Of a stretch of DNA of 64,000 nucleotides, positions 1 through 64,000 are shown one piece after another. The translations under genes and the position numbers were made by a program. The stretch is from Octopus sinensis (lineage: Eukaryota): NCBI RefSeq assembly GCF_006345805.1, contig NC_042998.1:60388001-60452000 (forward strand). The letters run 5' to 3'. Position 1 is the stretch's first letter. Each line of letters begins with the position of its first letter. The notes beneath the pieces are model-generated. The model was given only the letters and a program-made list of their open reading frames with translations, was not told where the DNA came from and made no database searches.

Positions 1-112
1 TCTACCATATCTTCATTTATTCAAAGATATAAAAAAATCGGGAACTGTTGAAAACAGAATAAGATCCGGTGCACTATGCAAGATTTCTCCTAGATCTTTA
101 AGAAAAATGAAG
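1..112 (+). mobile_element. Second, inverted fragment of the same Tc1 transposase
   Basis: 1-112 is the reverse complement of 1011-1122. Confidence 0.85.
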
Positions 113-196
113 CAACTAAGGAATTTATATTCAATTATAAATATTTAGGGGTGAAAAAAGTATTCGTACTGAACATAAATAACTGATAATTCTGAT

Positions 197-1184
<988 letters not shown>

Positions 1185-1500
1185 TAATTAAGTTTTTCAC
1201 TGAATTTGTGAGTTCTTTACTTTTCGTCATTATTACGATACTGCTTTATGTTGTCACAGTGCTGAATGAAGAAGCTAGCGTTTTGACACTTAAAAATGAC
1301 AACTGATAAGATTATTGGAACAAACGAGAAAGTTCTAGTAAAAAAAATAATTTTAACAGTATTTTATGGCATAGAAAATCATAAATTTATTCTGTACGAA
1401 TACTTTTTTCACCCCTAAATATTTATAATTATATATAAATTAGTACGTTTATATATTTGTTGTGCAAGATTTTTTATGTGAAGTCGTGTGTTGAAACAGA

Positions 1501-1780
1501 TATTGTTATATTTCGGAATGGTCATTTTGCCAGTTTAGCCAATAAAAACACACGCACTATATATTTGGTGACGGTTAGTAAGGAGAGACACAAATAAGAA
1601 AGAAGAAAACAAAGGACCACTGATGCGGTCACAGGAGTGTGACGAAAGAACTCTGGCCGAAATAAGATTAAGATTAATATAAAAAATAAATAACACTGAA
1701 GCAAAGTAACACCAAATATATAGTGCGTGTGTTTTTATTGGCTAAACTGGCAAAAATGACCATTCCGAAATATAACAATA
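1501..1780. mobile_element. Insert with ~70-bp inverted repeats inside the Tc1 TIR, probable Penelope-like pLTR fragment
   Basis: 1501-1570 is the near-perfect reverse complement of 1710-1780; the spacer holds an HHR-like motif. Confidence 0.6.
1614..1658 (+). ncRNA. Degenerate type I hammerhead ribozyme-like motif
   Basis: CCA-CTGATGCG-GTCAC-aggagt-GTGAC-GAAA-GAAC-TC-TGG: stems I and II pair, but the core deviates from CUGANGA. Confidence 0.45.
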
Positions 1781-2742
1781 TATATAAATTCATTAGTTAC
1801 TATAATTTATTAGTTTCTTTTGCATATTCTTAGTTCATGCATGTGTATGCAACTATAGTATTGGTATATCCCATTTATGTTCATTTGAAATTAAATAAAT
1901 AAAGAATTTTGACATGTACGAATATTTATTTTCCCCCCACTGTATATCGAGTACGTGGGCCTTTGTGGTCTGGTCGTCGACTAATCTGGTTTGTAATTTG
2001 TTTTGTTATTAAAGTATGACAAGCTTCGACGTTGACATTAGGGGACGGATTTGTCTGTTTAGGGTCAATTTTTTGATAAAACACTGTCACTGAGTTCTCT
2101 GCATGTAAACATTGCTCGTATCGTAGCTTCTTAAGACTAACAGATTTGTATTCGTGTGTATTTTTTTATAGTTTTATCTCCGAGCATAGTTTTTAGTTTT
2201 TTTTTTAAACTTATGAATGGTTCACTCTGTCTGTGTTAGTTCGAAAAATCGAAAAATAAAAAAGAAAAAAGAAAGAAAAGTTTTGGTTTTGGTTTTTGCT
2301 TCGTTTGTGACACGTGATCTCATATGCGTGAATGTGTGTCCTGTTAATTTCACGTAGTTACGTAAACATTTAGATGTATGTGTAGTCCTATGGTTATCAA
2401 AATGTATGTATGATTGTGTAGACATCGAGTGTAAGCGCAATTACTCAATGTATGAACTTACTGTTTTGTTCCATTTCTATTTTATAATTTGTGAACTTTC
2501 CGATGTTGACTTCGTGTGTGTTTTGCACATGCTTCACTGATACATCGTGCATAGGAGAAACTGTGCTTTGTATGGCAGTAAAATTTCGGGGGTTTTTTTC
2601 GTTACAAGACCGCTTCCTTCAAGTCTTCCACTGGTTACTTTATCTAATTCCATCGATGTTATTGGATTAGATTTGTTTTTGAATGGGGAGCACGGTGTAG
2701 CACGTCCATGTTGTTATTATTATTATTATCATAATTATTATT

Positions 2743-2892
2743 ATTCAGGCCACTGCCTGGAATCGAACTCAGAACCTTGGGGTTAGTAGCCCGCACTCTT
2801 AACCACTACGCAATATGCACGTGGGCACATGGCGTAGAGGTGAAGAGCGCGGGCTACTAACCCCAAGATTCCGAGTTGATTCCAGGCAGTGA

Positions 2893-2899
<7 letters not shown>
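2743..2899. mobile_element. Head-to-head inverted pair of tRNA-derived (SINE-type) heads
   Basis: Arms 2743-2820 and 2823-2899 are near reverse complements. Each has an A-box-like TGGCGTAG(T/A)GG, a CTACTAA anticodon-like loop and a B-box-like GAGTTCGATTCC. Flanked by (ATT)n and (AAT)n. Confidence 0.75.
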
Positions 2900-2957
<58 letters not shown>

Positions 2958-3090
2958 TTGTTATTATTATTTTACCCCAGTGTCACTTTGATGGCATGCA
3001 CTGCTCTCTCACTCAACAATAATAATAATAATAATAATAACTTCGAAAAATACCTTAGGAATGAGAATGTAGGTTCGAAATTTCCCCAAG

Positions 3091-3134
3091 ACACCTGATG
3101 AAGGGTGGAGGGTATATCAGCCGAACCGTTGTGT
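3091..3134 (+). ncRNA. Degenerate minimal type I hammerhead ribozyme
   Basis: ACAC-CTGATGA-AGGGTG-gagggtatat-CAGCC-GAAC-CG-TT-GTGT: stem I ACAC/GTGT; GAAA is changed to GAAC and stem II has one mismatch. Confidence 0.55.
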
Positions 3135-3253
3135 TAACAAAAAACATGATGAGGACAAATATCTGTCTAACGTAAATAATGTATATATGCACACACACAC
3201 AGATATATATATATATGCGCATATATATATATATACATATACATACATATATA

Positions 3254-3290
<37 letters not shown>

Positions 3291-4705
3291 ATGTATGTAT
3301 GTATGTATGTATGTATGTATGCATGTATGTATGCACCGTAACTGATAGTAATTCTAATTTATTTATTGTTTAATTAACATTCGTGTCTTGTTTTTCTCTT
3401 TATTTTAACTCCATTTCAATAACCATTAATTCATGGGTTTAATAAGCAGTAGGTTAATGTCTGTTTAATTTCAATTTCGTAATGACAGAAAGCGAATGCT
3501 TTAAGCAGCTATTAGTTTTTGTTCCACATTGTTTATCTACGCTTACTTTATATGTAGTTGTTGACTGGAAAAGTCCGTATTTGTCTTGTGTGATGAGTTT
3601 CATTCAATCACAAATACAGCTTTTTGTTATGTTGCTACGTGTAGAAATCTCAGCAGCGTTTACATATACGTTTTAACTATATTTACAACATCCTGCTGTA
3701 TGGTATGTTACCTAACTGATTCAGCTATGCTAGAGGAATTTTTTGCGCTGAACTCATTAGTAATTAAGTTAATGTTTAATTAGTGCTAGTATTAGCGTAA
3801 TGCAAACTTTTTGCATAATATGTTTTTATTTAATTATCATTTAATTTCGTTTAACTGATATCAGTAATGTTTCAATGAGTGTATATTCCTTATAATTGTG
3901 TGTACCGTAGCAACTTTTAAATGCTAATGGCTTTGAGTTGTGGATGGGTTATACGCCTTGACTTTCCCTTTTCTAGTTGGTTCGAAAAGACGCTTATATC
4001 ATTTGTTGTTGGGACAATGTTGTCTCACAACTTTGTGTAATTATGAGCTATCAGTGGGAACCGTGAATATTTCACGGAATTAATGGTAACCTTATTGGAT
4101 TATTTCTGAAAACTTTATCTAAAAAACCTGAAAGTGTAGCGTGCGTTGTGTCTGTATCAAAAGATGGTGAAGAAAAGTGGAATACGATGATTACTTAATG
4201 CACTTTATATATTTTATGCACAATTTTATAGACTTAACACACAGCAATGTCGCTCTTTCTCTCACTCTTCGTCCTACCCTCTTTTGCTATCTCCTTTTTC
4301 TTCCGCCCTTCTCCTTTTTCTTCCGCCCTTCGCCTTTCCCTTCAAATAATCACATGAAAGCGTTACAGACGTTCTAAGTAACGGAGGAATAAAACTTAGT
4401 TTTAAAAAATTACACATTTCACTCACCACCACCACCTCTCTTTCCCCCCTTCAACTAATCGCGTGGAAGCGTTACGGACGGACTAAGTAACGGAGGAACA
4501 AGCAGAATTATTATAAGATGTGTCTTTTGTTTTGTATTTTGAATTTTCTAAGCAGTCTTGAAATATTTTTGTTACAGTTAACACCGATGGAATGAATGTT
4601 ACTGTTCCGTGTCGAAACCATAATGATTTTCAACAGACTAGCTGATTATGGGATTTTAATGTGTACTTAGGACGTTTTTTTTTTTTCTTATTGTGATATC
4701 TATGT

Positions 4706-4877
4706 ATTGTACTTGATGGCATGTAAGACGCACCTTAGTCTTAAATAAAAATGCCTCAAAAAAATCACCTCGGGCGTTATATGTGAAGTTCGATATTCCA
4801 TAAGCTTTAATGCACAAAACCTTTTATTGGGATACATCTAAGATACGAGTGAGTCTATAATACCATCAGATACGGTA
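4706..4877. mobile_element. pogo/Tc2-like MITE (degenerate)
   Basis: Imperfect terminal inverted repeats (..TGATGGCATGTAAGACGCAC / GTGAGTCTATAATACCATCAGATACGGTA); related pieces at ~6745-6818 and 54978-55158. Confidence 0.45.
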
Positions 4878-5518
4878 GTTGTTTGCACGTTTCCCTTTTT
4901 GGTTTGTTCTTTTGTGTAGTTTTATATTTTCTAGCATTACGATGTTATTCCTCATTGTAGTTCTGTAGAGTACTTCAGCTGCCTGGTATGGACCTTGGTC
5001 TGGTTGAATTGTTTCTATTGTATTTTATATAATTTTACGGCTAAGGGATTATAAGGGTCTTATACCTAATTGGATCTAGATGTCAGGGTCTTAATTTGTT
5101 ATTAGTGTCAGTTCGTCAGGAATTTAGCGGTAACAGGATTTATCAGGTTAGGTATGAAGTAGTAATTACGTTATAGTGAATCTGGGACGTACACATACAC
5201 ACATATATACATATACAAACATATATGTATACACACCCAAACGCGTAAAACACTCGCACGAACACGCACGCAGACACACAAACACACACATATGTGTGTG
5301 TGTGTATACATATATGGATATATGTATCTTTCTCCCACCATGTGTGTGTGTTTGTGAGTGTGTTTGTGTGTGTAGAGAGAGAGAGAGAGAAAGTAGGTTT
5401 AGTTGGAACACAAAACACATTTCACTACAAAATCGTGTATTTTCAACACATGATTTATAAGTTTATAAAGCTACTACATCATCTCTTTTAAGAGTTTGTG
5501 TGTGTGTGTGTATGTGTG

Positions 5519-5583
<65 letters not shown>

Positions 5584-7404
5584 ACCCTCCCTCCTTTTTC
5601 TGTGTACAACAAGCTCAGCAAACACGTTCACCAGAGGTTTAGAGAAATTCCTGAAAAAGTCATTTTTGTAATCCAAATGAGGTAATTTTAAACTAGTTAT
5701 AGGTCATAATTATAGGACAACACAAGCATTATGCTTACTTGATTTCAATATTCAATCCCAATGATGGATTTTATCAAGTAACTTTATCTATTAACAGATG
5801 TCATTTCAGTTTGTCGCTTATAAATGCGTTTATTTGGTCCATAACACATCCTTGTATGCAAATACAAAGACGTGTATTGGCTTGTAAGCCAATAGATCAG
5901 CAAGAATCGCAAGTTTTTATTGACGATATCAAGTACTCCTGAAGTTGCGCGTGAATACGAGGTTCTCACGTTCGTGTGGGCATGCTTCAGCTTTATCTGG
6001 CATTATGAATTTAGGATAGAAAAAAATCTTTGCTCAGAGCTGGTTTCAAGCTTTTGTTAAATACTGTTAGTTACCCTCATCAGCATGGTTCATTTCATTA
6101 AACACTTTCAAAATTCACAATTACTTAGTCTCCCCGGACCTTGCATTTGAAGAATCACCGTATTCCTGTTCACGTGTTTCTTGCGAAGTTGAAGCGACCA
6201 TTTCTTTCCTGCACTTTCATTCTATACTCAGGTAAATCGACAGACATATTCAAATACCAAATTCCTGACCTCATATTGGGTATAAATGCTACTACATATG
6301 CTAGTGTTCTTTTATGATATTTTGGGTTAGTTGGCACATGTTCTAACTATCCCTATTCATTATGTCCCGACTAACCCGCCGAAACAGTGCCGTGTACACT
6401 ACACAATTTGGAAAATCTAAAATATTTCCTTTGCCATTCTATTGTATTTGACAGCACATAAGACGAACTTTTTCTCTAAAAACAAAAATGTATCAAAAGC
6501 AGTCAATCCAAATCCTGTGTGCCAAGTTTTATACGATGCATTCTGCTTTGTTTTTTCTTCTTGTAAGTTTTATTCCTGTACTCTTGTAAGACGTCTCCAC
6601 TGTTGTTATTTCTTGCTTTTCACTCAGCTGAACTGCTAACTTACTTTTATATACAACAATTTTTTCTGTCATAGCTAAGGTACTCTTTGTAATGTACTGC
6701 TAGATTGCTTTGAATATCAAATGTTTTAATACACTAAAACCTTTTCCTGAATATGAGCTGCTGAAATTGGGGTGTGTCTAATATACTCGTGCGTCTTCTA
6801 TGCCCTGAGATACGATTATTTCTATTGAAAAATCAAAGCATACAAGTGTTCATTTCTAACTACGGTATTTATTGAACAAACTTAATATTTCAAACAAATT
6901 AATAGTTTATTGAAGATGGGAAATATACAGAAAGGTATTTGTATGCTTGGACAAAATTCTGCATCGACTTCATACTTATATGAATGAAAGGTAGCGTAAG
7001 AGTCCCTCAAAAGATAGCAGCAGTCTTAACCAGGTTCTTAGTTTCTGCTGACAGAAGGGTATTTTAACTTACCTACTCTCCAACTAACACCAGTTTCTCC
7101 TATGCATAAACATAGATTGAAAGGTAGATAAATAGATAGATTTATGTGATTGCATTTATGTACGGATGTATGTCATTATTCAGATTTATTTCAAGATTTC
7201 TTGCCAATAGAGAAAAAGTCAGTTTCCAACTTAGATCCAAGGCTACTTCGTTGGAATTTCAACGACATCAACAGGTTATTTTTGCATGCATTTGTGTATA
7301 TGCGTGGTTTGTACGTACTATGTACGTATGTATGTGCAAATTTATATGTTTTATGTATGTATTCTCATGCATATAGTTACATATCTAGACATGCTCATAT
7401 ATAT

Positions 7405-7816
7405 TTAAATGATAAACTTTTGGAAAGTTTTACAGATTTTTTCACTTTCAGTGATGGATTGGATCTGTAATCTTCGAATTAGCTTTCTCCTTTCTGGTTT
7501 TGAGAAGCGTAATTTCTAAAGATTGGGATTTAGGCAGTGTGTTACATATCCCAGGCCCCCAATAATTACATGCGTAAACCTCAACTTGTAATCTGGATAG
7601 AGTAACTGCAGATTTCTCAATAGATCAGCATAGGTATTCTCTTTTTCACTGATCTCCAGCTTTATGCTAACATCTGCTGGGCAGCTGATTTCCACAACTG
7701 CGCAGTTTCTCTTCTCTATCCCAAATCAGATCTGTTGTGCTTACATTTTATTGAAGTTTTTAGTGGTACATTCCATCAGTACTCCTTTTTATTAGGAGTG
7801 ACTATGGCTTCTACCA
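7405..7816 (-). mobile_element. 3' fragment of an R4/Dong-like non-LTR retrotransposon (restriction-like endonuclease domain)
   Basis: Minus strand reads, with frameshifts, KCKHNR..DLIWDREEKL..VVEISCPADVSIKLEISEKENTYADLL, a PD-(D/E)xK REL pattern; abuts a (TATG/TGCA)n array. Confidence 0.65.
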
Positions 7817-8270
7817 TGTATGTATGCATGCATGTATGTATGCATGCATGTATGTATGTATGCATGCATTCATGTATGCTTGCATGCATGTATGCAAGCA
7901 TGTATGTATGTATGTATGCATGCATGTATGTATGCATACATGTATGTATGTATGCATGCATGTATATATGTATGTTTGTATGTATGCATACATGATCTAT
8001 GCATGCATGTATAACCTATGCATGATGTACGCATGTATGTATGCATGCATGTATGTATATATGTATGTATGTATGTATGTACGTATGTATGTATGTATAC
8101 ATGTATGTATGTATGTATACATGTATGTATGTATGTATGTATGTATGTATGTATGTATGTATGTATGTATGTATGTATGTATGTATGCATGTATGTATGC
8201 ATGGATGCATGTATGTATGCATGCATGTATGTTTTTATGTGTATTTTTATGTATGTATGCATGTATGTAT
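7817..8270. repeat. (TATG)n/(TGCA)n compound microsatellite
   Basis: Directly visible; source of many spurious ORFs. Confidence 0.95.
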
Positions 8271-9393
8271 GACACAAGAGTATGAATAAGAAGGGAAACA
8301 AAGAGAATAATCACTACTAAAATTTATATATTATATTTTTATTCGAAGTTGAAATTTCGCAAATTGTTATTACGAACAATAGCATTAAGCTAACAGAATA
8401 ATTCTATCTAAAATCGGATATGAAAAACTCAGAGAAACGTTCTAATAAAGATCTTTGTATGTCTGAGCGACACATTTGTTTGGGCGAGCGTTTGTGTGAA
8501 CGAATGTTTTTGTAAGCGCGCGTATGAGAGGTGGTGCATGGTTCTGTGCTTGTGTGAACGAAGATAAAAAGTATAAAATTTGAAACGTACCTATGAAACG
8601 ATAGCAGTCATTCATTTTGACAAAATTGAATCAAAGAATGTGAATGGTAGAGACTAAAAGTAATGATAAATCCTTTTGAAAGATAGAGTAAACGTTTCGG
8701 AGAAGTGCTGTCCGAGAGTGAAACAATCCAAATTGGTTTCTGTGAGACTATTTAACAATTTTAGTCGGAGTGTTTTGTGTTTTGTCTATTTTTTTTATCG
8801 AGCGGGGTGGAGTGGGGTGGGGGTCAAAACGAAAAAGTGAAAGCTAATGAAACTGATCCAGGAGTAATTATCAATTAATCTTCTATTTTCAATGATGAGC
8901 CAGAAGCCACAGATTAAGCTGTACTAATCTGGTCTTTACATAGAGATTTGCAGATTTTGTTAATCTATGAAATAATAACACTGAATAGAGATAAATATAA
9001 ACGTTCTGTTGACTTGGAAATAATTTTTTTTATATTTCTTGTTTTTATTTTCCATTTTCTTCCTTCTGATTAGCACAATTGGAGAATAGTTGCATGTATA
9101 TATACACGCTCGCATTCATATACACATACACGCACGTACATAAACAAAGACATATATGTACTTACAGATGCATATGTGTATAAATATACATACATTTGCA
9201 CATATACATAGACATGCAAATGCATACAAACATACGTATATATACATACATACATGCAAACACACGTACATACACACATATAGTCGATTCAAATAAACAA
9301 ACAGTTCAAATAAACGAATAAAAAGACGAAAAATACATACGTGATGACGTGCACAAGAAATGAATTAGCTTGACACTCGGTGAAAGGAGAGAG

Positions 9394-9428
9394 CTTGACA
9401 TTTCGAACATGGCTCTTCGTCGGAAAGA
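9394..9428 (-). ncRNA. Degenerate minimal hammerhead-like motif
   Basis: Minus strand: CCGACGA-A-GAGC-cat-GTTC-GAAA-TGTC-AAG; core CUGA is altered to CCGA. Confidence 0.35.
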
Positions 9429-9498
9429 CGGGGGAAAGTCCAAAGATGGAAAATAAATCGCCAATGGCACACGTGTAGTTACATTGCTGAAGTCGGTA

Positions 9499-9517
9499 TC
9501 ATCATCATCATCATCAT

Positions 9518-9552
<35 letters not shown>

Positions 9553-11048
9553 TATCATCATCATCATCATCTTCGTCGTTGTTTAACGTCGCTTTCCATA
9601 CTGGCATGGGTTGGATAGTTTGACTGAGAACTGATAAGCCAGGAGGCTGCACCAGGCCCCAATCTGATTTGGTAAGGTTTCTACAGCTGGATGTCCTTCC
9701 TAACGCCAACCACTCCCAGAGTGTGGTATGTGCTTTTTTTACGTTCCACTGGCACCGGTGTCAGTCAGATGGCACTGGTATCGACCACGCTCGAATGGTG
9801 CTTTTTATGTGCCACCAGCACGGGTGCCAGTCAGGCGGAAAAGGCATCGGCAACGCTTGAATAGTGCTTTTTACGTAACACCGGTACGAGTGCCAGTCAG
9901 GCGGTACTGGCATCAGCCACGCTCGATTGATGTTTTTCACATGACACCAGCACTGACATCCGCCACGGCATCGATTTCACTCGGTCCAACAGGTCTTCAC
10001 AAGCACGGTATATTGCCCGACGATTGTCGGGTACTTTTAAACGAGTCAGTTGTGCAACACTAACATCGGCCACGACTACGATTCCACTTGACTTGTCGGG
10101 TCTTCTCAAGCACGGCATATCTCCAAGGGTCTCGGTCGTTTGTCATTGCTTCTGTGAGGCCCATCGTTTGAAGGTCGTGTTTTACCACCTCATCCCAAGT
10201 CTTCCTGGGTCTACCTCCTCTACAGGTTCTCTCCATTATTAGGGTGTGACTCTTCTTCACACAACTGTCCTCATCACATGACCATACAAGAGCAGTCGTC
10301 TCTCTTGCACACCACATCTGATGCTTCTTATATCCAACTTTTCTCTCATGGCGCTTACACTCTATCGTGCATGCACACTGACATTACAGCAGTCACGGGC
10401 CATGTTTTCCTGCCGTGTAGCTTGGTTGTTCGCACACATGCATTATACAGTCTACTTTTCACTGAGTGAGAGACCCAATGTTACCAGCGGAGGTAGGAAC
10501 TCTCTGAATTTGCCCAGCTTATTCTTATTCTAGCAGCTACGTTCCCATAGCATCTACCCCCGCTACTGATTTGGTCACCTAGGTAACGGAAGCTATCAAC
10601 TACTTCTAGGCTTTCCCCCTGGCATGCGATGGAATCTGTTTTCTGTACATTTTCGATATTTATTGCACCTGTGCATCTGCCACACACAAAAACTATCTTC
10701 CCAGTTAACCTTCCTTTGATATTGCTGCACATCTTATGTGTCCACAGTTACAACGAGTACATTTTATGGAGTTGCTACCTACACCTTTTCTACATATAGA
10801 GCAAGGCCATTTACCTGAAGGGATTTGGGATTTCTCCTCCTTCCTACATACTAAGACTTTGGATTTTGCTAGGTTAACTCTAAGGCCCTTCAATTCTAGA
10901 CCTTGCTTCCACACCTGAAACTTCTTCTCTTAGTCTGGTATTAGAGCAAGGTCATCAGCATAAAGGTGCTCCTAGGGGCAGCCTGTCTTGAATTCCACTG
11001 TTTTGCCTAATTCTTCACTATACTCGTTGCCCAGCCTCACCTTACTAC
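9499..11048 (-). mobile_element. 5'-truncated RTE-clade LINE
   Basis: RT C-terminal peptides (FKTGCP, LRVNLAKSKVL, DSFRYLGD, GGRPRKTWDEVV), repeat-rich 3' UTR and (ATG)n tail. Confidence 0.9.
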
Positions 11049-11063
11049 AGTATGTATATATAC

Positions 11064-11303
<240 letters not shown>

Positions 11304-11809
11304 TTACACATGCATATGCACACAAACACGTGCATACATATTCATGCACAGACAGACAGATCAGCGCGGTTGATTGGTAGAATCGTTTGAACAGTGTCTC
11401 TGCTCTTCAGGTTCTGTTCAAATCCCGCCGACGTGACCGACTTCTTCCTTTCATCCTTTGAGCTCGATAAATTGAAATACAGGAGATGCACAGAGCATTG
11501 ACCTCCTCTATCTCTTTCTCTCTCGCTCCTCTCTCTCTCTCAGAATCGGCTGCGCTTTGAGAAAAGCTTGGGTCGCCCGCTCACAAATCGCTTTCCTCTG
11601 TGAGCCACCAGCACGCTATCCCGGAGAAAGAATGTGGTCTTGAAGATGCTGAGAGTATATAACACGCTGATGAAGAAAAAGTAATATGCTTCCTAATTGA
11701 ACACACATAGATATTTATATACATTTCTATACAGATATGTATGCGTGTATATAAACATACATATATAGGTAAACATGCATCCCATAACTATATGTATATT
11801 GATATCACC

Positions 11810-11987
11810 CAGGGCAGGGTGTAAGTCGATTACATCGCCCCCAATGTTCAACTGGTATTTATTTTATCGATCTCGAAAGGATGAAGGCAGAGTCGACCCC
11901 GACGGAATTTGAACGGACAAAAGACTGACAAAATGCCACTAAGCATTTTGCCCGGCGTGCTAACGGTTCTGCCAGCTCGCCACCTTC
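11810..11987 (-). mobile_element. tRNA-derived SINE with Meta-domain-like core
   Basis: Reverse complement of the GGCGAGCTGGCAGAA..TTAGCACGCCGG..GCCTTTCATCCTTTCG..GATAAA..TACCAG unit at 14307. Confidence 0.75.
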
Positions 11988-12056
11988 ATAATTATATTTA
12001 CATTAAAACACATCATTATTTAGGCTTGTACAAATACCGTCTCCTACAAGGTTTTC

Positions 12057-12467
12057 GGATCTTTTCGGTTTGAACGGCAGTTTTTCTAGCGGTGTCATAT
12101 GAAATTTTCACCCATAATTATGACCCTAGTATCGATCTATTGCATTTCAATCTCTTTTAGGGTTAGGGTTAGGGTTAGTTAGGGTATCTTTTTTTCTTCA
12201 CAAATGTAAATAAACCCAATCTGTTTCTTAAACGAGGGGCATATTCATACGGCACAGAATGTTTTCACCTCAATAGACGTCACTGATTGGTTGAAATTGC
12301 AGAAATTGAAGAAAAAAACAACAAATATCTTACAAACTATAGAATTTTCTCAATAAAACCAAGAGAAAAAGATGTTTTATAAACACATTCTACCAGTATA
12401 CGAAGTTTAAAAGTGTTTAGTTACCTAGAAATTATGTTAAAAACTGCCGTTCAAACCGAAAAGATCC
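12057..12467 (+). mobile_element. MITE with ~28-bp TIRs, 8-bp TSD and internal TTAGGG repeats
   Basis: TIR GGATCTTTTCGGTTTGAACGGCAGTTTT; TSD AGGTTTTC at 12049-12056 and 12468-12475; (TTAGGG)n at ~12157-12184. Confidence 0.9.
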
Positions 12468-12903
12468 AGGTTTTCTGCTATTCAGTACTTAAGAGCGTAC
12501 TCCTAATGTGTATGTGTGCGTGTGTTTATTCTCGCCTGTCTATGCATATAGGACTACATTTTCCAGTGTACCCTTTCTTAACATAAAAGGGTAGTGTGTG
12601 ATTGGGAGAAATTTGGTTGCTACATCTAGAAGGTTGATCCCCGCGCGCTGACTTGAAGTAGACTTTGCTGTTGTTGAGTACTTCCAGATCAATCTTGGTC
12701 GAACTGCAGGAACTGTAACTGAAAGAACTGCAGTCGTGACAATACCGTCTTATTTTTAATCGGGAACTATTTTGTTCAATATAGTCGTTAGATAAGATTG
12801 TAGACTATGATTTATTTGTGTATTGATAGCTTCTAAGTAGGTTGAGCTGGTTATCGGACGAAAGTGTTTGCCAATGAGCTTCTCTCCCCACCTCTCTGTC
12901 CCT

Positions 12904-13000
<97 letters not shown>

Positions 13001-13275
13001 CAATAAGAAAATGACAATTACATGTATATTGTTATAATTGTCGTTTTAGTAAATAAATAAATAGACATGATATACTGTCTAAAAGTTGATGAACCACCTA
13101 TTGATCCCGTCCATTTTCTTATTGCTCTATAAATTAATGGGAAAATATCTCTTTACCCTCACCCATTTAGTACACTAGGTAATGTAATTGCAATGCAATA
13201 AAAAACACTTTTGTATTAATAATTGGGTATTCTACCAGCAGCATATTGGATAGATATTATCCCTATATATATATG

Positions 13276-13670
13276 TTGGGTCATCCCATAAATAATTTGG
13301 TTTTTTCAATTGCATCAACTTGCTGTAAAGCAGGTAGTAATTTTACCTTGTCTGTATTCTTAGAGCAAGTTTTGAAGAGTGCAGTTCCATTTTGATAGTA
13401 TTTTTTTTTTCAAGCTATAATGGAAGTGACAAAGGCGCATATTCGGCATATTTTGCTTTATGAATTCAATAAAAACAACAACGCAACGGAAAATGCGAGG
13501 AATATTAATGCAGTATATGGGGATCGAACAATAGGCGTAAGCCAGTGTCAATGGTGGTTTCAGAAATTCCGAGCCGGAAACTACAGCCGAGAAGATGACT
13601 CTCGTCCTGGATGATCTGTAGAGCTCAACGAGGACGTACTACGAGCTCTGATGGAACAAAATCCCATTCG
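13276..13670 (+). mobile_element. mariner 5' fragment
   Basis: TIR-like TTGGGTCATCCCATAAATAAT; ORF 13420-13614 has mariner HTH motifs (HIRHILLYEF..WFQKFRAGNYS). Confidence 0.85.
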
Positions 13671-13788
13671 ATGTTTAGAAGCTAGTTTTATAGACGCATC
13701 TTTTAAAATTCCTATTTTCTTTTTCACACATTAACTTGTGTAGGTTTGCAATAGCGCTCACTGAGAGAACATGTTTCAGAAACATGTT

Positions 13789-14131
13789 GATCTCATTCTC
13801 GCTCACAACATCATAAGCGGAAAGTGTAACCTCTCGAAAGAGCTGTTCTTCACTCCTGCTCCAGAGCGTCGGCTGCGGGGTCATTCCGAAAAGCTCTTCC
13901 TGCGATGATTTCATCTCAATCGAAGGAGAGGAGCTTTCTCCGTCCGGGTTGCGGATCCGTGGAACAAGCTGCCAGACGAGATGGTGAAGATGCCGACGAC
14001 CGCTTTGTTCAAAGTCTCCCTTGACCTCAAGTGGCCTGAACTCTTTACATGAACACCACCCTGTACTTAACTCCATGTCCCCCTACATTTCCTTGCTATT
14101 TGCTTTTGAGCCAAAATTAACTAACTAACTA
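13789..14131 (+). mobile_element. CR1/L2-type LINE 3' fragment with TSD
   Basis: + strand reads DLILAHNII..RRLRGHSEKL..FSVRVADPWNKLP; (AACT)n tail; 11-bp TSD AGAAACATGTT at 13778-13788 and 14132-14142. Confidence 0.85.
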
Positions 14132-14306
14132 AGAAACATGTTAAACTATGTAAAACGTTTGAGAAAGAAACGTAGCTGTTTTTTTATGTGGGCAAAATTT
14201 TTCTCGTGAAAATACTGCTGTAAATCGCCAATTTACTAATTTTCTTGCACGGATTCTGCTTGAGAACCATTTGTCTACATGTTTAGGTGATGGTAGATGA
14301 CGTAGG

Positions 14307-14728
14307 GCGGCGAGCTGGCAGAATCGTTAGCACGCCGGACGGAATGCTTAGCGGTATTTCGTCTGTCTTCACATTCTGAGTTCAAATTCCGCCGAGGTCG
14401 ACTTTGCCTTTCATCCTTTCGGGGTCGATTAAATGAGTACCAGTTACGCACTGGGATCGATGTAATCGACTTAATACCTATGTCTGTCCTTGTTTGTTCC
14501 CTCTGTGTTTAGCCCCTTGTGGGTAATAAAGAAATAGAAATAGGTATTTCGTCTGTCTTCACATTCTGAGTTCAAATTCCGCCGAGGTCGAATTTGCCTT
14601 TCATCCTTTCTGGGTCGATTAAATAAGTACCAGTTATGCACTGGGGTCGATATAATCGACTTAATCCGTTTGTCTGTCCTTGTTTGTTCTCTCTGCGTTT
14701 AGCCCCTTGTGGGTAGTACAGAAATCGG
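14307..14728 (+). mobile_element. tRNA-derived SINE (Meta-like core) with tandem duplication of its 3' part
   Basis: Head GGCGGCGAGCTGGCAGAATCGTTAG; the body GGTATTTCGTCTG..GCCTTTCATCCTTTC..AGCCCCTTGTGGGTA occurs twice (14354 and 14542). Confidence 0.85.
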
Positions 14729-16270
14729 TAGATGACGTAGTGGATTAAGAAGTTGCACTCATGATTCTAGGGACCGGGCGGTGCATTGTCTTCAGGAACA
14801 AAGCACCTCATTTCACGTCGCGCCAGTCCTTTGCGGTTGAAAATGATACCAATCCACCCTGCGATGGACTGGTATCCTGTTCAGAGGAAATGTCGTGACC
14901 TCGGTCACTTCTACACCGTAAAAAAACGAGTAGCCGGTCCCACGAGACCTAGAACTCGAAACTACTACGATTATGACTGACCTACTAACCTGGGACTAAA
15001 CTGTAATCAGTTAGTAGCATTTATTCTGATCAAATTCCATTTGGAAATCAAAGTCCTCTTCTTTCCTCCTGTGTCTGCATAAGAACAAAGAAGAGTCGTG
15101 AATACCGCTCTGTTTTTTGGGGGGTTTTTATTCGTTTCTTATGTTTGTTTCTTTTCCCCTAATGGTTAGACAATAGAAAGTGGAGGCACATGGCTTAGTG
15201 GTTTGGACTCATAATCGTAAGATTGTGGTTTCGATTCCTGGACCGAGAGACGCGCTGTGTTCTTGAGTGAAACATTTCACTTGACGTCGCTCCACTCAGC
15301 TGGCAAGAATGAGTAATCCTGCGACGGACCGACGTTCCATCGAGATGGACGCCACGGAAACCGGTAAACCGGCCCTATGAGTCGGTATGACTCGGAAAGG
15401 AACTTCACTTTCTACTCAGACAAATGGAAAAATGGACAGAAAATGGATCACCACCACCGCCCACGCCATTCACCTATACTAGCTTAACACACCCAAAAGT
15501 ACCACACTCAAGTGTTGCCTACAATGGACAGTCCCCACTCCTTCGACACCCCCACCCCCTCACCTCTCTTCCTTAGCTACGCTACTTGATGTTCAAGTGG
15601 AACATCTGTAATTCGACGTCTTCGGGGAACTAACTAGGAGTAGAGAGGAGGGTTTTTTTGGATAAATGTAAAATGTTAAATTCATGATCTGAATCGGGCG
15701 ATATAGTAGTAGTAGTAGTAGTAGTAGTAGCAGCAGCAGCAGCGGCGGCGGTGGTGGTGGTGGTGGTAGTAGTAGTAGTTGTGGTGGTGTTGGTGGTAGT
15801 TGTTGTTGTCGCAGCGGTGATAATGATGATAATGTCAACGTTGTTTAAGCTTTTGTCAGCTTTGATTGAAGAAAGTCATGATTCAAAAGCATCCTAACCG
15901 TGATTAACTCGCCTTTTATTTTATCTCTTTTATTTAACGTTTATAATACTCTATTCGCTCGTGCATAAAAGTTACTGTTGTCTAATTATATAATACATAA
16001 AAAGAAAAACAGAATGAGAGTAAAAAATTATCTCTATTCACTGGATGGCTTTCTCTCTGTCTCTCCCTCTGTTTCTCCCCCTCTATCTTATCTCTCTCTC
16101 TCTCTCTCTCTCTTCCACTTCTCACTCTGTCACTCTCGCACCTCTCTCTCCATTGTAAATGTCATTTTATGTGTCACAACTGGAGGTGGAGATGCGAGTT
16201 ACTTCCCTTTATTTGTTATTTTCCTTTCGTTTCATTCATTATTTAACTTTTCTGTCATCAGACCAACACG

Positions 16271-16603
16271 ATGCAAGGGGGGAAATGTATTGCAATAATT
16301 GGTGCTGGTGCAAGCGGGCTAACAGCTATTAAAAGCTGCCTGGATGAAGGTCTTGAACCTGTCTGCTTTGAAAAGTACGATGTTACTGGAGGATTGTGGT
16401 GTTATAAAGAAGAAAGTGAACTCGGTCGCTCGACTGTTATGAAATCGACTGTGATAAACACTAGCAAAGAGACGATGGCGTACAGTGACTTTCCTCCTCC
16501 AATACACTTCCCTGTTTATATGCACAATTCGTATGTTTTAAAATATCTGCATATGTATTCCGAAAAATTTAACTTGGACAAATATATCCAGTTTTTCATT
16601 GAG
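16271..16603 (+). CDS. FMO: Flavin-containing monooxygenase (FMO5-like), coding exon 1
   Basis: MQGGKCIAIIGAGASGL (FAD-binding GxGxxG), CFEK..GGLW, NTSKETMAYSDFP; donor GAG|GTAATA, phase 0; acceptor-like TTTTCTGTCATCAG ends at 16261. Confidence 0.95.
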
Positions 16604-17377
16604 GTAATATCGTTTCAAACAGTAATAATTCTTTATTTATTTACAATTAATTATGATTTCTAACTAACTCAAGGCTACTAATTTCTGTGAGTGCTCAGTA
16701 CGTTTTCTTTGGTTTTCTATTCTTTTTTGACTATCCACAAGGGATACGACGATGGGGGAGCGAATAAAGAGGAATACAAAAGCAATTTCATAGTTTTAAA
16801 AATGAAATGATCATCAAAAGAGTTAGAAACGAATGAGATGTCAATTAAAAAGAAAAGAGCCCTAATAGTGGTGAGGAAAACCACCCTCCAGTAAAGCGAA
16901 AGATTACTCTGACAATCACAGCCTAAACTGTATCCTGGCAATTTACCGCCAGCTCGTTGTCACGTAATCCGCGTAACCCGTTTAGCTTCATCGCCCACTC
17001 CGATCACAGCGACGTTTCCGCCATATACAGAATTTCTGTTTACACTCTTGCTATTTCATTTTCATGTTGAGTTATAAAAAAAAAAAAGCATGCATGAGAA
17101 GGAAGAATAAATCAATACTGGTACATATTTTATAGCTACTGGGAGGATGTTATAAAGTTGGCCTCAGTGAGGCCTTATATATTAGAAATTATATATATGT
17201 GTGTGTCTGTGTATGTGTTCTTTTCTGTTGAAGAGCGTAGATGCGAAACGTTAAATACTTTTTCACTTCTCGAGCGTTAATCTAATACATCTGTTTGTTG
17301 TCTACACTACTTGTCTTCGTCCTTTGTTTTTTTGTGAATTCTCCCCCTATATGTATGTATATATATATATATATATA

Positions 17378-17766
17378 AGTTCAGCAAAAATTTAGATTCA
17401 AATGAATATGGTACTTAATTTAGATGCACCAGAATTTTGTATGGTGTTATCCATAAAAATCCGTGGGGTTTTTGCTTCTAACCTTACAGCAGTCAGAACA
17501 ACCAGATCTTAGTCAGTCAGTGGACGGACTCTACTACCTCATATGTTCTTAATATTTAAATCCACATCTTTGTCTATATATCTACCTTCTCTATAATGTT
17601 GCCACTTGATTTGAAAATTTTTGTATTAATGGAAAACCTCTATAATTGGCTGATGAGTACTCAACATCTTAGATCTGTTGTAATACTTACAACATTTAAT
17701 AAAATGATGTAGTACGAAACGATCGTACCAAATTACTGGAGTCATTCTTGTTGCTTATTTTGATTA
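17378..17766 (+). mobile_element. Non-coding Penelope-like pLTR unit between (TA)n tracts
   Basis: Contains the HHR at 17646. 17378-17455 is the reverse complement of 41731-41810 and 17747-17766 matches 41691-41712, implying an inverted 3'-end arrangement. Confidence 0.65.
17646..17731 (+). ncRNA. Type I hammerhead ribozyme
   Basis: TTGG-CTGATGA-GTACT...AGTAC-GAAA-CGATCG-TA-CCAA: intact core, stems I and II pair, palindromic stem III ACGATCGT, predicted cleavage after GUA (17727). Confidence 0.85.
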
Positions 17767-18109
17767 TATATATATATATATAAATAGGCTGTATCATGTG
17801 CGAGGACATGGAAATAATCGGACTGAATACCCGATCGCGCAGTTAAACCATTGGGAATGAATGACTCCTAGCCTTTGTTAGGGCATCCTTCTAGAAGGTA
17901 ACTCAAGTAACTGGGATAACTGCGACATAAAACCTGCGGCTCAGTGGTTACTGATTATGTTGACTTGTTCTTCTTTTCGGATTATAGCTGCTGTTGCTTA
18001 GTGAGTGGGATTGACTCAGTGTACAGCCTTTCCTTACTTTAAAAAAAATCTTGCACAGGCATTGCACGATAACATTGATTAAGCTTTGTGCAATGGCCAT
18101 ACTCGATAA

Positions 18110-18310
18110 CGAGGGGGCAGCCACCATATATACGACTCTTGCGTTCATTGTTCTAGAGAAGAGTTTGGCATTGGTGAGAATTTTCTCCAGTGACTTAGGC
18201 TGTTTGCTGCTTTTAATGATTTTATGCTTACGTAGAATCTCTTCTTTGTTTCTAGGGTTTATGTAGAGAAATAAGGTCGTGCTTTGAGGGCAGATGTGCT
18301 ATTGTTGTGA
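18110..18310 (-). mobile_element. Possible Penelope-like ORF remnant
   Basis: Minus strand HKIIKSSKQPKSLEKILTNAK resembles the PLE post-RT linker motif; short and degraded. Confidence 0.4.
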
Positions 18311-18334
18311 AGCTGAACACATACAACATGCTCC

Positions 18335-18470
18335 TTTCAGTTTCTGTCTACCAAATCCACCCACAAGACTTTGATCAGCCCAAGTAGAAGATACTTGCCC
18401 AAGGTGCCATGTAGTGGGACTGAAGCCAGAACCCTGTTGCTAGGATGCAAGCTTCTTACCACACAGCTGC
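18335..18470 (-). mobile_element. tRNA-derived SINE (second family)
   Basis: Reverse complement of the unit at 21683; other copies at ~38305-38447, 40305-40680 and 55975-56135. Confidence 0.75.
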
Positions 18471-18940
18471 ACACACATACACATATGTATTGTGTGTGTG
18501 TGTGTGTGTGTAATGTATGCTTATATATTTGCATGTGTGTCCCCCTCCTGTCTCAACATCAGATGATGGTTGTAATCAAACATTTCCAGTCTTCCTCAAA
18601 AAGCAGTTCTGGCCTTGGGAAGTTATTACATTACTTGGAAACAAGTGGGGTTTGGCTACAGGAATGGCATCCAGCCATAGAAAATCTGCTTCACTGAATT
18701 CCAGATGGGCCATGCAAGCATAAAAAAATGAACATTAGAGGGATCAAAATATACATATTGACTCACTGTCATAGGATCACAGTTTCGATTTCCAGATCGG
18801 GCATTATGAGTGTTTATTGAGCGAAAACACCTAAAGCTCCACGAGGCTCCAGCAGTAAAAATCACCCAATTTCAACTCGAAAAATTGATCCAACCAAGCT
18901 CTCAACTCTCAATTCTCTTGGATAACTGAGAAGTGGACGC

Positions 18941-19531
18941 AATGTTAATAACATTGGCAGTGTTGATGGTAACAACAATAACGGTATTATTGTCGGTGAT
19001 ATTGCTGGTTGTAGTACAATTAATAATACTAATAATAATAGAAATAGTGTAGTTGTTAGCGCTAGTAATAATAAAAGCAACAATCATAACAATAAAAACT
19101 TCGTCTCGATCTCGGAGGACAACCCTAACAGAATAAAATTTTTGTCTAGTAATTCCAAAATTAAGAATTCCATTTACCAGTGTAGAATTTCTTCTGGTAC
19201 CGATGTTTTCTTCTATATTGGAGCGTCCACTTCTCAGTTATCCAAGAGAATTTCTAACCACTATTCGACATTCAGAGATAGGAAAAAACGACATAGTACA
19301 GGGCTAAGTAAATTAGTTTGGCGTCTTAAAGACAACAGTATAACTTTCAAGTTGGATTGGTTCATATTGTCTGTATCCTTTCCTTTTGATAAGGGCAGGC
19401 GATTTTGTAACATTTGTAACTCTGAGCTCTTCTATATTCTTTTCGCTAAGGTTCCCCTAGTAAACACACTCATAGAAAAATCGTACAAATGTAAACATTG
19501 GCAGAAACACACTTTCTACTCATATAAATGA
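18941..19531 (+). CDS. GIY-YIG endonuclease domain of a Penelope-like element (5'-truncated ORF, no start codon)
   Basis: SIYQC..FYIG..KRISNH..TGLSKLVWRLK..W.IL..CNICNSE..N..E..CKH; the frame is open 67 codons upstream of the listed ORF through an Asn-rich tract. Confidence 0.85.
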   Translation, partial: NVNNIGSVDGNNNNGIIVGDIAGCSTINNTNNNRNSVVVSASNNKSNNHNNKNFVSISEDNPNRIKFLSSNSKIKNSIYQCRISSGTDVFFYIGASTSQLSKRISNHYSTFRDRKKRHSTGLSKLVWRLKDNSITFKLDWFILSVSFPFDKGRRFCNICNSELFYILFAKVPLVNTLIEKSYKCKHWQKHTFYSYK

Positions 19532-19964
19532 TAACGATAGTCACTGTGGTTTTAACAATTAGCTTCACGTCCACACCACTGCTATAGAGAAATTCTTTCC
19601 TAAGCCTCCGAACATTCTTTCAATCAACGTACACTTCCCCTTCCCTACCTATTACTCCTTTATATCTTCCCTTACTACTACCTATCTTTGACGTCTGTCT
19701 CTCTCTCACACACACAGACACAAATGCAGTTATATACACACACACACAAATACACGCACTCATTAACACAAGCACACACCCACACATTTCCATACATACA
19801 GCAAACATACTGTCCCCTACCTATTTTTACTTCCTCCTACTATCTATTTTTGACGTCAATGCTTATAACGGATTTTTTTAAAAAAACACTCATTATCGCT
19901 TTGGTTACCATGTAGGCAATCATCGAAATTTTTGTCTGTCTTGTTGTTGAGAGAGGCTCCTTTT

Positions 19965-20046
19965 CTTTCCTGATGAGAAGATTGCATAATGCACCCTTTA
20001 TTCCTTCGGAATGAAAATATGCTGTCTTCGAAACATGTGTCGAGAG
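19965..20046 (+). ncRNA. Type I hammerhead ribozyme
   Basis: CTTTC-CTGATGA-GAAGA...TCTTC-GAAA-CATGTG-TC-GAGAG; extended stem II; predicted cleavage after GUC (20041). Confidence 0.85.
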
Positions 20047-20272
20047 TAAAGGAATTTTGTTAACATCTTCGTTCGACTCCATTCTTTCATTTATTCATAT
20101 ACAACACACAAATTTCTACACATGAACCCGGAGTTTCTACCCTTGACAGGTCGCTTCAAGCGTGTTTTCTGACGTGAATTTGCTACCCAGGTTTCGGTTA
20201 AACGAATTTTCCATGCTGACAATAAACATAGGATAATTCATTCACCTACTTATATATATATATATATATGTA

Positions 20273-21470
20273 TTAGGTTGTTTCACATTTTTCATTACTT
20301 GTTATTTCAGTCAATTAAAAACTCAATTATGTATAACTTGCATTTAATCGTGACTCCTTTTCTTTCCCAACAATACTGGTGTACAAAATTCTTACCCACA
20401 GACCTTATGGATATGATAACAACCAAACTATGTTGAGTGATTTTCTCATATGAGTACAAACTGGGTGACTCTGCTGCAGAAGCTCTATGCAATATGAAGC
20501 GGGCCTTTGGTAATGGTTTTGTTAACATCAGAACTGTTCAGAGATGGTTCCAAAGCTCTCGTTCAGATGATAGCCTTGAAAATAAACCAAGGAGTAGGCC
20601 AAAATCAGTTATTCAGCATGATGGATTAAATACTTTGGTTGAACAAAATCCGAGGACAAAGGTTTGGAAACTCTCATCAGAACTCCAAATATCTTGCACA
20701 ACTGTTTTCAGACACCTGTAAAAAATTGGAAAAGTTAAGAAAACAGATAGGTATGTTCCACATCAACTGAATGAGTGTGCTCCTTATTGCTTTCTCTGTT
20801 GGAAAAAGACCATTTTTGCATCAAATCATTACTTGTGATGAGAAATGGACACTCTTTGACAACAGCAAGAGAACAGGACAGTGATTTAATGCTGGAGAGT
20901 CGCCTAAACACTACCCAAACCCACCATTGCACTCTAAAATGTTAGTGGTCACTGTATGGTGGTCTGCGAAAGGAGTTATTCATTATTGATTTTTGCAACA
21001 AGGAAAAACAGTAACAGCAATATCATATTGCCAGGAAATTGATTGTATGTATGAGAATTTGGAAAAGAAGCCCAACCCAGACTAGTGAATAGAGATGGTC
21101 CAATTTTGCTCCACAACAATGCACATCTTCACTCCTCAAACTACGGTCCAAAAGTTGCAAATCCTGAATTATGAGATTTTGCAACATCCTCTCTATTCCC
21201 CTGATATCTCTCCTACTGATCATCAATTATTTTAGCATTTTGAGCTTTTCATAAGCAATAAAGCATTCTTAAATAGAGAAGAGGTAATTGAAGCATTCAG
21301 ACAGTTTATCGCAGCAAAAGAGGAATTTTTTGAAAGATGGAATATATGACATAGAGAAACGTTGGGTAAACATCATAAATGAGCATGGGTCGTACTTTGA
21401 TTAAATAAATCACTTTTGAAGCATTTTATTATTACCTTTCAAATACAACATTTCATGTGAAACAACCTAA
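20273..21470 (+). mobile_element. Full-length decayed mariner transposon
   Basis: TIRs TTAGGTTGTTTCACAT / ATGTGAAACAACCTAA with TA on both sides; transposase remnants (TVQRWFQ, TCDEKW, LLHNNA, HPLYSPDISPTD) with stops and frameshifts. Confidence 0.92.
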
Positions 21471-21506
21471 TATATACTAATATTTATGTATATACACACA
21501 TATGTA

Positions 21507-22086
21507 TGGCTGTGTGGTAAGTAGCTTGTTTACCAACCACATGGTTCCGGGTTCAGTCCCACTGCGTGGCACCTTGGGTAAGTGTCTTCTACTATAGCCT
21601 CGGGCTGACCAAAGCCTTGTGAGTGGATTTGGTAGATGGAAACTGAAAGAAGCCCGTCGTATATATATATATATATATTATGCGTGCAGGAGTGGCTGTG
21701 TGGTAAGTAGCTTGTTTACCAACCACATGGTTCCGGGTTCAGTCCCACTGCGTGGCACCTTGGGCAAGTGTCTTCTACTATAGCCTCAGGCCGACCAAAG
21801 CCTTGTTAGTGGATTTGGTAGACGGAAACTGAAAGAAGCCCGTCGTATATATATATATATATATATATATGCATTTGTGTGTCTGTGTTTGTCCCCCTAG
21901 CATTGCTTGACAACCCTTGCTGGTGTGTTTATATCCCCGTTACTTAGCGGTTCGGCAAAAAGAGACCGATAGAATAAGTACTGGGCTTACAAAAGAATAA
22001 GTCCCGGGGTCGAGTTGCTCGATTAAAGGCGGTGCTCCAGCATGGCCGCAGTCAAATGACTGAAACAAGTAAAAGAGTAAAGAGAG
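21507..22086 (+). mobile_element. Tandem tRNA-derived SINEs
   Basis: Two near-identical units TGGCTGTGTGGTAAGTAGCTTG..GGTTCAGTCCC..GAAGCCCGTCG (21507, 21693); the second has a 3' tail ending AAAAGAGTAAAAGAG. Confidence 0.85.
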
Positions 22087-22231
22087 TGTCTCTTACTATA
22101 ACCCTGGGTCAACCACAGTTCTACGGTACACAGAAGCTGTGTGGAAGACTATTGTGTGTGTATGTTTGTGTTTGTCCTTATAGCCTAGAAGTTCAGCAAA
22201 AGGGACTAATAGATTAAGTGTCAAACTTTTA

Positions 22232-22263
<32 letters not shown>

Positions 22264-24028
22264 CTAGGGTTGATTTGTTTGACTAAACCCTTCAAGATGA
22301 TGCCCCAGCATAGCCACAATTCAGTGACTGAAAGAAATAAAAGCTAAAAGATGCATGTCTCCTTTGCCTATTGTTATGTGTATGCATCCCCCATTTGAGT
22401 CTATTATCTATTCTGTACCCTCACATCCTCCCACTATCTAGTCTCCAGACCATTGGGCTTATTCTGTACCCCATCATCTCTTCTACTCTTTATGTTTTAC
22501 AACCCATAACTGACAAGAAAGTACTCGATTTGGACATCATTGTCATCATCATCATTTAACATCCGTTTTCCATGCTGGCATGGGTTGGACAGTTTGACAG
22601 GAGCTGGTCAGCTGAAGAGCTGCCCAGGCTCCATGTCTGTTTTGGCATGGTTTCTATGGCGAAATGCCCTTTGTCACACCAACCACTTTACAGAGTGTAC
22701 TGGATGCTTTTACGCAGCACCAGCGTGGGTGCATTTACACAGCACTAGTACATGTGCTTTCTACATGGCACTAGTACTCACAAGCCCACAATATTAGGAA
22801 TGCTTAGCTGGAGAGGGATGCAAGGGACAAGTAGATATGTCCATTCTCCATACTTCTATCAATTATATCCAGCTACCCGTCCTTTCTCCTCTTGAATAGA
22901 TACTTGAGTGAAGTGGAATTGCACACAGAGCTACCTTTCCTCACCTTTCTTGATTCTCTTGGAACTACGCTCTCTTGGATGTGTTCCCTTGACAGTACAC
23001 CTTGGCCCCTCATTTTTATCGTATCTCTCCTCTACATACCACTATAACCACATATATATAACATGTGGTGGCAGTGCACCTCCTCCTACTCAATTCTCAC
23101 CACCACTTTTATCACTCTGATTCTCTCTCACTAGTCCCCTTTTTCCTCTCCCTCCTATGACCCGCTTCTATCATATTTTTCTTCGCATACCACCTAACAC
23201 ACCCATGTATAATGGCAAGGTAGCACTAGTTTTTATCCTATTTGACCCACTCAATTGTCCTATCACTCTCTAATTCTCTCCCACTAACTTTCTGATACTA
23301 GTTTTCACTTTCCCTCCTTTTTTCTCTTCTCTAACATTGTCTCTTCTCTCGTAATTATCATTATCCATTAACATACACGTTTGCTGCTGGCATGGACTGG
23401 ATGGTTTGATAGGATCAGATAGGCCCAAGAACTGCATCATGTTCCATTGTCTGCTTTGGTATGGTTCCTACAACTCGATGCTCTTCCTGACACCAACCAC
23501 TTTACAGTATGCGCTGTGTAGTTTCTTCATGCCACCATCTCTGGTGAGATTGTCAATGCAGCTTGTGTAACTACAAAACCTAAGGTCCTAAGCAAGAAAG
23601 GGCTCTAATGTTAGAAGATGAGGGGTTAAACCATGAGAGAAAGTGAGGAGGGGTTTACATGGCTTCTCACATTTAGAAAAGAGGATGAGAATAATGAGTT
23701 GGAGCTGCAAAGATATATACAGGTGAATAAGTATTCAGGTGACTCTTTAGGGTACGAGGGCGGAGGCACATAACTTAGTGGTTAGGTTGTTGGACTCATG
23801 ATGGTAAGATTGTGGTTTCGATTCCTGGACTGGGAAATGCATTATGTTCTTGAACAAAACATTTCATTTCACATTGCTCCAGTCCACTCAGCTGGCAAAA
23901 ATGAGTAATCCTGAGCTTTCAGACCAATTATATGTTTCAACTAGAAATATACAATTCAGCTATATAAAATATAACTGCTCAAATTCATTTTTTAGAATGT
24001 ACATTTTTTCTCACTTATGGATAACTAA

Positions 24029-24073
<45 letters not shown>

Positions 24074-24109
24074 GTGTGTGTGTGTGACAGGTTGATTTAT
24101 AAAATTTAT

Positions 24110-24740
24110 TTTTCAAAAATAACTCTCAATTTGTCATCTTCTATTGAAAGAACTGAACAGCTGTATAGGTGTAAACAATTTTTTCTTCTATCATGACCTC
24201 CCCCCCCTTTAGAGTAGCCACCTGGTTTTGCTATTTTTAAAAGCCAAGAATCAACTCATCACTTTGTATTGAAAGAACTGAGCAGCTGTAAAGATGTAAA
24301 CACATTTTTTCTTCTTTCTCTCTTCCTTCTTTCTTCCCTTCTCTTTTCCATTGACACTTCTTTCAGATACACAGGCACACACACATACACAAACACACAC
24401 ACACACACACACACACACAACACACACACACACACACAAACAAAAACACACACTCTCTCTCACTGGACAATAATGATGACCATGATAATAAATCCAGACA
24501 ATTTTTTTGAAAAATAACTTTTATCAAGACACCCCTCAGAGTAGCCACCTGGTTTTACCATTTTTAAAGACCAAGAATCAATTCATCACTTTCTATTGAA
24601 AGAACTGACCAGCTGTAAAGATGTATACAAATGATTTCTTTCTTTCTTTCTTCCTTCTCAGATACACAGACGCCGACACACACTCATACACAAACACATA
24701 CACACACACACACAATAAAACACACACACTTTCTCCCCAT
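24110..24740. repeat. Local direct duplication (~330 bp)
   Basis: AGAGTAGCCACCTGGTTTT..AAGAATCAA..GAAAGAACTGA.CAGCTGTAAAGATGTA repeated at ~24211 and ~24538. Confidence 0.7.
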
Positions 24741-25078
24741 TCTTCACCTTCTTTTACTATCCTTTATCTCTCTCCACCCCTACACACTCAACAATACTAT
24801 AAAAGAGAAGAATCATCTCAAACACATTCAAATCTGAAGAGTCTACTAGAGTAGATGCAAGCTCTATTATATGATTTATAAAAACATGATATATTAATAA
24901 AAATTTGTGAATATAAAACCATCCAGATTTCTGAGTACCTTATTTCTTCTAATATATAATACCAGTACATCACCTCCAAACCTTCTAATATGTATACATA
25001 TACTTACATATATATATATATATATATATAAATAAATGAAAGAATGGAGTCGAACGACGATTTAACAAAATTCCTTTA

Positions 25079-25161
25079 TTCTCGACATATGTTTCGAAGA
25101 CTGCATATTCCTAATTCCGAAGGAATAAGGGGTGCATTATGCCGCCTTCTCATCAGGAAAG
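25079..25161 (-). ncRNA. Type I hammerhead ribozyme (left arm)
   Basis: Reverse complement of the HHR at 25301-25383. Confidence 0.85.
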
Positions 25162-25300
25162 ACAAGGAACTTATGTCAGCATCATGATGAACAAAAATTT
25201 TTAGATGACTGCCCACACGGAGTCCATAGTGATAATGAACTCCGTGTGGGCAGTCATCTAAAAAATTTTGTTCGTCATGATGCTGACATAAGTTCCTTGT

Positions 25301-25383
25301 CTTTCCTGATGAGAAGGCGGCATAATGCACCCCTTATTCCTTCGGAATTAGGAATATGCAGTCTTCGAAACATATGTCGAGAA
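25301..25383 (+). ncRNA. Type I hammerhead ribozyme (right arm)
   Basis: TTTC-CTGATGA-GAAGGC...GTCTTC-GAAA-CATATG-TC-GAGA; palindromic stem III ACATATGT; predicted cleavage after GUC (25378). Confidence 0.87.
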
Positions 25384-26210
25384 TAAAGGAATTTTGTTAA
25401 ATTGTCGTTCATTTATTTATAGTAAAAAAACACATGAAAGCACATGATCTCTGCCCTTGGTATGTAGCTTCAACCGTGTTTTCTGACATGAATTTGCTAC
25501 CCAGGTATCGGTTAACCGAATTATCCATACTAGGATAATTCATTCAACTACTTATATATATATATATATATACATATTAGCTTTAAACAACAAGGTTTTG
25601 TAATAATAGTTAATTACAAGTACTTTTATTAGTTCCTATTTAATAAAATTTAATGTTTCTATTAGTTACTGGTAATCTAATATTATAGCTTGTAGTGGTG
25701 ATATATTAATGAGTATGTAGTGTTTTATTATTAACTTTTGACTCATAATTAATAATTAATTTTCACTCATAATTAATATATTATTAGTTAAATTAATTTC
25801 AATCATGTTTGTTTTATTTTGGAGAGAATTATATAAGGCCTTAACTTTTATTATAGTAGTACCTATGGAAGACTGGTGGGATTATTATTTGTATGAACTT
25901 AAAGATTGGTCACAATCTCTCTCTCTCTCTCTCTCTCCCTCTCCCTCCCTCTCTTTACACCATCGCTAGAAGGGGACTTAACTCATGTTTTAATGGCGTC
26001 ACTACGGTGGATTTCTCCACCATGAAAATTGAAGTTATGGCTCAAAATTATTTACCGCTATTCGCGGGTGCCTCAGGGGAAAATAATTTGACGAAAATAC
26101 AGCTAGGGTCGTGACGAATATTCTCTTAAATTTGAGCGACATGCGTGCTAATTTGTGGATGTGCATAAACTACAATCATGTACACACACACACACACACA
26201 TCCTGCCTTA

Positions 26211-29061
26211 TCATCATCATCATCATCGTCGTTTAACGTCCGTTCTCCATGCTAGCATGGGTTGGACGGTTCGACCGGGGTTCTGGGAAGCCAGAAGGCT
26301 GCACCAGGCTCCAGTCTAATTTGGCAATGTTTCTACAGCTGGATGCCCTTCCTAACGCCAACCACTCCGTGAGTGTAGTGGGTGCTTTTTACGTGCCACC
26401 TGCACAGGTGCCAGGCGGGGCTGGCAACGGCCACGGTCAGATTGGTGTATTTTATGTGCCACCGGCACGGAAGCCAGTCGAGGCGGTGCTGCATCGGCCA
26501 CGAGTCGGATAGTGCTTTTTACGTACCACCAGACCAGGGATCCTGGCTGGTTCAATTCGATTTCGATTTCGCTTGCCCCAACATGTCTTCACAAGCAAAG
26601 GGGGTTGGCAAGGGTGCCTGTCGTACGGTCGCATTGGAGTATTTTACGTGCCACAGCCACGAGTCGGATAGTGCTTTTTACGTACCACCAGACCAGGGAT
26701 CCTGGCTGGTTCAATTCGATTTCGATTTCGCTTGCCCCAACATGTCTTCACAAGCAAAGGGGGTTGGCATGGGTGCCTGTCGTACGGTCGCATTGGAGTA
26801 TTTTACGTGCCACGGCCCCGAGTCGGATAGTGCTTTTTACGTACCACCAGGCCAGGGATCCTGGCTGGTTCAATTCGGTTTCGATTTCGCTTGCCCCAAC
26901 ATGTCTTCGCAAGCATGGGGGGTTGGGATGGGTGTCTGTCGTCGGATGAGGTTCTATATCGACTTCGCTTGCCTCAACCGGTCTTTGTGTCCAAGGGAGG
27001 AAAGGCATTCATAAGTGGGCTGGGCTCACTTGTCCTGCCTGGTCTTCTCACGTACAGAATATTTCCAAAGGTCTCGGTCTCTGGTCATTTCCTCAGTGAG
27101 GCCTAAAGTTCGAAGGTCGTGCTTCACCACTTCGTCCCAGGTTTTCCTGGGTCTACCTCTTCCACGGGTTCCCTCAACTGCTAGGGATTGGCACTTTCAC
27201 ACACCTATCTTCATCCATTCTCGCCACATGACCATACCAGCGCAATCGTCTCTCTTGCACACCACAACTGATGCTTCTTAGGTACAACATTTCTCTCAAG
27301 GTGCTAACGCTCTGTCGAGTATGTACACTGACATTACACATCCATCGGAGCATACTGGCTTCATTCCTCACGAGCTTACGCATGTCCTCAGCAGTCACAG
27401 CCCATGTTTCGCTGCCATGTAGCATGGCTGTTCGTACACACGCATCATACAGTCTGCCTTTTACTCTGAGCGAGAGGCCTTTAGTCACCAGCAGAGGTAA
27501 GAGCTCCCTAAACTTTGCCCAGGCTATTCTTATTCTAGCAGTTACACTTTCAGCGCACCCCCCCCACTACTGACTTGGTCACCTAGATAACGGAAGCTAT
27601 CAACTACTTCTAGTTTTTCCCCTGGAAAGTGACGGAAGTTGTTTTCTGCAGATTTTCGGAGGTTAATGCTCCCGAGCATCTGCCACATACAAAAACTATC
27701 TTCCCAGTTAGCCTACCTTTGACATTGCTGCACCTCTTATGTGTCCATAGCTTACACTGGGTACATCTTATAGAGTTTCTACCTACACCTTTTCTACAGA
27801 TCGAGCAGGGCCATCTTCCTGAAGATATTTGTGGATTGTCTACCTTCTACTTATTAGTACTTTGGTTTTAGCTAGGTTGACTCTAAGGCCCCTTGATTCT
27901 AAACCCTCCTTCCACACCTGGAACTTCTCCTCCAGTTCTGATAGTGACTCAGCAATAAGAGCAAGGTCGTCAGCGTAGAGGAGCTCCCAGGGACAGCCTG
28001 TCTTGAATTCCTCCGTAATTGCCTGGTAGTTGCTGGGATAATAGGAGGGGGCTGAGTACTGAACCCTGGTGGACCCCAACCTCTACTTTGAATTCTTCTG
28101 TGTACATGTTGCCAACCCTAACCTTACTTACGGCATCTCTGTACATGGCTTGCACAGTCCTCACCAGCCATTCATCTATTCCTAGTTTCCTCATTGACCA
28201 CCAGATAGGGATCGGGGACCCTATCAAAAGCTTTCTCCATGTCAACGAAAGCCAGGTACAGGGGCTTATCTTTGGCTAGGTATTTCTCCTGCAGCTGCCT
28301 TACCAGGAATATAGCATCAGTGGTACTTTTTCCTGGCACGAACCCAAACTGCATCTCATCTAAACTAACTCTCTCTCTGATTAGTTGGGCTATGACCCTC
28401 TCCGTAACCTTCATTACTTGATCCAACAGCTTGATACCTCTGTAATTTTTGTATCTAGGGCATCACCTTTACCTTTGTAGCAGTTGACTAGTATGCTGCT
28501 GCACCAGTCATTGGGTATGACTCCTTCGTGTATCACCTGGTTGACTATACGGTGACTAGGTTATAGCCGACACTGCCAGATATTTTGAGCATCTCTGCAG
28601 TAATTCCTGATGGGCCTGGGGCTTTCCCTGTCTTCATGCTTCTAATTGCCTTAGCTACCACGGAACTATCAACTCGATAGCTGGTCCCTCTGTAGGGTCA
28701 ACATTCGGCAGACTCTCTTTATCCATTCATTTTCCTCATTCAGTAACCTTTCATAGTGGCGTCTCCAAGCTTCTCTCTTTGCATCCTCATTTAGCGCAAG
28801 TGAACCATCCTCCATGCGAACACATTTCTCTCCTACCACATCACGATTCTCTCTCACACACTGTCTTGCAACACGAAATACCTCAAGTCTTTCATCCTCA
28901 CGGCGCAGGACATTGGCAAATTTTCTCTTATCTGCTCCCCTCTGGCTAGATAGACCTGTCTCCTAGCTTCCCTTCTGGCAGTCTGATACCCTTCCCTGCT
29001 ACCACCGTTCTTCCAGGCCTTCCAAGCCTGTTTCTTTTGTCTAATAGCCCTGTCAACAATA
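26211..29061 (-). mobile_element. RTE-clade LINE, 2.8-kb 5'-truncated copy with frameshifted RT
   Basis: QFGFVPGKSTTDAIF, AFVDMEKAFDRVP, GVHQGSVLSP, LLYADDLAL, RLRWYGHV; (ATG)n tail. Confidence 0.95.
26499..26942. repeat. 159-bp tandem repeat (~2.8 units) in the RTE 3' UTR
   Basis: CGAGTCGGATAGTGCTTTTTACGTACCACCAG recurs at 26501, 26660 and 26819. Confidence 0.9.
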
Positions 29062-29914
29062 TATGTATATATAAATACAGATGCAATGTATATTGGTTTG
29101 CATGTTTGTTTGTTGTAGTTTTATTAAAATTAGTGTTTAATTCTGCCTATAAATTAATTGATTGAATGAATGTGGTTATTAAGCTTTCACTTTTATATTA
29201 TACTACAGAAGATCATAAGGATTATAATGCTTGTATGACTTAGGGGATTGGTCACTGTTTGGTTATGTATTTAGATGTTGGTTGTAATTTACTTATTGAA
29301 TTTATTTACTGAAAGTTGTGGTTTCTTTGGTTTGTTTGTTCCCAAACAACACTTATTCTAGTGCTGTTGACACCACTGGATTGAATAGTACTGCTCAGGT
29401 GTCGAAACCATAATGCTATCTGTGGGGCAGCTGATGATTGAGGTATGTTGGATTGTTGGTATGCCTGTGGAATAGTATTATAACATATCCTTTTTTGTGT
29501 AGATATATATGGTGTCATACAGTGGGACTGAACCCAGAACCATGTGGTTGGTAAGCAAGCTTCTCACCACACAGCCATGCCTGTGCCTATATATATATAT
29601 TTTCACACATGTGTGTATATATATATCTATATATGTATATTTATCTATACATATATATATATATGTGTGTTGGCATTAGGAAGGGCATCCAGCTGTAGAA
29701 ACTCTGCCAGATCAAGATTGGAGCCTGGTGCAGCCATCTGGTTCACCAGTCCTCAGTCAAATCATCCAACCCCTGGTAGCATGGAAAGCAGACGTTAAAC
29801 GATGATGATGATGATGATGATGATAATGATGATGTATATATATATATATTATGTATGTGTGTGTGTGTATATATATATATGTGGGGGGGGGGTATGTATG
29901 TGTCTATATATGTC

Positions 29915-29953
<39 letters not shown>

Positions 29954-31539
29954 TATATATATATTTGTGTGGTTTTACTTATACATTTTTGTAGTAGCCA
30001 TAGCATGGCCATAGCTCTTGAGCTGAAACTAGAAAATGATGAACATGTGTGTAAACACATACACACACACACACATAAATATCATCAGCAGTAGTAGTGT
30101 CATTATTTTACAGTTATATTTCCATACTGGCATGGCATGTGTTGGTCATGTTTCCTGGGACATTGTTTTATCATCAGCTCTTTAATAACTTCTTAGAAGA
30201 TGCAGACACATTTTACTTATTCTCAAACCTGGGACACACACAGTACTCGCACGCACACACACTCCGTAAATGTGTGAGTTATCAGAGTTCATCACAGATT
30301 CTTCAGTGCTTTCTTTCTTAATCTTTTGCACCAAATTTACTTTGATACATTAAAGTTATCTTCCCATGAATAAACATTGGTTCATTAGACTCTACAGTAG
30401 ATAGAGCCTCAGCTGGTAAATTATTCATCTGAAAAATAAAAAGACAAACACTATTTGTTTTAAATGAACTTAGTTTTATAGAAACCTGTTGGAAAATTGA
30501 TCTTCCATCTTCACGAAAAAAAATGAAACAAGCAAACTGCTTTTATGTTAATAAGAAAAAAAATGAAAAATCTAAAATCCATGAACAGTTGTGATGACTT
30601 GTATTGGCAAAGTTAGTTATTAGACTTCCGTAAAATAAATTGCATTTCGCTGTTGCAAGATGTGAGTTCTGACTTAATGAACAAAGCCCTGCTCTGAAAT
30701 AGAAACATGTGCAAAAGTTGTTACTGTGTAAGGCTAATATAATTCTAATCATTGCCAGTATTATATTGAGAAGAACTGATAGAGCGATGGGTGAAATAGA
30801 TTGTATATTTAATTACATTCCTTTATATTGTGAGATCAGTTTCTTCTGAGGTCAACATTGCCTTTCACCGTTCTAAGGAGTCTTTAACATCAGTACCATC
30901 CAAATATTGGTGTCAGCCAACTGGATAGTCTTTCGAAACTTGTGGCCCTCGTCATCATCATTGTTTAATATCTGCCTTCCATGCTGGCATGGGTTGGAGA
31001 TTTTGACAGGAGCCTGCATCACACTTGTGTGTCAGTTTTGGCAGGGTTTTTACAGCTGGATGCCCTTCCAAATACCAACCCCTTTACTGGTTGACTGATA
31101 CCAGTGTAATAAACTAGCATTATACTGTTGTTGTTGTATGGTCATGGTGATTCTGCTGCTGTTGTTGTTCATGTTAAACAGTAGATCTATACTCAAAGAT
31201 GTTCCAGGAATATCCATCCTGTCTTCTTGTATCTCAGGTATATCAGGGGTTACCTAGTTTGTCTTATGTTGCTTTTCCTATTTTTTAAAACATAAGTTGT
31301 GATTGGAATGAGATTTGGCTGCTATTTCTATCAGGGTAGGCAAACATGAAGAGGATTCTTTGTTGGCTCAGAATGTTAAACTGTGTTTGAAGGCAATGGA
31401 TTGGCAGAATTTGTAGAGCACCAGATAAAAAGCCTTCTAGTATTAAGCTATGTCTGTTCGCATTCTCTGTTCAAATTCCACCATGATTAAGTATATCTTT
31501 CAATTTTTGAAAGTTGAAAAAATAAGTTACCAGGTGTGA

Positions 31540-32412
31540 CTGTGTGGTGAGAAGCTTGCACTGAAGCTGTCAAGACGTGCTTTTGAAGCTCCGCTGTAAG
31601 ATAAGACACTTGTTATTTGGGTCCAGTGGGGGTCTGTTGTTTGTACAAGCAAGAAGTCCTCACTGGATTCTAAACCCTAGTCTGCCTGCAGTGGAGTGAA
31701 TATTTTTTCTCACTTAATTGTGAGAATTTTTGTTTGGGGGCATATCCTGCTTCCAAGTTAGTGGTTCATGTTAAGTGGATATTTTTTCTCACTTAATTGT
31801 GAGAATTGTTGCTTGGAGGCATATCGTGCCTCCTAATAATTTCTCCATATTTTGTGAATTTTAAAAATAATCATGAGAATTGCTGTTTTGGGGGAGTGTC
31901 TTTGCCTCCAAAGTTTGAACGACTTGTATACCAGTTTTTGTGGAAGTTGTTTTCTAGTTGTGGCATTCCGGGTTCAATCTTGACCTAGTGGCTGGAAGAT
32001 TTTTTTGCTGCTTTTCTGAACTATTGACTTTCTTTCTTCTAAACTTTTTTTTACTTTCTTTTTTCGTGAATTGTTTTCCTTTTCTCCTTTCCATTTTATT
32101 GTGACTTACTTTCTTTTTCTTCTCTCTTTTTAAGTTTTATTTTGAACTATTTTCGAACTGTTAAAAAAAACCCATGGCAATAAATGAAAAGACAATGTTT
32201 TGGAGTGGGAAATTATACCACCCAAACCGTGGTTAAAAGACCGTGAAGAGAGGACAGTGATGTTGAGGACTTACTCCAAGTCACTCGACACCATCGCCCT
32301 ATTTGAAAAGACTGTAATTGAAAAAGAGTTGGCAGAGTATTTGTCAACTATTAAATTTATTTCCAAGGAAGTCAAATACGCAATGGTGTGGTTGCTATTT
32401 GACACCCATTAA
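31540..32412 (+). mobile_element. Possible 5' region/ORF1 remnant of an L1/Tx1-like LINE
   Basis: Short tandem duplications and a T-rich leader followed by a disrupted ORF (..KDREERTVMLRTYS..); family assignment is tentative. Confidence 0.3.
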
Positions 32413-32446
32413 GAGGCTGGCAAATGTATGTGTATGTATAAATATA

Positions 32447-32812
32447 TGACCCGGCAAGCCAAATGAGACCATAACCTGTGGCCTATGCCAGGAGTGTAAC
32501 TAGCCCGCTTATGCGTACCTTTTCCTTCTTTGGTCACTAAACTCTGCTTGCGGAGACCTGTGCTGGTGGCATGTGTAAAAAGATTCAAGTGAGGTCATTG
32601 CCAGTACCGCCTGACTGGCCCCCATGCCGGTGGCACGTAAAAAGCACCCACTACACTCTCAGAGTGGTTGGCTTTAGGAAGGGCATCCAGCTGTAGAAAC
32701 TCTGCCAAATCAAGATTGGAGACTGGTGCAGCCATCTGGTTCGCCAGCCCTCAGTCAAAATCATCCAACCCATGCTAGCATGGAAAGCGGATGTTAAACG
32801 ATGATGATGATG
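32447..32812 (+). mobile_element. RTE 3'-end fragment
   Basis: Same 3' motif (..AGGAAGGGCATCCAGCTGTAGAAAC..GCATGGAAAGCGG..TTAAACGATGATG) as the other RTE copies; more at 22540-22800, 29670-29830, 33495-33733 and 53610-53772. Confidence 0.8.
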
Positions 32813-33217
32813 ATATATATATATATATATATATGTTTGTATATATATGTGTATATATATGTGTATATATATGTATGTATATATATATATATGTATATAC
32901 ATATATATATATGTATGTACATATATATATATATGTATGTACATATATATATGTACATATATATATGCATATATATATATATGTATATATATATATATGC
33001 ATATATATATATGCATGTATATATATATGCGTGTATATATATATGCGTATATATATATATGCATATATACATACATGTATGTATATATATGTATATATAT
33101 ATATATATGCGTATATATTTATACATGTATGTATATATATGTATATATACATGTATGTATATATATGTATATATATATATATGCGTATATATATATATGT
33201 ATATATATATATATGCG

Positions 33218-33248
<31 letters not shown>

Positions 33249-33250
33249 GC

Positions 33251-33285
<35 letters not shown>

Positions 33286-33292
33286 TATATAT
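32813..33292. repeat. Long degenerate (TA)n/(TATG)n microsatellite
   Basis: Directly visible; similar tracts at 33733-33958 and 35426-35775. Confidence 0.95.
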
Positions 33293-33959
33293 ATTTTGCT
33301 CCATCTATACCGGATGTCGCTTCTCCCACCACCATTATAGGTGTCTACTGTTCGAACCCCCCTCTTCAATACGCTATTTCACCATGCATTACCCCTCTCT
33401 CGATATCCTACGTTCTACTTGCCTAGAACCTGTCATCATTTCTCTGAACCACCCCTCCCCACTGGTGCTCCCCTATATTTCTGCACCCCAAAAAAAGCAC
33501 CATCCGAACGTGGCCGATGCTAGACCCCTCTGGCACCTGTGCAGGTGGCACGTAAAAAACACCCACTACACTCGCGGAGTGGTTGGCGTTAGGAAGGGCA
33601 TCCAGCTGTAGAAACACTGCCAGACTAGACTGGAGCCTGGGGCAGTCCCGAGCTCCCCAGACCCCGGTCGAAACCGTCCAACCCGTGCTAGCGCGGAAAA
33701 CGGACGTTAAACGATGATGATGATGATGATGATATATATATATATGTGTGTGTGTGTATATATATATATATGTGTGTATATATATATCTATATATATGTA
33801 TATGTATATATATGTATGTATATATATGTATATATATATATGTATGTATATATATATGTATGTATATATATATATATATGTACATATGTATATATATGTA
33901 TATATATGTGTATATATATATGTATATATATATATATATATATATGTATCGTATGTATA

Positions 33960-35425
33960 TCTCTTATTATAAAAGGCAGATTTTATCTGCCTCCCTTTGT
34001 AATTTATAGAAATCTACAATATAGGATTTCTTCAATTACGATTTACCTAGCATTTTTAAGAGTAGAATGCATCGGGTCATGCCAGGTCCAGTTTTTAAAA
34101 TTTCAACCCCAATTAAGCAAAATTTAGAGAAAACTCACATTCTGGTGTATATGTCAAATGTTTTTCTTAATGTGGGATACACCACACGCAAACGCCCACA
34201 CACACAAAGGGAGCGACTGTTTCACTGACGCTATCACCCTTCTCCTCCTTTGTCTTTGCAAGTTTGCAGCTATTAAAGTGAAAACAGTGAATCCGACAGC
34301 GATTAAGAAAATGAATTGGTACTGAATGGAGTGAAAATTTAAAAACTGTTTCTTTCGGTGATTTTTCTGAAGAAACTGCACCAAGCCACAGACTTTCCCA
34401 GAAGAGTATAAAGCCTTAAACTATTTCTTTTTACTTTTTCGAATGAGCCTATTTGAAATCATTACACTAAACGTAAACAAAGCGAAAGAAAGGATAGTTT
34501 GTTATTTCCCACAACCTTAAATTAAATTAAGGCCTATTTTGCCATAAATATTATTATGGATATCAGAAAGTTACCCAGAATAACAAATTCTATCGTAAAA
34601 TTTTGTTGTATACCCAATTGAATATTAGCTAATAACCCATTTTCTATAGCAATGTTTGAACAAAATTTTAATAATTTTATATATTGTTGAATTTACCTGT
34701 ATCTACCTGCAATTAGAGTCACTTTGTGACAAAAATTATAGTGTAGAATTGGTTGAGAATATTTCATTAAATTATCTTCCAAAAATCAGATTAATATATT
34801 GATAAATAAAAAAGTTATAGTTGTTTAATGAAACCATACTAAATTTATGATTACGTTAGAAATTAATTGAAACACATAAGGGGTGTAATTTGGTCAGAAA
34901 TATAGTAACGAAAGGGTTAAGAAAAACCAAAAAATATTTTATTCTTTATAAATGTTGTATTCAAAATAACATTTTCTTTTAAGAATGTGTATATAACAAA
35001 GTATGTGTATATAACTACATGACTTATATCTTTATATATAAGAGTGAAGTTGTGTGTCTGTCTCCTACGATTTAGATTCGTAACGACTCCCACATTTTGC
35101 GGTGCAGTGTAACCAAAACCGGGTATCTTATAGTCGTGATTCATATTGAGCCCTTCTGGGTATTAGCGCGCGTCTACGATGAGTCTACGATTTAAAAAAA
35201 TTTACCATCATATTTTTCCATTTTAATGCATTTTTTTTGCTATTATGTAAGGGAAGTAACTCTCTAAAAATATCTACGATGTGTCAACGATTTAAAAAGA
35301 AATTTACCTTAATTTTTTTTCCATTTTTAATGCATTTTTTTCCTATTTTTTGGCTATAACTCTCTAAAAATGCTTATATAGTTATTTCCCTTACAAACCC
35401 GAGCAACGCCGGGCGATACTGCTAG
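33960..35425 (+). mobile_element. Non-autonomous Helitron (composite; second 5' TC end at 35029)
   Basis: Starts A|TCTCTTATTATAAAAG; ends with hairpin CCCGAGCAACGCCGGG then CTAG|T; no TSD; homologous to 45728-46899. Confidence 0.85.
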
Positions 35426-35699
35426 TGTATATATATATGTATATGTATGTATATATATGTATATATATCTATGTATATATATGTATATATATGTATATAT
35501 ATGTATATATATATATATATATGTATATATCTATGTATATATATGTATATATATATATATGTATGTATATATGTATATATATGTATGTAATTATGTTTAT
35601 ATATGTATTTATATATATATACATATATGTATATATACAAATGTATATATATATATATGTATGTATATATGTGTGTATATATATATGTGTATATGTATA

Positions 35700-35731
<32 letters not shown>

Positions 35732-35775
35732 CATATATGTATGTGTATATATATATATATGCATATATGTATGTA

Positions 35776-37160
35776 TCATCATCATCATCGTTTAGCGTCC
35801 GTTTTCCATGCTAGCATGGGTTGGACGGTTCTACTGGGGTCTGTGAAGCCAGAAGGCTTCATCAGGCCCAGTCAAATCTGGCAGTGTTTCTACGGCTGGA
35901 TGCCCTTCCTAACGCCAACCACTCCATGAGTGTAGTGGGTGCTTTTTACGTGCCACCCGCACTGGTGCCAGACAGAGCTGGCAAACGGCCACGAACGGAT
36001 GGTGCTTTTTATGTGCCACCGGCACGAGGGCCAGGCGAGGCTGGCAACGGACACGAAACGGGGCGGTGCTGGCAACGGTCGCGAAACGGAAAGTTCTCTT
36101 ACATGCCACCGGCACTGGTAACACATCTGCAATTTCCATTGATCGATTTCCATTGATCGATTTCGATTCTGATCGTCACTTGCCTCAACGGGTCTTCACA
36201 AGCAGAGTTTTGACATGCCACCGGCACTGGTAGCACATCCGCAATTTCCATTGATCGATTTCGATTCTGATCCTCACTTGCCTCATCATGTCTTCACAAG
36301 TAGAGTTTTGTGTCCCAAGAAGGGAAGGTATGCATACGTAGGCTGGCTCCATCCCATGTAGAAGGCCACGGGTTATGGACTCACTTGTCCTGCCGGGTCT
36401 TCTCGCGCACAGCACACTTCCAGAGGTCTCGGTCTCTAGTCATTTCCTCAGTGAGACCTAAAGTTCGAAGGTCGTGCTTCACCACCTCGTCCCAGGTTTT
36501 CCTGGGTCTGCCTCTTCCACAGGTTCCCTCAACCGCTAGGGTGTGGCACTTTTTCACACAACTATCTTCATCCATTCTCGCCACATGACCATACCAGCGC
36601 AAACGTCTCTCTTGCACACCACAACTGATGCTTCTTAGGTCCAGCTTTTCTCTCAAGGTACTTACACTCTGCCGAGTGTGAGTACCGGCATTACACATCC
36701 ATCAGAGCATACTGGCTTCATTTCTAGCGAGCTTACGCATATCCTCAGCAGTCACGGCCCATGTTTCACTGCCATGTAGCATGGCTGTTCGTACACACGC
36801 ATCATACAGTCTGCCTTTCACTCTGTGCGAGAGGCCTTTTGTCACCAGCAGAGGTAAGAGCTCTCTGAACTTTGCCCAAGCTATTCTTACTCTAGCAGTT
36901 ACACTTTCAGCACACCCGCCCCCGCTGCTGACTTGGTCACCTAGGTAACGGAAACTATCAACTATTTCTAGTTTTTCTCCCTGGAAAGTGACGGAAGTTG
37001 GTCTCAGAGCATTTTCAGTGTTTATTGTTCCTGAGCATCTGCCACATACAAAAACCATCTTCCTAGTTAGCCTTCCTTTGACATTGCTGCACCTCTTATG
37101 TGTCCATAGCTTACACTTGGTGCATCTTATAGAGTTTCTACCTACACCTTTTCTACAGAT
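35776..37160 (-). mobile_element. 5'-truncated RTE LINE
   Basis: ORFs 36702-37208 and 36381-36698 (DSFRYLGD, LHGSETW, RLRWYGHV, GRGRPRKTW); (ATG)n tail. Confidence 0.92.
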
Positions 37161-37215
37161 GTATATATATATGTATACACATATGTATGTAAGTGTATAT
37201 ATATACATGTATATA

Positions 37216-37815
37216 TTAGGTCGTCATGTATGAAATTTGTAGTAAGGTATATGGTAAACTTTACAGCTGCTCATTTTGCGGCATTATTATACTTTGACAA
37301 TATTTATTTTTTATTAGAAACCTGACACATCTATTTCATTTTGCGCTTTGTCAAGTATTTATAAATTGTTTTTTGCTATTTTTGTTTAGAGATAGTTAAG
37401 TTGGAAATTCATACAGTTTTGAAATACATTTTCTTTCTTGGAAATACAACATCACTGACAGCTCAGAGTATTAATGGAGTATTTCATTCTAATGTTATTA
37501 CACAGCAGACAGTATCAAATTGGTTTGCAAAATTTTAATTCTAGTAACTTTGACCTCACCAATGAGCAGTGCGGTCGGCCAGAAACAAAGGTGGATAATG
37601 ATGAACTGGAAGCCACTGTCGAGTCTGATCCATCTCAAAGTGCCCGTGAATTATCGTTGTTGTTTGGTGTTAGCAAGCAAACAATATTGACTCACCTAGT
37701 TCAAATCAGTAAAGTAAAAAAGTTGGCTAAGTGGGTTTCACATGAACTCAATGAAAATCAGAAACAGCGATGTTTGGAAGCCTGCATTATGCTACATTCT
37801 CATCACAAAAATAAA
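37216..37815 (+). mobile_element. mariner 5' fragment
   Basis: TA|TTAGGTCGTCATGTATGAAA end; peptide ..GRPETKVDNDELEATVESDPSQSARELS..KWVSHELNE. Confidence 0.85.
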
Positions 37816-39178
37816 ATCATTATATATATATATGTAAGACTACTTCCTAAATTCAATAAGTCCATGCAGACCTTTCAAGGGTCAAAGAAATTTCTGTGTG
37901 TGAATTTGTTTTGAGTGAGTATATTGTTGCACAGTGCTGAATCCAATTTTCAGTGCAATCAGCTGTAAAACCAGTGGCAACAAGAGGTTGAGATGACCAG
38001 AAGCCAACTGCACTTCAAGTGTTTTTCAGACAAGTTTACCTGCTCCTAGAAAGAAGTTCTAATGAGAATTAGGGAGCCTTCACTTCCAGTCATTCACATG
38101 CTAATTAATCCATAGCTGGGACACAAACAGGTGCTATTACTCAAGGTCAGAGTCTACTCTGACCTGGAGCAATGGTATCTAAGAGATAGTTCCCCATTCC
38201 TGAAGACTCTGGAACTCCCATACCAAGCTCCCCACTGCAGGATGCAGTTTGAAGTTACCCCCCATACACACACACATACATGGTCACACACTGGGCTTTT
38301 TTCAATTTTGGTCAACCAAATCCACATACAAGGTTTTGGTCAATCTGGGGTTATAGTAGAAGACACCTGAGGTGCAATGCTGTGGAACTGATCCTGAAAC
38401 CATGTGGTTGGGAAGCAAACTTCTTAACCATACAGCCATACCTGCACCTTTGTACCTAAAGTGTCATATTTATACTATATTTCCACTGTTTTACCCCAGG
38501 CCAACCTTGATTGAGCAGACTTTTGATTTGTGACATTCCATCTATGACTATCCAATCTATTTATGGTTATGTAGAAGTACATTATCTAATATCATCCATT
38601 CTAATATATGAAGATTTAATTTAAAGGAAATTTTGTTGCTATTTCTAGCAGGTCAAAAAACAACCACATTTAGGTTCCCCCAATTGAATTGTTTTAATAC
38701 TACCATTGTCTTTGTTGTTTAGGCCCCTGGTCATTCTTGATCAAATAGACCTATGATCAAAGGCATTCCAGCTATGACCACCTTGACCTGGGAACCAAAG
38801 ACCAATATATATCCAGTATATTCTTTCCTAAGATGCTATTTTAGATGGGTGAAGGTGTGTAGCTTAGTGGTTAGGGTATTCGACTCACAGTCATAAGGTC
38901 GTGAGTTCAGTTCCTTGTGACATGTTGTGTCCTTGAGCAAGACACTTTATTTCACATTGCTCCAGTTCACTCAGCTGCCAGAAATGAGTAGTACCTGTAT
39001 TTCTTTACAAGCAGGTTGTTCCATTGAACTGGAATCCTTGTCATCATAACAAACAGGGTGCCATTTATATTAGATGGAGGTTTAGTTATTTCTAACTGGC
39101 TGAATGACTTCATATAGTTTACTTCTTTGACTGGTGCATTGGTAATATTTCAATTTTTCTTTTATCCAATCTAAACAG

Positions 39179-39478
39179 GTCACGAAAGTCGAAAAATCTG
39201 ATGATTTTACCGCTTCTGGTCAATGGAAAGTGTACACTAGAAACTGCAAATCAGGTGAAGAAAATGTCGCTACATTTGACAGTGTCCTAGTTTGTACTGG
39301 GCATCATGCTGCTCCAAAAATCCCATCATTTCCTGGCATTGAAAAGTTCAAAGGACAAGTAATTCATTCTCAGCTCTACAAACACAGTAAGGGTTATGAA
39401 GACAAGAGAGTTGTTGTAATAGGTTTTGGAAATTCTGGTGGTGATATTGCTGTTGAAGTCTCTAATACCACAGCCCAA
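39179..39478 (+). CDS. FMO: FMO coding exon 2
   Basis: Acceptor AAACAG|, [25 protein letters not shown] signature [17 protein letters not shown]-binding GFGNSG; donor CAA|GTAAGT, phase 0. Confidence 0.96.
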
Positions 39479-39812
39479 GTAAGTCTTGTATATTTCTTTA
39501 TTTTAAATTTTGCCATTTAGTGTTTAAGCCAGCTATATCTGACCAAAATATTGTTTCAGATTTATGTTCAAACTGGTTAGATCCAACCTTTCACACCTAC
39601 CCTACAATGTCATTCTAAAAATAAATAATTGCATCATCCAAATGTCAAGCTATAAGATTAATCCAAAATAATGTAAATAAATAAGTATTGCATTTGACAG
39701 AATAATTTGGATGCTAAAGAGTTAAACTTTTTCCTTTTTAATAATTAGCTTTTAAATTATCTTTTTCAAAAAATTTGATATTTTTAAACAACTATAATTT
39801 TTGTTTTAATGA

Positions 39813-40300
39813 TAAACATGGACTGTAACCACTGAGGACATGCATAGGCTTGAAAGAAATGAAGCTGGTATGCTTTACTGGATGTGCAATGTCAGTGTGC
39901 ATGTACAACAGAGTGTAAGCATCTTGAGAGAAAAGTTAGGCATAAGAGGCATCAAATGTGGTGTGCAAGAGAGACAACTGCACTGGTATGGTCATGTGAT
40001 GCATGTGGACGAAGACAGTTGTGTAAAGAAGTGCCAGTCTCTAACTGTGGCAGGAACCTGTGGAAGAGGTAGACCCAGGAAGACATGGAACAAGGTGTGA
40101 AGCACGATCTTTGAACGTTGGGCTTTACAGAGGCAATGACAAGTGACCGAGACCTTTGGCAATATACTATGCTTAAGAAGACCGGTGAAGCCGAGTGAAA
40201 TCGTAGTCATGGCCAATGCTGGTGTCACGTAACTGGCACGTAAAAAGCACCCATCTAACCTGTGTCAGCATGGAAAGCAGACACTAAATGATGATGATGT
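39813..40300 (+). mobile_element. RTE LINE 3' fragment
   Basis: ORF 39840-40100 (QLHWYGHV, GRGRPRKTW) and (ATG)n tail. Confidence 0.85.
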
Positions 40301-41029
40301 CATAGGTATCGGTGTGGCGCTGTGTAGTGAGAAGTTTGCTTCCTAACCATATGGTTCTTGGTTCAGTCTCACTGTGTGACACCTTGGGCAAATGTCTTAT
40401 ACTTGTGAGTGAATTTGTTAGATGGAAACTAAAAGAAGCCTGTCATATACATGTGTATGTATGTATCTGTGCATGTCTGTTTGTCCCTCATCACTACTTG
40501 ACAAGTGCTGTTGGTCTGTTTACATCCCCTTAACTTAGCAGTTCTCTGTAAGAGACCAATAAAATATATACCAGACTTGAAAAAATAAATACTGGTTGTG
40601 GATTCACTCAGCTAAAATCCATCAAAATGGTGCCCCAGCATGGCCACAGTTCAATGAATGAGACAAGTAAAGGATAAAAGATGAAAAATTTGGTAGATCA
40701 GCACATCTTACTCATACATTTCAAATTTGGCTTGCTTTCTATGGTTGAATGCTTTTCCTAACACCAACCACATTAGGGAATGTACTGAGTACATTTTGTT
40801 TTGACACCAGCATTAGAGATGTTCCTGTGGCCTCAAAAGAGTAAAAGGGTTCTCTTGACCCTCTCTTTGTACTCTACCACTTAGCACAGTAGTATAAGGA
40901 AAGACTACAGCATTTGTTCTAAAAATCACAAAGCCATGAAAAATCATTCCAATATCAGCATTAAATTTCAACATATTTCAGAAGTGTAGAATCAAAATGT
41001 TTTAGAATATTTTCATTATTGATTTAAAA

Positions 41030-41238
41030 TTTTGGCTTAAGGCCAGTAATTTTGGGAAGAGAAGGTAAATTGGTTATATCAACTCCAGTGTTTAACTGAT
41101 ACTTATTTTATCAACCCTGAAAGGATGAAAGGCAAAGTTGACCTTGGTGGAATTTGAACTCAGAATGTAAAGACAGATGAAATACCACTAAGCATTTTGC
41201 CTGGCATGCTAATGATTCTGCCAGCTCACCACCTTCCA
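41030..41238 (-). mobile_element. tRNA-derived SINE (Meta-like core)
   Basis: Homologous to the 14307 unit. Confidence 0.75.
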
Positions 41239-41896
41239 TATCACCATTATCGAATTATTTCATCATTGCTGTATATGAGAAGAGAAATATTTTTGTGAAA
41301 ATAGAAAAATATTCCCCAAAAGGAAAACACTGTAAAAGCAACTGCTACATAAACCTCAACCTTATTGATATTACAGTCATAGGGACATTACAGCCTTTGT
41401 AGCAATATGGTTGTTATTCATAATACAGGGGCTAACATATACCATATTTGATGGCCTGTAAGATGCTCTTTTTCTCCAGAAATCCCCCAGGTCCTTTGTG
41501 TGAAGTTGGACCTATACGGGGGGTGCTGAAAAGTTCCTGGCTTTAAGGGTATCTTGAAAGACCTGGTTAGAGGCCTAACCTTCCAAGTTCTTTAACAGCT
41601 GAAACTAGAAAAAAAAAATATATATATATATATACATATATATACATATATATGTATGTATTTATGTATATATATATATAAATAAATATCCTTGTTGCTA
41701 ATTTTGATTATAATCACCTTATTTTAAATTATATGGATAATACTATAGTAAATTCTGGTGCCTTCAACTTAAGTACCATATTCATCTGAATCTAAATTTT
41801 ACTGAACTTATATATATATATATATATATATATTGACATAATGAAATAAAAAAAACCAAGGTAGTAAATAGATTTCATAACATTTATCAAGAAAAG

Positions 41897-41944
41897 GTCT
41901 TACAGCTGTTTCTAGGATATTTTATATATCCTTTCATCAGAGAC
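41897..41944 (-). ncRNA. Minimal type I hammerhead ribozyme
   Basis: Minus strand: GTCT-CTGATGA-aAGGATAT-ataaa-ATATCCTa-GAAA-CAGCTG-TA-AGAC; palindromic stem III ACAGCTGT; GUA site; A-A mismatch at the base of stem II. Confidence 0.82.
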
Positions 41945-42714
41945 AGTGCAAGAAAAAGTTTGAGTATTAATTATTGTAGAGAAGATATGAAATGCAGAGG
42001 GAAATAAGTGAATGAATATAGAAGTCAGATACATAAAGATATTGTATTTGCAGTTCCATTATTGAAGTGGAAATGTGTATATAAGTACAACCAGTTGGAT
42101 GTACCCATGCTGGAGCATCACCCATCACAAAATATTACTGTACCAAGCTAACTAGGGAACCTCTATACTTGACCTGCTTGAAAAAGCAATCAAACAACTT
42201 CATCTCACACTCTACTGCCTTGAAAAATGGACACATTAAATAATGTAGTCCTAGATACACTATGTATGAAAATGAGAGGAACTGGTCTCAGCTGAAATGT
42301 TCTTCACCAAATGTTTGCTCAGTTAGATGTTATTGACAATGTTATTAGGTTGGGTCAGCCAGGAGTTGAACCTAGATTGATTCTTTGAAAAGCAATAAAC
42401 CATTACACCACTACTAGTTATAATAAACACATTAATATAAATCAAATCATGCACCAGCTAAATACATTTTACTAATTACTCTGCAATATACTTGCTTGTT
42501 AATGATTTTGTTGTTGAGAATTAAAGTTCTCAAAGTTTATTAGCAGACTATCAAAAATGTATTTTTCCTGATTTTTGTAAAGTAAAACAATGAAGAACTT
42601 TCAGTCCAAACTGTCTTGTTTATATCCTAATTATTCCAAACAGGAATAATTATATTTCCAGCAGATTTTGATTCTAGCTATTTACCTTAAACTCAATAAA
42701 GTAGCATATCTTTG

Positions 42715-42930
42715 GAGGTCAGTGAAACAGTGAATATACGGGAAATGAAGGTTAAGCTTGTTGGTGATATAGCACATGTAGAGAATGAAAGTTAAGTTAC
42801 TGAAAGGTTGAATGTTCAGGTCAGTGAAATAGCATATGTATAAGGTGAATGTTCAGGATATTGTGAAATAGCATATATACAGAATGAAGGTTGGTTGGGT
42901 TCAGTAAAATAGTATGTATAGGAAATAAAT
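42715..42930. repeat. Degenerate ~40-bp minisatellite
   Basis: Recurrent GTGAAATAGCATATGTA..GAATGAAGGTT units. Confidence 0.6.
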
Positions 42931-43164
42931 GTGAAAAGCAAAGAAGCTGATTCTGGAAGGTAGTTTTGATATTTTTAGACAAAGTATCTTAAAATCACTT
43001 ACCTTTGTACTTTGTTCAGGTGTTGTTAACAGTATATGAATTGGATTTAGTTGAAAATGACTTATTTTTGTACTCTCTTGAAATTTGTATGAATATCAGA
43101 TTATATAAATATGATGTAATTTCTAATGTTTGATGTTTTAAACTGACATTTCATTATATTTCAG

Positions 43165-43716
43165 ACATATCTAAGTACAAGACATGGAGCATGGGTAATC
43201 AATCGAGTGGCAGATAAAGGTTATCCTATAGATATGTTCATTCAGAAAAGATTTCTAAACACCGTAATGAAATTAGCACCATCAGTTGGCAATACTTTAG
43301 CTGAATGGAAACTGAATCAGCGTTTCGACCATGCACTATATTCAATAAAACCTAAACATTCATTTCAAAGCCAGCACCCGACAGTAAATGATTTACTTCC
43401 TAACAAAATAATTACGCATTCTGTAATTATAAAGCCAGATGTTCAAGAAATAACAGAGAATGGAATTCAGTTTGTTGATGGCACTTTTGAAGATAACATT
43501 GATACAATAATTCTTGCAACTGGTTATGACATTAAAATACCTTTCATTGCAAAATCAATTCTTGATACAGAAAAAAATAATTTTCATTTATTCAAATACA
43601 TTTTCCCACCTGACCTTGAGAAACCTACTTTGGCTTTAATTGGTTTTGTACAGCCTATTGGAGCACTTCTGCCGATTTCTGAGCTTCAGTGCCGTCTTGC
43701 AACACGTGTTTTCAAG
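43165..43716 (+). CDS. FMO: FMO coding exon 3
   Basis: Acceptor TTTCAG|, TYLSTRHGAWVINRV, HPTVNDLLP, ILATGY, LFKYIFPP, PIGALLPISELQCR; donor AAG|GTAAGA, phase 0. Confidence 0.96.
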
Positions 43717-43908
43717 GTAAGAATAAGATTTGTAAGTAGTATTAGAACATTGTCTGGATCACTTAAAATTCAGACTATATTTTCTTTTCAGTGTATGTGT
43801 TACAAGTTCATAAATGATTTTGATATAACTTTTGAAAGGTAGTGGATGGTAATTGGCAGAGCTCTACATTTGGCCCAATATTTTAATTTTCCTACTTAAC
43901 CATCATCT

Positions 43909-43909
<1 letters not shown>

Positions 43910-43939
<30 letters not shown>

Positions 43940-44400
43940 AATAACAATAATTCTTTCTTTATTTGTCACAAGGGTCACAAAAATATTTATGAGAATACAC
44001 AGACAAAATACATTGGGGATTTACATAGAAAACGTGAACAACATAAAAAAGAATAACAAGAAAATTCTAAAAAACAAACTATCCAATAGAGGGAACTCTA
44101 CACAGGGGCAATCAAGGAATCCCACAGATCCCAAGTTACCCTACTCACTGGAGTACCATAGCAAATGCTCCACCTTCCTCCATACTTTTCAGCCTAAAAA
44201 TGCCAGCTAAGAGTTGGTCACTTTCTCTGGCTATCCTCATCGCATTCACCCACCTTTCAGCCAATTTACTCGGGGCGGGGGTTAGCACATCCCTTTCAAC
44301 CCTCACCTTCCTCTTTTCAAATGGAATTTTAGAAAGTCAGTGAGGGATTGGCCAAAGAGGAAATTGTTCATCTGCCATAGCCACCAGACAGGAGAAAACA
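43910..44400 (-). mobile_element. Possible L1/Tx1-like LINE 3' fragment beside an (AAT)n tract
   Basis: Minus-strand peptide ..LFGQSLTDFLKFHLKR.. followed by a T-rich 3' UTR; assignment is tentative. Confidence 0.35.
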
Positions 44401-44719
44401 GCCTGCCCTTCTTGACAAAAGGAAAGTGCTGGTGATGTTCTTCCAGATCTGTTCTACACATGGTAGCAGTGTTCAACATAGTTTCACAAGTCAACAATGC
44501 TCAAGCACTATATGAACATGTATGGAATGGTTTTGAAGGATATTGAAATTGAGATTCATACTGAAGGAAACTGGAACTGTGATTCACACTGAATTAAATT
44601 GGAACTGAGATTCACATGGTCAACCTGCAGAAAAGTTCAATCATAAATTCTACAAGAATCCTAACAAAAATTTGATGAGATTTGTTGTCACCAAACCTCA
44701 AGACAATAATACTGCTAAC

Positions 44720-47700
44720 CAGGGCCAGATTAAGACTCATAGAAGGCCTAAGCACTTAAAAGATTTTGGTGCCCCCATATATATGTAATTTAAAATATAA
44801 GCAATAATAAACCATAAAATAATTTTTTTATTTTTCAAAATGAAACAATACTAACAGTACGATTGTATGCACCATGTATACAATTGAAAAAATTAGTGGT
44901 GAAGATGCTGTCATCACTACCACCATCACAGTACCACATACTAAATAATGCACATGGGGACATCACCAGCATCACGTAAATTACAGAATGAAATACAAAC
45001 TTAGTTATCGCCACCAGTCCATCACCATGTGGAATCTAAAAATCAGAATATACATGCATCGTTAAAAGCAACACTATTCACTATTTAGCCATTTTTATGA
45101 GTTTCATATCATTTCATTAGCACTACCAGTTCACAAAATTATGAATCATTAATTACATTATTTGTTGTTAGAGTCATGAAAATGAAGAGGAGAGATTAAA
45201 ATACAAACAGGTATCAACTTACAAAGTTACAATGTTACCATGTGTGTTGTTGGCATGCTTGATGCTAAGTGAGCTTTGTTGCACTCACTTCTCAGTGGAT
45301 CACTGAACAAGACAGCCGACATTATGAAGACAAGCAGGATCACGTGAACCTCTGTGGACCTTGAGGCAGTTATCAGATTCAGATTTTGTTGTATTTCTAA
45401 GGTTAATGTACATAAATAACTTCTATTATTATTATTTTATTTTATTTTAATTTTGTGTCAGTAGAAAACACTTTTAAAAGAGAAATATTTGTAAATTGCA
45501 GGACAATATAATTAATAATCTAGTATGTATAAATCACAGTATGTGCATGTATAATGAGTAGCGCATACATTTCCACAATTCTCCACTGATTTTCTCCAAA
45601 CCTTACACACACATCACTTATGTCCCAAGGATGGTCATGCCCTATAACATTCTGCCCAGAGCTCCTGCATAAATGGACGTAATGGGACATAGTTTTTTTG
45701 TATGTAGGATCTTCCATACTTTTTTAATCTCTTATTATAAAAGGCAGATTTTATCTGCCTCCCTTTGGGAGTTATACAAATCTACAATATAGGATTTCTT
45801 CAATTACAATTTACCTAGCAGTTTTAAGAGTACAATGCATCGCGTCATGCCAGGTCCAGTTTTTAAAATTTAAACTCCAATTAAGCAAAATTTACAGAAA
45901 ACTCACATTCTGGTGTGTGTGTCAAATGCTTTTCTTAGTCTGGTTTACACCACACGCAAACGCACACACACAGTGGGCAACGAATAAAATGAAAGTAAAT
46001 GTAATATTTGTTTCTGTCTATCACGCTGATAGATACATGAGTAAAATGTATGGGAAGCTAACAGATAACAGTGAGTGAAAATGTTCTTGGAAGAGAGTAA
46101 ATTAGCGACAGTGATTTGAGGAAGACTAAACTGAAACTATGAAACAGTGTTTATGTATAAACAGACGACACTTATATAAACCCTTTCGTTACCAAACCGC
46201 CCGAATTTACCTATTCATATTTAAATGAGAATATCAGAGTAAATCTCTTTAGTACATTCGTGAAAACACGTATTATACTTCGTAAACACTTCAAATACAG
46301 TTTTGTACAAAAATCGAAGTGTAATTTTAATTCCATGAATTATGGGAGATTTTTTTCCGAAATTTGTTCCTATTGTGTTTTCAAAATTTGTAATTCTGAC
46401 AAAAAATGGATACGAATTTCATTATATCAAGCAGCGAGTCAGAATTCGAAGGATTTTCTACTGAAGACCTTCATAAATCTAACTCTATGACTGAAAAAAA
46501 AAAGCATCATTATATAAGAGTGAAGTTGTGTGTCTGTCCCCTTCGATTTACATTCGTAATTACTCCCACATTTTGCGGTGCAGTTTAACCAAAAGTGGGT
46601 ATCTTATAGTCGTGATTCATATCGAGCCCTTCTGGGTATTAGCGCGCGTCTACGATGAGTCTACGATTTAAAAAAAATTTACCAGCATATTTTTCCATTT
46701 TAATGCATTTTTTCGCTTTTATATAAGGGAAGTAACTCTCTAAAAATATCTACGATGTGTCAACGATTTAAAAAAAATTTACCTTGATTTTTTTTCAATT
46801 TTTAATGCATTTTTTTGCTATTTTTTGGCTATAACTCTCTAAAAATGCTTATATAGTTATTTCCCTTACAACCCGAGCAACGCCGGGCGATACTGCTAGT
46901 CTTTATATATAAAAGTGAAGTTGTGTGTCTGTCTACTCCGATTTAGATTCCTAACTACTCCCACATTTTGCGATGCAGTTTAACCAAAACCGGGTATCTT
47001 ATAGTCGTGATTCATATCGAGCCCTTCTGGGTATTAGCATGAGTCTACGATTTAAAAAAAAATTTACCATAATTTTTTTCCATTTTAATGCATTTTTTCG
47101 TTATTATATAAGGGAAGTAACTCTCTAAAAATGTCTACGATGAGTCAACGATTTAAAAAAAAATTACCATAATTTTTTTTTTGTTTGTAATTCATTTTTT
47201 TGCTACTTTTTGGCTATAACTCTCTAAAAATGCTTTATATAGTTATTTCCCTTACAAATCCGAGCAACGCCGGGTGATACTGCTAGTCTTTTTATAAAAG
47301 TGAAAGGATTTTGTCTATTTATTTATTTCGACTGTCCACCTGCATGGTGACCCAGTCAGGAAACAGGATTTAGAAGCTGTCATTTTGTTTTCATGTAAAT
47401 AAATGTTTATGTTAATTTAAAAGATTTATCCAAATTCATTGTATGTATATAATTTTTGTATGTAGGGTCATCTATACCCTTTTAATCTATATGGTCATAC
47501 ATTGGCATTAGAGAATATTTTTTACTTATCACATTTTTTCATTTATTATTTATTTATATGTTGTAATTCTGTATTAGTTCTTTCTATATTTTTTTGATAT
47601 GTGTATTGGTGTGTATAGTTTGAGTTTTCATTAGCGAATATTATAAAAGTGAATGGATTTGTCTATTTCTTTCAACTGTTTTCCATACTTTTTTAATCTA

Positions 47701-49080
47701 TATGGTCGTATATTTACATTACAGAATATTTTTTTAGTTGTTTTCACATTTTTTGATTTATTATTTATTTATATGTTGTAGTTGTATATTATTGCTTTCT
47801 ATATATTTTTTATATGTGTATTGCTGTGTATTGTTGTCATTACAACTTCACAATTATCTGTCTGCCTTTCAACATGACATCTTTTCACTGCAAACTGCTA
47901 AAGATTCAAAACAGTATTCGTGAACTGAAGTCAAACTCTTCATGTCTTCATTTTTCATTACATGAAGTCAGTTTCAGAATGGTCATACACTGTAAGCATG
48001 TAGCAAATACATTCCTTTAACTCTACTTTTTCGAGCAGGTATATTGCCATTTTTTAACATACTAATCATACTTCACTCTGAAGAAATAGCTGCCTTTATT
48101 GTTGAATAAAATAAACTCGCAGAGGGAAAGTTTTAACATCTTCCTTCAATTTCCTTACACCATTCATGTTGCTTCTTCTGACAAGAAATTTCACTTTCAT
48201 GTAAAACAACTATATTTTGTAGTCATTATCCGTAATCTACTCCCAAAACACTTCAGTAGCTCTACTTTGCATTGCTTGCAAACTTACATGTTCTATGATC
48301 ATTGAAGTGCAATGACCTCCAAAATAACCAGCTTTCAATTTGGTTTTCTGTTCCTAGGTTAATTGAAAACATAAACTGCCATGCTATTCATAAACCTATT
48401 CAGTAGTTCAATTATTTGGCGAAAAAAATACCACCAAAGCAACTTAAACCATCCAAAGGATGGGTACGTTTGCTAGATATGATATATAACATTATTTGAA
48501 CTTACAATACACACACACACACAAACACACAATTTAATTAACTATGGTGCTTGTTTTGTATTCTACCTTTGAAAATAGTTTAGGTTGTAGAAGATTTCAA
48601 AATGTGCACTGTAGGCAATTTTACCATATATATATATATACAGGGATTGTGATAAATAGTGTATATGTGTGTGTGGGTGGGTGGGTGTTGAGACAGACAG
48701 ATAGACAGACAGAATTCTCTGAATCACAATCTGGCATTTTCATTCTGTAAAATATTGTGTTAACACCATAAATTTGCTGAGAAATAAACAACACATGCAA
48801 ACACCTTTCACCAACACATAAAATTGATTGGTAAATAATAGCCAACAACATGTGAATAAATCATAAACTCCACCCATCTTGTTTATGATTGCTCAATTTT
48901 ATACAACGTCACTATGACACCATAAGCACTTCGAAATCATATTTCTAATCGTGTAAATCATTTGGAATATTATTGTAGTGAGTTTAAAGTGATTTCTTTT
49001 TTATTGTAAACCATTTACCATTTCTGTGGTGCCCCCTTTCACTTGATACCCTAAGCAGGTTAATGGTTAATCCGGCATTG
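44720..49080 (+). mobile_element. hAT-superfamily transposon (decayed) hosting nested Helitrons
   Basis: Perfect 8-bp TSD CTGCTAAC (44712-44719 and 49081-49088); imperfect TIRs CAGGGCCAGATTAA / TTAATCCGGCATTG; weak remnant resembling the hAT dimerisation domain near 48135-48290. Confidence 0.8.
45728..47286 (+). mobile_element. Helitron head-to-tail array (45728-46899 and 46900-47286)
   Basis: A|TC start; two 3' ends each with hairpin and CTAG; the junction CTAG|TCTTTATATAT is precise; final CTAG|T. Confidence 0.88.
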
Positions 49081-49529
49081 CTGCTAACTAGTAAAGCATA
49101 TAATATTTATAAGAGAATAACAATAGTTAAGATAATGGCTTCTAATTTAGACATGAGGTTAGCAATTTTGAGTGGAGAGGAGTTGTAAATTCTAATGACC
49201 CTAGTATTTAGCTGGTACTTCTGCAAGATTTGAATTCAGAAGTAAAGAATTAGAACAAATACCACAAAACATTCTTCTGACACTGTACCGTTCCAGCCAG
49301 TTTGCCACATTTAACCCTTTTGATACTAACATGCCTGAAACCACCTCTGGCTCTGTAGTACTTGTTTTCAGAAGTTCTGAATTAAAATTTTCCACCAAAA
49401 CTTAGTCTCAGTTTATGTTCCTAACACTAGTTAAATGATAACTAAGTTATTTTAATAAATTCTTTGTTATATTTAAAGTAATTGAAAGAAACACAGAGCA
49501 TCTCAACAGAAATATAACAAAAGAGTGCT

Positions 49530-50225
49530 TTCTGATACAGGCACAAGGCCAGCAATTTTTGAAGGGAGAGGACTAGTCAGTACCGTTGACCCCAGTACTT
49601 GACTGGCACTTTACTGAAAAGATGATAGGCAAAATTGACTTCAGCAGGATTTGAACCCAGAGCAGAAAGAAACAGAATAAATGCTGCAAGGCATTTTTTC
49701 TGACAATTCTGACTATCCAACCAAATAATGATAATAGTAATAATAATAATCCTTTCTACTATAGGTACAAGGCTTGAAATTTTGGGGGAGGGGTTAAGTG
49801 GATTACATCAGCCCCAGTACTCAACTAGTACTCATTTCATTGATCCTGGAAGGATGAAAGGCAAAGTCGGCCTCAGTGGAATTTGAACTCAGAACTTGGC
49901 AGCAGACAAAATACTGCTAAGCATTTCATCCAGTATGCTAAGGATTCTGCCAGCTCACCACCTCAAAAATAATAGTAATAATAATGATAATAATAATAAT
50001 AATAATAATAGTTTCAAATTTTGCCACAAGGGCAGCCATTTTGGGGGAGGGGATAAGTTGATTACATCAACCCCCAGTATTTCACTGGCACTCATTGTAT
50101 CGACCCCAAAAAGATGAAAGGCAAAGTCAATCTTCATGGAATTTGAACTCAGAATGTAGCGGCAGACAAAATACCACTAAGCATTTTATCCAGCAAGCTA
50201 AGGATTCTGCCAGCCCACCACCTTC

Positions 50226-50261
<36 letters not shown>

Positions 50262-50660
50262 GCAATGTTTTCAAATTTAACCACAAAGGCAGCCATTTTG
50301 GGGGAAGGGATAAGTCAATTACATCAACTCCCAATGTTTAACTGGTACTTAATTTATCAACTCTGAAAGGATGAAAGGCAAAGTCAACCTCAGTGGAATT
50401 TGAACTAAGAACATAACAATACCACTAAAGTGAAATACCTATTTCTTTACTACCCACAAGGGGCTAAACACAGAGAGGACAAACAAGGACAGACAAACAA
50501 TTATATCGATCCCAGTGCGTAACTGGTACTAATTTAATCGACCCCGAAAGGATGAAAGGCAAAGTCGACCTTAGCGGAATTTGAACTCAGAGCGTAGCGG
50601 CAGACGAAATACCGCTAAGCATTTCGCCTGGTGTGCTAACATTTCTGCCAGCTCGCAACC

Positions 50661-50694
<34 letters not shown>

Positions 50695-50885
50695 TAATAA
50701 TCCTTTTTATTATAAGCACAAGGCCTAAAATTTTGGCTGGTTGATTACATCAACCCAAGTGCTCAACTGGTACTTATTTTATCAACCCCAAAAGGATGAA
50801 AGGCAAAGTAAGTGTCAGCAGAATTTGAGCTCAGAACATAAAGTTGGGCGAAAAGCCATTAAGCATTTTGTCTAGCTTGCAGCTA
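49530..50885 (-). mobile_element. Cluster of ~6 same-orientation Meta-like SINEs separated by (AAT)n
   Basis: Repeated AGGATGAAAGGCAAAGTC..GGAATTTGAACTCAGA..CTAAGCATTT..CTGCCAGCTC units at ~49540, 49750, 50010, 50270, 50430 and 50700. Confidence 0.85.
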
Positions 50886-51156
50886 CAATAGTAATAATAG
50901 TACATTTTACAAACCATTTCTCTTTTAAGTACTTGATTCTAACATACATCATATTTGTAGAGGAAATAGTTGATTTTCAGTTATGATACTCCTGTCTTTC
51001 TAAAAGACATTTTTAAACATATATGAGAGAAGAAAATTGTATATATTTAATGAGTTTATGTGTATATGTTCCTATAAGACATTGATAGCTACAATAAGTA
51101 GACATCTGATATTGTATATGATACCAATGTTTAAACAGAACTATGATAAATTTCAG

Positions 51157-51322
51157 GGTGATGTGATTCTACCACCTGCTGCAGATATGTGGAAAGATAT
51201 TAGAGAAAAGGAAATTGAAGTACGAAAGCGCTATGTAAAAAGTGAAAGGCATACAATCCAAGTAGATATTATTGATTACATGGATGAACTTGCTGAAATG
51301 AATGGTTGCAAGCCTAATTTTA
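51157..51322 (+). CDS. FMO: FMO coding exon 4
   Basis: Acceptor TTTCAG|, GDVILPP..RYVKSERHTIQVDIIDYMDELA..GCKPNF; donor A|GTAAGT, phase 1. Confidence 0.94.
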
Positions 51323-51539
51323 GTAAGTATCATTACCACTTTATACTTTCATATCAGCTTGAAAAAAATTTCATTCTAAAACTTGTTTTTGTTTGTTTGA
51401 ATGATGTCTTTTATTCCATTTTTCTTTTCTGTGAAATACTGGGGGTTGATGTAATCGACTTATTCCCTCCCCCAAAATGGCTGCCCTTGTGACAAAATTT
51501 GAAATTATTATTATTATTATCATTATTATTATTATTATT

Positions 51540-51957
51540 CCTCTTTTCTTCAAATTTTCTTCCATTTCTCGCTGAGTGTTTTCCGTACACCTAAGGCAGA
51601 GAAGCTCATTGTATGCATTCCCAGATTACACACGCAAATTCACAGATAAAATATGTATTTAAAAAATTAATAAATAAATAAATTCATGAATGGATGCTGT
51701 TTTCAGAGCGATAATGCTCTTCTAGTACATGAGCCATTCCAGTTAACACGATTTTTTGCACTTCCTGTAGGGATGGTAAGACTGGTATCATTTTCAAATA
51801 GGTTTCAGTACTTTTTTTATCATTCCTAGAGATCCTACAATCACTGGTACTGTAGTTGCCTTGAGATGCCACATTTTTTCAATCTCTATTAGCAAGTCTT
51901 TATATTTACTGATCTTTTTTCAATTTCTATTAGCAAGTCTTTATATTTACTGATCTT
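51540..51957 (-). mobile_element. R4/Dong-like retrotransposon 3' fragment inserted in (TAA)n
   Basis: Minus strand KISKYKDLLIEIEKMWHLKATTVPVIVGSLG..LQEVQKIVLTGMAHVL (REL C-terminus); (ATT)n on both sides; ~40-bp duplication at the 5' junction. Confidence 0.8.
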
Positions 51958-51968
51958 TATTATTATCA

Positions 51969-52036
<68 letters not shown>

Positions 52037-54652
52037 TTTGTGGTTTGTAGTTTTATCATTAGCATCATGTCCAATGTTGTTTATTTTGACATCATACTAC
52101 TATGTTAAAACAAGAACAAGCAGCGATATAGCATTTTTACCATTTTCACATTCTCTTCTTCATGTGGTACATGGTTAGCTGACCTGTTCAATCAAACAAT
52201 ATTTAATTCTGTCTAAGATAACTTTTTATCCTTTGAACTATATTTCGAAGACATGTGCTGTCTGTTTTCCTTAAAATTTGATCAAATTACTTAATCAATT
52301 ACTGAATTACTTTGGAATAAACTAATTTGCTAAGCTAAAGAGCTGTAAATGCATTCTTGTAATGGCTTTCAATATTTAGCTATTCACTGTATTGTGTGAT
52401 ATCTCATTTTATCTCTATTTCTAGTTAAATACATTGATTTCTTTTGTTAAGACATAAAGCCTAATGCTCATAGAAAAAAATCATATAGTCAACTGAATCA
52501 ATTTCTTCATATCACTGGTAATTATTATCACATGATAAAAGGAAGATAAAAGAAAAAAATCTAATGAAATTGTTAATGCTTAGAATGAAAGGGATTAATT
52601 CTTGTTAATTTCCACATTAACCATTTCTGCTTAATATCTTATTTCTCCCTTTGCTTACTTAATTAAATCATTCCTACTTGGCTAATTATGTTAAATCTCA
52701 GGTTTCTGGAAAATAGCTAAATGAAGAAGCTATTAAGTCTTGTTAAACGTTGTTTTTTAAATAAGAGTTGATGAAATAATATTCTTGTTGCTTTTGTTTA
52801 ACCCCAAGTCAATTCTGATTTAAGAGACCTATGTTCAAAAGTATTCTAGCTTCGACAATATCATAATTTTAGAGCTATCTACGACTACATTGTTGGATGT
52901 GTCCTTTCTATTTTTAAGACATCATCTTCATCAATATCATTTGATGTTCATCTTCCTTGCTGGCATTGGTTGGACAGTTTAACAAAATACAATGACTCTA
53001 AGGACTGCATCTTGCTCCAATGCCTGCTTTGACATGGGTTCTATTGTTGGCTGCTCTTCTAAATGCTAACCACTTTAAAGAGTCTACTGAATACTTTTTT
53101 TTTCCTGTGGGCCCAGCACAAATGAGGTTTCCATACAGCTTGCAAGACTAAGCTCCCCATCAACTGAGTAGGTCTTCAGGAGAGTGGTAGCTGTTTTATA
53201 ATAGAGATGAGAAGTTAAAAGAAGAGACCTGAACAGAACAGGATTCTTGCTATAGAGAAATACATTTAAAGATTTTATTGCTGTCTATGACAGGTAGAGC
53301 AGAGGTGGGAAAACCTTTTAGGTTTTAGAGTGAATTTTAAGTGTGTAAGGACTTTTTATGGTGCTGCATCTGTGCAGAGAATATTATTGAATATTTAATT
53401 GAATAAATTCATTGGTATGCAATTTGATATTCAAATACTTTTGGTCAAATTTTTGCCTATGGAAATTTTAAAGATTTCATCTGTAGGTAATTTTAAAATT
53501 TGAATGCAGATGAAATATGGTTAAAATAAGTTTGGTCCCAGTGAGAGGTCCATTGAGCCTCATGAGTGAATACGGTGAATGGGAACCAAAAAGAAATCTC
53601 ATGTGCATATCATCATCATCATCATCGTTTAATGTCTGTTTTCCGTGCTAGCACAGGTTGGATGGTTTGACCGGGGTCTGGGAAGCCAGGAGGCTGCACC
53701 AGGCCCCCGTCTGATCTGGCAGTGTTTCTACAGCTGGATACCCTTCCTAACGCCAACCACTCCGTGAGTGTAATGTGTGCGTGTGTGTTTCCTTGTCTTG
53801 ACATTATATACTAATTGTAAACACACAACACTGGAATACAAAGTGTTGTTTGTCTACAATCTTCCTTGGAAATACATCCAGCCTAGAGGAAAATGTTACA
53901 CACTGCTTGGAAACAGGTGAGGGTCAGCAACAGGAAGAGCATCCTGCTGTAGAAATAAATAAATGTTGTCTGACACGTGGAAAGGTGGATGATGATAATG
54001 AAAAACTATAATGATGAAGACAACACTGGTGGTTGCAGTAGCATTGGTGATGGTGGAAGGGGGTGTCATGGTGGTGGTGGTGGTGGTGGTGGTGGTGGCA
54101 TGGTGGTGACATGGTGTTGATTGGGGGGGGTGTAGTTGGGGTGATGATGGGGGATGACAACAGTGGCACTTTGCCACCTCTTGTAAAGAGGTACCATGCA
54201 ATTGGCTCATAAATAAAATAGTTAAGCAATGGTTGTTGAATCTAGAGTTGAATTTTGGGTAGATATTGAAGAGTGTTGATAACAAGACCATAACACCAAT
54301 TATAAACACCTGGCACTCTCCCACTTGCAGTCCAGAACATTAGCATATATCAATATTACTGCAAAGCAAATATACAATGAACTTATTTGTTTCATTTGTC
54401 TTGTCTTTAGAAAAGTTACATAACATATGTATGATGATAAGTGATGAGAAAATGCATGTGGCATTAGCTCCATTTATACATTCTTGCTGAATACATTTAA
54501 TAACGTATTAATTATGTTCCATCCAGTGGATATCTTAACAAAGCATTCTAGTATTCTTCAAAAATGAGTATAGCATTAGCATGGTGGATTGCTGTTGTTG
54601 CTGTTTAGATCTGTCAAAAACCAGACTCTGACCAATGATCAGAGGCACTCAG

Positions 54653-55310
54653 AAGTTACTATCTTTATTTCTATCAACTTCACTGGTGATAATAACTTGA
54701 GTCACAAATTGTAATATTTTACAAAAATAGTATTATTTTTAAAGGTGTCATATGACATAACATAATAAATGGATTACTGTATTTAGTTTCACCTCACTGG
54801 CAATAATAACTTGAGTCATAAATTGTATTATTTTACTAACATGGTATTTTTTAGGGTGTTTTATAATATAACATAATACATGAGTTACAGTATTTAGTTT
54901 CATCTCACTGACAATAATAACTTAAGTCACAGTTTGTATTATTCTATTAAAATAGTATTATTGTTAAGGATGGCAGATACTGTAATTGATGGCATATAAC
55001 ACACACTGTTTTCAAAAATTCATTGGGTCCTAAAAATAAATTTGGGCATCCCGTAAGCTATTTTTGTCCCTGAAACACTCATTTTTCTTGAATGTGTGCT
55101 GCTGAGATTGCAGTGTATCTAATATGCTTCTGCACCTTTTATGCTATCAAATACAATATGTAAGAAGAGAGTTACAGTATTTAGCTTTATTTCACCAGCA
55201 ATAATAGCTCGTGTCATAAATTGTATTATTGCACTAAAATGGTATTATTTTTAAGGGTGTCACAATAAAAGATAGATAATGAGAGAATTGCAGTATTTAA
55301 CTTCATCTCT
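54653..55310. repeat. ~115-bp tandem array interrupted by a pogo-like MITE (54978-55158)
   Basis: Units AGTTACAGTATTTAG..CACTGGCAATAATAACTTGAGTCATAAATTGTATTATT at ~54653, 54772, 54883, 55170 and 55285. Confidence 0.75.
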
Positions 55311-56245
55311 ATGTTCTAAGTTCAAATCCCACTTGAGAGTTAGAATTCAGAAGGGTAACTTTGATTTTCATCTTTCAGTGCTTGATAAAATAAAAATCAA
55401 TGATATATCTAAGATCCATGTAATTATTTATCACCCAATGCACTAATTACTTTGATCAATCTTTCCTTCCCAGAATATTACCTTTCTAAACATGTTTCCC
55501 ACCTCAACCCATGATGTTTTTTTTTAAAAAAACTCCAACTGAACATTGAATGCATTAATTCTATCCATATGTTCTTATCCATCAGTTTAAGAGGGTTTAG
55601 ATAAATGATGGACCCAGTCTTGCCTCCGCTGCTTCTTATTATCATTGTTATCATTTTAAGATTCACTTTTCCATGCTCAAGTGGTTCACATGCAATTTTG
55701 TTGAGGCAGGTTTCCTCCTGTAAGATGCCTTTCCTGTTGCCACCGCTGACCTGTTTCTGAGCAAAGTAATATTTCCCCATAGCCAGACATGTTTTCAATG
55801 GAAGATTGGAAATGGACACCACTTGTGAAACACCTTGCCTTAACCATCATGCAATATCCGTAAACAAACAAAACTATCATTTACAGCTATTGCATGATGT
55901 TAAGACCAAACACACACACACACACATATATATATACACATACACATGCACACAAACATACACACATATTTGACAGGTTTCTTTCAACTTCTGTCTACCA
56001 AAACCACTCATGAGGCTTTGGTTGGCCCAGGGCTATAGTAAAAGACACTTACCAAGGTATGATTCAGTGAGACTGAACCTGAAACTACATGTTTGAGAAG
56101 CAAGCATCTTAACCACACAGCTATGCCTGTGCCTTATAGACATGCCTGCATCTTTCATCCGTGCCTGTGCTTCAAATTGAATTATTAAAATAAAATATTA
56201 ATATTTTCTCATCTACAAAGAGTTGTCATGAATCTGGCTGAGGTA

Positions 56246-57148
56246 CGAAGCAGTATCAAATGGTTCCTGGACAAGTTATGTTTCATAAAAGAATAACGTA
56301 TTTACCTTAGTTTTAGCATTATCTCTTTCGAAATAGTCACCTTGCACTGCAATACACTGGTCCCAGTGTTCCTGCCACTTTTGGAATCTAGCCTGGAAGT
56401 CATTTTCCATATGCAAGTTGAGGACCTTCTGTGATTCACTCTGGATCTCAACAACAGTGTTAAAATGGCAACCTTTGAGCTGCATTTTCATCTTGGGGAA
56501 GAGACAGAAGCCTGCAGGTACTAAATCTGATGACTAGGGCAGGTGCAGAAGTAATACCATGTTGTGTTTGGCAAGAAACTCATGAGTGAGTGGAGCTCTG
56601 TGACAGAGTGCATTATCATCATGAAGAATCCAATTGTCAATGCTCCACAGATTCATTGAATATCCTTCTTCAAATGCTTCAAAACATCATACTAGAACTC
56701 TCAAATGATGGTCTGGCCCTGGGGTGATGAATTCTCAATGCACAATACCCCAATTCCAGGGGTGACACTCGTGGCAGGTCTTCCAGATCTCTCATTATCT
56801 TTCAGGGACATTCTTGAAGTGTCGATGCCACTCAAAACAGTGCATACAACCCATTGCTTTGTCACTGTAAGCTTGCTGAAGCATGCTCAATGTCTTTGTA
56901 GCAGACTTCCCGAGTTTAACACAAAATTTCATGTTGGCTCTTTGTTCCTGTCCATGGCAAAATCACAGATTCTAGCATACACATGATCACAAAAACACAA
57001 ATTGCACGACTTGCAAGGTACACACAATGATGTTACTCAGTACACTGCCTCTAAAGATCACTGTTAGCTCTCACTGCACATGCAACCCTGTGCTATCATC
57101 TGTTGGCTAGCTATAGAACTAGTCCACAAACATTTTGATACCACCTTG
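56246..57148 (-). mobile_element. Internally deleted mariner
   Basis: TA-flanked imperfect TIRs (CGAAGCAGTATCAAATGGTTCCTGGAC / GTCCACAAACATTTTGATACCACCTTG); C-terminal peptide ..LKGCHF..WQEHWDQCIAVQGDYFE. Confidence 0.85.
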
Positions 57149-57206
57149 TAAATAAAAGAATTTAATTGTAAAAAAAATAATCTTTCTATTTATATTTTCT
57201 TTTCAG

Positions 57207-57484
57207 AAAAAATGCTGTTTTATGACCCTTCTTTAGCTCTATATTGCATATTTCAATCTTACACCCCATACCAGTATCGACTGGTGGGTCCTGGAAAATG
57301 GGATGGAGCAAAGGAAGCTCTCTATGGAATTTGGGACAGAACCCTAACAGCAATTTCACAAAAGTCTGTACATACTGAGAGTGGTGGAATGACACAGAGT
57401 GGTGGAATGACACAGATGTTATTGAAGGCATTTTGTTTCCTTGGTTTGGTCTTCATTTTAAACTGGATGTTCCAATTTTTTTAA
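57207..57484 (+). CDS. FMO: FMO coding exon 5 (terminal)
   Basis: Acceptor TTTTCTTTTCAG|, phase matches exon 4; DPSLA..TPYQYRLVGPGKWDGAKEA; hydrophobic C-terminal anchor; TAA stop; spliced CDS 1629 nt = 542 aa. Confidence 0.95.
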
Positions 57485-57605
57485 ATATGCTGTTGGCTGT
57501 ATGTTTTTGATGCTAGATTGACAACACCTATCACAAGTTCAAACTTAATCATTACTTGTACTATGCATATTACTTTCATTTTGTGTGTGATATCTTGGGA
57601 GGATC

Positions 57606-57860
57606 ATTATTTGTCAATTAGTTAACTATTTAGCCAATTAACTAATGTTAGTTAGGTTTGTCAAAGTCCTTTCATCACCATTTGCAACCTCATCAATGAC
57701 ATTCCTAGATCTGGAGCAGTGGGGGTTTGTCATTGATGGGCTACAAATGGTACCAAAAAGACTTCAACAGACCTTGCCGATTGATTGATTGGTTAACAGA
57801 ATGTTTAATTAAATTATTGATTAATTAATTGGTTAAATGGTTAGCCAGTTGACTAATAAT
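57606..57860. repeat. Long imperfect inverted repeat (fold-back) just 3' of the FMO stop
   Basis: Outer arms 57606-57646 / ~57820-57860; inner arms ~57654-57701 / 57728-57774. Confidence 0.75.
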
Positions 57861-57868
57861 AATAGAAG

Positions 57869-57874
57869 AATAAA
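57869..57874 (+). promoter_or_regulatory. Candidate polyadenylation signal
   Basis: First AATAAA after the stop; others at 58320 and 58355. The one actually used cannot be determined. Confidence 0.3.
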
Positions 57875-59601
57875 ATAGAACCGGTGTGTTTATTATTGGT
57901 ATACTGACCCTCCTGAAAATACATTTCAACATACAGTTGTCATCAAGAACAAAAACAAAACATATCGCTTTCTCATTCCTGATTTATGATTATCCCAGCT
58001 GAAATATAGGCTCTATTATCTTTTATTCCATAACTGAGTATTTGTCCATCTCATAAGCAATCAATTCAGATTTCCAAATTTGTAAAGACATCTGATTTTA
58101 ATTCCCATACAAATACATATAAAAATATTTTTTATAACTTAAAATTTGGATTCATTCAACCAATGAAATCTCAGTATAAATTATATGTATAAAAATGTTA
58201 AAACAGTTTGGTAAATAATCTGATCAATACTTATATTTACACCACGTGTATAATATATACTGATTCAGTTAATACACTTTCATTAATCAATAAGGTGATT
58301 AATGCTACCTTTTTGTTTCAATAAACAGGCTGTAGCAGCATTCATACAATTCCTAATAAATAACATTAGAGATATAAATGAAGTAAAACAGTTTTAGCTG
58401 AAAATGGAAGTCAGATTAAAAACTCCACCTATCAGCAATATATTTTCATTTATATTTCATTTATATTCAGAAATAGAAAACAGAGTTATGAGCTGCTTCC
58501 AGAGTTGTAAAATTATAGGTTTTGGAAATTATGATGCTTGATTTGAGCCTATGGTTCACTTGTTGAATATCTGTTGGTGACTTTTACTACGTATTCAACT
58601 TGAAATGTTCTTGACTGTTAGATATAAAGAACAGTTTATCATACTGCTGAAAATAATAACAATTTTGATAATGATATATGATAATGTGATAATTACTATG
58701 AAGATTGAAATGATGTATAAATGATATGATAATTTCTATGTAAATTTTGATGATTTATATTCTTTTAAAAAACATTATGCTGGAAAAGATATTTGCTCTT
58801 TAATTATTTTTAAATATGTATTTATGAAAATTTTGAGATGGAATCTGCTTTAATTACTATTTTTTTAGATTCATCACTTTACATTCTGTGTTCAAATCAT
58901 GTTAAAATAAACTTTACTTTTTTTTTACGTTTTATTAATTCTCTGGGACAAATGAAGTTGATTATATCACATCATTCCCAAAAGAATTTTACTTTTCTTT
59001 TAGTAAAAAAAATTCAATGTATTGTCAAAAATAATTAAATAATGAAATATTTCACATAATAAAAAAAAAAATTGAAAGAAATAAATTTTAATGACATTTT
59101 ATTTTCTCTATGTGTGTAGTTGTTGTTATTTAACTCCCAAGTCCCCAGTTCACAATGTAATGACGAATATATCATAAGCTAATTCAAAGTACCATATCTT
59201 CCATCAGATTACAATGATAATTGTCAGGAATTTGAACTCATAACGCAAGAAACTAGAAAAAATTACTACAAACCCCTTCATCTGTGGCTTTAAAAACGTC
59301 CTGAATATGTACTTTATCGACCTTGTAGAAGACAAGTCGACTTCAGTGGGATCTGAACACAGAGTGCAGAGAACCAAGACAAGCACTGTAACACATTTCT
59401 TTCCGACACTCTAATGTTTGTCAATTCGCTGCCTTACATTAGTATATGAAACTAACAGCCCCCGTCCACTCTCCATCCAATAACCCTCGTAACACCTAAG
59501 TGAGAAAAACAACATATGACTTTGCCGACCGTTTCACTTTTATTTACATATTAACTGTCTTTCCTCTTTACCTTCGCCCTCTCTCTCTTTCATTATGCAT
59601 A

Positions 59602-61155
59602 CTGGGTTGGCCAAAACAAACCGTTACCTTTTGGGATCTTTTCGGTTTGAATGGCAGTTTTTAACATAATTTCTAGGTAATTAAAAAATTTTAAACTTCG
59701 TATACTGGTAGAATGTGTTTATAAGCCATTTTTTTCTCTTGGCTTTATTGAGAAAATTCTATAGTTTGTAAGATATTTGTTGTTTTTTTTCTTCAATTTC
59801 TGCAATTTCAACCAATCAAATACGTCTATTGAGTTAAAAAAGCATTCTGTGCCGTATGAATATGTCCCTCATTTAAGAAACAGATTGGGTTTATTTACAT
59901 TTGTGAAGAAAAAAAGATACCCTTCCCCCCACCCCTAACCCTAACCCTAAAAGAGATTGAAATGCAATAGATCGATTCTAGGGTTATAATTATGGGTAAC
60001 AATTTCATATGACACCGCTAGAAAAAACTGCCGTTCAAACCGAAAAGATCCCCTTTTTTCTTACTTTTGCACATTCGTACTCGTTAGAAACAACACTAAG
60101 GTAGTTCGACACGACAGGTTGTAGTTTGTGTGATTGAGAGCATCCTGAAAATGGAGAACCAAAATGAACATTATCGACACGTCATGCTTTTTTTTAAAAT
60201 TATTTTACGATGTACAGAAACGATGCTATTATGGACCGTGTGTGTCAGAAGGGTGTTCCGGATTTCAATCGGGAGACTTTTCCGCTTTAGATGCACCTCT
60301 CTCTGGTCGGTCAACTGAGATTAACAGCGACAGAGTGAACGAGTTAGCTGAGGCTAAACCCCATTATATGACTAGGATTATTGCAGAAATTTTCCAAATA
60401 CCCATCTGCATCAACTTGGTTACGTCAATAAGCTCCATGTTTTAGTCCCACTCCAGTTGTCCGATGAGAACACTGCCCAATGAATGTCCATCTACGATGC
60501 ACGTAGAAAGCGATCCTTTTCTCCTTTTTTTAAAGAGAATGCCGACAGGGAACGGAAAATGGATCGGCTATAACAATGTGAAGCATAAACGACTCAGAGG
60601 GAAGCGTGGCGAACCACCATAAACAGCCTGCAAGGCAGGATTTTACCTAAAGAAGATTATGCTTTCAATTTGGTGGGATTGCAAGGGTATTGTCTTTTAC
60701 GAATTCCTTCCCACAAACAGGATCATCAGTTCGGATACACACTGTGACCAGCCGAATAAATTAAACGCAGCGGTCCATCTCAAGCGTTCAGAACTTGATA
60801 GTCGTAAAATCATTGTCTTTCATGTCGACAATATCAGACCGAAAACATTTTTGCTGAAGTAGCAGAAGTTACTTGAACTTAGCTTGGAGGTTTTGCACCA
60901 TCGACTTTACGCCTTCAGATTTTCACTTGTTTCGGTATTTTCAAAATTCATTAAATGGACAAGCCTTCAGCTCTGAAGAAGATGTAAAAATTCACCAGGA
61001 AGAGTTCTTCGCCAATAAAGACAGAGCATTCTGTGGGCAGAGAATAAATGGATCTGCCCAGAAGATACTGAAACTAAATGGCAATTACATCAATAATTAA
61101 ATAAATTGCTCTATGTTTAAAATCTGTCTAATTTTTCCTTAAAAAGTGAACGAAC
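59602..61155 (+). mobile_element. Decayed mariner interrupted by a MITE
   Basis: TA|CTGGGTTGGCCAAAA end; peptides MENQNEHYRHVM, MLSIWWDCKGIV, FHVDNIRP, PSDFHLFR. Confidence 0.85.
59634..60051 (-). mobile_element. Second copy of the TTAGGG-containing MITE
   Basis: Reverse complement of 12057-12467; (CCCTAA)3 at ~59933-59950; same TIRs; TSD imperfect (CCTTTT). Confidence 0.88.
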
Positions 61156-61325
61156 ATTCATTGAGATAATTTCAAACACAAAAAATCTCTTCTCATAATA
61201 ACAAACTGTTAAATATTAATACATTTACTAATACTAACATTAATTTAGCTAATACCATCCAACCCTCTAGAAATATTAATAACAAGGTTATTGTATCTGA
61301 AGTCAATTCCAATAGAATTAAGTTT

Positions 61326-61715
61326 ATGTCAAGTAACTCTAAGATTAGAAATTCTATATGCCAGTGTATAATCAGTACTCGTAATAAAGTACGATTTTAC
61401 ATTGGAAGCACATCGTTAGAGTTATCTAAAAGAATTTCTATCCATTACTCAACATTTAGGGATAGAAATAAACGGAATAGTACCGGTCTCAGCAAACTGA
61501 TTTGGAATTTAAAAGACCACAATGAACAATTTCATTTAGAATGGTTGATTCTCTCAATTTCGATACCATAGGACAAAGGCAAGAAATTCTGTCTTCTCTG
61601 CAATTCTGAGCTATTTTTCATTATTTTTTCTAAAACTACTCTAGTAAACACGGTTATAGAGCGAGCATACAGATGTAAGCATTGGCAAAAACATACATTT
61701 AGTGCATATAAGTAG
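61326..61715 (+). pseudogene. GIY-YIG endonuclease domain with one in-frame TAG
   Basis: SICQC..FYIG..KRISIH..TGLSKLIWNLK; after the TAG at 61569-61571 it continues DKGKKFCLLCNSELFFI..RCKHWQKHTFSAYK*, collinear with 19142-19531. Confidence 0.85.
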
Positions 61716-61901
61716 TCGCTATCATTATATATAATTTAAACTTTAATTTCCTTTATATTTAACATTCACTATTAATATCCCTACTCTTTCTGTTATATCA
61801 TATAACGTTTTTTTAAATAATATTAATAGCGTTCTGTCTATCGCTATACAAATCCATCATTTTTTGCTAAAATGTCTTATTGACAAGTTTCGTTTTTTTC
61901 C

Positions 61902-61985
61902 CTTTCCTGAGGAGAAGATTGCATTGTTTATACCATTTATTCTTTTGAATAGTATCAGTGGAATTTTCGAAACATGTGTCGAAAG
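61902..61985 (+). ncRNA. Type I hammerhead ribozyme
   Basis: CTTTC-CTGAGGA-GAAGATT...AATTTTC-GAAA-CATGTG-TC-GAAAG; perfect stem I; GUC site at 61978-61980. Confidence 0.82.
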
Positions 61986-62173
61986 TAAAAATATTTGATT
62001 ACACCTGCGTTAACTCCATTTTTTTATTCATATTATTAAAAATATTCAATGTAAACACGAAGTTTCTACCTTTATAAACAAGGAGTTACAACACCTTTAC
62101 TTGTGAGATTTTTGCTGCCCTGGTAACTATTTATTTATTTTCCGTGTTAATTGTTAACAAGGTAAAATACACT

Positions 62174-62224
<51 letters not shown>

Positions 62225-63517
62225 AATAAATAAAATATATGCATATATACATAAAATATATGTACGTACCTACCTCTACATGTATATATACATGCATATA
62301 TGGGTACAGGACACCAAAAAAACATCGAACACAATGAGAAACGAAAACATAAACACAAAACCAAAGAAATGGACATTTTTTTAAAACAACGAAAAAATAG
62401 AGTACAGGACATACAAAACAAAGAAAATTCCCCTTCTTCAGTCGCTTTAATTTCAACTAGTCCGAGGAGTTGAAAAGTAGAAATGAAATAATGTAATCCG
62501 TTAAGGAAAATATATACACATTCTCTGATTCAATACTTGTAGCAGTGAAATAAACGGTGTGATGTAGAGAACAAAAAGAGGATACTTTTCCAGAAAATTA
62601 CTTCTTATATAGGAAGCCAGCCAAGTCTAGAAATTAACGCAAAAAATACAGTAAGTCGAAAATATCTTATTGATGGATGCAAATACCTGGAGATATAATT
62701 TATTTCTTAAGGTTCCCTTCAATGCTGTGAAGTACCAAATTGCTCTAATCAGCAGTAGCAAGAAACTGCAGAGGGAACTAGCCAGAGATTTCATCACCTT
62801 CGTTCGTTCAGGACAGTAGCTCCGCTTGAAGAAAGTTTCTATGAACGATGAAAACTGGAACGAGTTTCGGAAGGTGACTGCAGATTTGTCAGGTTGTCAA
62901 AGAATCTTCCCCATTGCAGTTACGCAGAAACCAGATACTGAAGAAAAGAAAATGGCTAATCTTGTCGACGACTTCTTATGAAGATAACATGGACGCCACT
63001 TGACTGATACGAATATTTTGAGAAAGGTGAAGAGGCAAGCTGAAAAGTAGAACATAATCCAATCAAATTTGGATGCAGAGGATACCTTCGAAGCGGTATG
63101 AGACAATGGTTGTTGTCGATAGTCCTAACTTAGCCTAAAACAAATACGATCTTGAGTGATATTCAAGCTACATTTCAGTAGACAAGTCACTCTAATGTAG
63201 CTTGGTTAATAAGCTTGGATGTGGTTAAAAAGAAACGATGATCATTGGCTAGAAGAATGAGTGAAGCCGCTAACCTGTTGTAGCAAGTGATGCCTCATCT
63301 CAGTGAGGGTAACCGATGTGCAGCAATGCTGTCGAAGGGAAGGTCTCGAAACGGTGGGCATTCGTTTATCATGACCCTCTAAGTCTGTGAGTGTCCGATA
63401 TGCAGAACGTTCAACTAGTAGCTCTCGTATCTGCAATTTGTTTGTAACATTTAAATTTACAATATTTTCGGCTTCTGTTACTTTCGATGTTAATTTCTAA
63501 ACTCCGGCAACTTTCTA

Positions 63518-64000
63518 TTAGTTTGGCAACTAAGTTCCCGTCGTTTTTTTTAATTTAAATTTTTTTCAAGATTTAATGAAATATAACAACTAATTAATAA
63601 TGTTTCACCCTTGTTGTTTACAACTTCCCAACGTTCAACAAGATTTTTCAATACCTCGCTGGTAGAAATCATCCGATTTCGACTCGAAAAATTGATCCAA
63701 CCAAGCTCTCAATTCTGCATCGGTATTGAACGAAACTCTGCGTATAGCATTTGAAAGAGGTCGAAAGAGATGGAAATCCATTGTTGTCAAATCAAGAGAG
63801 AACGGCAGGTGTGCTAGCACTTCCCAGCCATGCGTTTGAATGGCTTCCTTTGTCATTTTGGCGATATGAGGGCAGGCGTTGTCGTGCAGCAGAAATCCAT
63901 GCTTCCGATTAGGTCTTTTCTCTTGAATAGCCGTGTTGAGTGGCTTCCTTTGTTGAACATAGAGTTCCGCGTTGACCGTTTGGTTCCGTTCAAGCAGTTC
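63518..64000 (-). mobile_element. mariner 3' part (runs off the window)
   Basis: LLHDNACPH and HLPFSLDLTTMDFHLF motifs; TA|TTAGTTTGGCAACTAAG end. Confidence 0.88.

What the first reader, a model, noticed from the sequence alone, without database searches (positions are those of the whole stretch)
18941..20251. GIY-YIG endonuclease + hammerhead module with Asn-rich linker and no RT in view
Seen: an uninterrupted frame (Asn-rich tract, GIY-YIG, CxxC..CxH tail), then an HHR with a long stem II, a conserved ~200-nt tail and (TA)n. A diverged paralogue with the same layout is at 61165-62181, and both begin within the Asn-rich tract. Established: PLEs encode RT plus GIY-YIG and carry HHRs in pLTRs. 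Inference: most simply 5'-truncated Naiad-like PLEs targeting (TA)n. An RT-less endonuclease-plus-ribozyme element is a real alternative, since neither copy shows any RT.
Basis: partly seen in the sequence, partly recalled or inferred. Interest (0 to 1): 0.8.

Follow-up and report, generated by a model that had tools for sequence, protein, structure and literature searches.

The report
Truncated Hydra-type Penelope retrotransposon copy
The enzyme-plus-ribozyme module is the cut-off back end of a Penelope-like jumping gene whose longer copies in the same genome carry the reverse transcriptase, so it is not a new enzyme-only element, but its paired insertions always have one long and one short end, which likely means the two cut DNA strands start copying the RNA at two different fixed sites.

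Summary
The parts are real, but the EN-only idea is refuted and 'Naiad-like' is wrong. Window 18941-20251 and 61170-62181 are 5'-truncated copies of two Penelope-like families (A, B). Longer copies in the same genome carry RT in frame with the same GIY-YIG domain. 5' ends are staggered: 98 distinct among 105. DKT, C-terminal EN without CCHH, CxxC/CxH, a hammerhead fold and (TA)n targets place both in the Hydra clade. The 'tail' is the leader of the next tandem unit. Two features go beyond what I found in print. (1) Both families lost the linker Cys finger that 81 of 82 homologues keep, yet still end in (TA)n (133 of 152 ends). (2) The tail is ~150 nt, and head-to-head insertions pair one tailed with one tail-less end in 42 of 42 and 14 of 14 resolved family A cases, with either arm the longer. 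This points to two-strand priming at two different RNA sites (inferred). Earlier scan notes report similar fold-back stumps in other genomes.

The parts
18911..18940 (-). 30-bp inverted piece of the element's own EN region at the 5' junction of copy A
   Evidence: 100% reverse complement of 19223-19252
18941..19114 (+). Distal part of the Asn-rich linker between RT thumb and EN; 5' truncation point of copy A
   Evidence: 20 Asn of 58 aa; continues upstream into RT in other copies
19115..19174 (+). Cys-free pre-GIY segment at the position of the Hydra CxCX5C finger
   Evidence: alignment; no Cys in 161 of 162 rows of family A/B copies; 14 of 16 codons same residue between copies A and B
19175..19531 (+). 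Hydra-type GIY-YIG endonuclease with C-terminal CxxC and CxH, ending at the ORF stop
19532..19964 (+). 3' UTR with (CA)/(CT)-rich stretch
   Evidence: shared by family A copies
19965..20046 (+). Type I hammerhead motif with long stem II and minimal stem III; predicted cleavage after C20041
20047..20101 (+). End of the pLTR; 20101 is the short 3' end used by many copies
20102..20251 (+). ~150-nt tail = 5' leader of the next tandem unit; 20251 is the long 3' end
   Evidence: in tandem copies it runs on 47 nt to the ORF ATG; leader stem
20252..20268 (.). (TA)n at the 3' junction
   Evidence: 133 of 152 family ends are followed by (TA)4+
25020..25555 (.). Protein-less head-to-head pLTR pair of an older family A subfamily: short end on the left arm, long end on the right, (TA)n on both sides, two identical hammerheads
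61170..62181 (+). Copy B: 5'-truncated member of sister family B (short Asn linker, EN with in-frame TAG at 61569-61571, hammerhead core 61907, long end), followed by (TA)n

Best explanation
[quoted passage not shown] Shown: the unit is leader (~200 nt) - ATG - RT - Asn linker - EN - 3' UTR - hammerhead, about 3.2-3.35 kb in family A and 2.9 kb in B, with tandem pLTR copies; 3' ends fall at two positions ~150 nt apart; head-to-head pairs carry one of each. Inferred: the RNA runs from one unit into the leader of the next; the protein nicks both strands of (TA)n; one 3'-OH primes at the short site, the other at the long site, each helped by 2-5 nt of TA-like sequence in a predicted unpaired stretch of the leader; both cDNAs usually stop early and are joined head to head or to the flank. 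Copy A is a long-site product of 1.31 kb whose other strand contributed only a 30-bp inverted piece. The hammerhead would cleave only as a dimer or with protein help, as described for other PLEs.
For: 150 scored EN matches of 17,351 candidates, open frames up to 787 aa. RT motifs (SDKT, FD, GSxD..AQIAD, YRDD) in frame with the EN: 644-aa uninterrupted frame in L033, 670 aa in L031; family B likewise. 98 distinct 5' ends among 105 uncut family A copies, at most 6 in any 20 nt; 72 of 107 extend 5' of the Asn linker, 34 past YRDD (sample enriched for long copies); 27 distinct values among 30 family B copies. Of 30 copies picked by the 3' end alone, 19 have no EN and 7 a whole one. pLTR-tail-ATG tandems. 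Long+short in 42 of 42 joined pairs (one duplicate), 14 of 14, 11 of 12 in family B with one ambiguous. The arm reaching further 5' is long-ended in 24, short-ended in 18. Arms of one pair differ by 2.9%, arms of different pairs by 8.5% (27 pairs). pN/pS 0.19/0.80 (EN) and 0.13/0.72 (RT) between families. Two internal start sites and extension of both strands were shown in vitro for a Poseidon PLE (PMC11167929).
Against: No intact full-length ORF among 10 near-full family A copies, so activity is not shown. No published Hydra sequence was in my tree; placement rests on motifs and on reading Fig. S7. One defining Hydra motif (CxCX5C) is absent and RWK is RWL. Only 14 of 39 plain truncated copies have TA at the 5' flank and copy A has none, so a clean insertion into a (TA)n run is not the rule; flank deletion is assumed. 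No empty site was seen. The priming model is inferred from genomic products only.
Confidence: 0.9

Rival explanations
1. An RT-less endonuclease-plus-ribozyme element with its own 5' end.
For: Neither window copy has RT; copy A's frame is open; four copies end at reference 2204-2206.
Against: In-frame RT upstream in both families; staggered ends; of the four near 2205 two are one duplicated locus and the junctions differ; no Met in copy A's frame; copies A and B start at non-homologous points.
Confidence: 0.01
2. Naiad-type PLE.
For: (TA)n preference and heavy 5' truncation are shared with Naiads.
Against: EN is C-terminal, no CCHH, DKT not DKA, hammerhead present.
Confidence: 0.005
3. Same element, but the inverted arm is made by fold-back of the first cDNA onto itself rather than by a second priming on RNA.
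For: Explains why arms of a pair are near-identical and why only one has the tail; self-priming was proposed for rotifer Penelopes (PMC3846280 passages).
Against: Fold-back makes the tailed arm always the longer one, since only it holds the tail; in 18 of 42 pairs the tail-less arm reaches further 5' and so holds sequence missing from the tailed arm. An antisense-template or template-switch version is not excluded.
Confidence: 0.07
4. Short ends are later deletions of the tail between the TATA at the short site and the flanking (TA)n.
For: The short site carries TATA and the long end is followed by (TA)n.
Against: Random later loss would give long+long and short+short pairs; none in 42, 14 and 11.
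Confidence: 0.015

Closest known systems
Hydra clade of Penelope-like elements (Craig et al. 2021, PMC8557442), including Hydra-1_Obim
   Same: Single ORF RT then GIY-YIG; DKT; no CCHH; CxxC and CxH around the conserved E and N; hammerhead near the 3' end; (TA)n targets.
   Different: Linker CxCX5C finger gone, replaced by an Asn-rich tract and a conserved Cys-free segment; RWK reads RWL; family A unit exceeds 3 kb; tail ~150 nt instead of the 30-40 bp given for PLEs; long hammerhead stem II. Hydra-1_Obim (2507 bp) keeps the finger and has another hammerhead, so it is a different family.
Poseidon PAc of Anolis (Frangieh et al. 2024, PMC11167929)
   Same: Two internal RT start sites that bound the tail; both strands cut and extended; AT-rich targets; hammerhead in the pLTR.
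   Different: There the tail lies in the ORF and start sites were not homologous to the cut DNA and did not differ between strands in bulk; here the tail is untranslated leader, both sites carry short TA-like homology, and each event uses one site per arm.
Penelope elements of Adineta vaga (Arkhipova et al. 2013, PMC3846280)
   Same: [quoted passage not shown]
   Different: Other clade; 31-bp tail; the one-end rule was stated for single cases, not counted, in the passages I saw.
Naiad PLEs
   Same: (TA)n targets, partial tandems and inverted 5' pieces.
   Different: N-terminal EN with CCHH, DKA, no canonical hammerhead.
Non-LTR retrozymes (bioRxiv 10.64898/2026.07.22.740005, first part read)
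   Same: Protein-less hammerhead units derived from PLE pLTRs, like the pair at window 25020-25555.
   Different: Retrozymes are head-to-tail tandems; these are head-to-head truncation products.

Membership tests
Hydra PLE | Single ORF with RT and C-terminal GIY-YIG EN | tested here: met
Hydra PLE | DKG modified to DKT | tested here: met
   SDKT in both families
Hydra PLE | RWK motif near the N-terminus | tested here: inconclusive
   RW kept, K replaced by L
Hydra PLE | No CCHH in the EN; CxxC and CxH either side of conserved E and N | tested here: met
   invariant C104 C107 E110 N123 C132 H134; one Cys only between GIY and YIG
Hydra PLE | No IFD in the RT | tested here: met
   no insertion between RT3 and RT4 against DKT-type homologues and Fig. 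S7 read by eye
Hydra PLE | CxCX5C motif in the linker | tested here: not met
   absent in 161 of 162 rows of family A/B copies; present in 81 of 82 EN-bearing homologues; loss looks derived. Hence filed as a variant, not a plain member
Hydra PLE | Hammerhead near the 3' end | tested here: met
   cleavage itself not tested
Hydra PLE | Insertion into (TA)n | tested here: met
   133 of 152 3' ends versus 5.7% background; 5' flank TA in only 14 of 39 plain copies
Hydra PLE | RT phylogeny with named Hydra references | not tested
   published sequences were read but not used as input; tree holds unnamed homologues only
PLE in general | pLTR partial tandems, inverted 5' copies, optional tail | tested here: met
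PLE in general | Retained intron in the 5' leader | tested here: inconclusive
   77-nt GT..AG candidate; no spliced joint in four contig sets; its GT lies in a predicted stem
Naiad PLE | N-terminal EN with CCHH, DKA, no canonical hammerhead | tested here: not met
EN-only element (hypothetical) | Shared defined 5' end without RT | tested here: not met

The most novel reading that the evidence does not exclude
These families show a general rule of Penelope integration: in one event the two nicked strands always start on the same source RNA at different sites, one each, set by a structured leader whose ends pair with the start codon; and (TA)n targeting survives complete loss of the linker Cys finger proposed to mediate it, so specificity sits in the EN core, the Cys-free replacement segment or primer-template TA pairing.
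Probability: 0.55. Interest if true: 0.55.

Novelty: new variant of a known kind. Interest (0 to 1): 0.36.

Why it matters
As flagged, the finding is ordinary: a truncated retrotransposon end. What remains is useful to the PLE field, where the origin of inverted pLTRs and the tail is open. A 150-nt tail makes the two ends easy to score, and the strict one-long-one-short pairing with either arm longer limits the models and gives a sharp in vitro prediction. The natural loss of the linker finger with (TA)n ends kept is a counter-example to the suggestion that this motif drives microsatellite targeting (PMC8557442).

Tried and rejected
Rfam found no hammerhead at gathering or E-value thresholds; unconstrained folds gave z -1.7, -1.9, -0.2, so the hammerhead call rests on motif, constrained fold and covariation. 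Pfam gave no RT hit for the family's or homologues' ORFs; PDB sequence search gave only a retron-type RT at E 0.8; no Foldseek hit reached E 0.001; the wider structural search did not run. Sequencing runs: no RNA holder listed; contigs showed no spliced leader joint and no listed joint across copy A, so no empty site (13 joints not shown); these are blanks, not evidence. Both 3' ends do appear as TA-bearing loose ends in three runs. Scan notes by sequence: nothing. Set aside before the family A pair count: 8 loci with one end unresolved or intermediate (three fit tail+short, none long+long or short+short) and 4 unjoined pairs (all long+short). 43 of the 150 EN hits were not scored as rows. dS between families is saturated, so only pN/pS is given. 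The careful tree did not finish; the quick tree is cited.

Full report
Observation. The frame 18926-19531 is open for 201 codons and has no Met. From 18941 it encodes an Asn-rich tract (20 of 58 residues) and a nuclease domain. Pfam GIY-YIG is weak (E 0.066; 0.002 for copy B; both under the cut-off), but Y, YxG, R, H, E, N and four C-terminal Cys/His are invariant in a 71-row alignment, and the model (pLDDT 85) ranks T4 EndoII, Hpy188I and I-TevI at or near the top, best E 0.02. Rfam missed the ribozyme. The motif is nonetheless complete: core 19970, stem II to 20029, GAA 20030, minimal stem III, C20041, stem I; across 19 related motifs 92% of cells pair and 9 of 26 pairs change on both sides, above all 500 shuffles and all slid controls, with the caveat that the rows are related and the structure came from copy A. 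Copy B (61170-62181) has the same layout, 68% EN identity and an in-frame TAG. It begins before its Asn tract, not in it.

What it is. The window lies in a 2.72-Gb genome; no call names the organism, and my guess of a cephalopod is from recall. The EN query gave 150 scored matches of 17,351 candidates. Upstream of the EN, copies run in frame into an RT: 644 aa without a stop in L033, 670 aa in L031. Family B does the same. Copies that reach the 5' end show pLTR, ~150-nt tail, 47 nt, ATG (family B). The unit is about 3.2-3.35 kb in A and 2.86 kb in B. None of 10 near-full A copies has an intact ORF. Divergence between families is mostly synonymous: pN/pS 0.19/0.80 in the EN, 0.13/0.72 in the RT.

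EN-only test. I scored 107 of the 150 hits (top 30, 60 further hits, 15 picked for long frames and 2 from the RT search, so the set is enriched for long copies). Among 105 uncut copies there are 98 distinct 5' ends, at most 6 in any 20 nt; 72 of 107 extend past the Asn linker, 34 past YRDD, 3 to the ATG. Thirty B copies give 27 values, four of them cut by the locus edge. Of 30 copies chosen by the 3' end alone, 19 hold no EN and 7 the whole EN. EN-without-RT is one slice of a truncation series.

Clade. By Craig et al. 2021 (PMC8557442; parts 1-6 of 10 of the text and supplement parts 2, 58, 59 plus passages read) Naiads have an N-terminal EN and lack hammerheads, whereas Hydra elements have C-terminal EN, DKT, RWK, no CCHH, CxxC/CxH, hammerheads, (TA)n targets and a CxCX5C linker. 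All but two are met. RWK reads RWL. The linker finger is absent: no Cys in the 22 residues before the first catalytic Tyr in 161 of 162 rows (overlapping loci). Of 154 homologues held, 82 align to the EN; 73 match the motif by pattern, 7 with longer spacers and 1 before an insert by eye, and the one without is 79% identical to family A. In a quick tree without named references the families form a long branch (SH-aLRT 99, with two partial proteins) among finger-bearing relatives, so loss is the likelier direction. The replacing segment is conserved (14 of 16 residues between A and B). Targets are still (TA)n: 133 of 152 3' ends against 5.7% of random windows in the same loci. Asn-rich inserts alone are not new (P0002-P0004; PMC3846280 passages). 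Hydra-1_Obim is a different family.

Two ends, one each. Main copies end at the long site in 59 and the short site in 42 of 107, 6 otherwise. In joined head-to-head insertions with both ends resolved, 42 of 42 are long+short (26 and 16 by orientation); two are one duplicated locus; 8 loci with an unresolved or intermediate end were set aside and none was long+long or short+short. In the 30 copies chosen for a long end, 14 have an inverted partner with a 3' end and all 14 are short (13 at 20101, one at 20086). Family B gives 11 long+short and one ambiguous locus, L070. The window holds its own example at 25020-25555. The arm reaching further 5' is long-ended in 24 pairs and short-ended in 18, and arms of one pair are closer to each other (2.9%) than to other pairs (8.5%; 27 pairs). 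Fold-back on the first cDNA cannot give the 18. The leader is predicted to fold so that the last bases of the pLTR pair with the start codon, and an inner stem differs between A and B by four two-sided changes, which count as one comparison; both end sites lie in predicted unpaired AU-rich stretches.

Mechanism. Shown: anatomy, truncation series, two ends, pairing, TA at 3' ends. Inferred: nicks on both strands of (TA)n, priming of each on the read-through RNA at a different site, early stops, head-to-head or flank joining. This fits the in vitro behaviour of PAc (PMC11167929, parts 1-2 of 4 read: both strands extended, two internal start sites bounding the tail, hammerhead not needed for insertion and active only with protein) and the dimer model for short stem III motifs (PMC4209133 passages). 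Against a clean picture: only 14 of 39 plain truncated copies have TA on the 5' side, copy A among those without, and no empty site was seen.

Novelty. That the tail is often on one end only is in print. I found no count of the pairing, no arm-length test and no finger-less Hydra family in six searches of the held library; PMC13282606 (passages) lists Penelope-like families without clades. Subscription papers, Repbase entries and bioRxiv supplements were not searchable and may hold some of this. Two earlier scan notes describe hammerhead fold-back stumps of PLEs in other genomes; they agree with the reading and did not change it.

Verdict. A 5'-truncated Hydra-type PLE, not an EN-only class and not a Naiad; a new variant through loss of the linker finger, with a countable integration rule. 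Interest 0.36.

Noticed in passing
window 16247-16663, 39146-39520, 43147-43842, 51004-51492, 57152-57484 (+): Exons of a flavin-containing monooxygenase gene (three exons hit Pfam FMO-like); copy A and the 25-kb pair lie in its introns, copy B downstream of the last exon seen.
   Followed up: partly
window 25020-25555: Protein-less palindrome of two pLTRs with identical hammerheads, one short and one long end, (TA)n on both sides; looks like a MITE but is a truncation product of the same element.
   Followed up: yes
window ~17645-17765 (+): Another hammerhead-like motif followed by (TA)n; a similar motif was picked up in L127. Probably the 3' end of a different PLE family.
   Followed up: no
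window 17783-18298 (-): Decayed frame ending at the same (TA)n, with a segment that resembles the pre-EN region of other PLE clades (resemblance recalled; no Pfam hit).
   Followed up: partly
window 41890-41951 (-): A further short hammerhead-like motif.
   Followed up: no
window ~20270-21470 and ~60100-61160: Decayed mariner-like elements abut the 3' (TA)n of copy A and the 5' end of copy B; terminal inverted repeat seen for the first, transposase identity recalled.
   Followed up: partly
L044:1096-1540, L106:434-529, L098:4819-4914: More diverged sister families with related hammerheads; the L044 one is again a head-to-head pair with one long and one short end.
   Followed up: partly
L085, L092, L103: Nested tandem and inverted arrays of element fragments with internal deletions, some repeating only tail plus ORF start.
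   Followed up: no
L031:2894-3082, L041:2700-4770, L028: Inverted arms that jump between distant parts of the element, suggesting template jumps during synthesis.
   Followed up: no
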